DNA from: Alphaproteobacteria bacterium GWF2_58_20
GTDB taxonomy: Bacteria; Pseudomonadota; Alphaproteobacteria; UBA1247
NCBI GenBank assembly: GCA_001768735.1
Contig: MEMB01000002.1
Span: forward strand, 699,031-763,030
DNA: 64,000 nucleotides
Reading direction: 5' to 3'
The notes under the pieces were generated by a model. That model saw nothing but the letters and a program-made list of their open reading frames with translations, made no database searches and had not been told where the DNA came from. Below, piece after piece: positions 1 to 64,000 of the stretch. A program made the translations under genes and the position numbers. Within the stretch, counting starts at the first letter, position 1. The number at the start of each line of letters is the position of its first letter.

Positions 1-503
1 TCTGCGGAATGGCCGCGGAGAAATTTGCATCATCATCGACCACCGTCCCTCATCCCCTGAAACGCCTTCCATCCTTTTTTCCGGCCCGGACGCAGCCCTT
101 GAGCGCCGGCCAGATGAAACCGTCTTCCTGCCGGCCTTCCCGGAACATTTCCTTGAAACCGCAAAAACCTGCGACAGCATCCTTGTTGTCGAGGTCACGG
201 ACATATCCCCCGAAGAACTTTCCGGTACGAAAGATCTTCCCAAAAACCACATTTCCCGAATTTACGACGCCAAGGTGAGCCATGAGTGAGCTGGTACACC
301 CAAACAAACCGACGTGCATATGCTGCGTCCTCGCACGGACAAGGGCATTGGACAAACCAGAAAGAAAAAGACCAGAAAAAACATAGGAAACATCCCGCCC
401 AACATCCATCGCGAAACCAGCACAAGGAGAAACCCCAATAAACGCCTGCAAGCCATAAAAAACAAAAAAGGCAGCAGGCAAAGAACAGACAGGAACAAAA
501 GCG

Positions 504-1793
504 ATGACAGACAAGCCCAGCAATGCGCGCATCCATGATTTTCTTGAATACGGTCCCGTCGAGGTTTCTTCCGGCGGAAAACCCGAAACTTCATGGTGGA
601 GGCGAAAAATTGTCGCCGTCATCGCCGGGATCGGAATCCTTGTCAGCTTGGCCGCCTCACCCGTCCGCGCTGCCTCTCCGCAAAGGGAAAAACAAAAGTT
701 TCAGGAAAGAACGGCCAAAGAATTCCAGCAGAAGCTGGACAATACCCGGGAAGACCAAACCCTCATCTTCCTCGACCACAAGCGCGCCAAGGAAAGCGCT
801 GCCTACATTCTTTCCACCCTCAACAAGTACACCAAGCGTGACGAACGCCGCCTGGTAACATTTGAAAGCGCCCTCAAGATCAAAAAAATTGCAAACGAGA
901 CCACAACCGGTTTCCTTTATCGCGTTCCCGTTCTTTCCGGTCTGAATCCGAAAAACCCAAACCACCGCTGCGCCGTCGGTATGGGAAACATGCCGGAGGT
1001 CAGCCGCGACGAGCTCAAGACCCTGCTCAGCGGCAAATACGCGCAAATCCTGTTCAAACCGGACTTCCCCGCCAATTTTGAGGAAATGACCCGCGCCGTC
1101 TGCTACCATGAAGCCTTTGGCCACGGCACCGAGGGCGAAGATCTCTACATGATGAAAGCGGATCCTTCCTTCCGCCGCAACCTTAAGGAACTCAGGGCTG
1201 ATATCGCCGCCATGGTGGGCACAACAAGGGACACGGGAACCACTCGCATCGGACAAACCATGTGCCACCTGCGCACCATGTCCACTTTCAAGCAGACGCT
1301 GACAATCCTTCAATACAACGCTCCGAAACACCTGCCGGCTGTTTACGGCTACAACATCGGCCCCAACAGCCAGCGGGCAATCGACATCATGAACGGCATC
1401 CTCGCCCAGCCCGGCGGCAAGGACATGGTCACCAGCCTCGATGACGCTGGTGTTGTGCGAATGACCAACAGCATCTTTGAACAGGTTCGCCCAAGCTTTG
1501 AGAACTTCAAGAAGGATTGCACTGCTGTCCTTGGCCTGGCCACATGTGAAAAGAACATTTCTTTCAAAACCAGCTCGACAACCACCATCCCGGCAAAAAT
1601 CCTCTGCCGGCAAACGCCTGACATGACGTTACGCATCCAGTCATTCCTCCGGCATCTTGACCGCGCCGAGGGATCCTTGCTGAAAAAAGACTTTTTTCCC
1701 AAGCCTCGCCGGGTCACGTGGGCCGAAGAAAGCCATCTGCTGGCCAATGCCAGCCGTCGCACCCACGTGGCTGCACCCAGACCAACGCCTTGA
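504..1793 (+). CDS. membrane-anchored putative metallopeptidase-like protein, paralog A. It has an N-terminal cytoplasmic segment, one TM helix and an extracytoplasmic domain carrying HEAFGH
   Basis: 429-aa ORF. Positive-inside WWRRK followed by one hydrophobic helix (IVAVIAGIGILVSLAA). Motif YHEAFGH, then ELRADIAAM 27 residues downstream. Clear paralogy to the ORFs at 2143..3360 and 58808..60091. Confidence 0.6.
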   Translation: MTDKPSNARIHDFLEYGPVEVSSGGKPETSWWRRKIVAVIAGIGILVSLAASPVRAASPQREKQKFQERTAKEFQQKLDNTREDQTLIFLDHKRAKESAAYILSTLNKYTKRDERRLVTFESALKIKKIANETTTGFLYRVPVLSGLNPKNPNHRCAVGMGNMPEVSRDELKTLLSGKYAQILFKPDFPANFEEMTRAVCYHEAFGHGTEGEDLYMMKADPSFRRNLKELRADIAAMVGTTRDTGTTRIGQTMCHLRTMSTFKQTLTILQYNAPKHLPAVYGYNIGPNSQRAIDIMNGILAQPGGKDMVTSLDDAGVVRMTNSIFEQVRPSFENFKKDCTAVLGLATCEKNISFKTSSTTTIPAKILCRQTPDMTLRIQSFLRHLDRAEGSLLKKDFFPKPRRVTWAEESHLLANASRRTHVAAPRPTP

Positions 1794-1865
1794 TATCTCT
1801 TCGATGGGGAAGGAAAGTCCATTTTCCTTCCCCATTTCCCCTCCAGTCAAAAAAAGGCCGGTCCA

Positions 1866-2125
1866 TGACAAGGTATTGTTCCTCCCGCCTACACGATTTT
1901 CTTGAACACAAAAAGGAAGGACCAGACCTGCTTAGCCCCAATGTCCGTTCATCTCCATACATCAGACACCTACGCGAAGTGCGCTCGGACATTGCCGCCA
2001 CCATCTGTCTTGCGCAGATGGATGGACACACCCGCACGGGGCGCAGCATAGCCATGGATTCCAACAGACTGGTTCTCCGCCGACCTAAGCCTGCGACACC
2101 GCTTCCAAAACCATCCATGCCATAA
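1866..2125 (+). pseudogene. truncated remnant of the same paralog family; it has no TM helix and no HEx(x)xH motif
   Basis: 86-aa ORF. RLHDFLEHKKEGPDLL resembles the family N-terminus, and IRHLREVRSDIAATICLAQMDGHTRTGRSIAM is about 75% identical to residues of paralog B (IRHLMEVRSDIAASICMARMDGHTCTARSIAM). The sequence between those two segments is missing. Confidence 0.4.
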
Positions 2126-2142
2126 CATCATATCCAGACAGG

Positions 2143-3360
2143 ATGCACGACATGTCTTCTCCCAACCTCGACCGCATTCAGGAGTTTTTGAACACACCAA
2201 AGCTTGAGGCCGCGCAGGGCGGGCAGAAGACAGGCTGGTGGCGCAAGCGTCTGGCCACCATTTTCCTGGGGGTCGGTTTCCTGCTGGGCAGCGCCTTTGC
2301 ACTCAACCGCCCCATGGGCGCTGATGACGTGTTCTCCAAGGAAAAATACAAAAAATACATTACCGATGCACAGGCATCCGTCAATGCCATCAAGGACAAT
2401 CGCCCCATTGCCATCATAGATCGCACCCCGGTCAAAAATGACATCCTCATTATCATCGGCAGCATGGTCGAGGCGCTCAACCAGAAAGGGAAACCGCTGA
2501 AAAACATCTCGGTGGCCCTGAGAGTCAAGGAAGAAATGCCCGGTATGACCGGGATGGCCTGGCGCATCCGCAATGACAGCACACAAGCTCTCCCTGATCT
2601 GGGAATTGTCCTGCCCATGCATCCGTCCACCACCGCCCGTGCCAAGATGCGTTCTTACGCCAATCTGCCTTTGGGATTTTTTTTCCGGAAAGATCTCCCC
2701 GTTTCAACCTTCCACACCGCCATGTTCACATACTGGCATGAGGCCTTTGGACACTGCACCGAAGGTGCCGACTTGCTGGGCGTCCCCTACAACCAACATA
2801 TCCGCCACCTCATGGAAGTCCGATCCGACATTGCGGCATCCATTTGCATGGCCCGCATGGATGGCCACACCTGCACGGCACGTAGCATTGCCATGATCCG
2901 GGATATTGGCATTTATTTCAATTTCAAGCATTTCAAGAACACAAGCTGGATCAGGGAAAGTCCGGCCAGCGCCTGCATCTACAATCTCGGCCCCACATCC
3001 CGCATGGCCTGTGACGAGATTGACCGCATTCTCGCGGATCCCGTCAAGGCCAAGGCCTTCCGCAACATGGATCCGACAGCGACGGTGGCCCTGACCAACG
3101 AAATTTTTGACAAGGTCAAACCTTCAAAAGCTCTCTCCCTGCTCCGGGCAAGCATCATCCGCGATGCCATCCTTCAGGAAACGGATGAGACCATCAAGGC
3201 CAGGGTTGACGCTAATGAAGACCTCAAGCTCCAGACTGCTCTCTACCTCAAACAAGTCAACCAGTCAAAAGCCTGCATGCTGTCCCCGTTGCGCAAGGAA
3301 TTTCCCCTGCCACCGGTGCTCAGCCCGCCCATGCCCGTCCCCGCCAAACCCGGCGCATGA
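2143..3360 (+). CDS. membrane-anchored putative metallopeptidase-like protein, paralog B (HEAFGH)
   Basis: 405-aa ORF. GWWRKRLATIFLGVGFLLGSAFAL forms a TM helix. WHEAFGHCTEG and EVRSDIAAS line up with paralog A. The C-terminus is Pro-rich. Confidence 0.6.
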   Translation: MHDMSSPNLDRIQEFLNTPKLEAAQGGQKTGWWRKRLATIFLGVGFLLGSAFALNRPMGADDVFSKEKYKKYITDAQASVNAIKDNRPIAIIDRTPVKNDILIIIGSMVEALNQKGKPLKNISVALRVKEEMPGMTGMAWRIRNDSTQALPDLGIVLPMHPSTTARAKMRSYANLPLGFFFRKDLPVSTFHTAMFTYWHEAFGHCTEGADLLGVPYNQHIRHLMEVRSDIAASICMARMDGHTCTARSIAMIRDIGIYFNFKHFKNTSWIRESPASACIYNLGPTSRMACDEIDRILADPVKAKAFRNMDPTATVALTNEIFDKVKPSKALSLLRASIIRDAILQETDETIKARVDANEDLKLQTALYLKQVNQSKACMLSPLRKEFPLPPVLSPPMPVPAKPGA

Positions 3361-3392
3361 AAAAAAGGGAGAGCCACGCTCTCCCTTTTTTT
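3361..3392. terminator. rho-independent terminator, bidirectional
   Basis: GGGAGAG-ccacg-CTCTCCC stem with an A-run before and a T-run after. It sits between convergent genes. Confidence 0.6.
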
Positions 3393-3410
3393 CTTGGCCA
3401 TGCGCATGAC

Positions 3411-4157
3411 TTACCGGTTGCTGAAATAGCGGTCGTTGCCTATGGCATGCGCAAGGTGCAGCCCCATCGCCGCCATCTCGCGACTGAACACTTCGAAATT
3501 TTCATCGAAACATTCGACCTGAATGAATACCCTGTTGCCTGCAAGGAGCTGTTTCATGCCGGCAATGGCTGTGGCCTCATGGCCTTCGATGTCAATCTTG
3601 AGGAACAAGTTTTCATCGCGCAGGGGAAGGAATTCGTCCAGCGCCACGCAAGGCAACTCCACCGCGTTTTCGCCCACGCCCACGCGGGATTGCCCCGTAA
3701 CACTCTCGTCATAATGCAGGAAGCTGATGGTGCCGGTTTTCTCCGACACGGCCTTGTCCACAATCTCTATCTTGCCCACCAGTCCATTGAGCAGGATGTT
3801 GGCTTCCAGCTGGTAACGGTTCCGGATATCGGGTTCAAAGGCCACTACCCGGCTGGCCAGTTTTTTGGCTGCAACCAGAATGCTGTAATAGCCAATATTG
3901 GCTCCCACATCGAGGAAGATTCCCCCGGGAGCCTTGGCCATTTCCCCCAAAAAATAATCCAGCTGTTCGCGCTCGAAATCATCATAAAAGGCAATCTGCC
4001 GATCGACAAAATTTCGGTAATGCAACAGGAACACCGATCCACGCGAAGGCTTCAGCGCAAAACCATTTGGCCAGGTCATGCGCGCAACCAGCTTGCCGAA
4101 ACTCGGAACCAGACGCTTCAATATGGGGAGGTTGTAACGCGCAGGGTTGAAGGACAT
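3411..4157 (-). CDS. FkbM-family SAM-dependent methyltransferase
   Basis: 248 aa. LDVGANIGYYS is the FkbM-type glycine-rich motif. It is divergent from manC. Confidence 0.7.
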   Translation of the reverse strand: MSFNPARYNLPILKRLVPSFGKLVARMTWPNGFALKPSRGSVFLLHYRNFVDRQIAFYDDFEREQLDYFLGEMAKAPGGIFLDVGANIGYYSILVAAKKLASRVVAFEPDIRNRYQLEANILLNGLVGKIEIVDKAVSEKTGTISFLHYDESVTGQSRVGVGENAVELPCVALDEFLPLRDENLFLKIDIEGHEATAIAGMKQLLAGNRVFIQVECFDENFEVFSREMAAMGLHLAHAIGNDRYFSNR

Positions 4158-4385
4158 GTCTCACTCACTTCCAGAAAAAATGTCACGCACCAAAATGACA
4201 ACAGGCAGGCCCCCCATAGCCATCTGGCACAATGACTGAAGGTTTTAGCAGCCCATCCCATTTCAGGCAATCATCTTCTCAATTAAAGCATTTTCAACAA
4301 AAACGGGCAACTTGATTGCCATCTCCTTGCAGAGGAGATACAATTTTCCATCAAATCCAGGTCAAAATTCCAGACAAGAGAGCCC

Positions 4386-5864
4386 ATGTCCAACAAAACG
4401 CGTATCCAGCCTGTCATTCTTTGCGGTGGTTCCGGCACCCGCCTCTGGCCCCTTTCGCGCACAGGATTTCCAAAACAATTTCTCAGCCTCACCGGAAACA
4501 GCACCCTGTTCCAGCAGGCTATCCAGCGTCTGTCCATGACAGGGGGCAAAAAACATCCCGTGTCCGCTCCCATGATCGTTATCAACGAAGAACACCGTTT
4601 CATTGCCATTGAACAACTGAGGGAAACAGGCATTGAACCTGGCCCTGTCCTGCTTGAACCGGTTGGACGCAACACAGCCCCTGCCCTGACGCTTGCCGCC
4701 CTGTCCGCACAGGAAACGGGGGATGACCCCATCCTTGTCGTAACCCCTTCCGACCAGATGGTCACCGATCTCCCCATCTTTACCACAGCCATACAACAAG
4801 CAATTGATGAAGCCATGCATGACAGCATGGTCATCCTTGGCATTTCCCCAAACCGCCCTGAAACCGGATATGGTTATATCAAGGCAGGCGCCCCCGCCAA
4901 TACCAAAGCAGTCTTGACCCCAACTTTTATTGTTGAATGTTTTGTTGAAAAACCTGATGAAGCAACCGCAAAACATTATCTTGAAGAAGGCGGTTACTTC
5001 TGGAATGCTGGAATATTCGTACTCAAGGCTTCCGTATGGCTCAAAGCCATTGAACATTTTTGCCCGGAAATCTCCAAGGCAACCCGCAAGGCATGGGCAC
5101 ACCGCACAACAGACACTCATTTCATCCGCCCAGGGAAAGCGGAATTTTCCAGCGTTCCGGCCAAATCCATCGATTATGCCGTCATGGAACACTGTCCCGG
5201 CAGTCCATTCCCCATCAGGATGGTTCCACTCGACGCCGGCTGGAGCGACCTTGGAGCTTGGGACGCCATATGGGACAACCTTCCGAAGGATGAATGCGAC
5301 AACGCCCATCTGGGCGACGTTGTGACCACCGACAGCCACAACACCCTGGTGCACGCCACCAGCCGCCTTGTCAGCCTGGTGGGCGTGGACAACCTTGTCA
5401 TTATCGAAACCCCGGATGCCATACTGGTTGCCAACAAATCACGAAGCCACGACGTAAAACACATTGTCAACCAACTGGATGCGCAAAAACGCCATGAACA
5501 CACACACCACCGAAAGGTATACCGCCCGTGGGGCTGGTACGACAACCTTGAAACCGGCCCCTTTTTCAAGGTCAAGCGCATCCAGGTCAAGCCCAAAGCC
5601 AGCATAAGCCTGCAAAAGCACAATCATCGCGCCGAACACTGGATTGTCATTGAAGGGACTGCGGAAATCACCTGTGGCGAAAAGCGCCTGACACTGTCCA
5701 TGAACCAGTCAACTTATATTCCATTGGGGGAAACCCACAGGCTTTCAAACCCGGGCGACACCCCGCTTGAAATCATCGAAGTGCAATCGGGCAGTTATCT
5801 GGGCGAAGACGACATTGTGCGCTTTGCAGACCAATATGGACGCATGGAAATCCAGAGCATTTAA
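4386..5864 (+). CDS. manC: mannose-1-phosphate guanylyltransferase / mannose-6-phosphate isomerase (bifunctional, with a C-terminal cupin)
   Basis: 492 aa. The N-terminus VILCGGSGTRLWPLSR is the nucleotidyltransferase G-loop. The C-terminal cupin carries EHWIVIEGTAEI. Confidence 0.85.
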   Translation: MSNKTRIQPVILCGGSGTRLWPLSRTGFPKQFLSLTGNSTLFQQAIQRLSMTGGKKHPVSAPMIVINEEHRFIAIEQLRETGIEPGPVLLEPVGRNTAPALTLAALSAQETGDDPILVVTPSDQMVTDLPIFTTAIQQAIDEAMHDSMVILGISPNRPETGYGYIKAGAPANTKAVLTPTFIVECFVEKPDEATAKHYLEEGGYFWNAGIFVLKASVWLKAIEHFCPEISKATRKAWAHRTTDTHFIRPGKAEFSSVPAKSIDYAVMEHCPGSPFPIRMVPLDAGWSDLGAWDAIWDNLPKDECDNAHLGDVVTTDSHNTLVHATSRLVSLVGVDNLVIIETPDAILVANKSRSHDVKHIVNQLDAQKRHEHTHHRKVYRPWGWYDNLETGPFFKVKRIQVKPKASISLQKHNHRAEHWIVIEGTAEITCGEKRLTLSMNQSTYIPLGETHRLSNPGDTPLEIIEVQSGSYLGEDDIVRFADQYGRMEIQSI

Positions 5865-5865
5865 C

Positions 5866-6036
5866 GTTTAGAGCCTTGAGCGTTTAGATTGAACAATTCC
5901 TGTTGATCTTGGGATGAGCCAGACCGCAAGGCGAAAACCGCAGGGCGATGCGGGCATCGTCCAAGGTTTGAAAACACGGCGGATGGCCATCAAAAGGCAA
6001 CAGGGGTATTCAAGATGAACGCTCAAGGCTCTAAAT
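5866..6036. repeat. MITE-like palindromic element, full-length copy of a dispersed family
   Basis: Terminal inverted repeats tttagagccttgagcgtttagattgaa (5867..5893) and ttcaagatgaacgctcaaggctctaaa (6009..6035). The internal segment ttgaacaattcctgttgatcttggga recurs at 55716..55764. Confidence 0.55.
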
Positions 6037-6093
6037 GCTCCAGCGTCACAAAGGCCGTTTTCATGATTTTACAGGATAAGGCAAAAAAGCCGA

Positions 6094-6169
6094 TGGCGTC
6101 CCCTAGGGGATTCGAACCCCTGTTGGCGCCGTGAGAGGGCGCTGTCCTAGGCCTCTAGACGAAGGGGAC
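6094..6169 (-). tRNA. tRNA-Glu (anticodon CUC)
   Basis: The reverse complement is GTCCCCTTCGTCTAGAGGCCTAGGACAGCGCCCTCTCACGGCGCCAACAGGGGTTCGAATCCCCTAGGGGACGCCA. It folds as a cloverleaf with a 7-bp acceptor stem, a TTCGAAT T-loop and anticodon loop CTCTCAC. Confidence 0.85.
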
Positions 6170-6244
6170 TTGTCTTCATCGAAGCTGCGGGGCTTATAAC
6201 CCGCCCTTCCTGTATTGGCAAGCGGAATTTATGCTGCAAAAACC

Positions 6245-7432
6245 TCAGGGCCCGGGACGCGGAACATCGCTCCCGGAATGTCTCCGTTTTTTCTGCGCAA
6301 TTTCTGCCTCGCGCCGCCGCATGAAGACTGCAATGCCTGCGGCCCCCAAAACGCCCATCAGGAAAACCCATTTCTCCGCATCATGCCCGCAAGGTTCTTG
6401 TGGCATCGCAGGTGGCAGGACAGGCGCCCGCGTCCGGACACCGGGAAGCTTTGCCCCCGGAAACAGGACAGCAAGCTTGGCGTGGGTTGCGGAAGAAACG
6501 CCGGAATAGCGGGTGTTCTTTTTGGAAAAACCCGGCAATTGGCGAGAAACACCCCCCAAGCCATTCAAGCTCATGCTGGCCACAAGATCAGGACTCTCGT
6601 AGGTATCTCCGGGCCACGCAAGAACCCTTCCCTCTGCCTTTGCTTCCCGCTTCATGTCCTCAAGAATGCGCATGCAGGCATTTTCGTAAACCGTGCAAAG
6701 CGGCGAGTCAAAAAAGGCATCAAACACGGCCAGCCGGGCACTTTCCGTTGCCGTTTCAGGATTTGCGGCATACGCGCATTCCCAGGCTTCCGCCAAAGGT
6801 TTCTGGGCATCTCTGGAAAGACAGGAAGCCCAGGCCTGCCCGCCCATTTGCCAGGCAGCTTCTGTCCCGACCGTGCGCGCAATGGCTTCTGAAACCTTGT
6901 ATTCCAGAAAACATTCCGACAGGGAACGATTGGACATTTGCATCAATCCAAGCCCAAACTGCTGCACATGGGTCATTTCATGCAGCAGCGTTGGAACAAG
7001 CTCATCATCCTGATAAAGCTGGCTCAGGAAAACCGTTTCCATCCGCCGATGGGTTTCCCCGTGAAACTGCCGTGCCCGAAGCATGTCTTCAAAAAACATC
7101 AGGCGCCAATCCGTTCCAACATCCTGCCCAAAAAGGCGTTTCCCCTGAAAAGATTGCTGGGCCCGCCTGACAATTTCAGCCAGGCGCATCTGCTCCACCT
7201 TCGTGCCTTCCAGCATGAAACCGGCGGGGATATCATCCATTCTGGCCAAGGATGCGGAAAGGAAAGTTTCCCGGGAACGTTGCTCCGCCCGGTTAAAGGC
7301 CTCAACAAGTTTTTTGACCGGCTTTACAGTCTCTGACCGCAAAACCTCCGGTTCTGGTGCGGCAGACAGAGCAGCCGCAAGACCAAGGGCTGCAACCCCA
7401 CCCAAAAGCCAGGATTTCAGGCTTTGCCTCAT
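6245..7432 (-). CDS. secreted or membrane-tethered hypothetical protein with an HEMTH (HExxH) motif
   Basis: 395 aa. N-terminal signal peptide (LLGGVAALGLAAALSAAP). LLHEMTHVQQFG motif. C-terminal hydrophobic helix (VFLMGVLGAAGIAVF) followed by a basic tail. Confidence 0.5.
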   Translation of the reverse strand: MRQSLKSWLLGGVAALGLAAALSAAPEPEVLRSETVKPVKKLVEAFNRAEQRSRETFLSASLARMDDIPAGFMLEGTKVEQMRLAEIVRRAQQSFQGKRLFGQDVGTDWRLMFFEDMLRARQFHGETHRRMETVFLSQLYQDDELVPTLLHEMTHVQQFGLGLMQMSNRSLSECFLEYKVSEAIARTVGTEAAWQMGGQAWASCLSRDAQKPLAEAWECAYAANPETATESARLAVFDAFFDSPLCTVYENACMRILEDMKREAKAEGRVLAWPGDTYESPDLVASMSLNGLGGVSRQLPGFSKKNTRYSGVSSATHAKLAVLFPGAKLPGVRTRAPVLPPAMPQEPCGHDAEKWVFLMGVLGAAGIAVFMRRREAEIAQKKRRHSGSDVPRPGP

Positions 7433-8310
7433 GCCGCATCCCCAAACAGGAAAACCAGTATCTGCTCCGGTGCATCGGCCACAAAATCGGCGTCAACCGG
7501 CCCCTGCTTGCGCGCCTCGGCACAAATCCGGATAAAATAGGGATGCACCTTGTCGAGTACCTCAAGACGCGCCAGGATTTTCTTTCCCCAGGCCGCATAA
7601 ATTCCCATAACGCCGCATTTGCGCGCCATGGCCACATCCCGCACGGGATGATCGCCGACCATCACGGCCTGCTCCGGTCTCACCTTCATTTCCGCAAGAA
7701 TGGCCTGCAGGATTTCCGGGTGGGATTTTGGCCCGTGATCCTCGATATTCGCCGCAAGACGCAAGACAAAGCCGTGTTCATCCGGCAAAGACTCATAACG
7801 CGGCGGCTCGGCTGGATCATAGGTGCGTTCAGGCCCCCGATCCCCCGCCACGCAAACCAAGTCAAACAGGTCGCCGATGCCCAGATGCTCCATTTGGGCA
7901 AGAATGCGGCTGATGTTGGCATCCGAATAACAGGCGAGCTTCACGCCGCGGGCCTTGAGCGCTTGAAGCGTATCCACGAGCCCTTCATAAGGACGGATCA
8001 AGTCCTGCAAACAAGCCTCGTAAGCCCTGATCTCCGGCCCGTAGCGCTGCACCAGGTCATCTCCCGGATGCGCCCCCATGAGCCCCGCATGATGCGGGAT
8101 GGCCAGCGAATACTGAAACATGTTGGTATGCACATCAAAGACGGCCTTCATGCCTTCCATGACCACATCCCGCGAAAGGCCGCTTTTCCCGGCCAAATCA
8201 TCAATCAGGCGGGAAAAAGCCTGATCATGGGCACCGAAGCTTTCCCACAAGGTATTGTCGAAATCAAAAATGGCAAGCCTGATATCATGCATGGTCTTTT
8301 GATCTTTCAC
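7429..8310 (-). CDS. HAD-superfamily hydrolase, tandem paralog 1
   Basis: DIRLAIFDFDNTLW (DxDxT motif I) and MVGDHPVRDVAMA (motif IV). About 65% identical to paralog 3. Confidence 0.7.
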   Translation of the reverse strand: MKDQKTMHDIRLAIFDFDNTLWESFGAHDQAFSRLIDDLAGKSGLSRDVVMEGMKAVFDVHTNMFQYSLAIPHHAGLMGAHPGDDLVQRYGPEIRAYEACLQDLIRPYEGLVDTLQALKARGVKLACYSDANISRILAQMEHLGIGDLFDLVCVAGDRGPERTYDPAEPPRYESLPDEHGFVLRLAANIEDHGPKSHPEILQAILAEMKVRPEQAVMVGDHPVRDVAMARKCGVMGIYAAWGKKILARLEVLDKVHPYFIRICAEARKQGPVDADFVADAPEQILVFLFGDAA

Positions 8311-9170
8311 AGTTTCTCACCATCCCTAAACAGAAAACCCAAGACCTGCTCCGGTGCATCGGCCACGAAATCCGCCACCACCTGTGAACCCACACGTGCA
8401 TTTTCCCGCATTTGACGGAAATAGGGATGAATGTCGGCCATCACCTCAAGATGCTCCAGGCTGTCACGCCCCCAAGCCGCAAAAATCCCGGTCATCCCCA
8501 TCTTCATGGCCATGGCCACATCGCGCACAGGATGATCCCCCACCATGACCGCCTGCCCCGGCTCCACCCCAAACTCGGCACAAATGAAGGAAAAAACCTC
8601 CGGGTGCGATTTCGGACCAAAACCGTCACTGTTCAGCACCATGCGACAGGCGGGTTTTCCTTCGCCTCCCAGTTTCACATATTCCACCGGGCATGCGGGA
8701 TCATGAACATCTTCTCCCGCCGGACAAGCGCACAGGATGTCAAAAAAAGACGCAATTCCGATCATGTGCATCCTCTCCAGAACCCGCGTCATGGGGCTTT
8801 CCGAATAGCAGGCAAGCCGGATGCCGCGCTGAACCATATCCTCCAGCACCTCCAGCATCCCGTCATAGGGCTTGGCAAGACGGGCAATATTGCTGTCAAA
8901 TGCCGCTATGGCCGATGCAAATTTTTCCGTAAGGTTCTCGCCAGGATAGGCCTTCCGCAGCACCGGATTGAGCGGCACCGTTTTGGGATAATGGAAAATG
9001 TCACAGTTCTCTTCCAAAACCTGACGCATGCCGGAAAGAATTTCATCTGCCGCAATGCCGCTTTGCTCGGACAGGTCTGCCACAAGAAGCCGGACAGCCT
9101 GATCGTTGGTGCCGAAATTCTCCCAAAGGGTATTGTCAAAATCGAAAATGGCAAGACGGATGTCACGCAT
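8307..9170 (-). CDS. HAD-superfamily hydrolase, tandem paralog 2
   Basis: MRDIRLAIFDFDNTLWENFG and GDHPVRDVAMAMKMG. Overlaps paralog 1 by 4 nt. Confidence 0.7.
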   Translation of the reverse strand: MRDIRLAIFDFDNTLWENFGTNDQAVRLLVADLSEQSGIAADEILSGMRQVLEENCDIFHYPKTVPLNPVLRKAYPGENLTEKFASAIAAFDSNIARLAKPYDGMLEVLEDMVQRGIRLACYSESPMTRVLERMHMIGIASFFDILCACPAGEDVHDPACPVEYVKLGGEGKPACRMVLNSDGFGPKSHPEVFSFICAEFGVEPGQAVMVGDHPVRDVAMAMKMGMTGIFAAWGRDSLEHLEVMADIHPYFRQMRENARVGSQVVADFVADAPEQVLGFLFRDGEKL

Positions 9171-9271
9171 GGTCGCAATCCTTCGACAGAAAACAAGGAA
9201 TGGGAAACCCTATCAAGATTCCTTTTCCCTTGGCAACAAAAACCCATCCCATGCAATTTTCACGAAAACCA

Positions 9272-10126
9272 TCAGCTTGCATCCCCAAACAGGAAATCCA
9301 GAATACTTTCCGGATATTCGGCAACAAACTCCGCATCCACCTTGCTCAGGGTTTTCGCCTCCGCGCACATCCGCATAAAATAGGGATGCACCTTGTCGAG
9401 CACCTCAAGACGTTCCAGGATTTTCCTCCCCCAGGCCGCATAAATTCCCACGACGCCACACTTTCGCGCCATGGCCACATCCCGGATGGGATGGTCTCCC
9501 ACCATGACCGCCTGATCCGGACGCACCTTCATTTCCGCAAGAATGGCCTGCAGGATTTCCAAATGGGATTTCGGGCCATGTTCTGTATTGACAGCCATGC
9601 GCCTGGCAAAACTGCAAGTCCCTTCAAGAGATACATAACGCACAGGTTCATCCGGGCAGAAAGGGGCATCTTCCTCATCAGCCGCACAGACCAGATCAAA
9701 CAGGTGCCCAATCCCCAATTCTTCCATTTGGCGGAAAACCCTGGATGCAGACGCATCCGAATAACAGGCAAGGCGTACACCGCGCGCCCTGAGTCCCTCC
9801 AGCAGGAGGAAGATACCATCATATGGCTTCACAAAGCTTTGTAAAAGCTTTTCAAAAACCTCAACTTCCAGGGCATATCGCTGAACAAGGTCTTCCCCGG
9901 GATGGGCGGCCTTCAAAGCCGGATGGCAGGGGATGGCACAAGGATACTGGAACATGGTCGCGTGCTCGGCAAACACGCTCTGCATGCCGTTGATGATGTC
10001 CATTTGGGAAATGCCGCTGCTTGCAGAAAGATCACAAACGAGCCCCATAAAGGCACGATCATGCGCCCCGACATTCTCCCACAAGGTGTTGTCAAAATCA
10101 AAGACGGCAAGGCGGATATCACGCAT
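9272..10126 (-). CDS. HAD-superfamily hydrolase, tandem paralog 3
   Basis: The start was moved to the internal Met before RDIRLAVFDFDNTLW (ATG complement at 10124..10126), which gives 285 aa like the two siblings. Confidence 0.65.
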   Translation of the reverse strand: MRDIRLAVFDFDNTLWENVGAHDRAFMGLVCDLSASSGISQMDIINGMQSVFAEHATMFQYPCAIPCHPALKAAHPGEDLVQRYALEVEVFEKLLQSFVKPYDGIFLLLEGLRARGVRLACYSDASASRVFRQMEELGIGHLFDLVCAADEEDAPFCPDEPVRYVSLEGTCSFARRMAVNTEHGPKSHLEILQAILAEMKVRPDQAVMVGDHPIRDVAMARKCGVVGIYAAWGRKILERLEVLDKVHPYFMRMCAEAKTLSKVDAEFVAEYPESILDFLFGDAS

Positions 10127-10262
10127 GAGGGGGCTTTCCGGGCCAGGAGATGAAACGCAAGTCTGCAGTTTCCACATCGAAATCCTGTTTGGCAACCTAA
10201 AAACCAGCATAAAAAGGCTTGACCACACCTGCAGGACACATTATGAAAGTTCCCGGCTACTC

Positions 10263-10336
10263 GGCGCGGTGGCGGAGTGGTGACGCAGAGGTCTGCAAAA
10301 CCTCGTACACCGGTTCAATTCCGGTCCGCGCCTCCA
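10263..10336 (+). tRNA. tRNA-Cys (anticodon GCA)
   Basis: GGCGCGG...CCGCGCC acceptor stem plus CCA. Anticodon loop CTGCAAA. T-arm GGTTCAATTCC. Confidence 0.85.
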
Positions 10337-10408
10337 AGTTTTGCGGGATGCAAAAAACACTGGCAAATCCGTTTTGCCCCTGTTATAAGCTTCTCCGCTG
10401 CAAGGTGA

Positions 10409-10483
10409 TCCCCGGTAGCTCAGTGGTAGAGCAAGCGGCTGTTAACCGCTTGGTCGCTGGTTCGAATCCGGCCCGGGGAGCCA
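10409..10483 (+). tRNA. tRNA-Asn (anticodon GUU)
   Basis: TCCCCGG...CCGGGGA acceptor stem plus GCCA. Anticodon loop CTGTTAA. T-arm GGTTCGAATCC. Confidence 0.9.
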
Positions 10484-10490
10484 TTTTGTC

Positions 10491-10518
10491 AAAACCCGCC
10501 ACACCGGCGGGTTTTTTG
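10491..10518. terminator. rho-independent terminator after tRNA-Asn, probably bidirectional
   Basis: CCCGCC-acacc-GGCGGG stem followed by TTTTTT. Confidence 0.6.
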
Positions 10519-10536
10519 TTGCCTTCACAACAAAAA

Positions 10537-11520
10537 TTATGTCTTTTCAAGAACATAAAAACAACTACAGCCAAATGCGCTGAAGAAACGTTTGTGCGCA
10601 CAGAATTTTTCCAGCCACGCCAGAAATCCGAAAACCACCCGCAAAAAGCGCCCGGCACCGGGGCGATGCAGAATGGTGCTGGGAAGCAGGTTGGTCAAAA
10701 CATGCACGCCCATCTTTTCCCGCATCTGTAGGCCATTGATGGCAAGCATGGTTTCCAGCGCAGGAAGGGAAAACAGCCGCATGGGCAGGGACAGCTTCGA
10801 CCCATTTTTCATTTCAAACGGAAAATCCAGATGCAGATCGCATCCCGGCGGGGTGACAAGGTTACGCCAGGCGGTCTTGAAATCCTGTCCATAACCAAGC
10901 CGTCCCCCGATCAGGATATCAACAAACGGCCAGAGGATATCGGCATTCAAGCGCTGCTCAACCTCAAGAAACAGCAAACCACCCTTTTTCAGGGTCGAGG
11001 CCATGAGGGCCACAACCTTTTCCGGATCATCAACAAAACTCAGGACACTGCCACAACACACCACGGCATCCTGGCTTTCCAGAGGATAAAGAGACGGATC
11101 ACCGATATCACCAACCCTGAAAACCGGAGGAATGACAGGTTCTCTACGCATAGCCGCAGCTTGCCGGGAGATGGCGTCCATTTCTCGCTGCGCCGTGCCG
11201 TCATTCGTGGAAAAGAGGGGCACAGGCTCACCTTGCGCAAAAATCGGGTCCGAAGCTTTTTCCCGTGCCTGCTTCAGCAACTCATCCGCAAGATCAACCC
11301 CGGTTACGGCATAACCGGCCATGGCCAGAAGCATGGACTGGAAACCGGTACCGCATCCGGCATCAAGTGCCACACCGGCTTTTGGAGGAAGTCCGTGCAG
11401 GATTCCCGCATGCAGACGGTTAAAAAGGTGGGGATACCAAAGATCATCCAGCACATCATATTCTGTCGCCATGGCATTGTGTGCCATAGCAACGGAATCC
11501 TGCCGGAGGGACATTACCAC
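10537..11520 (-). CDS. class I SAM-dependent methyltransferase
   Basis: LDAGCGTGFQS glycine-rich SAM motif. The start codon is uncertain because there are several in-frame Met. Confidence 0.55.
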   Translation of the reverse strand: MVMSLRQDSVAMAHNAMATEYDVLDDLWYPHLFNRLHAGILHGLPPKAGVALDAGCGTGFQSMLLAMAGYAVTGVDLADELLKQAREKASDPIFAQGEPVPLFSTNDGTAQREMDAISRQAAAMRREPVIPPVFRVGDIGDPSLYPLESQDAVVCCGSVLSFVDDPEKVVALMASTLKKGGLLFLEVEQRLNADILWPFVDILIGGRLGYGQDFKTAWRNLVTPPGCDLHLDFPFEMKNGSKLSLPMRLFSLPALETMLAINGLQMREKMGVHVLTNLLPSTILHRPGAGRFLRVVFGFLAWLEKFCAHKRFFSAFGCSCFYVLEKT

Positions 11521-12176
11521 GCGTTGTCGTCTTCCGGCGGCAGGGTTTCATCCACAAGGCCATCCATTTCAAGCCGGTCAGGGTCGGAATAACCGCCTTC
11601 GGATACGGGGGGCAGTTGCGAAACCGGGTCCTGGGCCGTTGGTGCCTCGATTTGCGTTTTCTCCGGCAACAACTGGATCGGCTTTTCTGAAGAGGGGGCA
11701 TTGGTGGGAACCATTCCCTTCAGCAGTTCAGCCCCCGCAACCACAAAGGGGCGGGTTTTCGCCTGCATGAGCCAGGACGGCTGTTTTTCCTGCGGCCAGA
11801 GCCATGCCAGCGGCAAATAGATGAGACAGACGATGAGTGCGCCGCGCAGGACGCCAATCCCAAACCCCAGCGTACGGTCCAGCCCGGAGAGCGAGGTTTT
11901 GTGGATGGCATCGGAAATGCGGTGGATGATCATGGTGAAGATGACCATGCTCGCCACAAAAAGGACGGCACCACTGGCAATGGCGGCAATCCATTCCGTG
12001 GAAATGATTTCCATCATGTAAGGTTGCACAAAGGGAACGCCCAGCAGCATGACAAATACGGAACCGATGAAGGCTCCATAGGTCAGGACTTCGTGGGCAA
12101 ATCCCCTGGCAAAGGATACCAATGCCGAAACCAGCAAAATGCCAAGAACGATAAAATCAACGGCAATAGGGGTCAT
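11514..12176 (-). CDS. cvpA: CvpA family membrane protein (colicin V production protein)
   Basis: 220 aa with four or more TM helices and typical CvpA composition. It lies downstream of radA, as is usual in alphaproteobacteria. Confidence 0.7.
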   Translation of the reverse strand: MTPIAVDFIVLGILLVSALVSFARGFAHEVLTYGAFIGSVFVMLLGVPFVQPYMMEIISTEWIAAIASGAVLFVASMVIFTMIIHRISDAIHKTSLSGLDRTLGFGIGVLRGALIVCLIYLPLAWLWPQEKQPSWLMQAKTRPFVVAGAELLKGMVPTNAPSSEKPIQLLPEKTQIEAPTAQDPVSQLPPVSEGGYSDPDRLEMDGLVDETLPPEDDNAW

Positions 12177-12185
12177 GACACACCT

Positions 12186-13568
12186 TTATTCTTTTGCAAA
12201 AAGCGGCAGGAGATCAACCAGCAGGCCCAATTCGGAAACCATCATGCCGCCATTTTCCCGGGCCGTTTTCCCGCGGGAGCGCAGGGCACGCGGCACAAAG
12301 GCCCGGGTAAACCCAAGTTTGGCGGCTTCCTTGAGGCGCGCTTCAGCCTGGGAGGTGGCCCGCACCTCTCCCGCAAGCCCGATTTCCCCAAAAATGACCG
12401 CCTCGCGCGGCACAGGAACCCCGGAGAGCGCCGATACCAAGGCCGCAGCAACAGCCAGGTCTGCTGCGGGCTCCACAATCTTGAGGCCTCCCGCCACCGA
12501 CAGGTAAATGTCATTCATGCCAAACTGGACGCCACAGCGCGCTTCCAAAACAGCCAGCACCATGGCAAGCCGCGAAGAATCCCACCCCACCACCGCACGG
12601 CGGGGCGTTCCCAGCGGAGACGGCGCCACCAGTGCCTGGATTTCAACAAGAACAGGCCTTGTGCCTTCCATGCCCGCAAAAACCGCACCGCCGGCGACAT
12701 CGCTCCGACGTTCGGCCAGAAACATCTCCGACGGATTGGCCACTTCCCGCAGGCCCGCATCCGACATCTCGAACACGCCGATTTCATCGGTTGCACCAAA
12801 ACGGTTTTTCACCGCCCGCAGAATGCGGAACTGGTGACTGCGATCCCCTTCAAAATAAAGAACCGTATCCACCATGTGCTCCAGCACGCGGGGCCCGGCA
12901 ATGGCCCCTTCCTTGGTAACGTGCCCAACCAGGACAACACAGCATCCCGACTGTTTGGCATGGCGAATGAGTTCCTGAGCACTGGCCCGCACCTGCGCCA
13001 CCGAACCCGGCGCACTTTCCAGAGCATCCAGAAACATGGTCTGGATGGAATCAATGATGACAAGGCTGGTTTCGCCTTCGCTCTCCAATGTTGCCAGAAT
13101 ATCGCGGACACTGGTTGCCGAGGCCAGCTTCATGGCACTGTTCCCAAGGCCAAGCCTGCGCGCCCGCAACCGCACCTGCGCAACAGATTCTTCCCCGGAA
13201 ATATAGATACAGGGCTTATGCTGCGCCAGCGCACCTGCCGCCTGCAAAAGCAGGGTGGACTTTCCAATGCCGGGGTCGCCCCCCACAAGGATGGCCGCCC
13301 CTTCCACAAGCCCGCCACCCAAGGCGCGATCCAGCTCAACAATCCCTGTTTTCATGCGCGGAGCGGGTTCACTTGCCCCCGCCAGAGGCAACAGCTCTAT
13401 CCTGTTGCCGCCAATCCTGCGTTTTTCAATCTTGTTGGCCATCGCAATCGGAGCCGCTTCTTCCACCAGCGTATTCCATGCATGGCAGGCTTCGCAGCGC
13501 CCCGCCCATTTGGGAAAGCTTGCGCCGCACTCCTGGCAGACGAAATGAACAAGCGTCTTGGACATCAA
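12186..13568 (-). CDS. radA: DNA repair protein RadA/Sms
   Basis: N-terminal Cys4 zinc finger CQECGASFPKWAGRCEAC, Walker A GDPGIGKST, and a Lon-like C-terminal domain. Confidence 0.9.
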   Translation of the reverse strand: MMSKTLVHFVCQECGASFPKWAGRCEACHAWNTLVEEAAPIAMANKIEKRRIGGNRIELLPLAGASEPAPRMKTGIVELDRALGGGLVEGAAILVGGDPGIGKSTLLLQAAGALAQHKPCIYISGEESVAQVRLRARRLGLGNSAMKLASATSVRDILATLESEGETSLVIIDSIQTMFLDALESAPGSVAQVRASAQELIRHAKQSGCCVVLVGHVTKEGAIAGPRVLEHMVDTVLYFEGDRSHQFRILRAVKNRFGATDEIGVFEMSDAGLREVANPSEMFLAERRSDVAGGAVFAGMEGTRPVLVEIQALVAPSPLGTPRRAVVGWDSSRLAMVLAVLEARCGVQFGMNDIYLSVAGGLKIVEPAADLAVAAALVSALSGVPVPREAVIFGEIGLAGEVRATSQAEARLKEAAKLGFTRAFVPRALRSRGKTARENGGMMVSELGLLVDLLPLFAKE

Positions 13569-14359
13569 TCGTTCCGCACATGCATGTGAATGGGGCCGTC
13601 CGCCCGTCCATTGATGAACTGTTCCACATAAGGATTGCCGGATTTGTCAATCTCGGACACCGGCCCGGTCCAGACAATCTTGCCCTCATGCAGCATGGCC
13701 ACCCTGTCGGCGATCTTGCGCACGCTCGCCATGTCATGGGTGATGGATACGGCCGTAGCTCCAAGATCCTTTACGCATTTGCGGATAAGGTCGTTGATCA
13801 CGTCGCCCATGATGGGATCAAGCCCGGTGGTGGGCTCGTCAAAAAAGATGATCTCGGGATTGGTGGCAATCGCCCGGGCAAGCCCCACACGCTTTTGCAT
13901 GCCGCCAGAAAGCTCTGAGGGATAAAGCCTTGCCACCTCCGGCCCAAGCCCCACCTGCTCAAGCTTCCGCATGGCGATTTCACGCGCCTTGCCGCGTCGG
14001 ACGCCCTGGCTCTGCATCAGGCCAAAGGCCACGTTTTCCCACACGTTCAGGCTGTCAAACAGCGCGCCGCCCTGGAACAGCATGCCGAACTTGTGCATCA
14101 ACCGCTCACGCAAGCTGGTAGACAGCCCTATGGTTTCCGCGCCATCGATCTCGATGGCTCCTGCGTCCGGCCTCATGAGCCCGAGAATGCATTTAAGGGT
14201 TACAGACTTGCCCGTTCCAGACCCGCCGATGATGACCATCGATTCGCCCGTTGCGACATCCAGGGTTATGCCATCAAGAACCTTTTTGTGCCCAAATGAC
14301 TTGGACACGTTCTTCATGCGGATCTTCACGGCCCCGTTTTTTAAATGGCTCTTGTTCAT
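13565..14359 (-). CDS. mlaF: ABC transporter ATP-binding protein, MlaF-like
   Basis: Walker A GGSGTGKS, signature LSGGMQKRVGLARA, Walker B IIFFDEPTTGLD. The start was set at the ATGA overlap with the upstream permease gene. Confidence 0.8.
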   Translation of the reverse strand: MNKSHLKNGAVKIRMKNVSKSFGHKKVLDGITLDVATGESMVIIGGSGTGKSVTLKCILGLMRPDAGAIEIDGAETIGLSTSLRERLMHKFGMLFQGGALFDSLNVWENVAFGLMQSQGVRRGKAREIAMRKLEQVGLGPEVARLYPSELSGGMQKRVGLARAIATNPEIIFFDEPTTGLDPIMGDVINDLIRKCVKDLGATAVSITHDMASVRKIADRVAMLHEGKIVWTGPVSEIDKSGNPYVEQFINGRADGPIHMHVRND

Positions 14360-15174
14360 CAGGAGAAAAACACCTGTGTTACGATATAGTTGGAAATGAG
14401 AATGAGGATGGAGGCCGATACCACGGCATTGGTTGTCGCCGATCCGACTCCCTGCGCCCCGCGCGGGGAATTGTACCCGAAATAACACCCCATGATGCCG
14501 ATGATGAAACCGAAAACGCCAGCCTTCACCAGGCCAGAGGTAATATCAACCGGTTCAAGATATTGCCAGGTGCGATGCAGGTAGGTGGCGGCATTGAAAT
14601 CGAGGTTGTAAACCCCGATGAGGTAACCACCAAACACGCCGATGATGTCGCCGATCAGAACCAGGATGGGCAGCACGATGACCGAAGCCAGAAGCCGTGG
14701 CGCCACAAGGTATTTGAAAGGATTGGTGGACAGGGTTTCCAGCGCGTCGATCTGCTCTGTCACCCGCATGGTGCCAATTTCGGCTGCCATGGCCGCGCCC
14801 ACACGTCCGGCCACCATGAGCCCCGCCATGACCGGCGCAAGTTCCCGGGTAATGGACAGGACAACCACCGTGGCCACCGAGCTTTCCGCCTGGAAACGCG
14901 CAAATCCGGTATAACTTTGCAGCGCCAGCACCATGCCGGTAAACAGCGTGGTCAGGGCCACCACCGGCAGCGAATAATAACCAATTTCCATAAACTGGCG
15001 GCCAAAGTTCCGGAAATAAAACGGGGGCCGCACACAATGCGACATCGCCTTGAAAGTAAAGATGGACAACCGTCCGGTCGCTCCCAGGAAATTCATGGCT
15101 GTGCGCCCGACCGCTGCAACCACATTGGCGGGCGGATTACGGTTGCCGTTCAGGTAACCTGCAAAATTGTTCAT
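14359..15174 (-). CDS. mlaE: ABC transporter permease, MlaE-like
   Basis: 271-aa polytopic membrane protein. The N-terminal half (residues 1-125) is recognisably MlaE/YrbE-like, and the gene is translationally coupled to the ATPase. Confidence 0.75.
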   Translation of the reverse strand: MNNFAGYLNGNRNPPANVVAAVGRTAMNFLGATGRLSIFTFKAMSHCVRPPFYFRNFGRQFMEIGYYSLPVVALTTLFTGMVLALQSYTGFARFQAESSVATVVVLSITRELAPVMAGLMVAGRVGAAMAAEIGTMRVTEQIDALETLSTNPFKYLVAPRLLASVIVLPILVLIGDIIGVFGGYLIGVYNLDFNAATYLHRTWQYLEPVDITSGLVKAGVFGFIIGIMGCYFGYNSPRGAQGVGSATTNAVVSASILILISNYIVTQVFFS

Positions 15175-16301
15175 GTTTCCTGCCTTCCACTTCCAATATA
15201 TGTCCTGTGGTGGTGCGCACCAAGCCCCACCATGACTTCAAACGCAATGGTTCCCGCCTGCCGGGCCACATCATCAACCAGGGCGTGATGCCCTAAAATC
15301 TCAACCCAGCATCCGGGCCGCACCAGCGAATCATCCACATCTGTCACATCCAGCATGATGTGTTCCATGCACACCCGGCCAACCACCGGAACCCGGACAT
15401 CTCCCACAAACGCGCCTCCGGCCTTTCCAAACGCACGCAGGATTCCATCAGCATACCCTGCATCCACCGTTGCAACCCGCATCCGTGACGGCGCACGGTA
15501 TTCCGCACCGTACCCTACCGGCATGCCCCTGTCCACCTCCCGCACCTGCAAAATGCGGGCCCGGAAGAACATGACAGGACGCATGGGATTGGGCGCTCCC
15601 TGAACCTGGTTGCTGCCATACATGGCCCCCCCCGGGCGTACCATGCGGAAATGATACCCATCACCAAGAAAAATACCTGCGGAATTACCCAGGCTGATGA
15701 GCGGCTTTTCACTGTCCGCCCCGACACCCAGTTTTGCAAGGGCCGCGACAAAACGCGCCCGCTGCTCAATGTTTTCAGGTGCCAACGCATCCCCGGCACA
15801 GGCCAGATGGCTCATCACAACCTCAAGATCAATGCCGCAAAGCCCTTGGGGATCCTGTGCCAGCTTTTCCACATCTTCTGCTGAAAGGCCCAGTCGATTC
15901 ATCCCTGTATCCACCTGAAGGATGGCGGAAAGGGAACATCCCAAAAGACGGGCATGCTGTCGCCAGCACGCCACCTCATCAAGGCTGTTGAGGACAGGCA
16001 TGGCCCCAATGTCCGAGAACAGTTTCTCCATTCCGATGACAAGGCCATTCAGGACGGCAATCCGCGCATCGGGCAGGATGACGCGCAAAGCCTGTGCCTC
16101 TTCAAGCCGGGCAACAAAAAACCAGCGGCAACCTTCCCGCCAAAGCACGGGCGCAACAGCCTCCATGCCCAGACCATAGGCATCCGACTTCACCACGGCC
16201 GCGCAGGCAGCCTGCCCCGCTTTTGCGCGCAGGAAACGGTAATTCGCAGCCAATGCTGCGAGGTCAACAATCAACTCTGCGCCGGAGCGTTCCCCTGACA
16301 T
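15171..16301 (-). CDS. alr: alanine racemase
   Basis: AVVKSDAYGLG pyridoxal phosphate-lysine motif. The start was trimmed to the Met of MSGERSG (377 aa). Confidence 0.85.
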   Translation of the reverse strand: MSGERSGAELIVDLAALAANYRFLRAKAGQAACAAVVKSDAYGLGMEAVAPVLWREGCRWFFVARLEEAQALRVILPDARIAVLNGLVIGMEKLFSDIGAMPVLNSLDEVACWRQHARLLGCSLSAILQVDTGMNRLGLSAEDVEKLAQDPQGLCGIDLEVVMSHLACAGDALAPENIEQRARFVAALAKLGVGADSEKPLISLGNSAGIFLGDGYHFRMVRPGGAMYGSNQVQGAPNPMRPVMFFRARILQVREVDRGMPVGYGAEYRAPSRMRVATVDAGYADGILRAFGKAGGAFVGDVRVPVVGRVCMEHIMLDVTDVDDSLVRPGCWVEILGHHALVDDVARQAGTIAFEVMVGLGAHHHRTYIGSGRQET

Positions 16302-16308
16302 GGGGACA

Positions 16309-16767
16309 TCAGGCCCGAGGGGCAGGCGCCGGTGAAGGCATATGGCCTGCAGCTTTTTCACGCGCCATGCGGGAAGAGCGGACATCCGCCATTTTCTTCA
16401 GGAAAGCGACAACATCCCCATTCGGTGCAAGCTCTAACGGCGTGCGGTTCTTCTTGTCCTGCGCCAGAATGTCCCCGCCAATTTCCATGAGATTGAGGGC
16501 AAGAACCGGATTGTTGCGGGCCACGGCATAATGCAATGGCGTCTGTCCGGACTTGTCGCATGTATTGGCAGAAGCGCCACGACTTGCCAGCCAACCGGCA
16601 AGGCCGCAATCGTCCATCACCACCGCCATGTGCAGAACGGACACCCCCGAAATGCAGCTGTTCGGATTGATCCCCATGCCAAGGATTTTTTCCATCAAAG
16701 AAAAATTGCGCGCCTTTGCACCCGCAACCAGTGCCATTTCCATTTCTTTTTTATCTCGGCTATTCAT
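16309..16767 (-). CDS. small ankyrin-repeat protein
   Basis: GQTPLHYAVARNNPVLALNLMEIGGDILAQDKKNRTPLELA is an ankyrin consensus. The start was chosen downstream of the dnaB stop; an alternative Met lies at 16794. Confidence 0.5.
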   Translation of the reverse strand: MNSRDKKEMEMALVAGAKARNFSLMEKILGMGINPNSCISGVSVLHMAVVMDDCGLAGWLASRGASANTCDKSGQTPLHYAVARNNPVLALNLMEIGGDILAQDKKNRTPLELAPNGDVVAFLKKMADVRSSRMAREKAAGHMPSPAPAPRA

Positions 16768-16771
16768 GTTT

Positions 16772-18241
16772 TTATCCCCTGTAATCCCGTTCATCCTGGT
16801 CAAGATCCGCAAAATGCGTCCTTGCGGCATCAAAGAACAATTCCACCCCCCCTGTGGGGCCGTGACGCTGCTTGGAGATGAAGACCTCGGCCTTGTTGTG
16901 GGCCTTGGAACACCGCTCACTCCATTCTCTCCGGCGGTCCTCAAACCGCTCGTCACTTTCTTCCGCCCGCTTGATCGGTTCGGCGGCCTGCAGGTAATAT
17001 TCCTCACGGTAGATGAACATCACCACGTCCGCATCCTGCTCGATGGAACCGGATTCACGCAAGTCCGAAAGCTGGGGCCGCTTGTCTTCCCGGCTTTCCA
17101 CCGCACGACTGAGCTGTGACAGCGCGATCACCGGAACATTCAGCTCCTTGGCCAACGTCTTGAGGCCGCGGCTGATTTCCGAAATTTCCTGCACGCGATT
17201 TTCATTTTTACGCCCTGCCGAGCCATTGAGCAGCTGCAAATAGTCAACAATCAGGAGGCCATGCTTGGCCCGCGACTGCCGCATCATGCGTCGCGCCCGT
17301 GTGCGCAGGGCCGCAATGCTGAGCGCAGGTGTGGCATCCACAAAAAACGGAAGTTCCATCAGCGTCTTGCTGGCTTCAACAATCCCGCCAAAATCCGATT
17401 CCGCAATATCGCCGCGCCGGATACGATCGGAACTGACGCCGGAAATTTCTGCCAAAATACGCAAGGCCAGCTGTTCAGCCGACATTTCCAGCGAAAAGAA
17501 CATGACCGCAGCGCCTTCATCACCTTCCGATGCCTTGTAGGCCTTGGCGGCATTGAATCCGATATTGGTTGCCAGTGCGGTTTTACCCATGGCAGGACGC
17601 GCCGCCAGGATGAGCAGGTCGGAGGGATGGAGGCCACCAAGCCTCCGGTCCAGATCCCGCAAGCCCGTGGTCACGCCGGTTACATGGTTCTGACGGCGGA
17701 AGGCGGCGCTGGCCATGTCGAGCGCAGCTTGTGCCGAAGTATCCAGCCGAACGAACCCGCCCGATTGGTCTCCAAGGGTGGCAAGTTCGTAAAGCCGTTT
17801 TTCTGCCACCTCAATCTGTTCAGTGGCCGAACCATCCAGATCGTGCTTTTGTGCTTCAGACGAAATCTCCCCCCCCAGCGAGATCAGTTCCCGCCGCAAG
17901 TGAAGATCATAAAGAATGCGCCCATAATCCTCGACACTGACCAGCATCACCACCGATGCTGCCAGATCCACAAGGTAATGGGCCCCGCCAACTTCGCTCA
18001 GGGCGTCATCATTTGCAAAAAAGGCCTTGAGCGTAATCGGGGTGGCCAGCTGCCCGCGTTCCACCAGACGGAAAATGGCATCATAAATCCGGCCATGAAC
18101 CGGATTGAAGAAATGCTCCGGACGCAAAAATTCCGAAACCTTTTCCAGGCTCCTGTTGTCCACCAGCAGGGCGCCAAGAAGGGCCTGTTCGACTTCCTCA
18201 TTCTGAGGCATGACAATGGTGGCTGGTGTTTCCTGCATCAC
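16772..18241 (-). CDS. dnaB: replicative DNA helicase DnaB
   Basis: Walker A GKTALATN and DnaB C-terminal motifs (SGSIEQDADVVMFIYRE). Confidence 0.9.
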   Translation of the reverse strand: MMQETPATIVMPQNEEVEQALLGALLVDNRSLEKVSEFLRPEHFFNPVHGRIYDAIFRLVERGQLATPITLKAFFANDDALSEVGGAHYLVDLAASVVMLVSVEDYGRILYDLHLRRELISLGGEISSEAQKHDLDGSATEQIEVAEKRLYELATLGDQSGGFVRLDTSAQAALDMASAAFRRQNHVTGVTTGLRDLDRRLGGLHPSDLLILAARPAMGKTALATNIGFNAAKAYKASEGDEGAAVMFFSLEMSAEQLALRILAEISGVSSDRIRRGDIAESDFGGIVEASKTLMELPFFVDATPALSIAALRTRARRMMRQSRAKHGLLIVDYLQLLNGSAGRKNENRVQEISEISRGLKTLAKELNVPVIALSQLSRAVESREDKRPQLSDLRESGSIEQDADVVMFIYREEYYLQAAEPIKRAEESDERFEDRRREWSERCSKAHNKAEVFISKQRHGPTGGVELFFDAARTHFADLDQDERDYRG

Positions 18242-18331
18242 GTTTCCTCAAAAATGTACGAAAAGGGCCGCCCGTTTTTTACCGGGCGTCCCTCTTCATA
18301 TCATGCACGTCACTCAAGGGGGAAACCAAAA

Positions 18332-18913
18332 TCAGGCTTCGGTTTCCACCTTGTCATCCGAAACGACTTCGATGACCTCAACGAGGGTCTCTTCCTCCGC
18401 CGGAATCTTTTCTTCCGGCTGGGAGACAAGGGCAACGCCCTTTTCCCACTGGGTCTTCGCTTCATCTTCCGAACGCGCAACATTCACCGTCACCACAACC
18501 GAAACTTCCGGGTGCAGGGCGATTTCCATCGGGTACAGGCCAAGCATCTTGATTGTCTGGTTCAGGCGAACCTGCTGCCGTTCAATCGTGAATCCGGATT
18601 CCGTCACCGCAATCTCGATATCGCGGGCAGAAACGGATCCATAAAGATGACCGCCTTCAGCTGCCTGACGAATGACATTGACGACAATGGCATCCATTTT
18701 CTTCGCCACAGCTTCCGCTTCATGACGTTTTTTCAGGTTGACCGTTTCGAGCTGGGCCCGGCGCGTTTCAAACGCCTTCTTGCTCTCGTTGGTCGCCCGC
18801 AGGGCTTTCCCCTGCGGCAAAAGGTAATTGCGTGCGTAGCCGGGTTTCACCGACACGATATCGCCCATCTGACCCAGATTGGGCACACGCTCAAGAAGAA
18901 TCACGTCCATCAT
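18332..18913 (-). CDS. rplI: 50S ribosomal protein L9
   Basis: [36 protein letters not shown], with the extended C-terminus usual in alphaproteobacteria. Confidence 0.85.
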
Positions 18914-19866
18914 TCATTCTCCCGGCCAGGAAGCTTTTCCACCAATTTCAGGCGAAGGTTACTCCACTGGTCCATCATTCCAAGGCCAGCCACCGGAATG
19001 GCCAGCACATTAAACATCAGCAAACTGCCGTACAAAAACCAAACCCAAACCCGGGCACGCCGACCCCGACGGAAAGCAACCGCATGCGCCACAGCAAGCC
19101 CATCCACAAAGAATGGAACCAGCAGGATGCAAGCGAGGTTTGTTCCCGCAAAGCCAAAAATCCCGCGGCCAAAAATTCCGGCAAAGGAACAGGCGACAAA
19201 GCCTGGAAGAACCCAGCGCGACAGACGCAAGCCTGCCATTCCGGAATTCCATTCCGCTTCCTCTTTCCTTTTCCAGACAAGGCGCTGTGCCACAACCACC
19301 GATACGAACATCAGCAGCAGCCACACCACTCCGCCAAGCCCCGGAAGAATCTCCGAAAGCTTATGAAACATCTCCGACACCGCTTCCGGCGGAAGCGACA
19401 TCTGGGTGGATGCCTCAAGCACCTGCGCATCCAGAAGCGACGCGATTTTTTGCGCCGGATTGGACCATCCCGTCATCCCGCCCAGAAAGGCCACTCCCAA
19501 CATGACAAGGAAAACCCCGCATGCCGAAAGAACTTCCAGTGCGCGTGACAGACGCAGGCCAGGGCCGCGCCCTGTTTCTTCCTTGCCCATCCGGACAGCC
19601 ATTCCTCCCACCAGTGCGGCCGGAAGGCCCCATATGGCAAGAAAAACTACAGCCGCAACCTCCCCTTGCAGGAGGGCCACCCCAAAAGCTGCAACCCCTG
19701 CTGAAACCACTCCCGCAAGGGGACCAGCCGCAAATGCCGCATAATAAAGCGGCACAGGCGAAAACAGGGACAGGATGCCAGCACCCGCAAGGCCGCTCAT
19801 CGCAGACACATGCAGCCCGACACACGCAATGCCGGACAAAAGGGCTATGGCAAGAAAGGATGGCAT
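18910..19866 (-). CDS. polytopic membrane protein (DUF2232-like) in the rpsF-rpsR-rplI operon
   Basis: 318 aa with many TM helices. The position between rpsR and rplI is conserved in alphaproteobacteria. Confidence 0.5.
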
Positions 19867-19922
19867 GAACTTCTCAGGATGCTCCCGTGATCACGTTTGG
19901 ATTTCAGACCTAAAAAGGCCTG

Positions 19923-20189
19923 TCAACGAACCTCGTACGGCAGGAGGGCGATATAACGTGACCGCTTGATTGCCTGCGAGAGTTTCCGCTGATGCTTGCC
20001 ACAAACCGCAGTGATGCGGCTCGGCATGATCTTTCCCTTTTCCGACAGGAAGCGGGACAGCATGCGCACATCCTTGTAATCGATCTGCTGCGCCTGCGAT
20101 CCGCAGAACGGGCAGGTCTTGCGACGGCGGAAAAACGGACGTTTCTTGCCCGCACCGCCAGCCGTCTTGTCGTTGTCTTTATCCATCAT
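19923..20189 (-). CDS. rpsR: 30S ribosomal protein S18
   Basis: [45 protein letters not shown]. Confidence 0.85.
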
Positions 20190-20641
20190 GACTCTTCTCC
20201 TTCACCTTCACCATCCTTCGGACGACGACGGGTGGTGTTGCGACGACCACTGGGGGAAAAACCTTCCGACCTTTCCGGGCGATCGCCATCCATCCTGTCA
20301 CCAAACTCTCCCCGCTCTTCGCGTGGGCGCATCATGACGGACGGGCCTTCCTCAAACGCTTCAACGCGGATGGTCATGAAACGCAGCAGGTCTTCATTGA
20401 TGCGCATGTTCCGCTCCATTTCCGCAACCGCAGGCGCGGGCGCGTCAATGTTGAACATCACAAAATGTCCCTTGCGATTCTTCTTGATCCGGTAAGCGAG
20501 GGTTTTCAGACCCCAGGTTTCGGTATTGGCAATCGAGCCACCGTTTTCCGTAATGATCTTGGCAAACCCTTCGGTCATTGCCTCGACCTGCGCGACGGAC
20601 GCATCCTGCCGCACAATAAAGATATTCTCATACTTGGGCAT
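20186..20641 (-). CDS. rpsF: 30S ribosomal protein S6
   Basis: [22 protein letters not shown]..., with an acidic C-terminal tail. Confidence 0.85.
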
Positions 20642-20840
20642 GTAAACTCCCTATGGCTAATTCGTTGACCCGGCCCTTCATGGACCAGGACCCTAAAGCC
20701 GCCGACACACTGCCGACGGCAAGGAGCTGCGGCGAAAACAATTTCCCGCCGCAAGGGTCGCCACTATACACAAATCCCGCCAGACGGCAAGCCCTTCTGC
20801 GCCCCCTTTTGCCAGAAAACCGGAAACTTCTTTCATTTCG

Positions 20841-20870
20841 TTGACTTGCATGCCCTTTATGACCTAAAAT
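20841..20870 (+). promoter_or_regulatory. candidate sigma70 promoter
   Basis: TTGACT (20841..20846), an 18-nt spacer, then TAAAAT (20865..20870). It is 32 nt upstream of the ATG at 20902 and followed by a GGGAGG RBS. Confidence 0.4.
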
Positions 20871-20901
20871 ACATCCCTAAATCCTTGGGAGGACACGCGG
20901 C

Positions 20902-21993
20902 ATGGACATCACCCTCATCGACCTGCTTTTGGCACGCACGCCAACCTGCAGCAAATCCGGCTACATGTACTGGGCTTTCCGCATCATGATCATATGGACC
21001 TTTGCTGCCATCGGGGACATCTTCGGCCTCGGTGTGGACATGGCCTATGGCATGCATGGTTTCCTTGTCGCCACCACAACCCTTTTCCTCCTTTACCCCA
21101 TCAGCCGCCTTGGCGCTGCCCGCTGTCGCGCCCGGGGCCAGAACGAGAACCGCCACTGGCGCATTCTTGGCCCGGCCATCGCCATTGTCGTTTTCACCCT
21201 CATGTCCACCGACGCCTTTGCCGGCAGTCCCATCCCGAAACTGGGGTTCATTTTCACCGCCCTTGTCATGATCGTGCAATTTTTCCTTGTTGGCGTCCCC
21301 GGAAGCAAACAGGAAACCTCATCCCCCAGCAACCTTTTGCTTGGCGAAACCCCTCCCCCCCTGCCCAAAAACACCTTTTCGCGGGGTGAATTCCCCGGGG
21401 GCCAAGCCGCCCTCCCGGAAAACCCGGACAATTTCCTTACCTCACGCAGCCCGCCTGCCCCGGAAACACTGGCTGACATCGACGCTCCCAGCCCTCCCAT
21501 GACCGACACCCCAACCTACGAAGCCCCCTACATTCCCGAGCCCTCCCCCCTGCCAGAAGAAACCCTGCCGCAGGGTGAAGAAACCAACGCAGCCCCCTTT
21601 TCTTCCATGGAAGAAACGCCTGCGCCTGAATCCATGCCGGGCATGACATCCCCACTCCAGGAACCCGCCACCGAAATCCCGAGCACCCATCCATCCGACA
21701 TCCCGGCAGAACCTTTTGCCAGCTCGCCGACAGCCCCCATTCCCATGCCCGCGCCAGATGCCCCCCCCGCAGCCATGGAGGCGGAAATCCCTCCGGCACC
21801 CTTGCCGCAAGAAGACTTTACCCCGGAAGAAAAGGCCATCGGACAGGCGGAAGAAACAGAAAAAACCACCAACGAAGAAAACCCCCTTCTCTCTCCTCAA
21901 GGAGAAGATGCCGACACTATTCCCCCGGCAACCAGCCCTGACCAACAGGATGCGGAAGAAGAGCCCCTTCCACCCCAGTCTCCGCTGGTTTGA
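20902..21993 (+). CDS. membrane protein (DUF805-like N-terminal domain, 4 TM) with a roughly 220-aa acidic Pro/Glu-rich disordered C-terminal tail
   Basis: SGYMYWAFRIMIIW and ISRLGAARCRARGQNENRHWRIL weakly resemble the DUF805 motifs. The tail is dominated by P, E, T and A. Confidence 0.5.
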   Translation: MDITLIDLLLARTPTCSKSGYMYWAFRIMIIWTFAAIGDIFGLGVDMAYGMHGFLVATTTLFLLYPISRLGAARCRARGQNENRHWRILGPAIAIVVFTLMSTDAFAGSPIPKLGFIFTALVMIVQFFLVGVPGSKQETSSPSNLLLGETPPPLPKNTFSRGEFPGGQAALPENPDNFLTSRSPPAPETLADIDAPSPPMTDTPTYEAPYIPEPSPLPEETLPQGEETNAAPFSSMEETPAPESMPGMTSPLQEPATEIPSTHPSDIPAEPFASSPTAPIPMPAPDAPPAAMEAEIPPAPLPQEDFTPEEKAIGQAEETEKTTNEENPLLSPQGEDADTIPPATSPDQQDAEEEPLPPQSPLV

Positions 21994-23093
21994 AGGCATA
22001 CCTTGCCATGACCATCACCACGACACATCATCTCATAAGGGATCTCGTGGCACAGGCACCCTTCCTTCAGCCGCTCGACCTTTTCGCCCATATTGCGGAA
22101 TATGATTTTTCTGACGATACCCATCTTTACAATTTCGCCAATGACGCCCCCACCCGCCGCATGGTGGCGCGCGTCCTCGGCACCCTGGCCCGCGAAGGCC
22201 GGATTGCCGAAGGCGATGTCATCCCCATCATGTCCAAGCTGCTTTCCGTGCGCGGATTTTATGGAACCTATTGCCAGATGATGGTTTATGCCTGGATGCA
22301 GGAAAACAATATTGATTTCAACGCCGAGGTCTGGATTCCCGGCGCAGGCCTCATCAATGAAAACGATGTGGCTCTTGATGGCCGCTTCAATGCCACCGAT
22401 GCCCTTTTTGAAGTCAAGGCCATGGGCATCCAGAACAAGCTCAAGTCCGACTTCATCGAAAAGCTCAAGCCCCACTTTCCCGGCCACGTCATCCTGGTGG
22501 ACGGGCGCGATGATTCTGCCTTTTCCGACATTGCGGACAAGGCCCTTTCCAAAACCCGGGAAATCGCCAAGGCCCTGCAGCACCAGAACCATGTGGAAAT
22601 TGAGGGGCTGGGCTGGATTGTGCGCAAGGAACCCCACGGCAAGACCCTTTACACCAGCACCACGGAGTTTGACCCCTACCTCTTTGCCGAACAGAACCAG
22701 CTGTTTGCCTATCGCCACTGCTCGCAATTTGTTCTGGGCCATCCCTTTATTCTGGTGTGCGTATATTCCGGCGATTTTGGCAGCTCTGTCCTCACCACAA
22801 ATTTCGAGGGCATGCGCGATGTGGCCCTGCGCGCCCTTGCCCGCCGCAGTTTCATTGCTTTTTCCGGCAACCCTGAAAAGGCCCACCACTATGATCCAAA
22901 GGCAGGCCCCGGACACACGCTGGGAGATGCCTGCGCCGCCCTTTCCGGCATTCTCTTCCTCAAGGCCAAGAGTTTCGACGCCAACCTCTACCTCAATCCC
23001 AACGCCCGCCATCCCGTGACGCCCGATGGTCTGGGCCGGATTTTTCACGCAACCCGCATGCGGATTGACGACTTTTCCCACGACAATTACTGA
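21990..23093 (+). CDS. hypothetical protein with a candidate PD-(D/E)xK nuclease-like core
   Basis: 367 aa, translationally coupled to the preceding gene by an ATGA overlap. VALDGRFNATDALFEVKAMG fits hhhD-(x11)-ExK. Confidence 0.45.
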   Translation: MKAYLAMTITTTHHLIRDLVAQAPFLQPLDLFAHIAEYDFSDDTHLYNFANDAPTRRMVARVLGTLAREGRIAEGDVIPIMSKLLSVRGFYGTYCQMMVYAWMQENNIDFNAEVWIPGAGLINENDVALDGRFNATDALFEVKAMGIQNKLKSDFIEKLKPHFPGHVILVDGRDDSAFSDIADKALSKTREIAKALQHQNHVEIEGLGWIVRKEPHGKTLYTSTTEFDPYLFAEQNQLFAYRHCSQFVLGHPFILVCVYSGDFGSSVLTTNFEGMRDVALRALARRSFIAFSGNPEKAHHYDPKAGPGHTLGDACAALSGILFLKAKSFDANLYLNPNARHPVTPDGLGRIFHATRMRIDDFSHDNY

Positions 23094-23116
23094 CCCCTTT
23101 CCCATGCGGAAAACGT

Positions 23117-23150
23117 ATGGCCGGCATGAAAAAATTGCCGGTTGTTTTTG
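23117..23150 (+). terminator. rho-independent terminator
   Basis: GGCCGGCA-tgaaaaaat-TGCCGG stem followed by TTGTTTTTG. Confidence 0.45.
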
Positions 23151-23205
23151 GGGATCCCCTTATATAAGGTGGGGGCATCCAGAAACAATTCACGGCGCAT
23201 GAACC

Positions 23206-25875
23206 ATGACAATCTCAGGCCTGATAACACGACCTCTCTCCCCTCCCTCCATGAAGCCGCCGAAGGAAGACGGCGATACAGCCGCTGCCAACCGGCTGCG
23301 CTTTGCCGTGTCCACGGGCGATATCGAGAACGTCAGGGCCGCCCTTCAGGAATGGTCGGATACAGAAGCCAAGGCAGCCCTTGAAATCGCCGCCCGCAAT
23401 GGGCAGGCGGCCATCCTCGGCGTCCTGCTCAACCATATCGATGTCATCGCCCGCCACAACCTGGTTGTGGCAAAGATGGTGGTCAAGGGAACCAACCTGA
23501 AACCCGCCCTTCCCTCCGAATACAAAACCGCGCTTGTCGCCGCCGCCAGCCACGGCCATGCGGAATGCGCCCGCATGCTGATGGAGGCCGGCGCCGACCC
23601 GACCGCCGCCATGGAGGCCGCTGTGAAAGCCGGGGACGAGGACATCGCCCTCATGGCCTGCAAGGCCGGTGGAAGCATCAAGACGGGGGAGACGTTCAAC
23701 AAGCATTGCATGCTGCGGGGCATGACCCGCCTGCTAGATCATGCGCGGGACACCTACGGCCTGAGCGTCATCGATGTTTACCACGAAAACAGCTACATAT
23801 CCGCCCCCCCATGGCCGGCCCCCCTGAGGCACCTGCCCGACAAATCCCTCATCTGGCTGCTGGAAAACGGCATGGCGTCCGAAAAATTCATCCGGGCCGA
23901 CCTTGTGGAAAAACCCGCCTTCTGGGAGCATGCCTTTGCCCAAAAGCGCCTGACGCCCGACATGGTCTTCAGGCACGGCATCGGCTACGGCACCGAAACC
24001 ACGGTTCGCTTCGCGCTGGCACATGGTGCCGACATCAACGCGCTGGGGCCGGGCATCGTCCTCAAAAACATCCAGAAACGCGAACAAGCCATCGTTTCCC
24101 TCCTGCTGGAAAAGGGAATTGACCTTACCGGACAGGCCGATGCCTGCCTCGTGGCCTGCATCGAGGAAGGCAGCAGCCATTTCCCGCTGGCGCTGCAGCT
24201 TCTGGAAAAACATGGCGCAGACGTCAATGCCGGCAATGGCACCCCTCTTCTGGCCAGCATGAAATGGACAGATGACAGCATGTTCCACAAGCTCCTGGAG
24301 CTTGGCGCGAACGTCCAGTTGCAGCCCGACGCCTATCTGGAAAAAGCGGGACAGGATGACAGCGGAAAGAAACTCCTGCTCCTGAACCTGCATGGTCTTT
24401 CGCTCAAGACGCGCGCGCCTGAAATCCTGAAAAACAACCTGACCAACGCCAACAGCCTGATTTTCATGCTGGCCCTGCGGGAAGCGCCGATGGAGGCGCT
24501 GAAACTCTGCCTTGAAAAGGATACGTTTCCCTTTGAGGTGATGCGCTATTTCGAAATGCAGGCCAGGGACGGCACCATGAACGCCAAGGATGCGCTCGTC
24601 ATCCTGCACGCGCACGGATTCAACTCCAAAAATCCTGAACAGCAAAAGCTGGCGGGCCTCATCGCCGCCTGCGGGGAGGACGTCTCTGGTTTCCCTGATG
24701 TCATGCTCTCGTCCGCGGACAAAAAAGCGCTTATCGCCAAGGGCGTGGAATCCCCCGGCTATTTTCCTTGGCCCGGCAACCATTGGCAGCGTTTGCGCCA
24801 TCTCTTTTCATCGCAGCGGCCCGCCGTGAAGATCCCGGAAAACACGGCTCCTGAAACCATGAATGACTGGCAAGCGGGCATTCTGCGTGCGCGCAACGCA
24901 ACAACAGACATGGAACGCGCCTGCAAAAAGGGCAGCATGAAAGCCTTTTTGCGCATGATGGCAGCCAATGCCGAAAAACTGGCTGACCTGTCGGAAACCT
25001 ATGTCCTATCAAGCCCGCAAACCTGCGCGGACCTGCACACCAAGGCCAAAAGCTGGCGCCAGCTTGCCGGGACCTCCGCAGCCCTTGACGGCGCCACCGA
25101 AAACGCCGCCGCCTTTGCCGAGCCGGAAATCCTTTACAAAACAGCCCTAGCCCTCAAGTCCGGGCAGGAACGGGCCAGCGCCATGTCCCTGCTGGTGGAT
25201 CACGCTACCCTTTACAGCCTTGTCACTGAAACCATGCAGGAAACGCTCAGGAAAGATTCAGAAAACCTGAAATCCTCCATTATCATCGCCACGGACGAGG
25301 AAAACCGGAAACTGGAAAGGCTGACTGCACGGCTGGATACCATCCCGGCCACCCATATAGCCCCCAAAAGCCTGGAAACCCTGAAGGCCATCGCCGCCCG
25401 CGACGGAACCAGCAAGGCGCTGGAAACGCTGGGCCTGATGCCGCAATCCTTCGACATCCATTTCATGGGCCGCAGGACGGGTCGTTTCCGTCCGTGGGTC
25501 TGGTTGCGCAAGAAATTCCACGCCGATGCCTGGCATAACAGCTTGAAGGATTACAAGAACCACCTCCAAACATGGCAGGCGGAAGACCCGGACGGCTCAT
25601 TTGGCCTCCTCAGGGAGATACTCGACATCACGGAAAAAACCCACCGCCTCGCTACCCCGCTCATCCAGCAGCAGGCGCAGGACGAAAAAGGCGCGGCCTT
25701 CTTTGCCGATGTGGTGAAAGCCAGCAGGGCTGTGGAACCCTTCATTTTCAGCCTTGCCAAGGCGCAAGGGCAGCCCTCCCACAAAAACCGTTGCCTGCCG
25801 GAAATCTTCGAGACGGAGGAAGGGCCAGAGAATATCACAAGTACCCCGCGCCCACCCACGCTGGAGCGGCAGTAG
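23206..25875 (+). CDS. large ankyrin-repeat protein (889 aa)
   Basis: The N-terminal third has ankyrin-like repeats (ALEIAARNGQAAILGVLLNH, LVAAASHGHAECARMLMEAGADP, HGADINALGP, HGADVNAGNGTPLLASM). The rest is alpha-helical with no recognised domain. Confidence 0.6.
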   Translation: MTISGLITRPLSPPSMKPPKEDGDTAAANRLRFAVSTGDIENVRAALQEWSDTEAKAALEIAARNGQAAILGVLLNHIDVIARHNLVVAKMVVKGTNLKPALPSEYKTALVAAASHGHAECARMLMEAGADPTAAMEAAVKAGDEDIALMACKAGGSIKTGETFNKHCMLRGMTRLLDHARDTYGLSVIDVYHENSYISAPPWPAPLRHLPDKSLIWLLENGMASEKFIRADLVEKPAFWEHAFAQKRLTPDMVFRHGIGYGTETTVRFALAHGADINALGPGIVLKNIQKREQAIVSLLLEKGIDLTGQADACLVACIEEGSSHFPLALQLLEKHGADVNAGNGTPLLASMKWTDDSMFHKLLELGANVQLQPDAYLEKAGQDDSGKKLLLLNLHGLSLKTRAPEILKNNLTNANSLIFMLALREAPMEALKLCLEKDTFPFEVMRYFEMQARDGTMNAKDALVILHAHGFNSKNPEQQKLAGLIAACGEDVSGFPDVMLSSADKKALIAKGVESPGYFPWPGNHWQRLRHLFSSQRPAVKIPENTAPETMNDWQAGILRARNATTDMERACKKGSMKAFLRMMAANAEKLADLSETYVLSSPQTCADLHTKAKSWRQLAGTSAALDGATENAAAFAEPEILYKTALALKSGQERASAMSLLVDHATLYSLVTETMQETLRKDSENLKSSIIIATDEENRKLERLTARLDTIPATHIAPKSLETLKAIAARDGTSKALETLGLMPQSFDIHFMGRRTGRFRPWVWLRKKFHADAWHNSLKDYKNHLQTWQAEDPDGSFGLLREILDITEKTHRLATPLIQQQAQDEKGAAFFADVVKASRAVEPFIFSLAKAQGQPSHKNRCLPEIFETEEGPENITSTPRPPTLERQ

Positions 25876-25894
25876 CCGGGAGCTACAGCAACAA

Positions 25895-25934
25895 GGCAAA
25901 AAAAAGGGCGGGAGTTTTTCTCCCGTCCTTTTTC
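25895..25934. terminator. bidirectional rho-independent terminator
   Basis: A-run, GGGCGGGAG-ttttt-CTCCCGTCC, then TTTTT. It lies between convergent genes. Confidence 0.6.
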
Positions 25935-25957
25935 ATATTGGATTTTATGGGACAGCC

Positions 25958-26926
25958 TCACGCCTTGTTTTCGCGCAGGCCTTCTTCCACATGATCAAGG
26001 AACCAGCGGTAGGTATCCGCAAGCCCCTTCTCAAGGGAAATCTGCGGTTTCCACCCCATCCCCATGAGACGGGAGGAATCCATCAGCTTTTTCGGCGTAC
26101 CGTCCGGCTTGCTGGTGTCAAACACGAACGTGCCCTCATAGCCGATGACCTTGGCCATCATCCCGGCCACGTCGCGGATGGAGACATCCGAGCCGAAACC
26201 GACATTGAGGTGTTCCTCGCCGGAATAATTTGCAAGCATGAACACGAGCGCATCGGCAAGGTCATCCACATGCAGGAATTCGCGCAAGGGCGTTCCGGTT
26301 CCCCACAGGGTTACCGTTTCATCGCCGCGCTGTTTGGCGTTGTGGATCTTGACCATCAGCGCCGGCAGGACATGGCTGGCATTCAGGTCGAAATTGTCGC
26401 CCGGCCCATAAAGGTTGGTAGGCATGGCCGAGATGTAATCGCACCCGTGCTGGCGGCGAAACGCCTGGCAGAGCTTGATACCCGCAATCTTGGCAATGGC
26501 ATACCATTCATTCGTCGGCTCCAGCGGGCCGGTCAGGAGCGCGCTTTCCGGGATCGGCTGCGGCGCCATTTTGGGATAAATGCACGACGACCCCAAGAAC
26601 AGGAGCTTTGAAACCCCCACCTTGAAGGATGCGTTGATGACATTCAGCTCGATCGCCAAATTGTCGGAAATAAAATCGGCCGGTTTCTGTGTGTTGGCAA
26701 GGATTCCGCCCACCTTGGCGGCCGCAACCACCACGACATCCGGACGCAGCTTTTCCACAAAGGCTTCGGTTTCGGCCTGACGGCGCAAATCCACCTCGTC
26801 CCGACCCGCCGTAATGATGGTGCAATTTTCACGTTCAAGACGGCGCACCACGGCTGAGCCCACAAGTCCGCGATGCCCGGCAACCCATACCTTCTTGCCG
26901 GAAAGTGCAAACGGTGTTTCCATCAT
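25958..26926 (-). CDS. fcl: GDP-L-fucose synthase (GDP-4-keto-6-deoxymannose 3,5-epimerase/4-reductase)
   Basis: [13 protein letters not shown] Rossmann motif. The overall sequence is WcaG/Fcl-like and the gene overlaps gmd. Confidence 0.9.
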
Positions 26927-27981
26927 ACCCTGTCCTTCTCCGTCAGCAGCAGATCCGCATCCACCATCTCATTCACGAGCTGGGTGAAGGAAACCTTGTG
27001 TGACCATCCCAACTTTTCATGAGCCTTGGCCGGATTTCCCAGCAGAAGTTCCACCTCGGTGGGGCGGTAATAGCGGGCGTCGATTTTCACAAGTACCTGG
27101 CCTGTCTTTTCGTCAAACCCTTCCTCGTCAACCCCTGCCCCGCGCCATTTGACCACGCGACCAATGCGCGCGAAGGCCAGCTCGACAAATTCGCGCACCG
27201 TATGGGTTTCCCCGGTGGCCAGCACAAAATCATCACCCACATCATGCTGGACAATGCGCCACATGCCTTCCACATAATCCATGGCATGGCCCCAGTCGCG
27301 CTTGGAATCAATGTTGCCGAGATACAGGATGCCTTCTCCCTTGTGGGCAAGGGATGCCACCGCGCGCGTGATCTTGCGGGTTACAAAGGTTTCACCGCGT
27401 CTCGGGCTTTCGTGGTTGAACAGGATGCCGTTGGATGCGTGGATGCCATAGGCCTCGCGGTAGTTCACCGTGATGTAATAGCCGTAGGCCTTGGCGGCGG
27501 CATAAGGGCTGCGCGGATAAAACGGGGTGGTTTCCGACTGCGGCGTTTCCTTGACCTTGCCGAACAGTTCCGAGGTGGACGCCTGATAAAACCGGGTTTT
27601 CTTTTCCAGCCCCAGAAGGCGGATGGCTTCCAGCAGGCGGAGGGTGCCAAGGCCATCGGCATTGCCTGTATATTCCGGCGTTTCAAAGCTCACATGCACA
27701 TGGCTCTGAGCCGCGAGATTGTATATTTCATCCGGCTGTGTCTGCTGGATGAGGCGGATGAGGTTGGTGGAATCCGTCATGTCGCCATGGTGCAGGAAAA
27801 ACTTCACATCCTGCTCATGCTTGTCCTGGTAGATGTGTTCGATGCGGCCTGTATTGAACGAGGAGGAACGCCGCTTGATGCCGTGGACGACATATCCCTT
27901 TTCCAGCAAAAGTTCAGAAAGATATGAGCCATCCTGCCCGGTGACCCCGGTAATCAACGCAACTTTTTCCGTCATGTTCAA
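26923..27981 (-). CDS. gmd: GDP-mannose 4,6-dehydratase
   Basis: [23 protein letters not shown]. Confidence 0.9.
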
Positions 27982-28155
27982 CCATCCTCATGCAACAAAC
28001 GCCCGTCTTGCGGGCCATTCCCCACCCCGAACCACCGACATGGGATCGGAAGGAAGCACATATGGAGCATGCGCTTCCCGGCCAGAAACAGAAAACCTTC
28101 CCCTCCGGCACTTTTGACAGGTTTCAGGAAAACGGGAGAAAAGTCCCCCGCCCCT

Positions 28156-30804
28156 TCAGGAAAGCCTGCCTTCAATCGCCTCAATGGCCTTGCCGGCATC
28201 GCCCGCGTTCGGGCCACCCGCCTGCGCCATGTCTGGACGCCCGCCGCCCCCCGTGCCGCCCAGCGCTTCCGACCCGGCCTTTACCAGATCCACCGCGCTA
28301 AAACGTGCCGTCAGGTCAGGCGTCACCGCCACCACCAGCGAGGCCTTGCCTTCGGAAACCGCAACCAGCGCCACAACGCCGGAACCGATTTTCGCCTTCA
28401 GTTCGTCCGCCATGGGTTTGAGATCCTTGGCGGAAACGCCTTCCAGCACTTCGCCGACAAAGGACACATTCCCCACCTTGCGTGACGCAGGCCCGGACGC
28501 ACCGCCCGTAGCTGCCTTGCGTCGCAGGTCAGCGTTTTCCATGGTGAGCTTTTTCTTCTCGTCCATGAGGCCAGCAACCCGCGCAACCGCTTCCGCAGGG
28601 GAGGTCTTGAGCAGGCCCGCAACCCTTTCAAGCTGGCCATTGCGCTGCGTCAACCAATCAAATGCGCCAGCGCCCGTGACCGCTTCAATGCGCCGCACGC
28701 CCGCCGCCACAGCCGTTTCCGCAACAATCTTCATCAGGCCGATATCGCCTGTGCGCCGCACATGCGTGCCGCCGCAGAGTTCGATGGAATAGCTGCCGCG
28801 CTCCTTCAGCGTTTCATCCTTGCCGCCCATGGCGACCACCCGCACCTCATCGCCATATTTTTCACCAAAAAGGGCCATGGCCCCCATCTTCATGGCATCC
28901 TCCGGAGACATCAGCGTGGTGCAGACATCCGCATTTTCCCGAATGCGATGGTTCACCTCACGCTCGACAAAGGCGATATCCTCTTCCGTCAGGGCCTTTT
29001 GGTGCGAAAAGTCAAACCGCAGGCGGTCTGGCCCAACGCTTGATCCCTTCTGGGCCACGTGCCCGCCAAGACGGGCTTGCAGCGCCCTCTGGATAAGGTG
29101 GGTGGCCGAATGGTTGGCACGGATTGCCCGACGGCGCTCGCCATCCACATGCAGGGAAATGGCATCCCCAACGGAAACCTCCCCCTTCACCACCTTGCCC
29201 ACATGCACATGCAGGCAACCCAGCTTCTTGAGGGTATCAGAAACGACAATTTCCGCCGCTTTTTCAGTTGAAATGGTGCCAGTGTCACCCATCTGGCCGC
29301 CGGATTCCCCGTAAAACGGGGTCTGGTTGGCAACCAGCAGGATCTCGTCCCCCGCCTTGGCCGAAGCCACTTCCTTGCCATCCACCAGCAGGGCTTTCAC
29401 CACGCCTTCGGCATCTTCGGCATCATAGCCGAAGAACTCGGTCGCACCCGCCTTTTCATGAATGCCAAACCACACAACTTCGGTGGCCATTTCGCCAGAC
29501 CCCGTCCACGCCTTGCGCGCATCCTCGCGCTGGCGCTCCATCAGCGCCTCGAACCCGGCCACATCTACCGGGCGCTTTTCAGCCTTGAGGACATCCTGCG
29601 TGAGGTCGAGCGGGAAACCATAGGTATCATAGAGCTTGAAGGCCACGGCACCCGGCAGCGCCTGCCCAGCCCCTAGCCTGCCCGTTTCATCCTCCAGCAT
29701 CTTGAGCCCGCGATCCAGCGTCTGCCGGAAACGGGTTTCCTCAAGCTTGAGGGTTTCCACCACCAGCGCTTCCGCACGCCGCAGCTCGGGATAGGCATTG
29801 CCCATAACGCTGGTCAGGGCTGGCACAAGGCGGTGCATCAGGGGCTCTTTCGCCCCCAGCATGTGAGCATGGCGCATGGCACGGCGCATGATGCGGCGCA
29901 GAACGTAACCACGCCCCTCGTTGGATGGCAGCACACCATCGGAGATCAGGAAAGCTGACGAACGCAGGTGATCGGCAATCACGCGGTGGGAAACCTTTTG
30001 CGCACCATCGGCATCCACGCCCGTAATGTCGGCACTCGCCAAAATCAGGCTGCGCAGGATATCGGTGTCGAAATTGTCATGCTTGCCCTGCAGGACGGCC
30101 GCCAGACGCTCCAGCCCCATGCCCGTGTCGATTGACGGCTTGGGCAGGTTCACGCGGTTGTCCGGGGCCAGCTGCTCATATTGCATGAACACCAGATTCC
30201 ATATCTCGATAAAACGGTCCCCATCCTCATCCGGGGATCCCGGAGGGCCACCTGCAAACTGCTCGCCATGGTCAAAAAAGATTTCCGAACACGGTCCGCA
30301 CGGCCCCGTATCACCCATCGACCAGAAATTGTCGGAGGTCGGGATGCGGATGATTTTTGAATCCGGCAGGCCCGCAATCTTCTTCCACAGGCCATAGGCT
30401 TCTTCATCTTCGGAATAGACCGTAGCCAGAAGGCGATCCTTCGGCAGGCCGTATTCCCTGGTGATCAGTCGCCAGGCGAAATCAATCGCTTCGGCCTTGA
30501 AATAATCGCCAAAAGAGAAATTGCCCAGCATCTCGAAAAAGGTATGGTGGCGCGAAGTATGCCCCACATTCTCAAGGTCATTGTGCTTGCCGCCGGCACG
30601 CACACATTTCTGCGCCGTGGTCGCTCGCGTGTAAGCCCGCTTTTCCTGCCCCGTGAACACATTCTTGAACTGCACCATGCCCGCCGTGGTGAACATCAGC
30701 GTGGGATCATTGCGCGGCACAAGTGGCGATGATTCAATAACGGCGTGTCCCTCGCTCCCGAAAAAGTCGAGGAAGGTTTTGCGGATGTCGTTCGAGCTGA
30801 CCAT
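28156..30804 (-). CDS. alaS: alanine--tRNA ligase
   Basis: The start was set at [20 protein letters not shown] (882 aa). Editing-domain HxxxH motifs and a C-terminal DHHA1 domain are present. Confidence 0.9.
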
Positions 30805-30950
30805 TTTTCGCCCCATTCTGGCATATGAAAAACAACAAGGAGGCTGTTTTAGCCTCCCTGTTGCCTCTTGGCAAGAGTGCGCAACGCACCCCCGCATTTT
30901 TTCACCCCTTCGGCTTCCCTATTTGGATGGAAGGCAAAAGGCGCCCCCGG

Positions 30951-31985
30951 TCATTCATCGCCACCGGAATCCTTGCCGGAATCCATCAGTACATGCGAAA
31001 CCGTAGCCGCATTGGCGCGGATCTTCGCCTCGATGGCTTCCGCCACCGCAGGGTTTTCCTTGAGATATGTCTTGGCATTCTCCCGGCCCTGCCCAATGTG
31101 CTGGTTGTCATAGGAAAACCAGGCACCCGATTTCTCGACAATGCCGGCCGCAACGCCAAGATCGATGATTTCTCCGTTGCGGGATACGCCTTCACCAAAC
31201 ATGATATCGAACACCACAACCCGGAACGGGGGCGCCAGCTTGTTCTTCACCACCTTCACCTTGGTCTGGTTGCCCAGCGCATTTTCCTTGTCCTTGATGG
31301 ACTGCATCCGGCGGATATCAAGGCGGATGGAAGCATAAAACTTGAGTGCGTTTCCGCCCGTGGTGGTTTCCGGATTGCCAAACATGATACCAATCTTCAT
31401 GCGCATCTGGTTGATGAAAATGACACAGGTGCGCGAACGTGAAATGGAAGATGTCAGCTTGCGGAGGGCCTGGCTCATGAGGCGCGCCTGCAGACCCACA
31501 TGGGAATCTCCCATCTCGCCCTCAAGCTCGGCCTTTGGCACCAGGGCCGCCACGCTATCCACCACCAGGACGTCAAGCGCCCCGGAACGCACCAGCGTAT
31601 CCACAATTTCCAGCGCCTGCTCGCCCGAATCCGGCTGGGAAATCAGCAGGTCATCCAGCTTGACGCCCAGCTTGGCGGCATAAGAGGGATCCAGCGCATG
31701 CTCGGCATCAATGAAGGCGCACGCCCCCCCTGATTTCTGAGCCGACGCAATGGCATGCAATGCCATTGTGGTCTTGCCCGAGCTTTCCGGCCCATAGATT
31801 TCCACAATGCGGCCCCGCGGAAGGCCGCCGATACCCAGCGCCATGTCAAGCCCAAGCGAGCCGGTGGAGATGACATCCCCTTCCGAAAAGGCGGGACGTT
31901 CCCCAAGCTTCATGATGGATCCCTTGCCAAAGGCTTTTTCGATCTGGCTGAGGGCGGCTTCAAGGGCTTTCTGCTTGTTGTCCAT
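30951..31985 (-). CDS. recA: recombinase RecA
   Basis: Walker [10 protein letters not shown], followed by [10 protein letters not shown]. Confidence 0.95.
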
Positions 31986-32099
31986 ATGTCATGGCTCCAT
32001 GTCTGAACACTACGTTAGTCCGGTTGTAACACCTTGTGCATCCCCCCGCAAGACCTTTTTGAACAAAAAGGGAACATCTGGGAAAACCAGAGGGGAAAA

Positions 32100-34577
32100 T
32101 CAGGCTTTTCCGGACAGGACTTCCTTGACCTTTTCCGCAAGCCCCTTGAGGGTGAACGGTTTTTGCAACAGCACCACCCCGCGCCCCATGTCCGGATGGC
32201 TGCGGAATTTTTCTTCCGCATATCCTGTCATGCAGATAATGCGCACATCGGGCTGGATCTGCCTCAGGCGCGCAATCAGCGTCGGACCATCCATCATGGG
32301 CATCACCACGTCGGTGATCAGGAGGTCGATATGACCAAGGCCGCCTTCCACCATATCGAGTGCACACACCCCGTTTTCCGCCTCATGCACCTCATATCCC
32401 TTGCTGCGCAGGGCGCGGGCCGTAAACGCGCGAACAGGATCCTCATCCTCAACCACCAGAATGCGGCCCGTGCCCGTAAGGTCAAGAGCCTTGCCATCAG
32501 ACACCAAGGGCACAGGCAGTTCTGCCGGCCCCGAATATTCCGGCAGGAGGATGGTGAAAAAAGTGCCATGGTCAACTTCGCTGTGGACGGTCACATAACC
32601 GCCCGTCTGGCGCACAATGCCATACACCGTGGCAAGGCCGAGACCGGTTCCTGCCCCCTGTTGCTTGGTGGTAAAAAACGGTTCAAAAATGCGCACAAGG
32701 TTTTCCTGTGGAATCCCGACGCCGGTATCCGACACCTCAAGACAAACCCAGCGGCCAGAGGGAATTTCCTCACCATTGCGCAAAAGGGTCATCTCATTGG
32801 CCAGGTTGAATGTACGGATGGTGATGCGTCCGCCATTCTCCGGCATGGCATCGCGCGCATTCACCACCAGGTTGATGAGCACCTGTTCCAGCTGGCCAGG
32901 ATCACACCGCACCAAGCCTATATCACGTCCATGCTCAATGGCGAGTTCAATATGCTCGCCAATCAGCCGCCGCAGCAGGTGAACGAAATCCGCCAGAACG
33001 TCTGTGACGCTCAAAACCCGGGTTTGCAAGGTCTGCTGGCGACTGAAAGCCAGGAGCTGGCGCACAAGGTTGGCCGCACGGTTGGCGTTCTGCTTGATCT
33101 GCATCAGGTCGGCAAAAGATGAATCTCCCGGTTTATGGCGCAGCATCAGCAGGTCGCAGAAACCGATCATGGCCGTAAGCAGGTTGTTGAAATCATGTGC
33201 AATCCCGCCAGCAAGCAAGCCAACCGCCTGCATCTTCTGGGATTGCACCACCTGGTTTTCCAGCCGGTCCTGTTCCGTGACATCCATGGCCCACAAAATG
33301 GTTTCAGAATGTCTCTCAACGTCCTCCAGGATGCGTTTCTTGGCAAAAAGCTGGACAACAGCCTCATCCCCCGGCGTTTTCCGTACCTTGATTTCCATGG
33401 GCGCACAGGCAAAGGCATCCTCACCGGCTTCTTCCAGCCAACGCCGTAGTTCCGGCATGTTTTCATCCGGGAACACCGACGTCACCTTCTGCCCGACAAT
33501 TTCCCCGACCGACCGGCCCCAGATACGCGCCAGCGCCCGGTTGCATTCCGTAATCGTCTCGTCAAGATCAATGGCCGCAATACCTGCCGGAGCATCGTCA
33601 AAATAGCGCTGGAAACGAAGTTCCGACTGGCGCAGCGCCTTTTTCCAGCGCCGCTCGGCAGAAAGGTCGCGCACAACCGAACGTGTCCGCAGCATTTGTC
33701 CCGACGCATCCCGCACCAGGGTATGCGTAATGGAGGCGCTGAAAATCTCGCCATCACCACGCCTCAGGCCCACATCGCCAATCTGGTGGTCGCCACCACC
33801 ATCCACAATGTCATGCGGTTCGCCGCCTGGCGGCAAGGAAACCAGCACGTCGGCCAATTTCATCCGCCGGGCCAGCATGTCCTGCGCTTCATACCCCAGC
33901 CATCCGGCAAAGGTCAGGTTTACAAAAAGAAAGTGTCCATCCGCCCCAACCGAAAAGAACCCGACCGGCGCATTGTCCATCATGTCCACGAGCTTTTCAC
34001 GCTCGCTGCGCACCACTTCCTCAATCTCGTGCGCGGCCGTGATGTCCTGGATACGCCAGTTCAGGTGACCATCCCAGCCAGAAACAGCCACGGCGCTCAC
34101 CAGGTACCAGGATGTCTTCCCATCACGATGCACCGCCATTTCCACAGGAGGAACGCGACGATAGGGGGCTTCCGTCGCCAAGCGTCCCAAAACCTCATGT
34201 CCGGGATCCGCATCGGAAAAAAAGGCAAATACCCCCTTGAGAGAAACATCGCATCCGGCCCCCCGCAAAAGATCGCGGCACAGGGCGTTGGCATAAACCG
34301 ACCGCCCCCCCTCGCCGGCAATCATGCGGGCAGAAGTGGAACTTTCCAGGACACCAAAGGCAATCGCGCCCCGCTGGTTATAGAGAATCGCCGTGCGGTA
34401 TTTCTGCCAAGCAATGAGAATGCCCGCAAGAATCGTGCTGACAAGGGCCAGCACCAACACCAGGTTATGCATGAAGTTCTGGCTGCTGAAAAATGCGACA
34501 ACCAGCAGCACGAAAGACAGCAGAAGCCATATGGAAACCGCCGTTTCAACAAATTTTTCCCGGTTCTTCATGTTCAC
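32100..34577 (-). CDS. cckA: hybrid sensor histidine kinase / response regulator with 2 TM and PAS domains (CckA-like)
   Basis: H-box IAHDFNNLLTAMIGFCDLL, HATPase N and G boxes, and a C-terminal receiver (ILVVEDEDPVR...DLLITDVVMP). The gene lies immediately downstream of flhB with a 4-nt overlap, as cckA does in Caulobacter. Confidence 0.6.
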   Translation of the reverse strand: MNMKNREKFVETAVSIWLLLSFVLLVVAFFSSQNFMHNLVLVLALVSTILAGILIAWQKYRTAILYNQRGAIAFGVLESSTSARMIAGEGGRSVYANALCRDLLRGAGCDVSLKGVFAFFSDADPGHEVLGRLATEAPYRRVPPVEMAVHRDGKTSWYLVSAVAVSGWDGHLNWRIQDITAAHEIEEVVRSEREKLVDMMDNAPVGFFSVGADGHFLFVNLTFAGWLGYEAQDMLARRMKLADVLVSLPPGGEPHDIVDGGGDHQIGDVGLRRGDGEIFSASITHTLVRDASGQMLRTRSVVRDLSAERRWKKALRQSELRFQRYFDDAPAGIAAIDLDETITECNRALARIWGRSVGEIVGQKVTSVFPDENMPELRRWLEEAGEDAFACAPMEIKVRKTPGDEAVVQLFAKKRILEDVERHSETILWAMDVTEQDRLENQVVQSQKMQAVGLLAGGIAHDFNNLLTAMIGFCDLLMLRHKPGDSSFADLMQIKQNANRAANLVRQLLAFSRQQTLQTRVLSVTDVLADFVHLLRRLIGEHIELAIEHGRDIGLVRCDPGQLEQVLINLVVNARDAMPENGGRITIRTFNLANEMTLLRNGEEIPSGRWVCLEVSDTGVGIPQENLVRIFEPFFTTKQQGAGTGLGLATVYGIVRQTGGYVTVHSEVDHGTFFTILLPEYSGPAELPVPLVSDGKALDLTGTGRILVVEDEDPVRAFTARALRSKGYEVHEAENGVCALDMVEGGLGHIDLLITDVVMPMMDGPTLIARLRQIQPDVRIICMTGYAEEKFRSHPDMGRGVVLLQKPFTLKGLAEKVKEVLSGKA

Positions 34578-35650
34578 GCGAGTTTCCTGCCCTTCAACCT
34601 GAAGACAAACGAAATGACTTCCGCCACCGCCTTGTAATGCTCGACCGGGATCGGTTCGTCAACCTCAACATTTTTATAAAGCAGCCGGGCCAGGGGAGGA
34701 TTTTCCACCACAGAGACACCGTTTTCCTCGGCCACCTGCCTGATCCTGAGGGCTACGGAATCGGTTCCCTTGGCAAGACAGACAGGCGCAGCCATGCTTT
34801 GCGGTTCATATTGCAGGGCAATGGCAAAATGGGTTGGGTTGACAATCACCACATCCGCTTTTGGCACCTGCTGGATCATGCGTTGCCGCGCCCTTTGCAT
34901 GCGCAGTTGCCGGAAACGCATCTTGATGATGGGATCGCCTTCCGTCTCCTTGTATTCATCCCGGATTTCCTGCCGGCTCATCCTGAGTGATTTCATGTGG
35001 CTCAGGCGCTGGAACAAAAGATCGACCGCAGCCACCAGCGCCATGACCCCGAGAACGCCGGAAACCAGCTTGAGGGAAAGCCGCCGGATATCCATCAGCA
35101 CAACGTCCGGAAGGAGCCCGACAAAATGCTCAAACGTCCCAAGCGCTGGCACCACCATCATCAGCGCCACGGCTCCCACGATGGAAAGCTTTGCCAGGCT
35201 TTTGAGAAAATCCACGACACTGCGGGACGAAAACATGCGTTTCATTCCGCCCATGGGCGAAATCTTCTCAAGCTTGAACCCAAGTTTGTCAGGCGACCAC
35301 AGGATTCCAGCCTGCCCCACATTTCCCAAAATTCCAAGGACCATGAGCAATGCAATCGGCGCAACCAGGATGCCCCCCACCAGGAGCAGCGCCCGTTTCA
35401 GCGCAAATCCGGCAACCGATGCATCCACCGGAACCGCTCCGGCACCGGACAGATATCCCGAAAGCCCAGCCGCCAGATCCCGTCCACCCTGCGGCGCCAT
35501 GCTCTGAATGATGACGGCAATACCCAGAATCCCCAGCCAGTGGACAATTTCGCGACTGATCGCAACCTGTCCCTTGGCACGCGCATCATCCATGCGTTTT
35601 TGCGTAGGTTCTTCATTCCGTTCGGCATCATCATCCCTTTCCCCGCCCAC
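34574..35650 (-). CDS. flhB: flagellar biosynthesis protein FlhB
   Basis: The NPTH autocleavage motif (NPTHFAIALQYEP) is present. Confidence 0.9.
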   Translation of the reverse strand: MGGERDDDAERNEEPTQKRMDDARAKGQVAISREIVHWLGILGIAVIIQSMAPQGGRDLAAGLSGYLSGAGAVPVDASVAGFALKRALLLVGGILVAPIALLMVLGILGNVGQAGILWSPDKLGFKLEKISPMGGMKRMFSSRSVVDFLKSLAKLSIVGAVALMMVVPALGTFEHFVGLLPDVVLMDIRRLSLKLVSGVLGVMALVAAVDLLFQRLSHMKSLRMSRQEIRDEYKETEGDPIIKMRFRQLRMQRARQRMIQQVPKADVVIVNPTHFAIALQYEPQSMAAPVCLAKGTDSVALRIRQVAEENGVSVVENPPLARLLYKNVEVDEPIPVEHYKAVAEVISFVFRLKGRKLA

Positions 35651-35653
35651 GGC

Positions 35654-36427
35654 TCACCCCAAGAACACGGTTGAGAGCATGTCTTCCATCTGGACAAGCC
35701 AGAAGGACAGGATGGCCGAAATGGAAAAGGCCAGCATGAGGATCCCCAGCCCCACCTGTGCAGGCGTCGCCATGAAGAAGATCTGGAGTTGGGGCATCAG
35801 TCGGTTGAGAAGTCCCATCCCCAGCTGCAGGACAAATCCGACAACCAGAAAGGGCGCCCCCAGCTCAACCCCCATCAGGAAAGCCTTCGCCGCCATGTCA
35901 ACGACAAGTTTCCCCATGTCGCCCACCGGAAGGGAAAAACCGGCCGGCAGCATGTTGTAACTTTCAATCACGCCCCGGATCAGCATGTGATGCATGCCGC
36001 TGACAAAAAGGATGACAACCCCTGCCACGGAAAGCAGTGCGCCCGCCAGCGAACCCTGCGTTGCCATTTGTGGATTGAAGATGGCGGCATTGGCAAGCCC
36101 CATCTGGTAGGAAATGATCGCCCCCGCATTTTCCAGCGCCGACATCATCATGCGGACAACAAGCCCTGCAAAAAGGCCCTTCGCCACCTCAAGCATCATG
36201 AACAGGAGAATCGCCGCTGGATCTGTCGGCAGCGGCCCCAGGACAGGTACCAGCGCCGGGGCGAGGACAAAGGACAGCATGATGGCAAAAAGCAGGCGCG
36301 CCTGCGCGGGCGACATGAGGTCGCCAAAACCGGGCATGACCATGATGGCGGAACCAACCCGGCAAAAGACGGCAAACGTCCCCAGAACGCCGCCCACAAG
36401 CCAATCGGAAAGGTTCAGTGTCATCAT
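35654..36427 (-). CDS. fliR: flagellar biosynthesis protein FliR
   Basis: Polytopic membrane protein. The start was trimmed to MMTLNLSD so that it does not overlap fliQ. Confidence 0.8.
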   Translation of the reverse strand: MMTLNLSDWLVGGVLGTFAVFCRVGSAIMVMPGFGDLMSPAQARLLFAIMLSFVLAPALVPVLGPLPTDPAAILLFMMLEVAKGLFAGLVVRMMMSALENAGAIISYQMGLANAAIFNPQMATQGSLAGALLSVAGVVILFVSGMHHMLIRGVIESYNMLPAGFSLPVGDMGKLVVDMAAKAFLMGVELGAPFLVVGFVLQLGMGLLNRLMPQLQIFFMATPAQVGLGILMLAFSISAILSFWLVQMEDMLSTVFLG

Positions 36428-36434
36428 GACGGGG

Positions 36435-36701
36435 TCACCCGCCCGTGGCAATGCGTTCGGCAAGCCCCTGCATGAAATTTGTCAGGCTGGAAACCATGAA
36501 AGGCATGAAAACCACAAGCGAAACCAGAATGGCCACCAGTTTTGGAATGAAGGTGAGCGAGGTTTCCTGGATTTGCGTCAGCGCCTGGAACAGGGCAACG
36601 ATGAGACCAACGGAAAGACCAACAAGAAGCGGCGGCCCAGCAACCATGAAGACCACCATCACCGCCTCACGGCAAACGTCAAGGATGGCCGCCTGATCCA
36701 T
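36435..36701 (-). CDS. fliQ: flagellar biosynthesis protein FliQ
   Basis: 88 aa, two TM helices. EAVMVVFMVAGPPLLVGLSVGLIVALFQALTQIQE is the FliQ consensus. Confidence 0.9.
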   Translation of the reverse strand: MDQAAILDVCREAVMVVFMVAGPPLLVGLSVGLIVALFQALTQIQETSLTFIPKLVAILVSLVVFMPFMVSSLTNFMQGLAERIATGG

Positions 36702-37003
36702 CAGATCGACATCCGCATGATTTCCTGGTAGGCCGAAACCACCTTGTCGCGCACGGCCACAACCGCATCAAGGGCCAGTTCGGCATTGTTGATGGCGGTG
36801 ACCACCTCGGCCACGTCGGCCTTTCCGGAAACCGCCTGAAGGGTGGCGTCCTGCGCCTGCGCCTGGGTTTCGGTCACATGTTGCATGGCGGCTTTCACAA
36901 GGCCAGAGAAACTTCCCCCTTCCGTGCGGGCATCCATACCCTTGCCGGACAGGGCCGAAGTGCCTGCATATGCTTGTGTTGCCGAGCCAATATTGAGTGT
37001 CAT
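36701..37003 (-). CDS. fliE: flagellar hook-basal body protein FliE
   Basis: 100 aa. The C-terminus VRDKVVSAYQEIMRMSI is FliE-like. Confidence 0.75.
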   Translation of the reverse strand: MTLNIGSATQAYAGTSALSGKGMDARTEGGSFSGLVKAAMQHVTETQAQAQDATLQAVSGKADVAEVVTAINNAELALDAVVAVRDKVVSAYQEIMRMSI

Positions 37004-37015
37004 TTCAGGAAATCC

Positions 37016-37423
37016 TTACTTCAGGAGGTCGATGGTTTTCTGGAGCATGGCCTTGCTCGCTTCCATCATGGTGAGGTTTGCCTCATACGAACGCTGGGCG
37101 TCACGCATGTCCATCACCTCGATCAGCGGATTGACATTGGGCGTACGCACAAATCCTTCCGAATTCGCGGATGGATTGCCAGGATCGTATTTTGTGGGAA
37201 AATCCGACTTGTCCCCAAGGATGCCGCTCACCGCAACCCCCTTGATGCCACTGTCCTCATCCACCATCTGTTTGAAAGCCACAATTTTGCGGCGGTAAGG
37301 ATCCGCTCCATCCGAACCCGAAACCGTGTTCGCGTTTGCGAGGTTTTCCGCAATCACCTTCATGCGGGCATCCTGCGCCTTGAGGCCCAGGGTCGAAAGT
37401 GTAAACGCCTTGCCGAGTTCCAT
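37016..37423 (-). CDS. flgC: flagellar basal-body rod protein FlgC
   Basis: The N-terminus has NLANANT and the C-terminus has DMRDAQRSYEANL. Confidence 0.9.
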   Translation of the reverse strand: MELGKAFTLSTLGLKAQDARMKVIAENLANANTVSGSDGADPYRRKIVAFKQMVDEDSGIKGVAVSGILGDKSDFPTKYDPGNPSANSEGFVRTPNVNPLIEVMDMRDAQRSYEANLTMMEASKAMLQKTIDLLK

Positions 37424-37433
37424 CGCCTATTCC

Positions 37434-37796
37434 TTACTGCCCGCCGCGGCCCAGTGCCGTTTTAAGCATGCTCATGTGTTTCCTGTAAAGATTCGTCATC
37501 AGCTGGTAATCCACCGCCGTTTCCGAAACCTTGGCCATCTGCTCCTCAAGGAGGACAGCCTTGCCCTTTTCCACAACCTTGACCGTTACGGAACCTTGCC
37601 CCCCAGAAGGCTGGATATGCCCCGGCTGCGTCGCGGCCATGCGCCCCGCAGATGAAAGCGCTGCATGAAAATCCTCCGCAGCAAGATCCTGCGGACGGTA
37701 GTTCGGCGTATCTGAATTGGCAACATTCTGCGCCAGGATTTTCTGGCGCTCTGCAAGCCAAGCCATTTTCTGGCCCATGGCCCTGAAAACGTCCAT
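37434..37796 (-). CDS. flgB: flagellar basal-body rod protein FlgB
   Basis: QNVANSDTPNYRP. Confidence 0.85.
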   Translation of the reverse strand: MDVFRAMGQKMAWLAERQKILAQNVANSDTPNYRPQDLAAEDFHAALSSAGRMAATQPGHIQPSGGQGSVTVKVVEKGKAVLLEEQMAKVSETAVDYQLMTNLYRKHMSMLKTALGRGGQ

Positions 37797-37850
37797 GCAT
37801 CATCTCCGGAATATTATTGCGACATCCGGCAGCATCATTACGAGCGGTTA

Positions 37851-37867
37851 ACAAAAAGTCAACACCC
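37851..37867. promoter_or_regulatory. near-consensus CtrA-box-like element (TTAA-N7-TCAAC) in the divergent region
   Basis: ggTTAACaaaaagTCAACac lies 55 nt upstream of flgB and matches 8 of 9 positions of the TTAA-N7-TTAAC consensus. Confidence 0.25.
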
Positions 37868-38069
37868 CGGCAAAATTTTCCTATCTTTTTTTGCTTGACC
37901 TCATCCTGAAAAAGTTCCAGCCTGTTCCTGCATCCGGTTGCCCCCAGGGCTTATGGGCAAGGATGTGGAAGTCGGCCAGCCAGCCGGGACAATGGAACAA
38001 GACGTTCCCCATGCCCCCAAAGCCACGTCAACTTTCCCTGCCAACAGCCAGCTTTGGGAGATATTCCTC

Positions 38070-38603
38070 ATGCACAAACACGGCCTTGCCGTCATGCGCT
38101 GCCAGCCCTTTCATGTGGGACACAACCGCATCATCGCACGCATGCTCGATGAATGCGAACATGTCACCATCGTGATCGGCTCCATCCAGGAACGCGGCAC
38201 CGCCCGCAACCCCTTCTCCTATACCGTCCGCAAGAAGATGATCCAGAATGTCTGGCGGAACCACCCGCGCTATGGCGACATCCGCATCATGGGGCTGCAG
38301 GACATCAACAATCCCGGCGAATGGGCGCAATATGTCATAGATTTCGTCAATGAAAACAGTTCTTTCCCTGACAAGGTGGACGCCTATTATTGCGGCTCCG
38401 ATTATGATGGCCACTGGTTCCGGTCCCAGAAAATTTCCCTTGAGCTGGTCAACCGCGTAGATCTGGAGCACCCTTTTGTCAGCGCCAGCATGGTGCGGGA
38501 AATGCTGACCTACAACGATCCACGGTGGAAGGATTTCGTGCCGGAAGAAAACCACCCCCTCATCGAACAGGAACGCACCAAACAGGCCGACGGCATCATA
38601 TAA
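38070..38603 (+). CDS. cytidylyltransferase-fold nucleotidyltransferase, probably a NadM-type nicotinamide-nucleotide adenylyltransferase
   Basis: VMRCQPFHVGHNRIIARM carries the HxGH motif. The start was moved to the Met at 38070, which has a GGGAG RBS. The gene is adjacent to pncB. Confidence 0.55.
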   Translation: MHKHGLAVMRCQPFHVGHNRIIARMLDECEHVTIVIGSIQERGTARNPFSYTVRKKMIQNVWRNHPRYGDIRIMGLQDINNPGEWAQYVIDFVNENSSFPDKVDAYYCGSDYDGHWFRSQKISLELVNRVDLEHPFVSASMVREMLTYNDPRWKDFVPEENHPLIEQERTKQADGII

Positions 38604-38614
38604 GGACAGCTCCC

Positions 38615-48424: not shown

Positions 48425-48789
48425 AAACATGCATGGTGGTGGATGACAGCCACGTTGTCCGCAAGATTGCCCGCAAGATTCTCGAGGATATCGGCTTTAC
48501 ATGCAGTGAAGCCGAAGATGGCCAGCAAGCCCTTGAATCCTGCTGCAAGGAAGGCATGCCGGACGCCATCCTGCTGGACTGGAACATGCCCGTTCTCAAC
48601 GGCATTGATTTCCTTCGCCGCCTGCGCAAGATGAGCGGGGGAACCACTCCAAAAGTCATCTTCTGCACGACAGAAAACGATCTTTCCCACATTCAGGAAG
48701 CCCTCGCTGCCGGCGCTGATGAATACATCATGAAGCCTTTTGACAGCGAAATCTTGGCCAACAAGCTTTCCCAAGTGGGTTTGTCCTGA
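48421..48789 (+). CDS. cheY: chemotaxis response regulator CheY
   Basis: MVVDDS...LLDWNMP...MKPF. Confidence 0.85.
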   Translation: MKTCMVVDDSHVVRKIARKILEDIGFTCSEAEDGQQALESCCKEGMPDAILLDWNMPVLNGIDFLRRLRKMSGGTTPKVIFCTTENDLSHIQEALAAGADEYIMKPFDSEILANKLSQVGLS

Positions 48790-49952
48790 TGGCAGATATC
48801 CCTCCGACGTTTCCTCCTGCCCCTCCGAATCCTGAACATCGTTATGCCGATGATCCACATCGCATCATGGTGGTGGATGACAGCGCGATCATCAGAGGCC
48901 TGTTGACACGCATCCTCGAATCCGATCCTGCCATCCGGGTCATTTCTTCTGTCAGTGAAGGGCAAATGGCCCTGAATGCCCTGAAGAGCCATGTCATTGA
49001 CGTCATTGTGCTTGATATTGAAATGCCTGGCATGGATGGCATGACGGCCCTGCCAAAACTGATTGAATCCGCGCCTCAGGTGAAAGTCATCATGACCTCG
49101 ACCCTGACGCGCAAAAATGCCGAAATCAGCTTGAGGGCCCTTGAAATGGGGGCCGCAGACTACATCAGCAAGCCTTCCTCCCGCGAGTTGACGGGCACAG
49201 GGGATTTCCAGCGTGAAATCATCACCAAGGTCAAGGCCCTGGCCATGGTGGCCCGTACCTGTGGCTCCCGTCGGCGACTGGGTTCAACTTTCATCAAGCA
49301 ACGCACCATAACGCCTCCGGTTCAGGTCAATCAGCCCAAACCCGCCCTTTCCATCCGTTCACAAACATACCGTATCCCCAGCCTCATCGCCATTGGATCA
49401 TCCACAGGAGGGCCGCAGGCCCTTTTTGAAGTTCTGCGGCATTTTCAGGGGCTCCCCCAGCCCATCATCATCACCCAGCACATGCCTCCGACCTTCACCG
49501 CCATCCTTGCCGACCATATCCAGAAACAATGCGGCATTCCCTGCGCCGAGGGCAGACATGGTGAACCCCTGGTGGCCGGGCGTATCTACATCGCTCCGGG
49601 AGACACCCACATGACCCTTTCGGGCACAATGGAAGCCCCCATCATCCGGCTCAACAAAGAACCTCCGGAAAATTACTGCCGTCCCTCCGTTGACCCCATG
49701 ATGCGCAGTGCCGCAAAAATCTTTGGCAACAACATGTTGTCCATCATCCTCACCGGCATGGGCCAGGACGGCATGCTTGGTTGCAAGCAGGTTGTGGAAT
49801 CCGGCGGCATGGTCATCGCACAGGACGAGGCTTCCAGCGTTGTCTGGGGCATGCCAGGCGCAGTGGCGCAGGCCGGCCTTTGCAGCGCCATCCTTCCCCT
49901 GACGGAAATCGGGCCCTTTGTATCCAAGAAAATCGCCCGGAGGCCAGCATGA
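48789..49952 (+). CDS. cheB: chemotaxis methylesterase CheB
   Basis: REC domain followed by the methylesterase domain (IAIGSSTGGPQAL, catalytic Ser/His/Asp context). Confidence 0.9.
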   Translation: MADIPPTFPPAPPNPEHRYADDPHRIMVVDDSAIIRGLLTRILESDPAIRVISSVSEGQMALNALKSHVIDVIVLDIEMPGMDGMTALPKLIESAPQVKVIMTSTLTRKNAEISLRALEMGAADYISKPSSRELTGTGDFQREIITKVKALAMVARTCGSRRRLGSTFIKQRTITPPVQVNQPKPALSIRSQTYRIPSLIAIGSSTGGPQALFEVLRHFQGLPQPIIITQHMPPTFTAILADHIQKQCGIPCAEGRHGEPLVAGRIYIAPGDTHMTLSGTMEAPIIRLNKEPPENYCRPSVDPMMRSAAKIFGNNMLSIILTGMGQDGMLGCKQVVESGGMVIAQDEASSVVWGMPGAVAQAGLCSAILPLTEIGPFVSKKIARRPA

Positions 49953-50806
49953 CACCTCAAGCAATTGATGTGTTTTCAAAATTCGTCAAACAGGCTTCCG
50001 GTCTTGTTCTCACTCCCGACAAGGCTTACCTGCTGGAATCCCGCCTGTTTCCCGTCATCCGGCGCTACGGCCTGGAATCCCTTGACATCCTTGCGGAACA
50101 TCTTCTCAAACCCATCCCGGATGCCCGTCTTGCCCGTGATGTCATGGAAGCCATGACAACCAACGAAACATCCTTTTTCCGGGACACCCGTCCGTTTGAC
50201 CAGTTCCGCGATGTCCTGCTGCCAAAATTTCTGGAAAAACGGGCGGCCCAACGCCACATCCGCATCTGGTGCGCCGCAGCATCCTGCGGGCAGGAACCCT
50301 ATTCACTCGCCATGATCCTCCATGAAAAGGCTGCCGAGCTTGCAGGATGGCGGATCGACATTCTAGCCACCGACATTTCCAGCGAAATGATTACAAAAGC
50401 CCAGAATGGACTTTACAGCCAGTTTGAGGTTCAGCGTGGACTTCCTGTCAAATATCTTGTCAAGCACTTCCAGCAGGAAGGCGACCGGTGGAAACTCTCC
50501 CAGGACATCCTGAAGATGGCCAAATTCCAGACCTTCAATCTCCTGCAGGATTTCACCCATTTCGGACAATTCGACATTATCTATTGTCGCAATGTCCTTA
50601 TTTATTTTGACCAGCCGACCAAGGAAAATGTCCTCAGGCGCATGGGCCGCACGCTGACCTCCGATGGCACCCTCTGTCTGGGCGGCGCGGAAACCGTTCT
50701 GGGAATCGCCGAATGGTTCAAACCGCTGGATGGCCAGCGCGGCATTTACGTCCTCAATCCGGACAGCCCTGCCATGGCCACCCTTGGCGGAGCCTACCAC
50801 GCATGA
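49949..50806 (+). CDS. cheR: chemotaxis methyltransferase CheR
   Basis: The start is at the ATGA overlap with cheB. IWCAAASCGQEPYSLAM and IYCRNVLIYFD are CheR SAM motifs. Confidence 0.85.
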   Translation: MTPQAIDVFSKFVKQASGLVLTPDKAYLLESRLFPVIRRYGLESLDILAEHLLKPIPDARLARDVMEAMTTNETSFFRDTRPFDQFRDVLLPKFLEKRAAQRHIRIWCAAASCGQEPYSLAMILHEKAAELAGWRIDILATDISSEMITKAQNGLYSQFEVQRGLPVKYLVKHFQQEGDRWKLSQDILKMAKFQTFNLLQDFTHFGQFDIIYCRNVLIYFDQPTKENVLRRMGRTLTSDGTLCLGGAETVLGIAEWFKPLDGQRGIYVLNPDSPAMATLGGAYHA

Positions 50807-50813
50807 AGGGCGG

Positions 50814-50862
50814 ATTTTAGAGCCTTTAACGTTTGGTTCAAGATGAACGTTGGAAGGCTCTC
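50814..50862. repeat. compact hairpin copy of the palindromic repeat family, lying between convergent genes (a likely bidirectional terminator)
   Basis: AGAGCCTTTAACGTT-tggttcaagatg-AACGTTGGAAGGCTCT. The arms match the family motif agagcctttaacgtttgg. Confidence 0.45.
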
Positions 50863-50870
50863 AGCAGCCA

Positions 50871-51659
50871 TCAAGCCGCTGGGCCAGTCGCCGGAATTTC
50901 CCGCACACGATCCAGATGGTGCGGCTGGAGCCAGAACACATCCCCTTCCGCCAGTGAACTGACGGGCAGGAAATCCAGCACTTCATCGCTGGGTGCATAG
51001 GGCTGGTAACCAAGCCCCCACAGGTAATCCGACAGAGATTTGGGCGTATCGCCCGCACGCGCCAGGGCGTGGGCCGTCATTTCAATCAACAGCGCGGGCT
51101 TGAGGGTTTCAAGGGTCTGCTTTGCCCCCACCAGCATGCGCATTTCCCAGCCTTCAATATCCGCCTTGATAAAATCAAGCCGTTCAAGCTCACGCACTTC
51201 AACGATCTTGTCCACCGTGGTGATGTACACTTCCTCATTGATGAACTGCCCGTCCGCTTGCGCTTCCCCCAGGTGCGTGGTGCCAAAACCGCAGCTTCCC
51301 GATGCCTTGATCGGCATGGACAGGATTCGGCGATCCTCGGCATCCCCAAATCCGAAAGGCAGGATGGTGGCATTTCGGATACGGTTGAACCAGAGCGCCT
51401 TCTTCAGAATCGAGAGGGCATAACTCCCCGGCTCAAACGCATAAACGTGCCCCTGCGGCACCATTTTGGAAAACAGCTTGGTAAACTGGCCCGCATGTGC
51501 GCCAATATCAAAAACCACCCCATCTTCCGGAAGGAGCCGAGACAGGATGGGTTGCATTTCCTTGTGATGCTGCTTGACGCAAGCCTTGAAAAGATGGGCA
51601 AAATAGGTCATGCGTGCCCGCGGTGAAATGCTGGAAATGCGAAACGGAACGGGTTCCAT
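50871..51659 (-). CDS. FkbM-family SAM-dependent methyltransferase
   Basis: FDIGAHAGQFT motif. The start was trimmed to MEPVPF (262 aa, GGAG RBS) to avoid overlapping parE. Confidence 0.65.
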   Translation of the reverse strand: MEPVPFRISSISPRARMTYFAHLFKACVKQHHKEMQPILSRLLPEDGVVFDIGAHAGQFTKLFSKMVPQGHVYAFEPGSYALSILKKALWFNRIRNATILPFGFGDAEDRRILSMPIKASGSCGFGTTHLGEAQADGQFINEEVYITTVDKIVEVRELERLDFIKADIEGWEMRMLVGAKQTLETLKPALLIEMTAHALARAGDTPKSLSDYLWGLGYQPYAPSDEVLDFLPVSSLAEGDVFWLQPHHLDRVREIPATGPAA

Positions 51660-51754
51660 GGAAACTCTCCTGATCAGGATTTTTTTCAAATTCATCATAA
51701 CATCTTGCGTTCGGGCATTGCAAACAACAAAAAGCTGCCCCATAATCCGGCCCC

Positions 51755-53752
51755 ATGAATGAACTCTTTGATCAGATGGAGCGCGCAGGCGGTCGCCCCA
51801 CAACCTATACCGCCAAGGATATCGAGGTTCTCGAAGGGCTTGAGCCTGTCCGCAAAAGGCCTGGCATGTACATCGGTGGCACCGATGAAACAGCCCTTCA
51901 CCACCTTGTGGCGGAAATCCTCGACAATTCCATGGATGAAGCTGTCGCCGGACACGCCAGCCGGATCGAGCTGGAAATCGCGGCAGACTATTCCGTGACC
52001 ATCCGGGACAACGGTCGCGGCATCCCTGTGGAGGAACACCCAAAATATCCTGGAAAATCCGCCCTTGAAGTCATCCTGACCACCCTGCATTCCGGTGGAA
52101 AGTTCGGCAGCGACGCCTACAAGACCTCCGGCGGCCTGCACGGTGTCGGCCTTTCCGTGGTCAACGCCCTGTCTGACCGCCTGGTGGTGGAAGTCGCCCG
52201 CGACCGCCAGCTCTGGCGCCAGAGCTACAGCCGCGGCAAGCCTGTATCTCCGCTTGAAAATCTGGGCCCCGTCCAGAACCGGCGCGGCACCACCGTCATC
52301 TTCCACCCCGACCCGGAAATCTTTACGGGGGGCGTGGTCTTCCACCCCGAACGCCTGCACCACATGGCGCGATCGAAGGCCTATCTTTTCCGTGGCGTCG
52401 AGATCCGATTCTCCTGTGATCCCGTCATCATCCGCCATGACGCCCCCATTCCGGCCACTGACACCTTCCATTTTCCGGAAGGACTTCAGGATTTTCTCTC
52501 TACCGTGCTTGAAGGCCGTGAAACCATTACCCCAACCAGCTTTTCCGGCCTTGTTGACCTTCCGGATGACATGGGACGGGTGGAATGGGCCCTCGCCTGG
52601 CCTGAAGATGAGGAAGGTTTCTGCCATTCCTACTGCAACACCATTCCCACGCCCAATGGCGGCACCCATGAAACCGGTCTGCGCGGCGCCCTTGCCAAAG
52701 GCCTGCGCGTATGGGGGGAGATGTCTGGCAACAAGCACGCCAGCCACCTCACTCCGGATGACATTACCGGTGGGTGCGCCATCCTGCTCTCCCTGTTCCT
52801 GCGCAATCCGCAATTCCAGGGACAGACCAAGGACAAGCTGACATCCTCGGAGGCAACCCGCCTTGTTGAGGGAGCAATAAAGGACCACTTTGATCACTGG
52901 CTTTCGGCGGATCCAGCCAAAGCAAACGCCTTGCTCGAAAAGCTTATTGAAAAGGCTGAAGAACGCCAGCGACGCAAGCAAAACCGCGACACGGCCCGCA
53001 AGAGTGCGACCCGCCGCCTGCGCCTGCCCGGAAAACTGACCGATTGCGCCCGCACCGCCGCAGAAGGCACGGAGATTTTCATCGTTGAAGGGGATTCCGC
53101 TGGTGGCTCCGCCAAGCAGGCCCGTGACCGCGAAACCCAAGCCATCCTGCCCCTGCGCGGCAAAATCCTCAACGTGGCCAGCGCCACCTCTGAAAAAATG
53201 CGCAACAACCAGGAAATCTCAAACCTCACCCTGGCCCTCGGCTGCGGTTCAGGCAAGAATTTCGACATCGCAGCCCTCCGCTATGAACGCATCATCATCA
53301 TGACCGATGCGGACGTAGATGGCGCACATATTGCCACCCTCCTCCTCACCTTCTTCTATCAGGAAATGAAACCCCTGCTGGAAAAGGGACACGTTTACCT
53401 TGCCCTTCCCCCGCTTTACCGGCTTGCCACCAGCGGCAAGGTTGCCTATGCCAACGATGACGAGCACAAGGACAGGCTGCTGGCAACCCTCTTCAAGGGA
53501 CGTACCAAAGTGGAGATCAGCCGTTTCAAGGGCCTTGGTGAAATGCCCGCCCAACAGCTGAAAGAAACCACCATGGACCGCGAAAAACGCAACCTCATGC
53601 GTGTCACGCTTCCCAGCTGCACAGACCCGGAAACCGTGGACATGTGTGAAAACATTGCAAGCCTTGTTGAACGCCTGATGGGCCGGAACCCGGAAATGCG
53701 TTTCCAGTTCATTCAGGAAAACGCCCAATTCGCGCACGATCTCGACGTTTAA
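51755..53752 (+). CDS. parE: DNA topoisomerase IV subunit B (type IIA topoisomerase ATPase subunit; the 665-aa length favours ParE over GyrB)
   Basis: GHKL ATPase motifs ([30 protein letters not shown]) and a Toprim domain ([15 protein letters not shown]). Confidence 0.75.
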
Positions 53753-53775
53753 TCCTACAATCAGAGACAAAAAAA

Positions 53776-55263
53776 ATGACGACCGAAACCTCCCCGGATT
53801 CCAATCCCCTTGTCCAGGCCAAGATTGACAACCTGCACAAGCTTGAAGCCCTTGGCGTCGCGCCCTTCCCCTACCGTTTTGATCCGACGCACCATGCGGC
53901 AGACCTGCAGGCAGAATTCATAAATCTGGAAAATGGCGCGGAAACCAGCATTCAGGTTCGGATCGCCGGACGCATCATGTCCATCCGCAATTCCGGCATG
54001 TTCATCGACCTGCGCGATGGATCCGGAAAAATCCAGGTCTTCTCGCACAAAAGTGTCCTTTCGCCGGAGAAGCTGGCGGAAATTGCCCTCTACGACCTGG
54101 GCGACATCATCGGGGTTGAAGGCCTCGTCCGGCGCACGCCGCGTGGCGAATTGACCATCAATGCGCAAGACGTCATCCTGCTTTCCAAATCCATTCGCCC
54201 GCTGCCGGAAAAATTCCACGGCCTGAGCGATGTCGAAATCAAGTATCGCAAGCGCTATCTGGACCTCATCACCAATGATGCCAGCATGGACACTTTCCGC
54301 AAGCGCTGCCAGATCATCCGCTTCATCCGCGAATACCTTTCCGACCAAGGCTTCCTGGATGTGGAAACCCCCATGCTGCACCCCATTCCGGGCGGGGCAT
54401 CGGCCAAGCCTTTCATTACCCACCACAACACGCTGGACATGCGCCTTTACATGCGCATTGCACCTGAGCTTTACCTCAAGCGCCTGATCATTGGCGGGTT
54501 TGAACGCGTGTTTGAAATCGGGCGCTGTTTCCGCAACGAAGGCATGTCCATCAAGCACAACCCGGAATTCACCACGGTTGAGCTTTACCAGGCCTATGCC
54601 GACTACAACGACATGATGACCCTGACGGAAAACCTTGTATGTGGCGCTGTAAAGGCCACCCACAACGGCCTGACGAAAGTCACCTTCGGCGAACATGAGA
54701 TTGATTTCACCACTCCGTGGCCCCGCAAGTCCATGCATGGCCTGGTTGCGGAAAAAACCGGTGTGGATTTCATGGCCATCCCGGATGCCACCGAAGCCGC
54801 AAAAGCTGCGGAAAAACTTGGCGTTTACATCAAGCCGGGCGCCAAATGGGGCGAAGTGGTCGAGACCGTGTTTGGCGACAAGGTGGAAGCCGAACTCATC
54901 CAGCCCATCCACGTCACCGACCACCCCAAGGACATTTCCCCGCTGGCCAAGGTACATCGCGACAACCCGCTCCTGACAGAGCGTTTTGAGAGCTATGCCA
55001 ACGCATGGGAAATCGGCAACGCCTTTTCCGAACTCAACAACCCGTTTGACCAGCTGGACCGTTTCCGCAAGCAGGTTGAGGCGCGTGAGGCTGGCGACGA
55101 GGAAGCCCAGATGCTGGATGCCGATTTTGTCGAAGCACTGGAATATGGCATGCCCCCGTGCGGAGGCCTTGGCATCGGCATTGATCGCCTTGTCATGCTC
55201 CTGACCAATTCCCAGAGCATCCGCGACGTGATTGCCTTCCCAACCATGAGGCCCAAGGACTGA
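53776..55263 (+). CDS. lysS: lysine--tRNA ligase (class II)
   Basis: OB anticodon-binding domain followed by class II motifs ([19 protein letters not shown]). Confidence 0.9.
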
Positions 55264-55667
55264 TGCATACCCTGCGCAATTCCATTCTGGTCGGCATTGC
55301 CATTGCTTTGGCCGTGCTTCTCATTTTGACCTTCCCGACAAAAAAAGTCCTTTGCAGCCTCCGGTCATGCGATTCTGTTACACGCACGGAAAACACAACA
55401 GAACTGCCCCATCTGGTTGATGTACGCAGCGGATCGGAATTTGCGGCAGAACACCTTGAAGGGGCCATCCTGATCCCCTATGACAATGTATCCCTGCGCG
55501 TTCCAGAAATTTTTCCAAACCTGGATACCCCCCTCCAGCTTTATTGCCGTACAGGACACCGGGCCAGCATCGCCTTATCCGCCCTGAAAAAGATGGGGTA
55601 CACAAACGTTACCAATCTTGGCGGCATGAATGACATTATGGCACAGCTTGAAAAACCTGCTCCATAA
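55263..55667 (+). CDS. rhodanese-domain protein with an N-terminal TM helix
   Basis: CRTGHRA active-site Cys loop. The start is at the TGATG overlap with the lysS stop. Confidence 0.65.
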   Translation: MHTLRNSILVGIAIALAVLLILTFPTKKVLCSLRSCDSVTRTENTTELPHLVDVRSGSEFAAEHLEGAILIPYDNVSLRVPEIFPNLDTPLQLYCRTGHRASIALSALKKMGYTNVTNLGGMNDIMAQLEKPAP

Positions 55668-55715
55668 GACATTTCCCCCGCAACCAACCCTGATATTTCC
55701 AGCCGGATGCCAACC

Positions 55716-55812
55716 TTAACGTTTGGATTGAACAATTCCTGTTGATCTTGGGACGAGCCAGTCGCAAGGCAAACAGGGGGGCAAAATGCTCTAAAGGCTC
55801 TAAAGGCTTCAA
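55716..55812. repeat. truncated copy of the MITE-like family, ending in a 3x tandem 9-mer ctaaaggct
   Basis: ccttaacgtttggattgaacaattcctgttgatcttgggacgagccag is 45/49 identical to 5873..5921. It is followed by gctctaaaggctctaaaggcttcaaaggctcta. Confidence 0.5.
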
Positions 55813-55817
55813 AGGCT

Positions 55818-56687
55818 CTAATCCTTTTGCAGACCGGAAGCCTTCAGCCATACCTGTGCCTGCACTGCGGAAGCATTGATTTCCATATCTGTCATGGAGC
55901 CGGCAAGTTCTGCGGCCATTGATCGGGCCCGGCTGCTTTCGAGGGCATTCCCCCACAAGTCCTGCGCCACCAGGAACCACATTCGCGCGGCGACAAGATC
56001 GCGACCTGAAATGTTGCGCATGTCATCGCCCCTCGCCTTGTAGAACAGGCCCATCTGGTAGGCCGCATCTGCAAGCCCTCCCTCCGCCGCCAGAAGATAG
56101 GCCGCGCGGGCACGCAACATGTCCTGCCGCATGCCACAACCACTTTCATAAAGCTTGCCAAGGGCCAGTTGCGCCCTGGCATGTTTCTGTCGGGCGGCCT
56201 GTTCATAAAAGCGCGCAGCCGCAATGCAATCCGGAACTTGCGCCTTTTCCAGCCTTTGCCCCATTTCGTATTGGGCGTAGGAATTTCCGCGTTTTGCCGC
56301 TTTTTCATACCATTCCCCGGCCAATTCCCCATTACGGGAAACCCCCATGCCCTTTTCCAGCATGATGGCGAGGTTAAGTTGTGCCACCGCATTTCCCTGT
56401 CGGGCGGCCTTTTCAAACCACAGGAAAGCCTGAGGTAAATCCTGCCTTGCATCCAGACCTTCCGCCAGCATGAAGGCCAGGTTCATCTGGGCATGCACAT
56501 TTCCGCGCTGGGCAAGATTGGTGTAAAAAGCAAGGGTTTCCTCGGGCGTTTCAGGAATACGTGAAAACACATCCAAATGTTCAATGACAAGCCCTGTTTC
56601 AAGCGGTGTCATAAGCTGTGCATCTTCGGCCCATGCCCCTCCGGATGCCAGCAGAACAACCAGACTTAAAAGAATTTTTCCACCCAT
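55818..56687 (-). CDS. secreted Sel1-repeat (TPR-like) protein
   Basis: Signal peptide, then at least six Sel1 repeats (for example AQLNLAIMLEKGMGVSRNGELAGEWYEKAAKRGNSYAQYEMGQRL). Confidence 0.7.
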   Translation of the reverse strand: MGGKILLSLVVLLASGGAWAEDAQLMTPLETGLVIEHLDVFSRIPETPEETLAFYTNLAQRGNVHAQMNLAFMLAEGLDARQDLPQAFLWFEKAARQGNAVAQLNLAIMLEKGMGVSRNGELAGEWYEKAAKRGNSYAQYEMGQRLEKAQVPDCIAAARFYEQAARQKHARAQLALGKLYESGCGMRQDMLRARAAYLLAAEGGLADAAYQMGLFYKARGDDMRNISGRDLVAARMWFLVAQDLWGNALESSRARSMAAELAGSMTDMEINASAVQAQVWLKASGLQKD

Positions 56688-56740
56688 GAAAACGCCCTCC
56701 CTTTTCCGTCATCATATGCCTTTCCTTTCAGGAAGGGTAC

Positions 56741-56790
56741 AACGCAAAAAAACGCCGCCTTCCACCACAACCGGCAAGAAGGCGACGCCT
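56741..56790 (-). terminator. rho-independent terminator for the minus-strand gene at 56813..57343
   Basis: On the minus strand: CGTCGCCTTC-loop-GAAGGCGGCG followed by TTTTTTT. Confidence 0.5.
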
Positions 56791-56812
56791 TGTGCATGGA
56801 AAAAGGATTCAT

Positions 56813-57343
56813 TCAGCTCCCCAGATGCCGAACAAGCGCCAGGGCTTCGGCCGGCATTTCCTGCTCGATGCGCTGATAACGGCTGCCATCCCTCTGGCGG
56901 GTCAACATGCCGCGCCCGAACATTTCGCGTCGCAGCAGGGCATAATCCCCAAAGTGGTGATGGCTGTCGAGCAGTTCGCTGATGGTCTTTTCATCAAACA
57001 CCCTGCGCGCCGGAATCCGCGACCACAAAACCCACAAGACAAGCGTGCGCTCGCTGGCCTTGCCGGGCCAGCGCACAAGATTGCCCCCGGCATCGAAATG
57101 CCGGGCGACTTTCTGGATTTTCTTCATGTCCACAAGGGGCGCCTCGGTCATGACGCGCACGGGCATGATGTCCGCATCGCCGGCATGGAAATGCTGGTAA
57201 TTGCGAAAGCCCGCCGCCCGCGCCAGCATGTTGAGGAGTTCCAGATGGCTGGGGACAGCTTCCTTTTTTACCATCTGCGCCGCGAGCGATTTGGCAAGGT
57301 CGGAAATATCCTTAACGCAATAGGGCTGATCGTTTTTAGGCAT
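56813..57343 (-). CDS. hypothetical protein (possibly DUF2087-like)
   Basis: 176-aa ORF with coding-like composition. LVRWPGKASERTLVLWVLW...ELLDSHHHFGDYALLRREM is loosely DUF2087-like. Confidence 0.4.
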   Translation of the reverse strand: MPKNDQPYCVKDISDLAKSLAAQMVKKEAVPSHLELLNMLARAAGFRNYQHFHAGDADIMPVRVMTEAPLVDMKKIQKVARHFDAGGNLVRWPGKASERTLVLWVLWSRIPARRVFDEKTISELLDSHHHFGDYALLRREMFGRGMLTRQRDGSRYQRIEQEMPAEALALVRHLGS

Positions 57344-57629
57344 GACATATCCTTTCAGGTTCCGCGCCCGTCATCATTGCTGATTGCCTGTGGTTGCCGT
57401 CTTCAAACATGGGCCGGAAAAGGATTGTTTTCCAAGTGTCATGCGTCTGGCAGGTTTAGCTCCCCTTGCGGGGCGGCAACGCCTCGGATCTGCCGACCGT
57501 TGCCGAAGCATTTACGCCGCAATGACGCGCAAGGCAAGCGTTTTCAGCGAAAAAAATCGTTGCGGCTTTTGCCCTTTCCCGGCAAAACCGGAGAAGAAAA
57601 GCGGCAGGATACCGCAACTGCAAGCAAGC

Positions 57630-57746
57630 TCCGGAAGCCCTTCTTTGATGTTCGTTTCCAAAAACGCCGCGTCTTCCGCCGATGCGTTCCTGCGGGCGAT
57701 AACCGGCGCCATGTCCGGCGCTTTGAGCCATGCGTTTTCTGCAGGG
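57630..57746 (+). repeat. direct repeat copy A (about 117 bp), the partner of 58684..58802
   Basis: About 90% identical to copy B, with a perfect 68-bp core gatgcgttcctgcgggcgataaccggcgccatgtccggcgctttgagccatgcgttttctgcaggg. Confidence 0.7.
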
Positions 57747-57842
57747 AAGCCATGCAGAAATGACGGTTGCAATGAGGGGGGAAGAGCGGATACTTTAACA
57801 AGATCGAACAACTGGAAACGTCATGACAAGGGGTGCAAGGCA

Positions 57843-58601
57843 ATGACAACGCAAGAAACCATCAGGAAAAACCTGTTTGAGGCCACAAGACAGGGTGACC
57901 TTCCTCAAGTAAAGAAACTCATCGCCCAGCTGGACGAAGGCACCCAGCTTTCCGATGTGAAGGACATGAATGACTTCACGCCGCTGCATCTTGCTGCCGC
58001 GATGGGGCACAAGGATCTCGCGGAATTGCTGGCGGAAACGTGCCCGGACGCCATGATGGTGAGGGACATAAATGGCCTAACGCCGCTGCATTATGCTGCC
58101 GGGGAGAGGAATACGGATGTCGTGGAATTGCTGGCGAAAGAATGCCCGGACGCCATGATGGTGAGGGACATAAATGGCAACACACCGCTGCATGAGGCTG
58201 CCGCGAAGGGGCACAATGATATCGCGGAATTTCTGGCGGAAAAATGCCCGGACGCCATGATGGTGCAGAACAACAAGGGCAACACACCGCTGCATTGGGC
58301 TGTCTACTTGGGGTGCTTTGATATCGTGGAATTTCTGGCCGAAAAGGGCCCGGGCGCCATGATGATGAAGGACAAGTATGGCCTAACGCCGCAGGATGTG
58401 GCTGCCGAGAATGAGGACGAGGATACCGCGGCATTTCTGGAGAAAAAGATACGGGATGCCCTAAAGGTGAAGAACGGGGATGCACCCCTGACCATGGAAG
58501 AATTCAATCGTCTTTCCGCAGCCGCAGAAGCTGGGGAGATCGAAACTGTAAGGAAAATCCTAAAGGCAAAGGGTGTTTTCGCCCAGAAACCCAAGATGTA
58601 G
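57843..58601 (+). CDS. ankyrin-repeat protein
   Basis: The start was set at MTTQETIRKN. There are five or more repeats (TPLHLAAAMGHKDLAELL, TPLHYAAGERNTDVVELL, TPLHEAAAKGHNDIAEFL, TPLHWAVYLGCFDIVEFL). Confidence 0.7.
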   Translation: MTTQETIRKNLFEATRQGDLPQVKKLIAQLDEGTQLSDVKDMNDFTPLHLAAAMGHKDLAELLAETCPDAMMVRDINGLTPLHYAAGERNTDVVELLAKECPDAMMVRDINGNTPLHEAAAKGHNDIAEFLAEKCPDAMMVQNNKGNTPLHWAVYLGCFDIVEFLAEKGPGAMMMKDKYGLTPQDVAAENEDEDTAAFLEKKIRDALKVKNGDAPLTMEEFNRLSAAAEAGEIETVRKILKAKGVFAQKPKM

Positions 58602-58683
58602 AGGTTTAAGAAAATCCGCCACCAAAACCCCGGCTCCGCAAAGAGCCGGGGTTTTTGCTTGCCGCGAGCAAATATCCGGCCAA

Positions 58684-58802
58684 TCCGGAAGCCCGGCTTT
58701 GATTTTCGTTCCCAAAAGAACGCAGCGTCTTCCGCGGATGCGTTCCTGCGGGCGATAACCGGCGCCATGTCCGGCGCTTTGAGCCATGCGTTTTCTGCAG
58801 GG
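58684..58802 (+). repeat. direct repeat copy B, immediately upstream of the paralog C start codon
   Basis: See copy A. It ends 5 nt before the ATG at 58808. Confidence 0.7.
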
Positions 58803-58807
58803 CCGCC

Positions 58808-64000: not shown

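What the first reader, a model, noticed from the sequence alone, without database searches (positions are those of the whole stretch)
5866..6036. Dispersed MITE-like palindromic repeat family, full-length copy
A roughly 170-bp element with 27-bp terminal inverted repeats (tttagagccttgagcgtttagattgaa / ttcaagatgaacgctcaaggctctaaa) starts 2 nt after the manC stop. Its core motif agagcctttaacgtttgg(a)ttgaacaattcctgttgatcttggga recurs at three further intergenic sites in this window. There is no transposase, so it is likely a non-autonomous MITE or a REP-like structural element. The whole element can fold into a long hairpin and may act as a terminator or mRNA stabiliser.
Basis: seen in the sequence. 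Interest (0 to 1): 0.5.

Follow-up and report, generated by a model that had tools for sequence, protein, structure and literature searches.

The report
Small hairpin transposon (MITE) family
This is a 165-bp, non-coding, hairpin-forming mobile repeat (a MITE) scattered through the genome of an uncultured groundwater alphaproteobacterium, nearly always just after gene stop codons; it is a new family of a well-known kind of element.

Summary
Window 5869-6033 is a 165-bp element with 27-nt terminal inverted repeats. End to end it folds into one long hairpin (-99 kcal/mol, z = -9.7). Three derivatives lie at 50818-50863, 55714-55820 and 63548-63654.

An exact 20-mer from the core found ten more full-length copies at different sites in metagenome contigs, in two subfamilies. 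A profile then found two copies of a 97-nt internally deleted form. Every full-length copy runs TAGAGC...GCTCTA and sits in a Y|TA...TA|R context. That fits insertion at TA within YTAR with TA duplication, but no empty site was available to prove it.

The hairpin is kept by compensatory changes: 9 of 65 pairs covary and 97.9% of cells pair. Twelve of 16 sites have an element end within 11 nt of, or overlapping, the stop codon of a long ORF (about 8% expected). In five sites the terminal TAG/TAA is itself the stop codon.

The element has no T-tract, and separate terminators follow several copies, so it is not an intrinsic terminator. It has no REP/REPIN features, no Rfam match and no coding capacity. 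No parent transposase was found in the sequence I could reach.

Verdict: a real, previously undescribed MITE family, and an ordinary kind of element.

The parts
5869..6033 (+). Full-length copy A of the element (165 bp, TAGAGC...GCTCTA, including the flanking TA dinucleotides)
   Evidence: nhmmer 189 bits and CM 188 bits over model positions 1-165. Aligned with 10 other full-length copies. Long hairpin, z = -9.7.
5867..5893 (+).
   Evidence: Inverted repeat I1: 27 nt, 89% complementary to 6009-6035.
6009..6035 (+). Right terminal inverted repeat
   Evidence: Inverted repeat I1.
5854..5868 (+). Outer arm-like motif AGAGCATTTAACGTT. It is a tandem second copy of the 16-nt outer arm module, in the other arm version, and it supplies the last codons and the TAA stop of manC.
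   Evidence: Direct repeat D2 (5854-5869 / 5870-5885) and inverted repeat I2 (5855-5877 / 6018-6040). The outer stem pairs in the fold. The motif matches the 'CATTTAA' arm version seen in L083, L084, L088, L089 and L092 (L093 has the close variant CGTTTAA). Read as a remnant of an older family member into or beside which copy A inserted (inference).
6034..6042 (+). Partner of the outer remnant. AAATGCTCC, together with the T at 6032, gives TAAATGCTC, the reverse complement of GAGCATTTA.
   Evidence: Inverted repeat I2; fold.
50818..50863 (+). Copy C: a 45-nt mini-hairpin made of the left and right arms joined, between the convergent CheR and FkbM-type methyltransferase genes
   Evidence: CM 19.9 bits, E = 0.006. 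Arm motif found by regex. Fold -24.4 kcal/mol, z = -3.4. Flanking genes identified. Stops lie 11 nt and 7-8 nt away.
55714..55820 (+). Copy B: a short-form derivative. The left terminus is damaged, the 42-nt core is 95% identical to copy A, and there is an internal deletion. The right end is four tandem 9-mers AA[T/G]GCTCTA (55785-55820), and its last CTA is the TAG stop of the Sel1-repeat gene on the - strand.
   Evidence: nhmmer 49.9 bits, E = 2.5e-14. Direct repeat D13. Sequence. ORF 55818-56687 (-) with Sel1 domains.
63548..63654 (+). Copy D: a decayed remnant. It keeps the left arm GAGCCTTTAACGTTTGGATGGAACCATTCC and the right-arm piece TTCAAGATG, and has lost its outer right arm.
   Evidence: nhmmer 18.3 bits, E = 1.2e-4. 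Arm motif found by regex. It does not fold as a hairpin, z = -1.0.

Best explanation
[quoted passage not shown] They are non-coding, palindromic DNA elements that spread through the genome of the uncultured groundwater alphaproteobacterium 'GWF2_58_20' and a related lineage, using a transposase supplied in trans.

Shown:
- The full form is 164-165 bp and has sharp boundaries, TAGAGC...GCTCTA.
- It occurs at no fewer than 11 different sites, with unrelated flanks.
- Shorter internally deleted forms exist (97 nt and 45 nt), and the 97-nt form is itself present at two sites in nearly identical copies.
- Copies occur nested in or abutting older copies.
- The element is absent from the loci of the nearest relatives that could be retrieved.

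Inferred:
- A DDE transposase dimer binds the terminal inverted repeats and inserts the element at a TA dinucleotide in a YTAR context, duplicating the TA. That is the behaviour of IS630/Tc1-mariner elements. An IS5-family (IS427/IS1031-type, 'GAG' ends) partner is the other candidate.
- The copies that survive are those between a stop codon and the gene's own terminator, where a 165-bp insert does no harm. Insertion into the TA of a TAA/TAG stop codon rebuilds a stop (TAG) from the element's own first bases.

Inferred, and weaker:
- Because the copies lie upstream of the terminators, they are co-transcribed as 3'-UTR sequence and form an imperfect RNA duplex of about 65 base pairs.
- Such a duplex could be cut by RNase III, block 3' exonucleases, or interfere with terminating ribosomes when it starts within 11 nt of the stop codon.
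- Selection or arm-to-arm correction keeps the hairpin intact.
For: Repeat family:
- An exact 20-mer scan of metagenome contigs gave 12 loci, 11 of which carry the element. These are 10 distinct sites, because L086 and L087 are the same locus.
- The alignment is 164-165 nt with identical ends and unrelated flanks.
- Copies are 92-98% identical within a subfamily and 80-88% between the two subfamilies.
- nhmmer found nothing below E = 0.1 in 1.22 Mb of unrelated control loci.

Derivatives and spread:
- Two near-identical 97-nt copies lie at L087 9320-9416 and 10600-10696. Both fold, with z = -4.9 and -7.1.
- A degenerate inverted copy abuts the L090 copy.
- Copy A is bracketed by an outer remnant of the other arm version.

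No coding capacity:
- Only short ORFs are present. The one frame that is open through the element (54 aa) has no homologue among 5.8 billion proteins.

Target site:
- Every intact copy has TA at both ends (the right end of mini-copy C reads TCA). The base before the element is Y in 13 of 14 copies and the base after it is R in 12 of 13.
- In L084, L086/L087, L087-s2 and L090, removing the element plus one TA leaves an in-frame TAA or TAG exactly where the host ORF now stops.

Position:
- Twelve of 16 sites have an element end within 11 nt of, or overlapping, the stop codon of an open frame of at least 200 aa. Only 8% of intergenic TA sites in the window are that close to a stop; binomial P is about 1e-10.
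- Ordinary terminators follow the element in L083, L086, L091 and L092.

Hairpin conservation:
- There are 65 pairs, and 97.9% of cells are paired, against 32-44% when the partners are slid.
- Nine pairs show compensatory changes. No shuffle out of 500 reached the observed covariation score.
- All 8 internal substitutions fixed between the subfamilies in paired columns form 4 compensated pairs. One more gives U.G, and 7 lie in the 36 unpaired columns.

Assembly behaviour typical of a repeat:
- A Logan contig ends 34 nt after the manC stop, inside the element. The UBA MAG has NN scaffold gaps inside copies A and B.

Literature:
- These features match the published definition of prokaryotic MITEs: under 500 bp, terminal inverted repeats, flanking duplications that fade with age, intergenic location, and stable stem-loop transcripts (PMC10969869; PMC11602168).
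Against: - No empty site was found, so the flanking TA cannot be told apart from the outermost bases of the inverted repeat. The protein clusters for manC and LysRS have no members between 82% and 100% identity, so no close strain was available for comparison.
- No autonomous element or transposase with matching ends was found in the window, in 20 kb of extra flank, or in about 68 kb of other loci. PLSDB plasmids and viral contigs also gave nothing. The complete genome could not be searched.
- The element is not AT-rich in absolute terms: GC is 0.52 against 0.53-0.59 for the window.
- The palindrome runs through the whole element, not just its ends, and its interior evolves by compensatory change. 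A plain transposase-binding model does not require that.
- Within-genome identity of about 94% means there is no sign of very recent activity.
Confidence: 0.8

Rival explanations
1. It is a REPIN-like element: a hairpin made of two inverted REP-type units, copied as single-stranded DNA by a domesticated IS200-like (RAYT, Y1/HUH) transposase, with no target duplication.
For: - Long imperfect palindromes sit in extragenic space at gene 3' ends, and the two arms evolve in concert.
- The ends read (Y)TAG...CTA(R), a faint echo of the GTAG/CTAC heads of REPs.
- No DDE partner was found.
- There are 5 invariant G.U pairs and no invariant A.C pair on one strand, which hints at selection on a single strand.
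Against: - The single arms do not form REP-type hairpins. Arm z-scores run from +1.4 to -0.9.
- There is no GTAG or CTAC anywhere in the element.
- The flank preference is symmetric (Y before the element, R after), as expected for a dimer acting on a palindromic double-stranded target. Y1 transposases use a one-sided guide tetranucleotide.
- REP units are 20-40 nt, whereas here the conserved arm is about 60-75 nt.
- No RAYT gene was seen in the sequence I held.
Confidence: 0.07
2. It is primarily a host-selected structured RNA module in 3' UTRs. Its hairpin controls mRNA decay or translation termination, and its transposon-like spread is only the means by which it is delivered.
For: - The hairpin is preserved by compensatory changes along its whole length, including parts well inside the terminal repeats.
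- The + (model-sense) strand folds 13 kcal/mol better than the other strand, owing to 5 invariant G.U pairs.
- Placement is tight: 0-11 nt after stop codons and upstream of terminators.
- Where only one neighbouring gene ends at the element, 7 copies are in sense and 2 in antisense orientation.
- Precedents exist. Correia elements are cut by RNase III, ERIC elements alter the decay of transcripts that carry them, and bcr1 shows compensatory changes at the RNA level (PMC10969869; PMC3184786).
Against: - The orientation bias is not significant (7 against 2, two-sided P about 0.18). The L085 copy lies antisense between accC and the next gene.
- The host genes are unrelated to one another: manC, accC, malQ, a PEBP-family gene, a GNAT gene, a Sel1-repeat gene, cheR.
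- Derivatives decay freely. Copy D no longer folds.
- Compensatory change can also come from arm-to-arm correction in a DNA palindrome, or from the need to keep both arms recognisable to one transposase.
- No expression data are available.
Confidence: 0.1
3. It is an intrinsic (rho-independent) transcription terminator family.
For: A very stable hairpin lies directly after genes.
Against: - No T-run follows the stem in copy A or in the other copies. The terminator scan found nothing at the element.
- Separate canonical terminators (GC stem plus T-run) lie just downstream of the element in L083, L086/L087, L091 and L092.
- A stem of about 65 pairs in a 165-nt element is far larger than intrinsic terminators. 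The CM's lower-scoring hits in the window show what the real terminators of this genome look like.
Confidence: 0.03

Closest known systems
Correia elements (CREE/NEMIS) of Neisseria
   Same: - About 100-155 bp, non-coding, with terminal inverted repeats of about 26 nt.
- Flanked by TA.
- Many dispersed copies close to genes, with full and internally deleted length classes.
- Transcribed into long hairpins that RNase III cuts (PMC10969869; the TA duplication and the length classes are from my own knowledge of the Correia literature).
   Different: - No sequence relationship is expected or was seen. The host is an alphaproteobacterium, not a betaproteobacterium.
- No IHF site or outward promoter was found here.
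- This family is concentrated at stop codons rather than in promoter regions.
ERIC/IRU elements of Enterobacteriaceae and Vibrio
   Same: An imperfect palindrome about 127 bp long that runs through the whole element. It is intergenic, often sits in 3' UTRs, is co-transcribed, and affects mRNA decay (PMC10969869).
   Different: The sequence, host and length differ. ERIC has no agreed transposase or target duplication. RNA effects have not been tested here.
bcr1 of the Bacillus cereus group
   Same: About 155 bp, dispersed, transcribed, with compensatory base changes that keep the RNA structure (PMC3184786).
   Different: bcr1 has 5-bp direct repeats, whereas this family is flanked by TA. The hosts are unrelated (Firmicutes).
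IS630/Tc1-mariner-derived bacterial MITEs (for example RUP of Streptococcus pneumoniae, Nezha of cyanobacteria)
   Same: The putative TA target and TA duplication inside a short palindromic target (IS630 itself uses CTAG), and non-autonomous copies mobilised in trans. This is from my own knowledge of ISfinder and the IS630 literature and was not tested here.
   Different: No IS630-family transposase or parent IS with matching ends was found. The 'GAG' ends would equally suit the IS5 family (IS1031/IS427 groups).
REP/BIME/REPIN elements
   Same: Extragenic palindromes at gene 3' ends. In E. coli, REPs within 15 nt of a stop codon affect translation termination (Liang, Rudd and Deutscher 2015, from my own knowledge), which is a possible functional parallel.
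   Different: The defining features are absent: no self-folding REP unit of 20-40 nt and no GTAG head.

Membership tests
MITE (prokaryotic miniature inverted-repeat transposable element) | Small size (under about 500-800 bp) and no transposase gene | tested here: met
   The element is 164-165 bp and holds only short ORFs. The one frame that stays open (54 aa) has no homologue.
MITE (prokaryotic miniature inverted-repeat transposable element) | Terminal inverted repeats of at least 10-15 bp | tested here: met
   27-nt arms, 89% complementary. The ends TAGAGC/GCTCTA are conserved in all 11 full-length copies, apart from one substitution in L090 (TAAAGC).
MITE (prokaryotic miniature inverted-repeat transposable element) | Multiple dispersed copies with unrelated flanks | tested here: met
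   There are 11 distinct full-length sites, 2 copies of the 97-nt form, and at least 4 decayed or derived copies. Unrelated genomes gave no hits.
MITE (prokaryotic miniature inverted-repeat transposable element) | Target-site duplication flanking the element | tested here: inconclusive
   TA lies at both ends of every intact copy, in a YTAR context. In four sites, removing the element plus one TA restores the host stop codon. Without an empty site, the TA could instead be part of the inverted repeat.
MITE (prokaryotic miniature inverted-repeat transposable element) | An autonomous partner IS with matching ends in the same genome | not testable with these tools
   None is present in about 150 kb of sequence held from this organism and its sister lineage. 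The complete MAG could not be scanned. The species is not in the genome collection.
IS630/Tc1-mariner-derived MITE | TA target duplicated on insertion, and an IS630-family DDE transposase | tested here: inconclusive
   The TA and YTAR context is compatible. No transposase was found. An IS5-family (IS427/IS1031) partner is equally possible.
REP / REPIN (RAYT-mobilised) | Each unit is a self-folding palindrome of 20-40 nt with a conserved GTAG head. A REPIN is two such units inverted. | tested here: not met
   The arms alone do not fold better than shuffled sequence (z from +1.4 to -0.9), and GTAG/CTAC is absent.
REP / REPIN (RAYT-mobilised) | A RAYT gene flanked by the repeats | not testable with these tools
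No such gene was seen next to any held copy.
Intrinsic terminator | A GC-rich stem-loop followed directly by a T-run | tested here: not met
   No T-run follows the element. The scan found no terminator at the element. Separate terminators lie downstream of several copies.
Any Rfam RNA family | A covariance-model match | tested here: not met
   No match at gathering thresholds in the window. With permissive settings on 5800-6100, the only hit was a chance one at E = 9.7.
Correia / ERIC / bcr1 / CIR (named MITE-like families) | Sequence similarity to the family consensus | not tested
   No reference sequences were at hand. Searching paper full text for the arm and core strings found nothing relevant. 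No GANTC (CcrM) site of the kind that defines CIR is present. The comparison is by behaviour only.

The most novel reading that the evidence does not exclude
The hairpin is not just tolerated but selected at the RNA level. On this reading, the family acts as a portable 3'-UTR module placed 0-11 nt after stop codons, which tunes translation termination or mRNA decay of the upstream gene. It may also be copied through a single-stranded hairpin intermediate by an enzyme other than a classical DDE transposase. Three observations would then make sense: the end-to-end compensatory evolution, the strand-specific G.U pairs, and the tight placement next to stop codons.
Probability: 0.12. Interest if true: 0.5.

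Novelty: new member of a known kind. Interest (0 to 1): 0.27.

Why it matters
Practical points:
- The family breaks short-read assemblies of this organism. One contig ends inside a copy and a public MAG has NN gaps inside two copies.
- It supplies stop codons and alters the C-termini of several genes.
- It marks a narrow lineage of uncultured groundwater Rhodospirillaceae-like bacteria.

Biological points:
- It adds an alphaproteobacterial example to the small set of bacterial MITEs whose whole length is a conserved hairpin.
- Its placement, right after stop codons and upstream of terminators, is unusually tight. That makes it a convenient natural test of how a long 3'-UTR duplex affects mRNA fate.

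It does not change any general picture. The kind of element and its likely effects are well known.

Tried and rejected
1. Genome-collection scan with the 24-nt core gave 0 hits, so the species is not among the GTDB representatives.
2. manC as a probe for orthologous loci was a poor choice. The best relatives are betaproteobacterial at 69% identity, so manC is a laterally moving O-antigen-type gene. This used the last genome scan and gave no empty site. The 80 loci served as a 1.2-Mb negative control instead.
3. LysRS relatives at 73-82% identity (L095-L099) do not carry the element, and their intergenic regions are too diverged for an empty-site comparison.
4. The open 54-aa frame through the element, used as a protein query, found nothing.
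5. The 68-bp and 9-bp length differences between two assemblies at copies A and B looked like polymorphism. They are NN scaffold gaps.
6. Ten kb of extra flank on each side of the window held no further copy and no transposase.
7. PLSDB plasmids gave only chance hits (E of 2 or more), viral contigs gave none, Rfam gave none, and literature string searches gave nothing relevant.
8. The CM's weaker hits in the window (3360, 1804, 18257, 41659, 58624, 25901) are ordinary terminators, not family members.
9. TSD models of 3 bp and 4 bp (IS1031-type TNA, IS5-type YTAR) do not fit. The 3- and 4-mers on the two sides are not direct repeats (flanks).
10. The tRNA link was rejected. Copy A lies next to tRNA-Glu and the L093 copy abuts a tRNA-Phe-like fragment, but no other copy is near a tRNA.
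11. An IHF site, a CcrM site and a sigma-70 promoter inside the element were considered. None was found.

Full report
**Observation.** The manC-type ORF (4386-5864; NTP_transferase, MannoseP_isomer and Cupin domains) ends with TAA at 5862-5864. A tRNA-Glu(CTC) gene lies on the other strand at 6094-6169. The stretch 5850-6045 folds into one long hairpin: -99 kcal/mol on the + strand, z = -9.71, with 0 of 200 shuffles as good; -86.3 kcal/mol and z = -7.87 on the - strand. The 26-nt core occurs twice in the window, where none is expected.

Self-BLAST, an nhmmer profile, a covariance model and a regular expression for the arm motif all agree on three more sites and no others.
- C, 50818-50863: the two arms joined into a 45-nt hairpin.
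- B, 55714-55820: an internally deleted form with a damaged left end and four tandem 9-mers at the right end.
- D, 63548-63654: a decayed remnant that no longer folds.

**Source organism.** The manC and LysRS proteins of the window are identical to proteins of the MAGs 'Alphaproteobacteria bacterium GWF2_58_20' and 'Rhodospirillaceae bacterium' (OFW83799.1, OFW83839.1, HAU28911.1, HAU28957.1). GWF2_58_20 is a subsurface-aquifer genome that has been placed near the Rhodospirillaceae (PMC5714133). The species is not in the genome collection I could scan.

**The family outside the window.** An exact 20-mer from the core found 12 stretches in JGI metagenome contigs. Eleven carry the whole element, at ten distinct sites, since L086 and L087 are the same locus. 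The twelfth, L094, is an unrelated chance match. All copies are 164-165 nt and run from TAGAGC to GCTCTA, and their flanks are unrelated.

The copies form two subfamilies, 80-88% identical to each other and 92-98% within each. One comprises window copy A and contigs Ga0154589/Ga0209417. The other comprises Ga0265297/Ga0172379.

A profile built from these copies found:
- two nearly identical copies of a 97-nt internally deleted form in L087 (9320-9416 and 10600-10696);
- a degenerate inverted copy abutting the L090 element;
- nothing below E = 0.1 in 1.22 Mb of unrelated genomes.

Loci around LysRS genes 73-82% identical to the window's LysRS do not carry the element. The family is therefore real, dispersed and lineage-restricted.

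It also behaves as a repeat in assemblies. A Logan contig ends 34 nt after the manC stop, and the UBA MAG has NN gaps inside copies A and B.

**Ends and target.** Every intact copy begins with TA and ends with TA (the right end of mini-copy C reads TCA). The base before the element is a pyrimidine in 13 of 14 copies, and the base after it is a purine in 12 of 13. This symmetric YTAR context with TA at both borders is what insertion at TA with TA duplication would produce. IS630/Tc1-mariner elements behave this way, and the 'GAG' termini would also suit the IS1031/IS427 groups of the IS5 family. Both statements come from my own knowledge of ISfinder and were not tested here.

Direct repeats of 3 bp or 4 bp do not fit the flanks. 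In L084, L086/L087, L087-s2 and L090, the host ORF stops at the element's own first TAG/TAA. Removing the element together with one TA would leave an in-frame TAA or TAG at the same place, which fits the TA model.

No empty site could be obtained, because the databases hold no close relative between 82% and 100% protein identity. The duplication therefore remains inferred.

**Nested and rearranged copies.**
- Copy A is preceded by a second 16-nt arm module, AGAGCATTTAACGTT (5854-5868), in the other arm version. It is followed by its inverted partner AAATGCTC. The pair extends the hairpin and supplies manC's last codons and stop.
- The L090 copy is flanked by a 14-16-nt direct repeat that belongs to an adjacent older copy.
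- Copy B ends in four tandem units, each made of the last 7 nt of the element plus TA. The last CTA is the TAG stop of the Sel1-repeat gene on the other strand.

Clustering of this kind, with copies inserted into one another, is described for other bacterial MITEs (PMC10969869).

**Position relative to genes.** In 12 of 16 sites, an end of the element lies within 11 nt of the stop codon of an open frame of at least 200 aa, or overlaps it. The genes include manC, a Sel1-repeat gene, cheR, an FkbM-type methyltransferase gene, accC, malQ, an Lcl-domain gene, a PEBP-family gene, a TPR-methyltransferase gene and a GNAT gene.

As a crude control, I removed the elements from the window and made a greedy gene call. 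Only 8% of intergenic TA sites then lay that close to a stop, giving a binomial P of about 1e-10. Doubling the expectation to allow for the element's two ends leaves the excess clear.

In L083, L086/L087, L091 and L092, a canonical terminator (GC stem plus T-run) follows the element. The element therefore sits between the stop codon and the terminator. It has no T-run of its own, and the terminator scan found nothing at it. It is not an intrinsic terminator, but it should be co-transcribed as part of the 3' UTR (inference).

**Structure conservation.** The consensus fold has 65 pairs. Of all cells, 97.9% are paired, against 32-44% when the partners are slid by 1-3 columns. Nine pairs show changes on both sides, and no shuffle out of 500 reached the observed covariation score.

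The outer arm exists in two versions that switch on both sides together: CCTTGAG/CTCAAGG and CATTTAA/TTAAATG. Both versions occur in the same genome.

Between the subfamilies, the 8 fixed internal substitutions in paired columns form 4 compensated pairs. One more gives a U.G pair, none breaks a pair, and 7 fall in the 36 unpaired columns. Five G.U pairs are invariant on the model-sense strand, and there is no invariant A.C pair, which explains the 13 kcal/mol advantage of that strand.

The hairpin is therefore maintained along its whole length. Three mechanisms could do this:
- selection on an RNA or single-stranded DNA hairpin;
- correction between the arms of a DNA palindrome;
- replacement of the outer arms through nested insertion followed by deletion between the tandem 16-nt modules.

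The data do not decide among them. Orientation relative to the adjacent gene leans to sense (7 against 2 where only one gene ends at the element) but is not significant. The L085 copy is antisense between accC and the next gene.

**What it is not.**
- It has no Rfam match.
- It has no REP/REPIN features: the arms alone do not fold and there is no GTAG head.
- It has no CcrM site of the kind that defines the Caulobacter CIR repeats.
- It has no protein-coding capacity.
- It has no relatives in plasmids or viral contigs.

**Mechanism.** The best-supported reading is a MITE family mobilised in trans by a DDE transposase that recognises the terminal repeats and inserts at TA in YTAR. The surviving copies are those in the harmless zone between stop codon and terminator. 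The size classes (165, 97 and 45 nt) arise by internal deletion.

- Shown: the family, its boundaries, its dispersal, its derivatives, its placement, and the conservation of its hairpin.
- Inferred: the TA duplication, the type of transposase, co-transcription, and any effect on mRNA.

By analogy, a long 3'-UTR duplex could be cut by RNase III, as Correia elements are. It could alter mRNA decay, as ERIC elements do (PMC10969869). bcr1 shows compensatory changes at the RNA level (PMC3184786). The duplex could also disturb terminating ribosomes when it starts within about 15 nt of the stop codon, as shown for E. coli REPs (my own knowledge).

**Verdict.** This is a real and previously undescribed family, but of a well-known kind. 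It works like Correia, ERIC and bcr1 elements and like IS630-type MITEs. It cannot be filed under any named family, because those are defined by sequence and host. Interest is modest. The tight coupling to stop codons and the end-to-end compensatory evolution are tidy but have precedents.

Noticed in passing
window 57448-57499 (-): A COG3860 RNA motif (Rfam RF02940, 58.8 bits against a gathering score of 42.5) lies just upstream of the DUF2087 gene at 56813-57343 (-). This is the known association for that motif.
   Followed up: no
window 57660-57754 and 58716-58810: A 95-nt direct repeat, 95% identical, with each copy ending in ATG. The second copy ends at the start codon of ORF 58808-60091. 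The first lies upstream of or within the ankyrin-repeat gene (57384/57843-58601). It may be a duplicated leader or regulatory region.
   Followed up: no
window 57957-58506: Five tandem 102-bp repeats (62-82% identical to the first) lie inside the ankyrin-repeat ORF. The window also encodes a second large ankyrin protein (23206-25875) and Sel1-repeat proteins. That is an unusual load of eukaryote-like repeat proteins for a free-living groundwater bacterium.
   Followed up: no
window 7429-10228 (-): Three tandem paralogous HAD-family hydrolase genes, with DNA 66-82% identical over 300 nt, lie downstream of the DUF6782 gene.
   Followed up: no
window 55785-55820: The right end of copy B is four tandem 9-mers AA[T/G]GCTCTA, each the last 7 nt of the element plus TA. 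The last CTA is the stop codon of the Sel1 gene on the - strand. The origin is unknown: slippage, or repeated end-joining or insertion events.
   Followed up: partly
L101 about 15440-15510 and L103 about 3525-3535 (GCA_003485165.1, contig DNAY01000004.1); L002 end: The public UBA MAG has NN scaffold gaps inside copies A and B. In A it loses 68 bp of the element, and in B it duplicates 9 bp. A Logan contig stops 34 nt after the manC stop. These are assembly artefacts caused by the repeat, not polymorphism.
   Followed up: yes
L093 about 340-416 (- strand): The element directly abuts a tRNA-Phe-like fragment (GCTCAGCCGGTAGGGCAGAGGGCCGAAAATCCTC...CCCGGGATCA) that lacks its 5' acceptor arm. ARAGORN does not call it. 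It may be a tRNA remnant left by an integrative element.
   Followed up: partly
window 4386-5864: The closest relatives of manC in the genome collection are betaproteobacterial (Chromobacterium, 69%), not alphaproteobacterial. Neighbouring genes are FkbM-type methyltransferases. This looks like a laterally acquired polysaccharide gene cluster.
   Followed up: no
L102/L103 13030-15647 (1.2-3.9 kb beyond the right end of the window): A Dcm-type cytosine methylase, a Vsr endonuclease and an AspBHI/Mrr-like restriction gene are followed by a block of small unannotated genes and a 670-aa protein with a weak CBM_5_12 hit, possibly a prophage or tailocin region.
   Followed up: no
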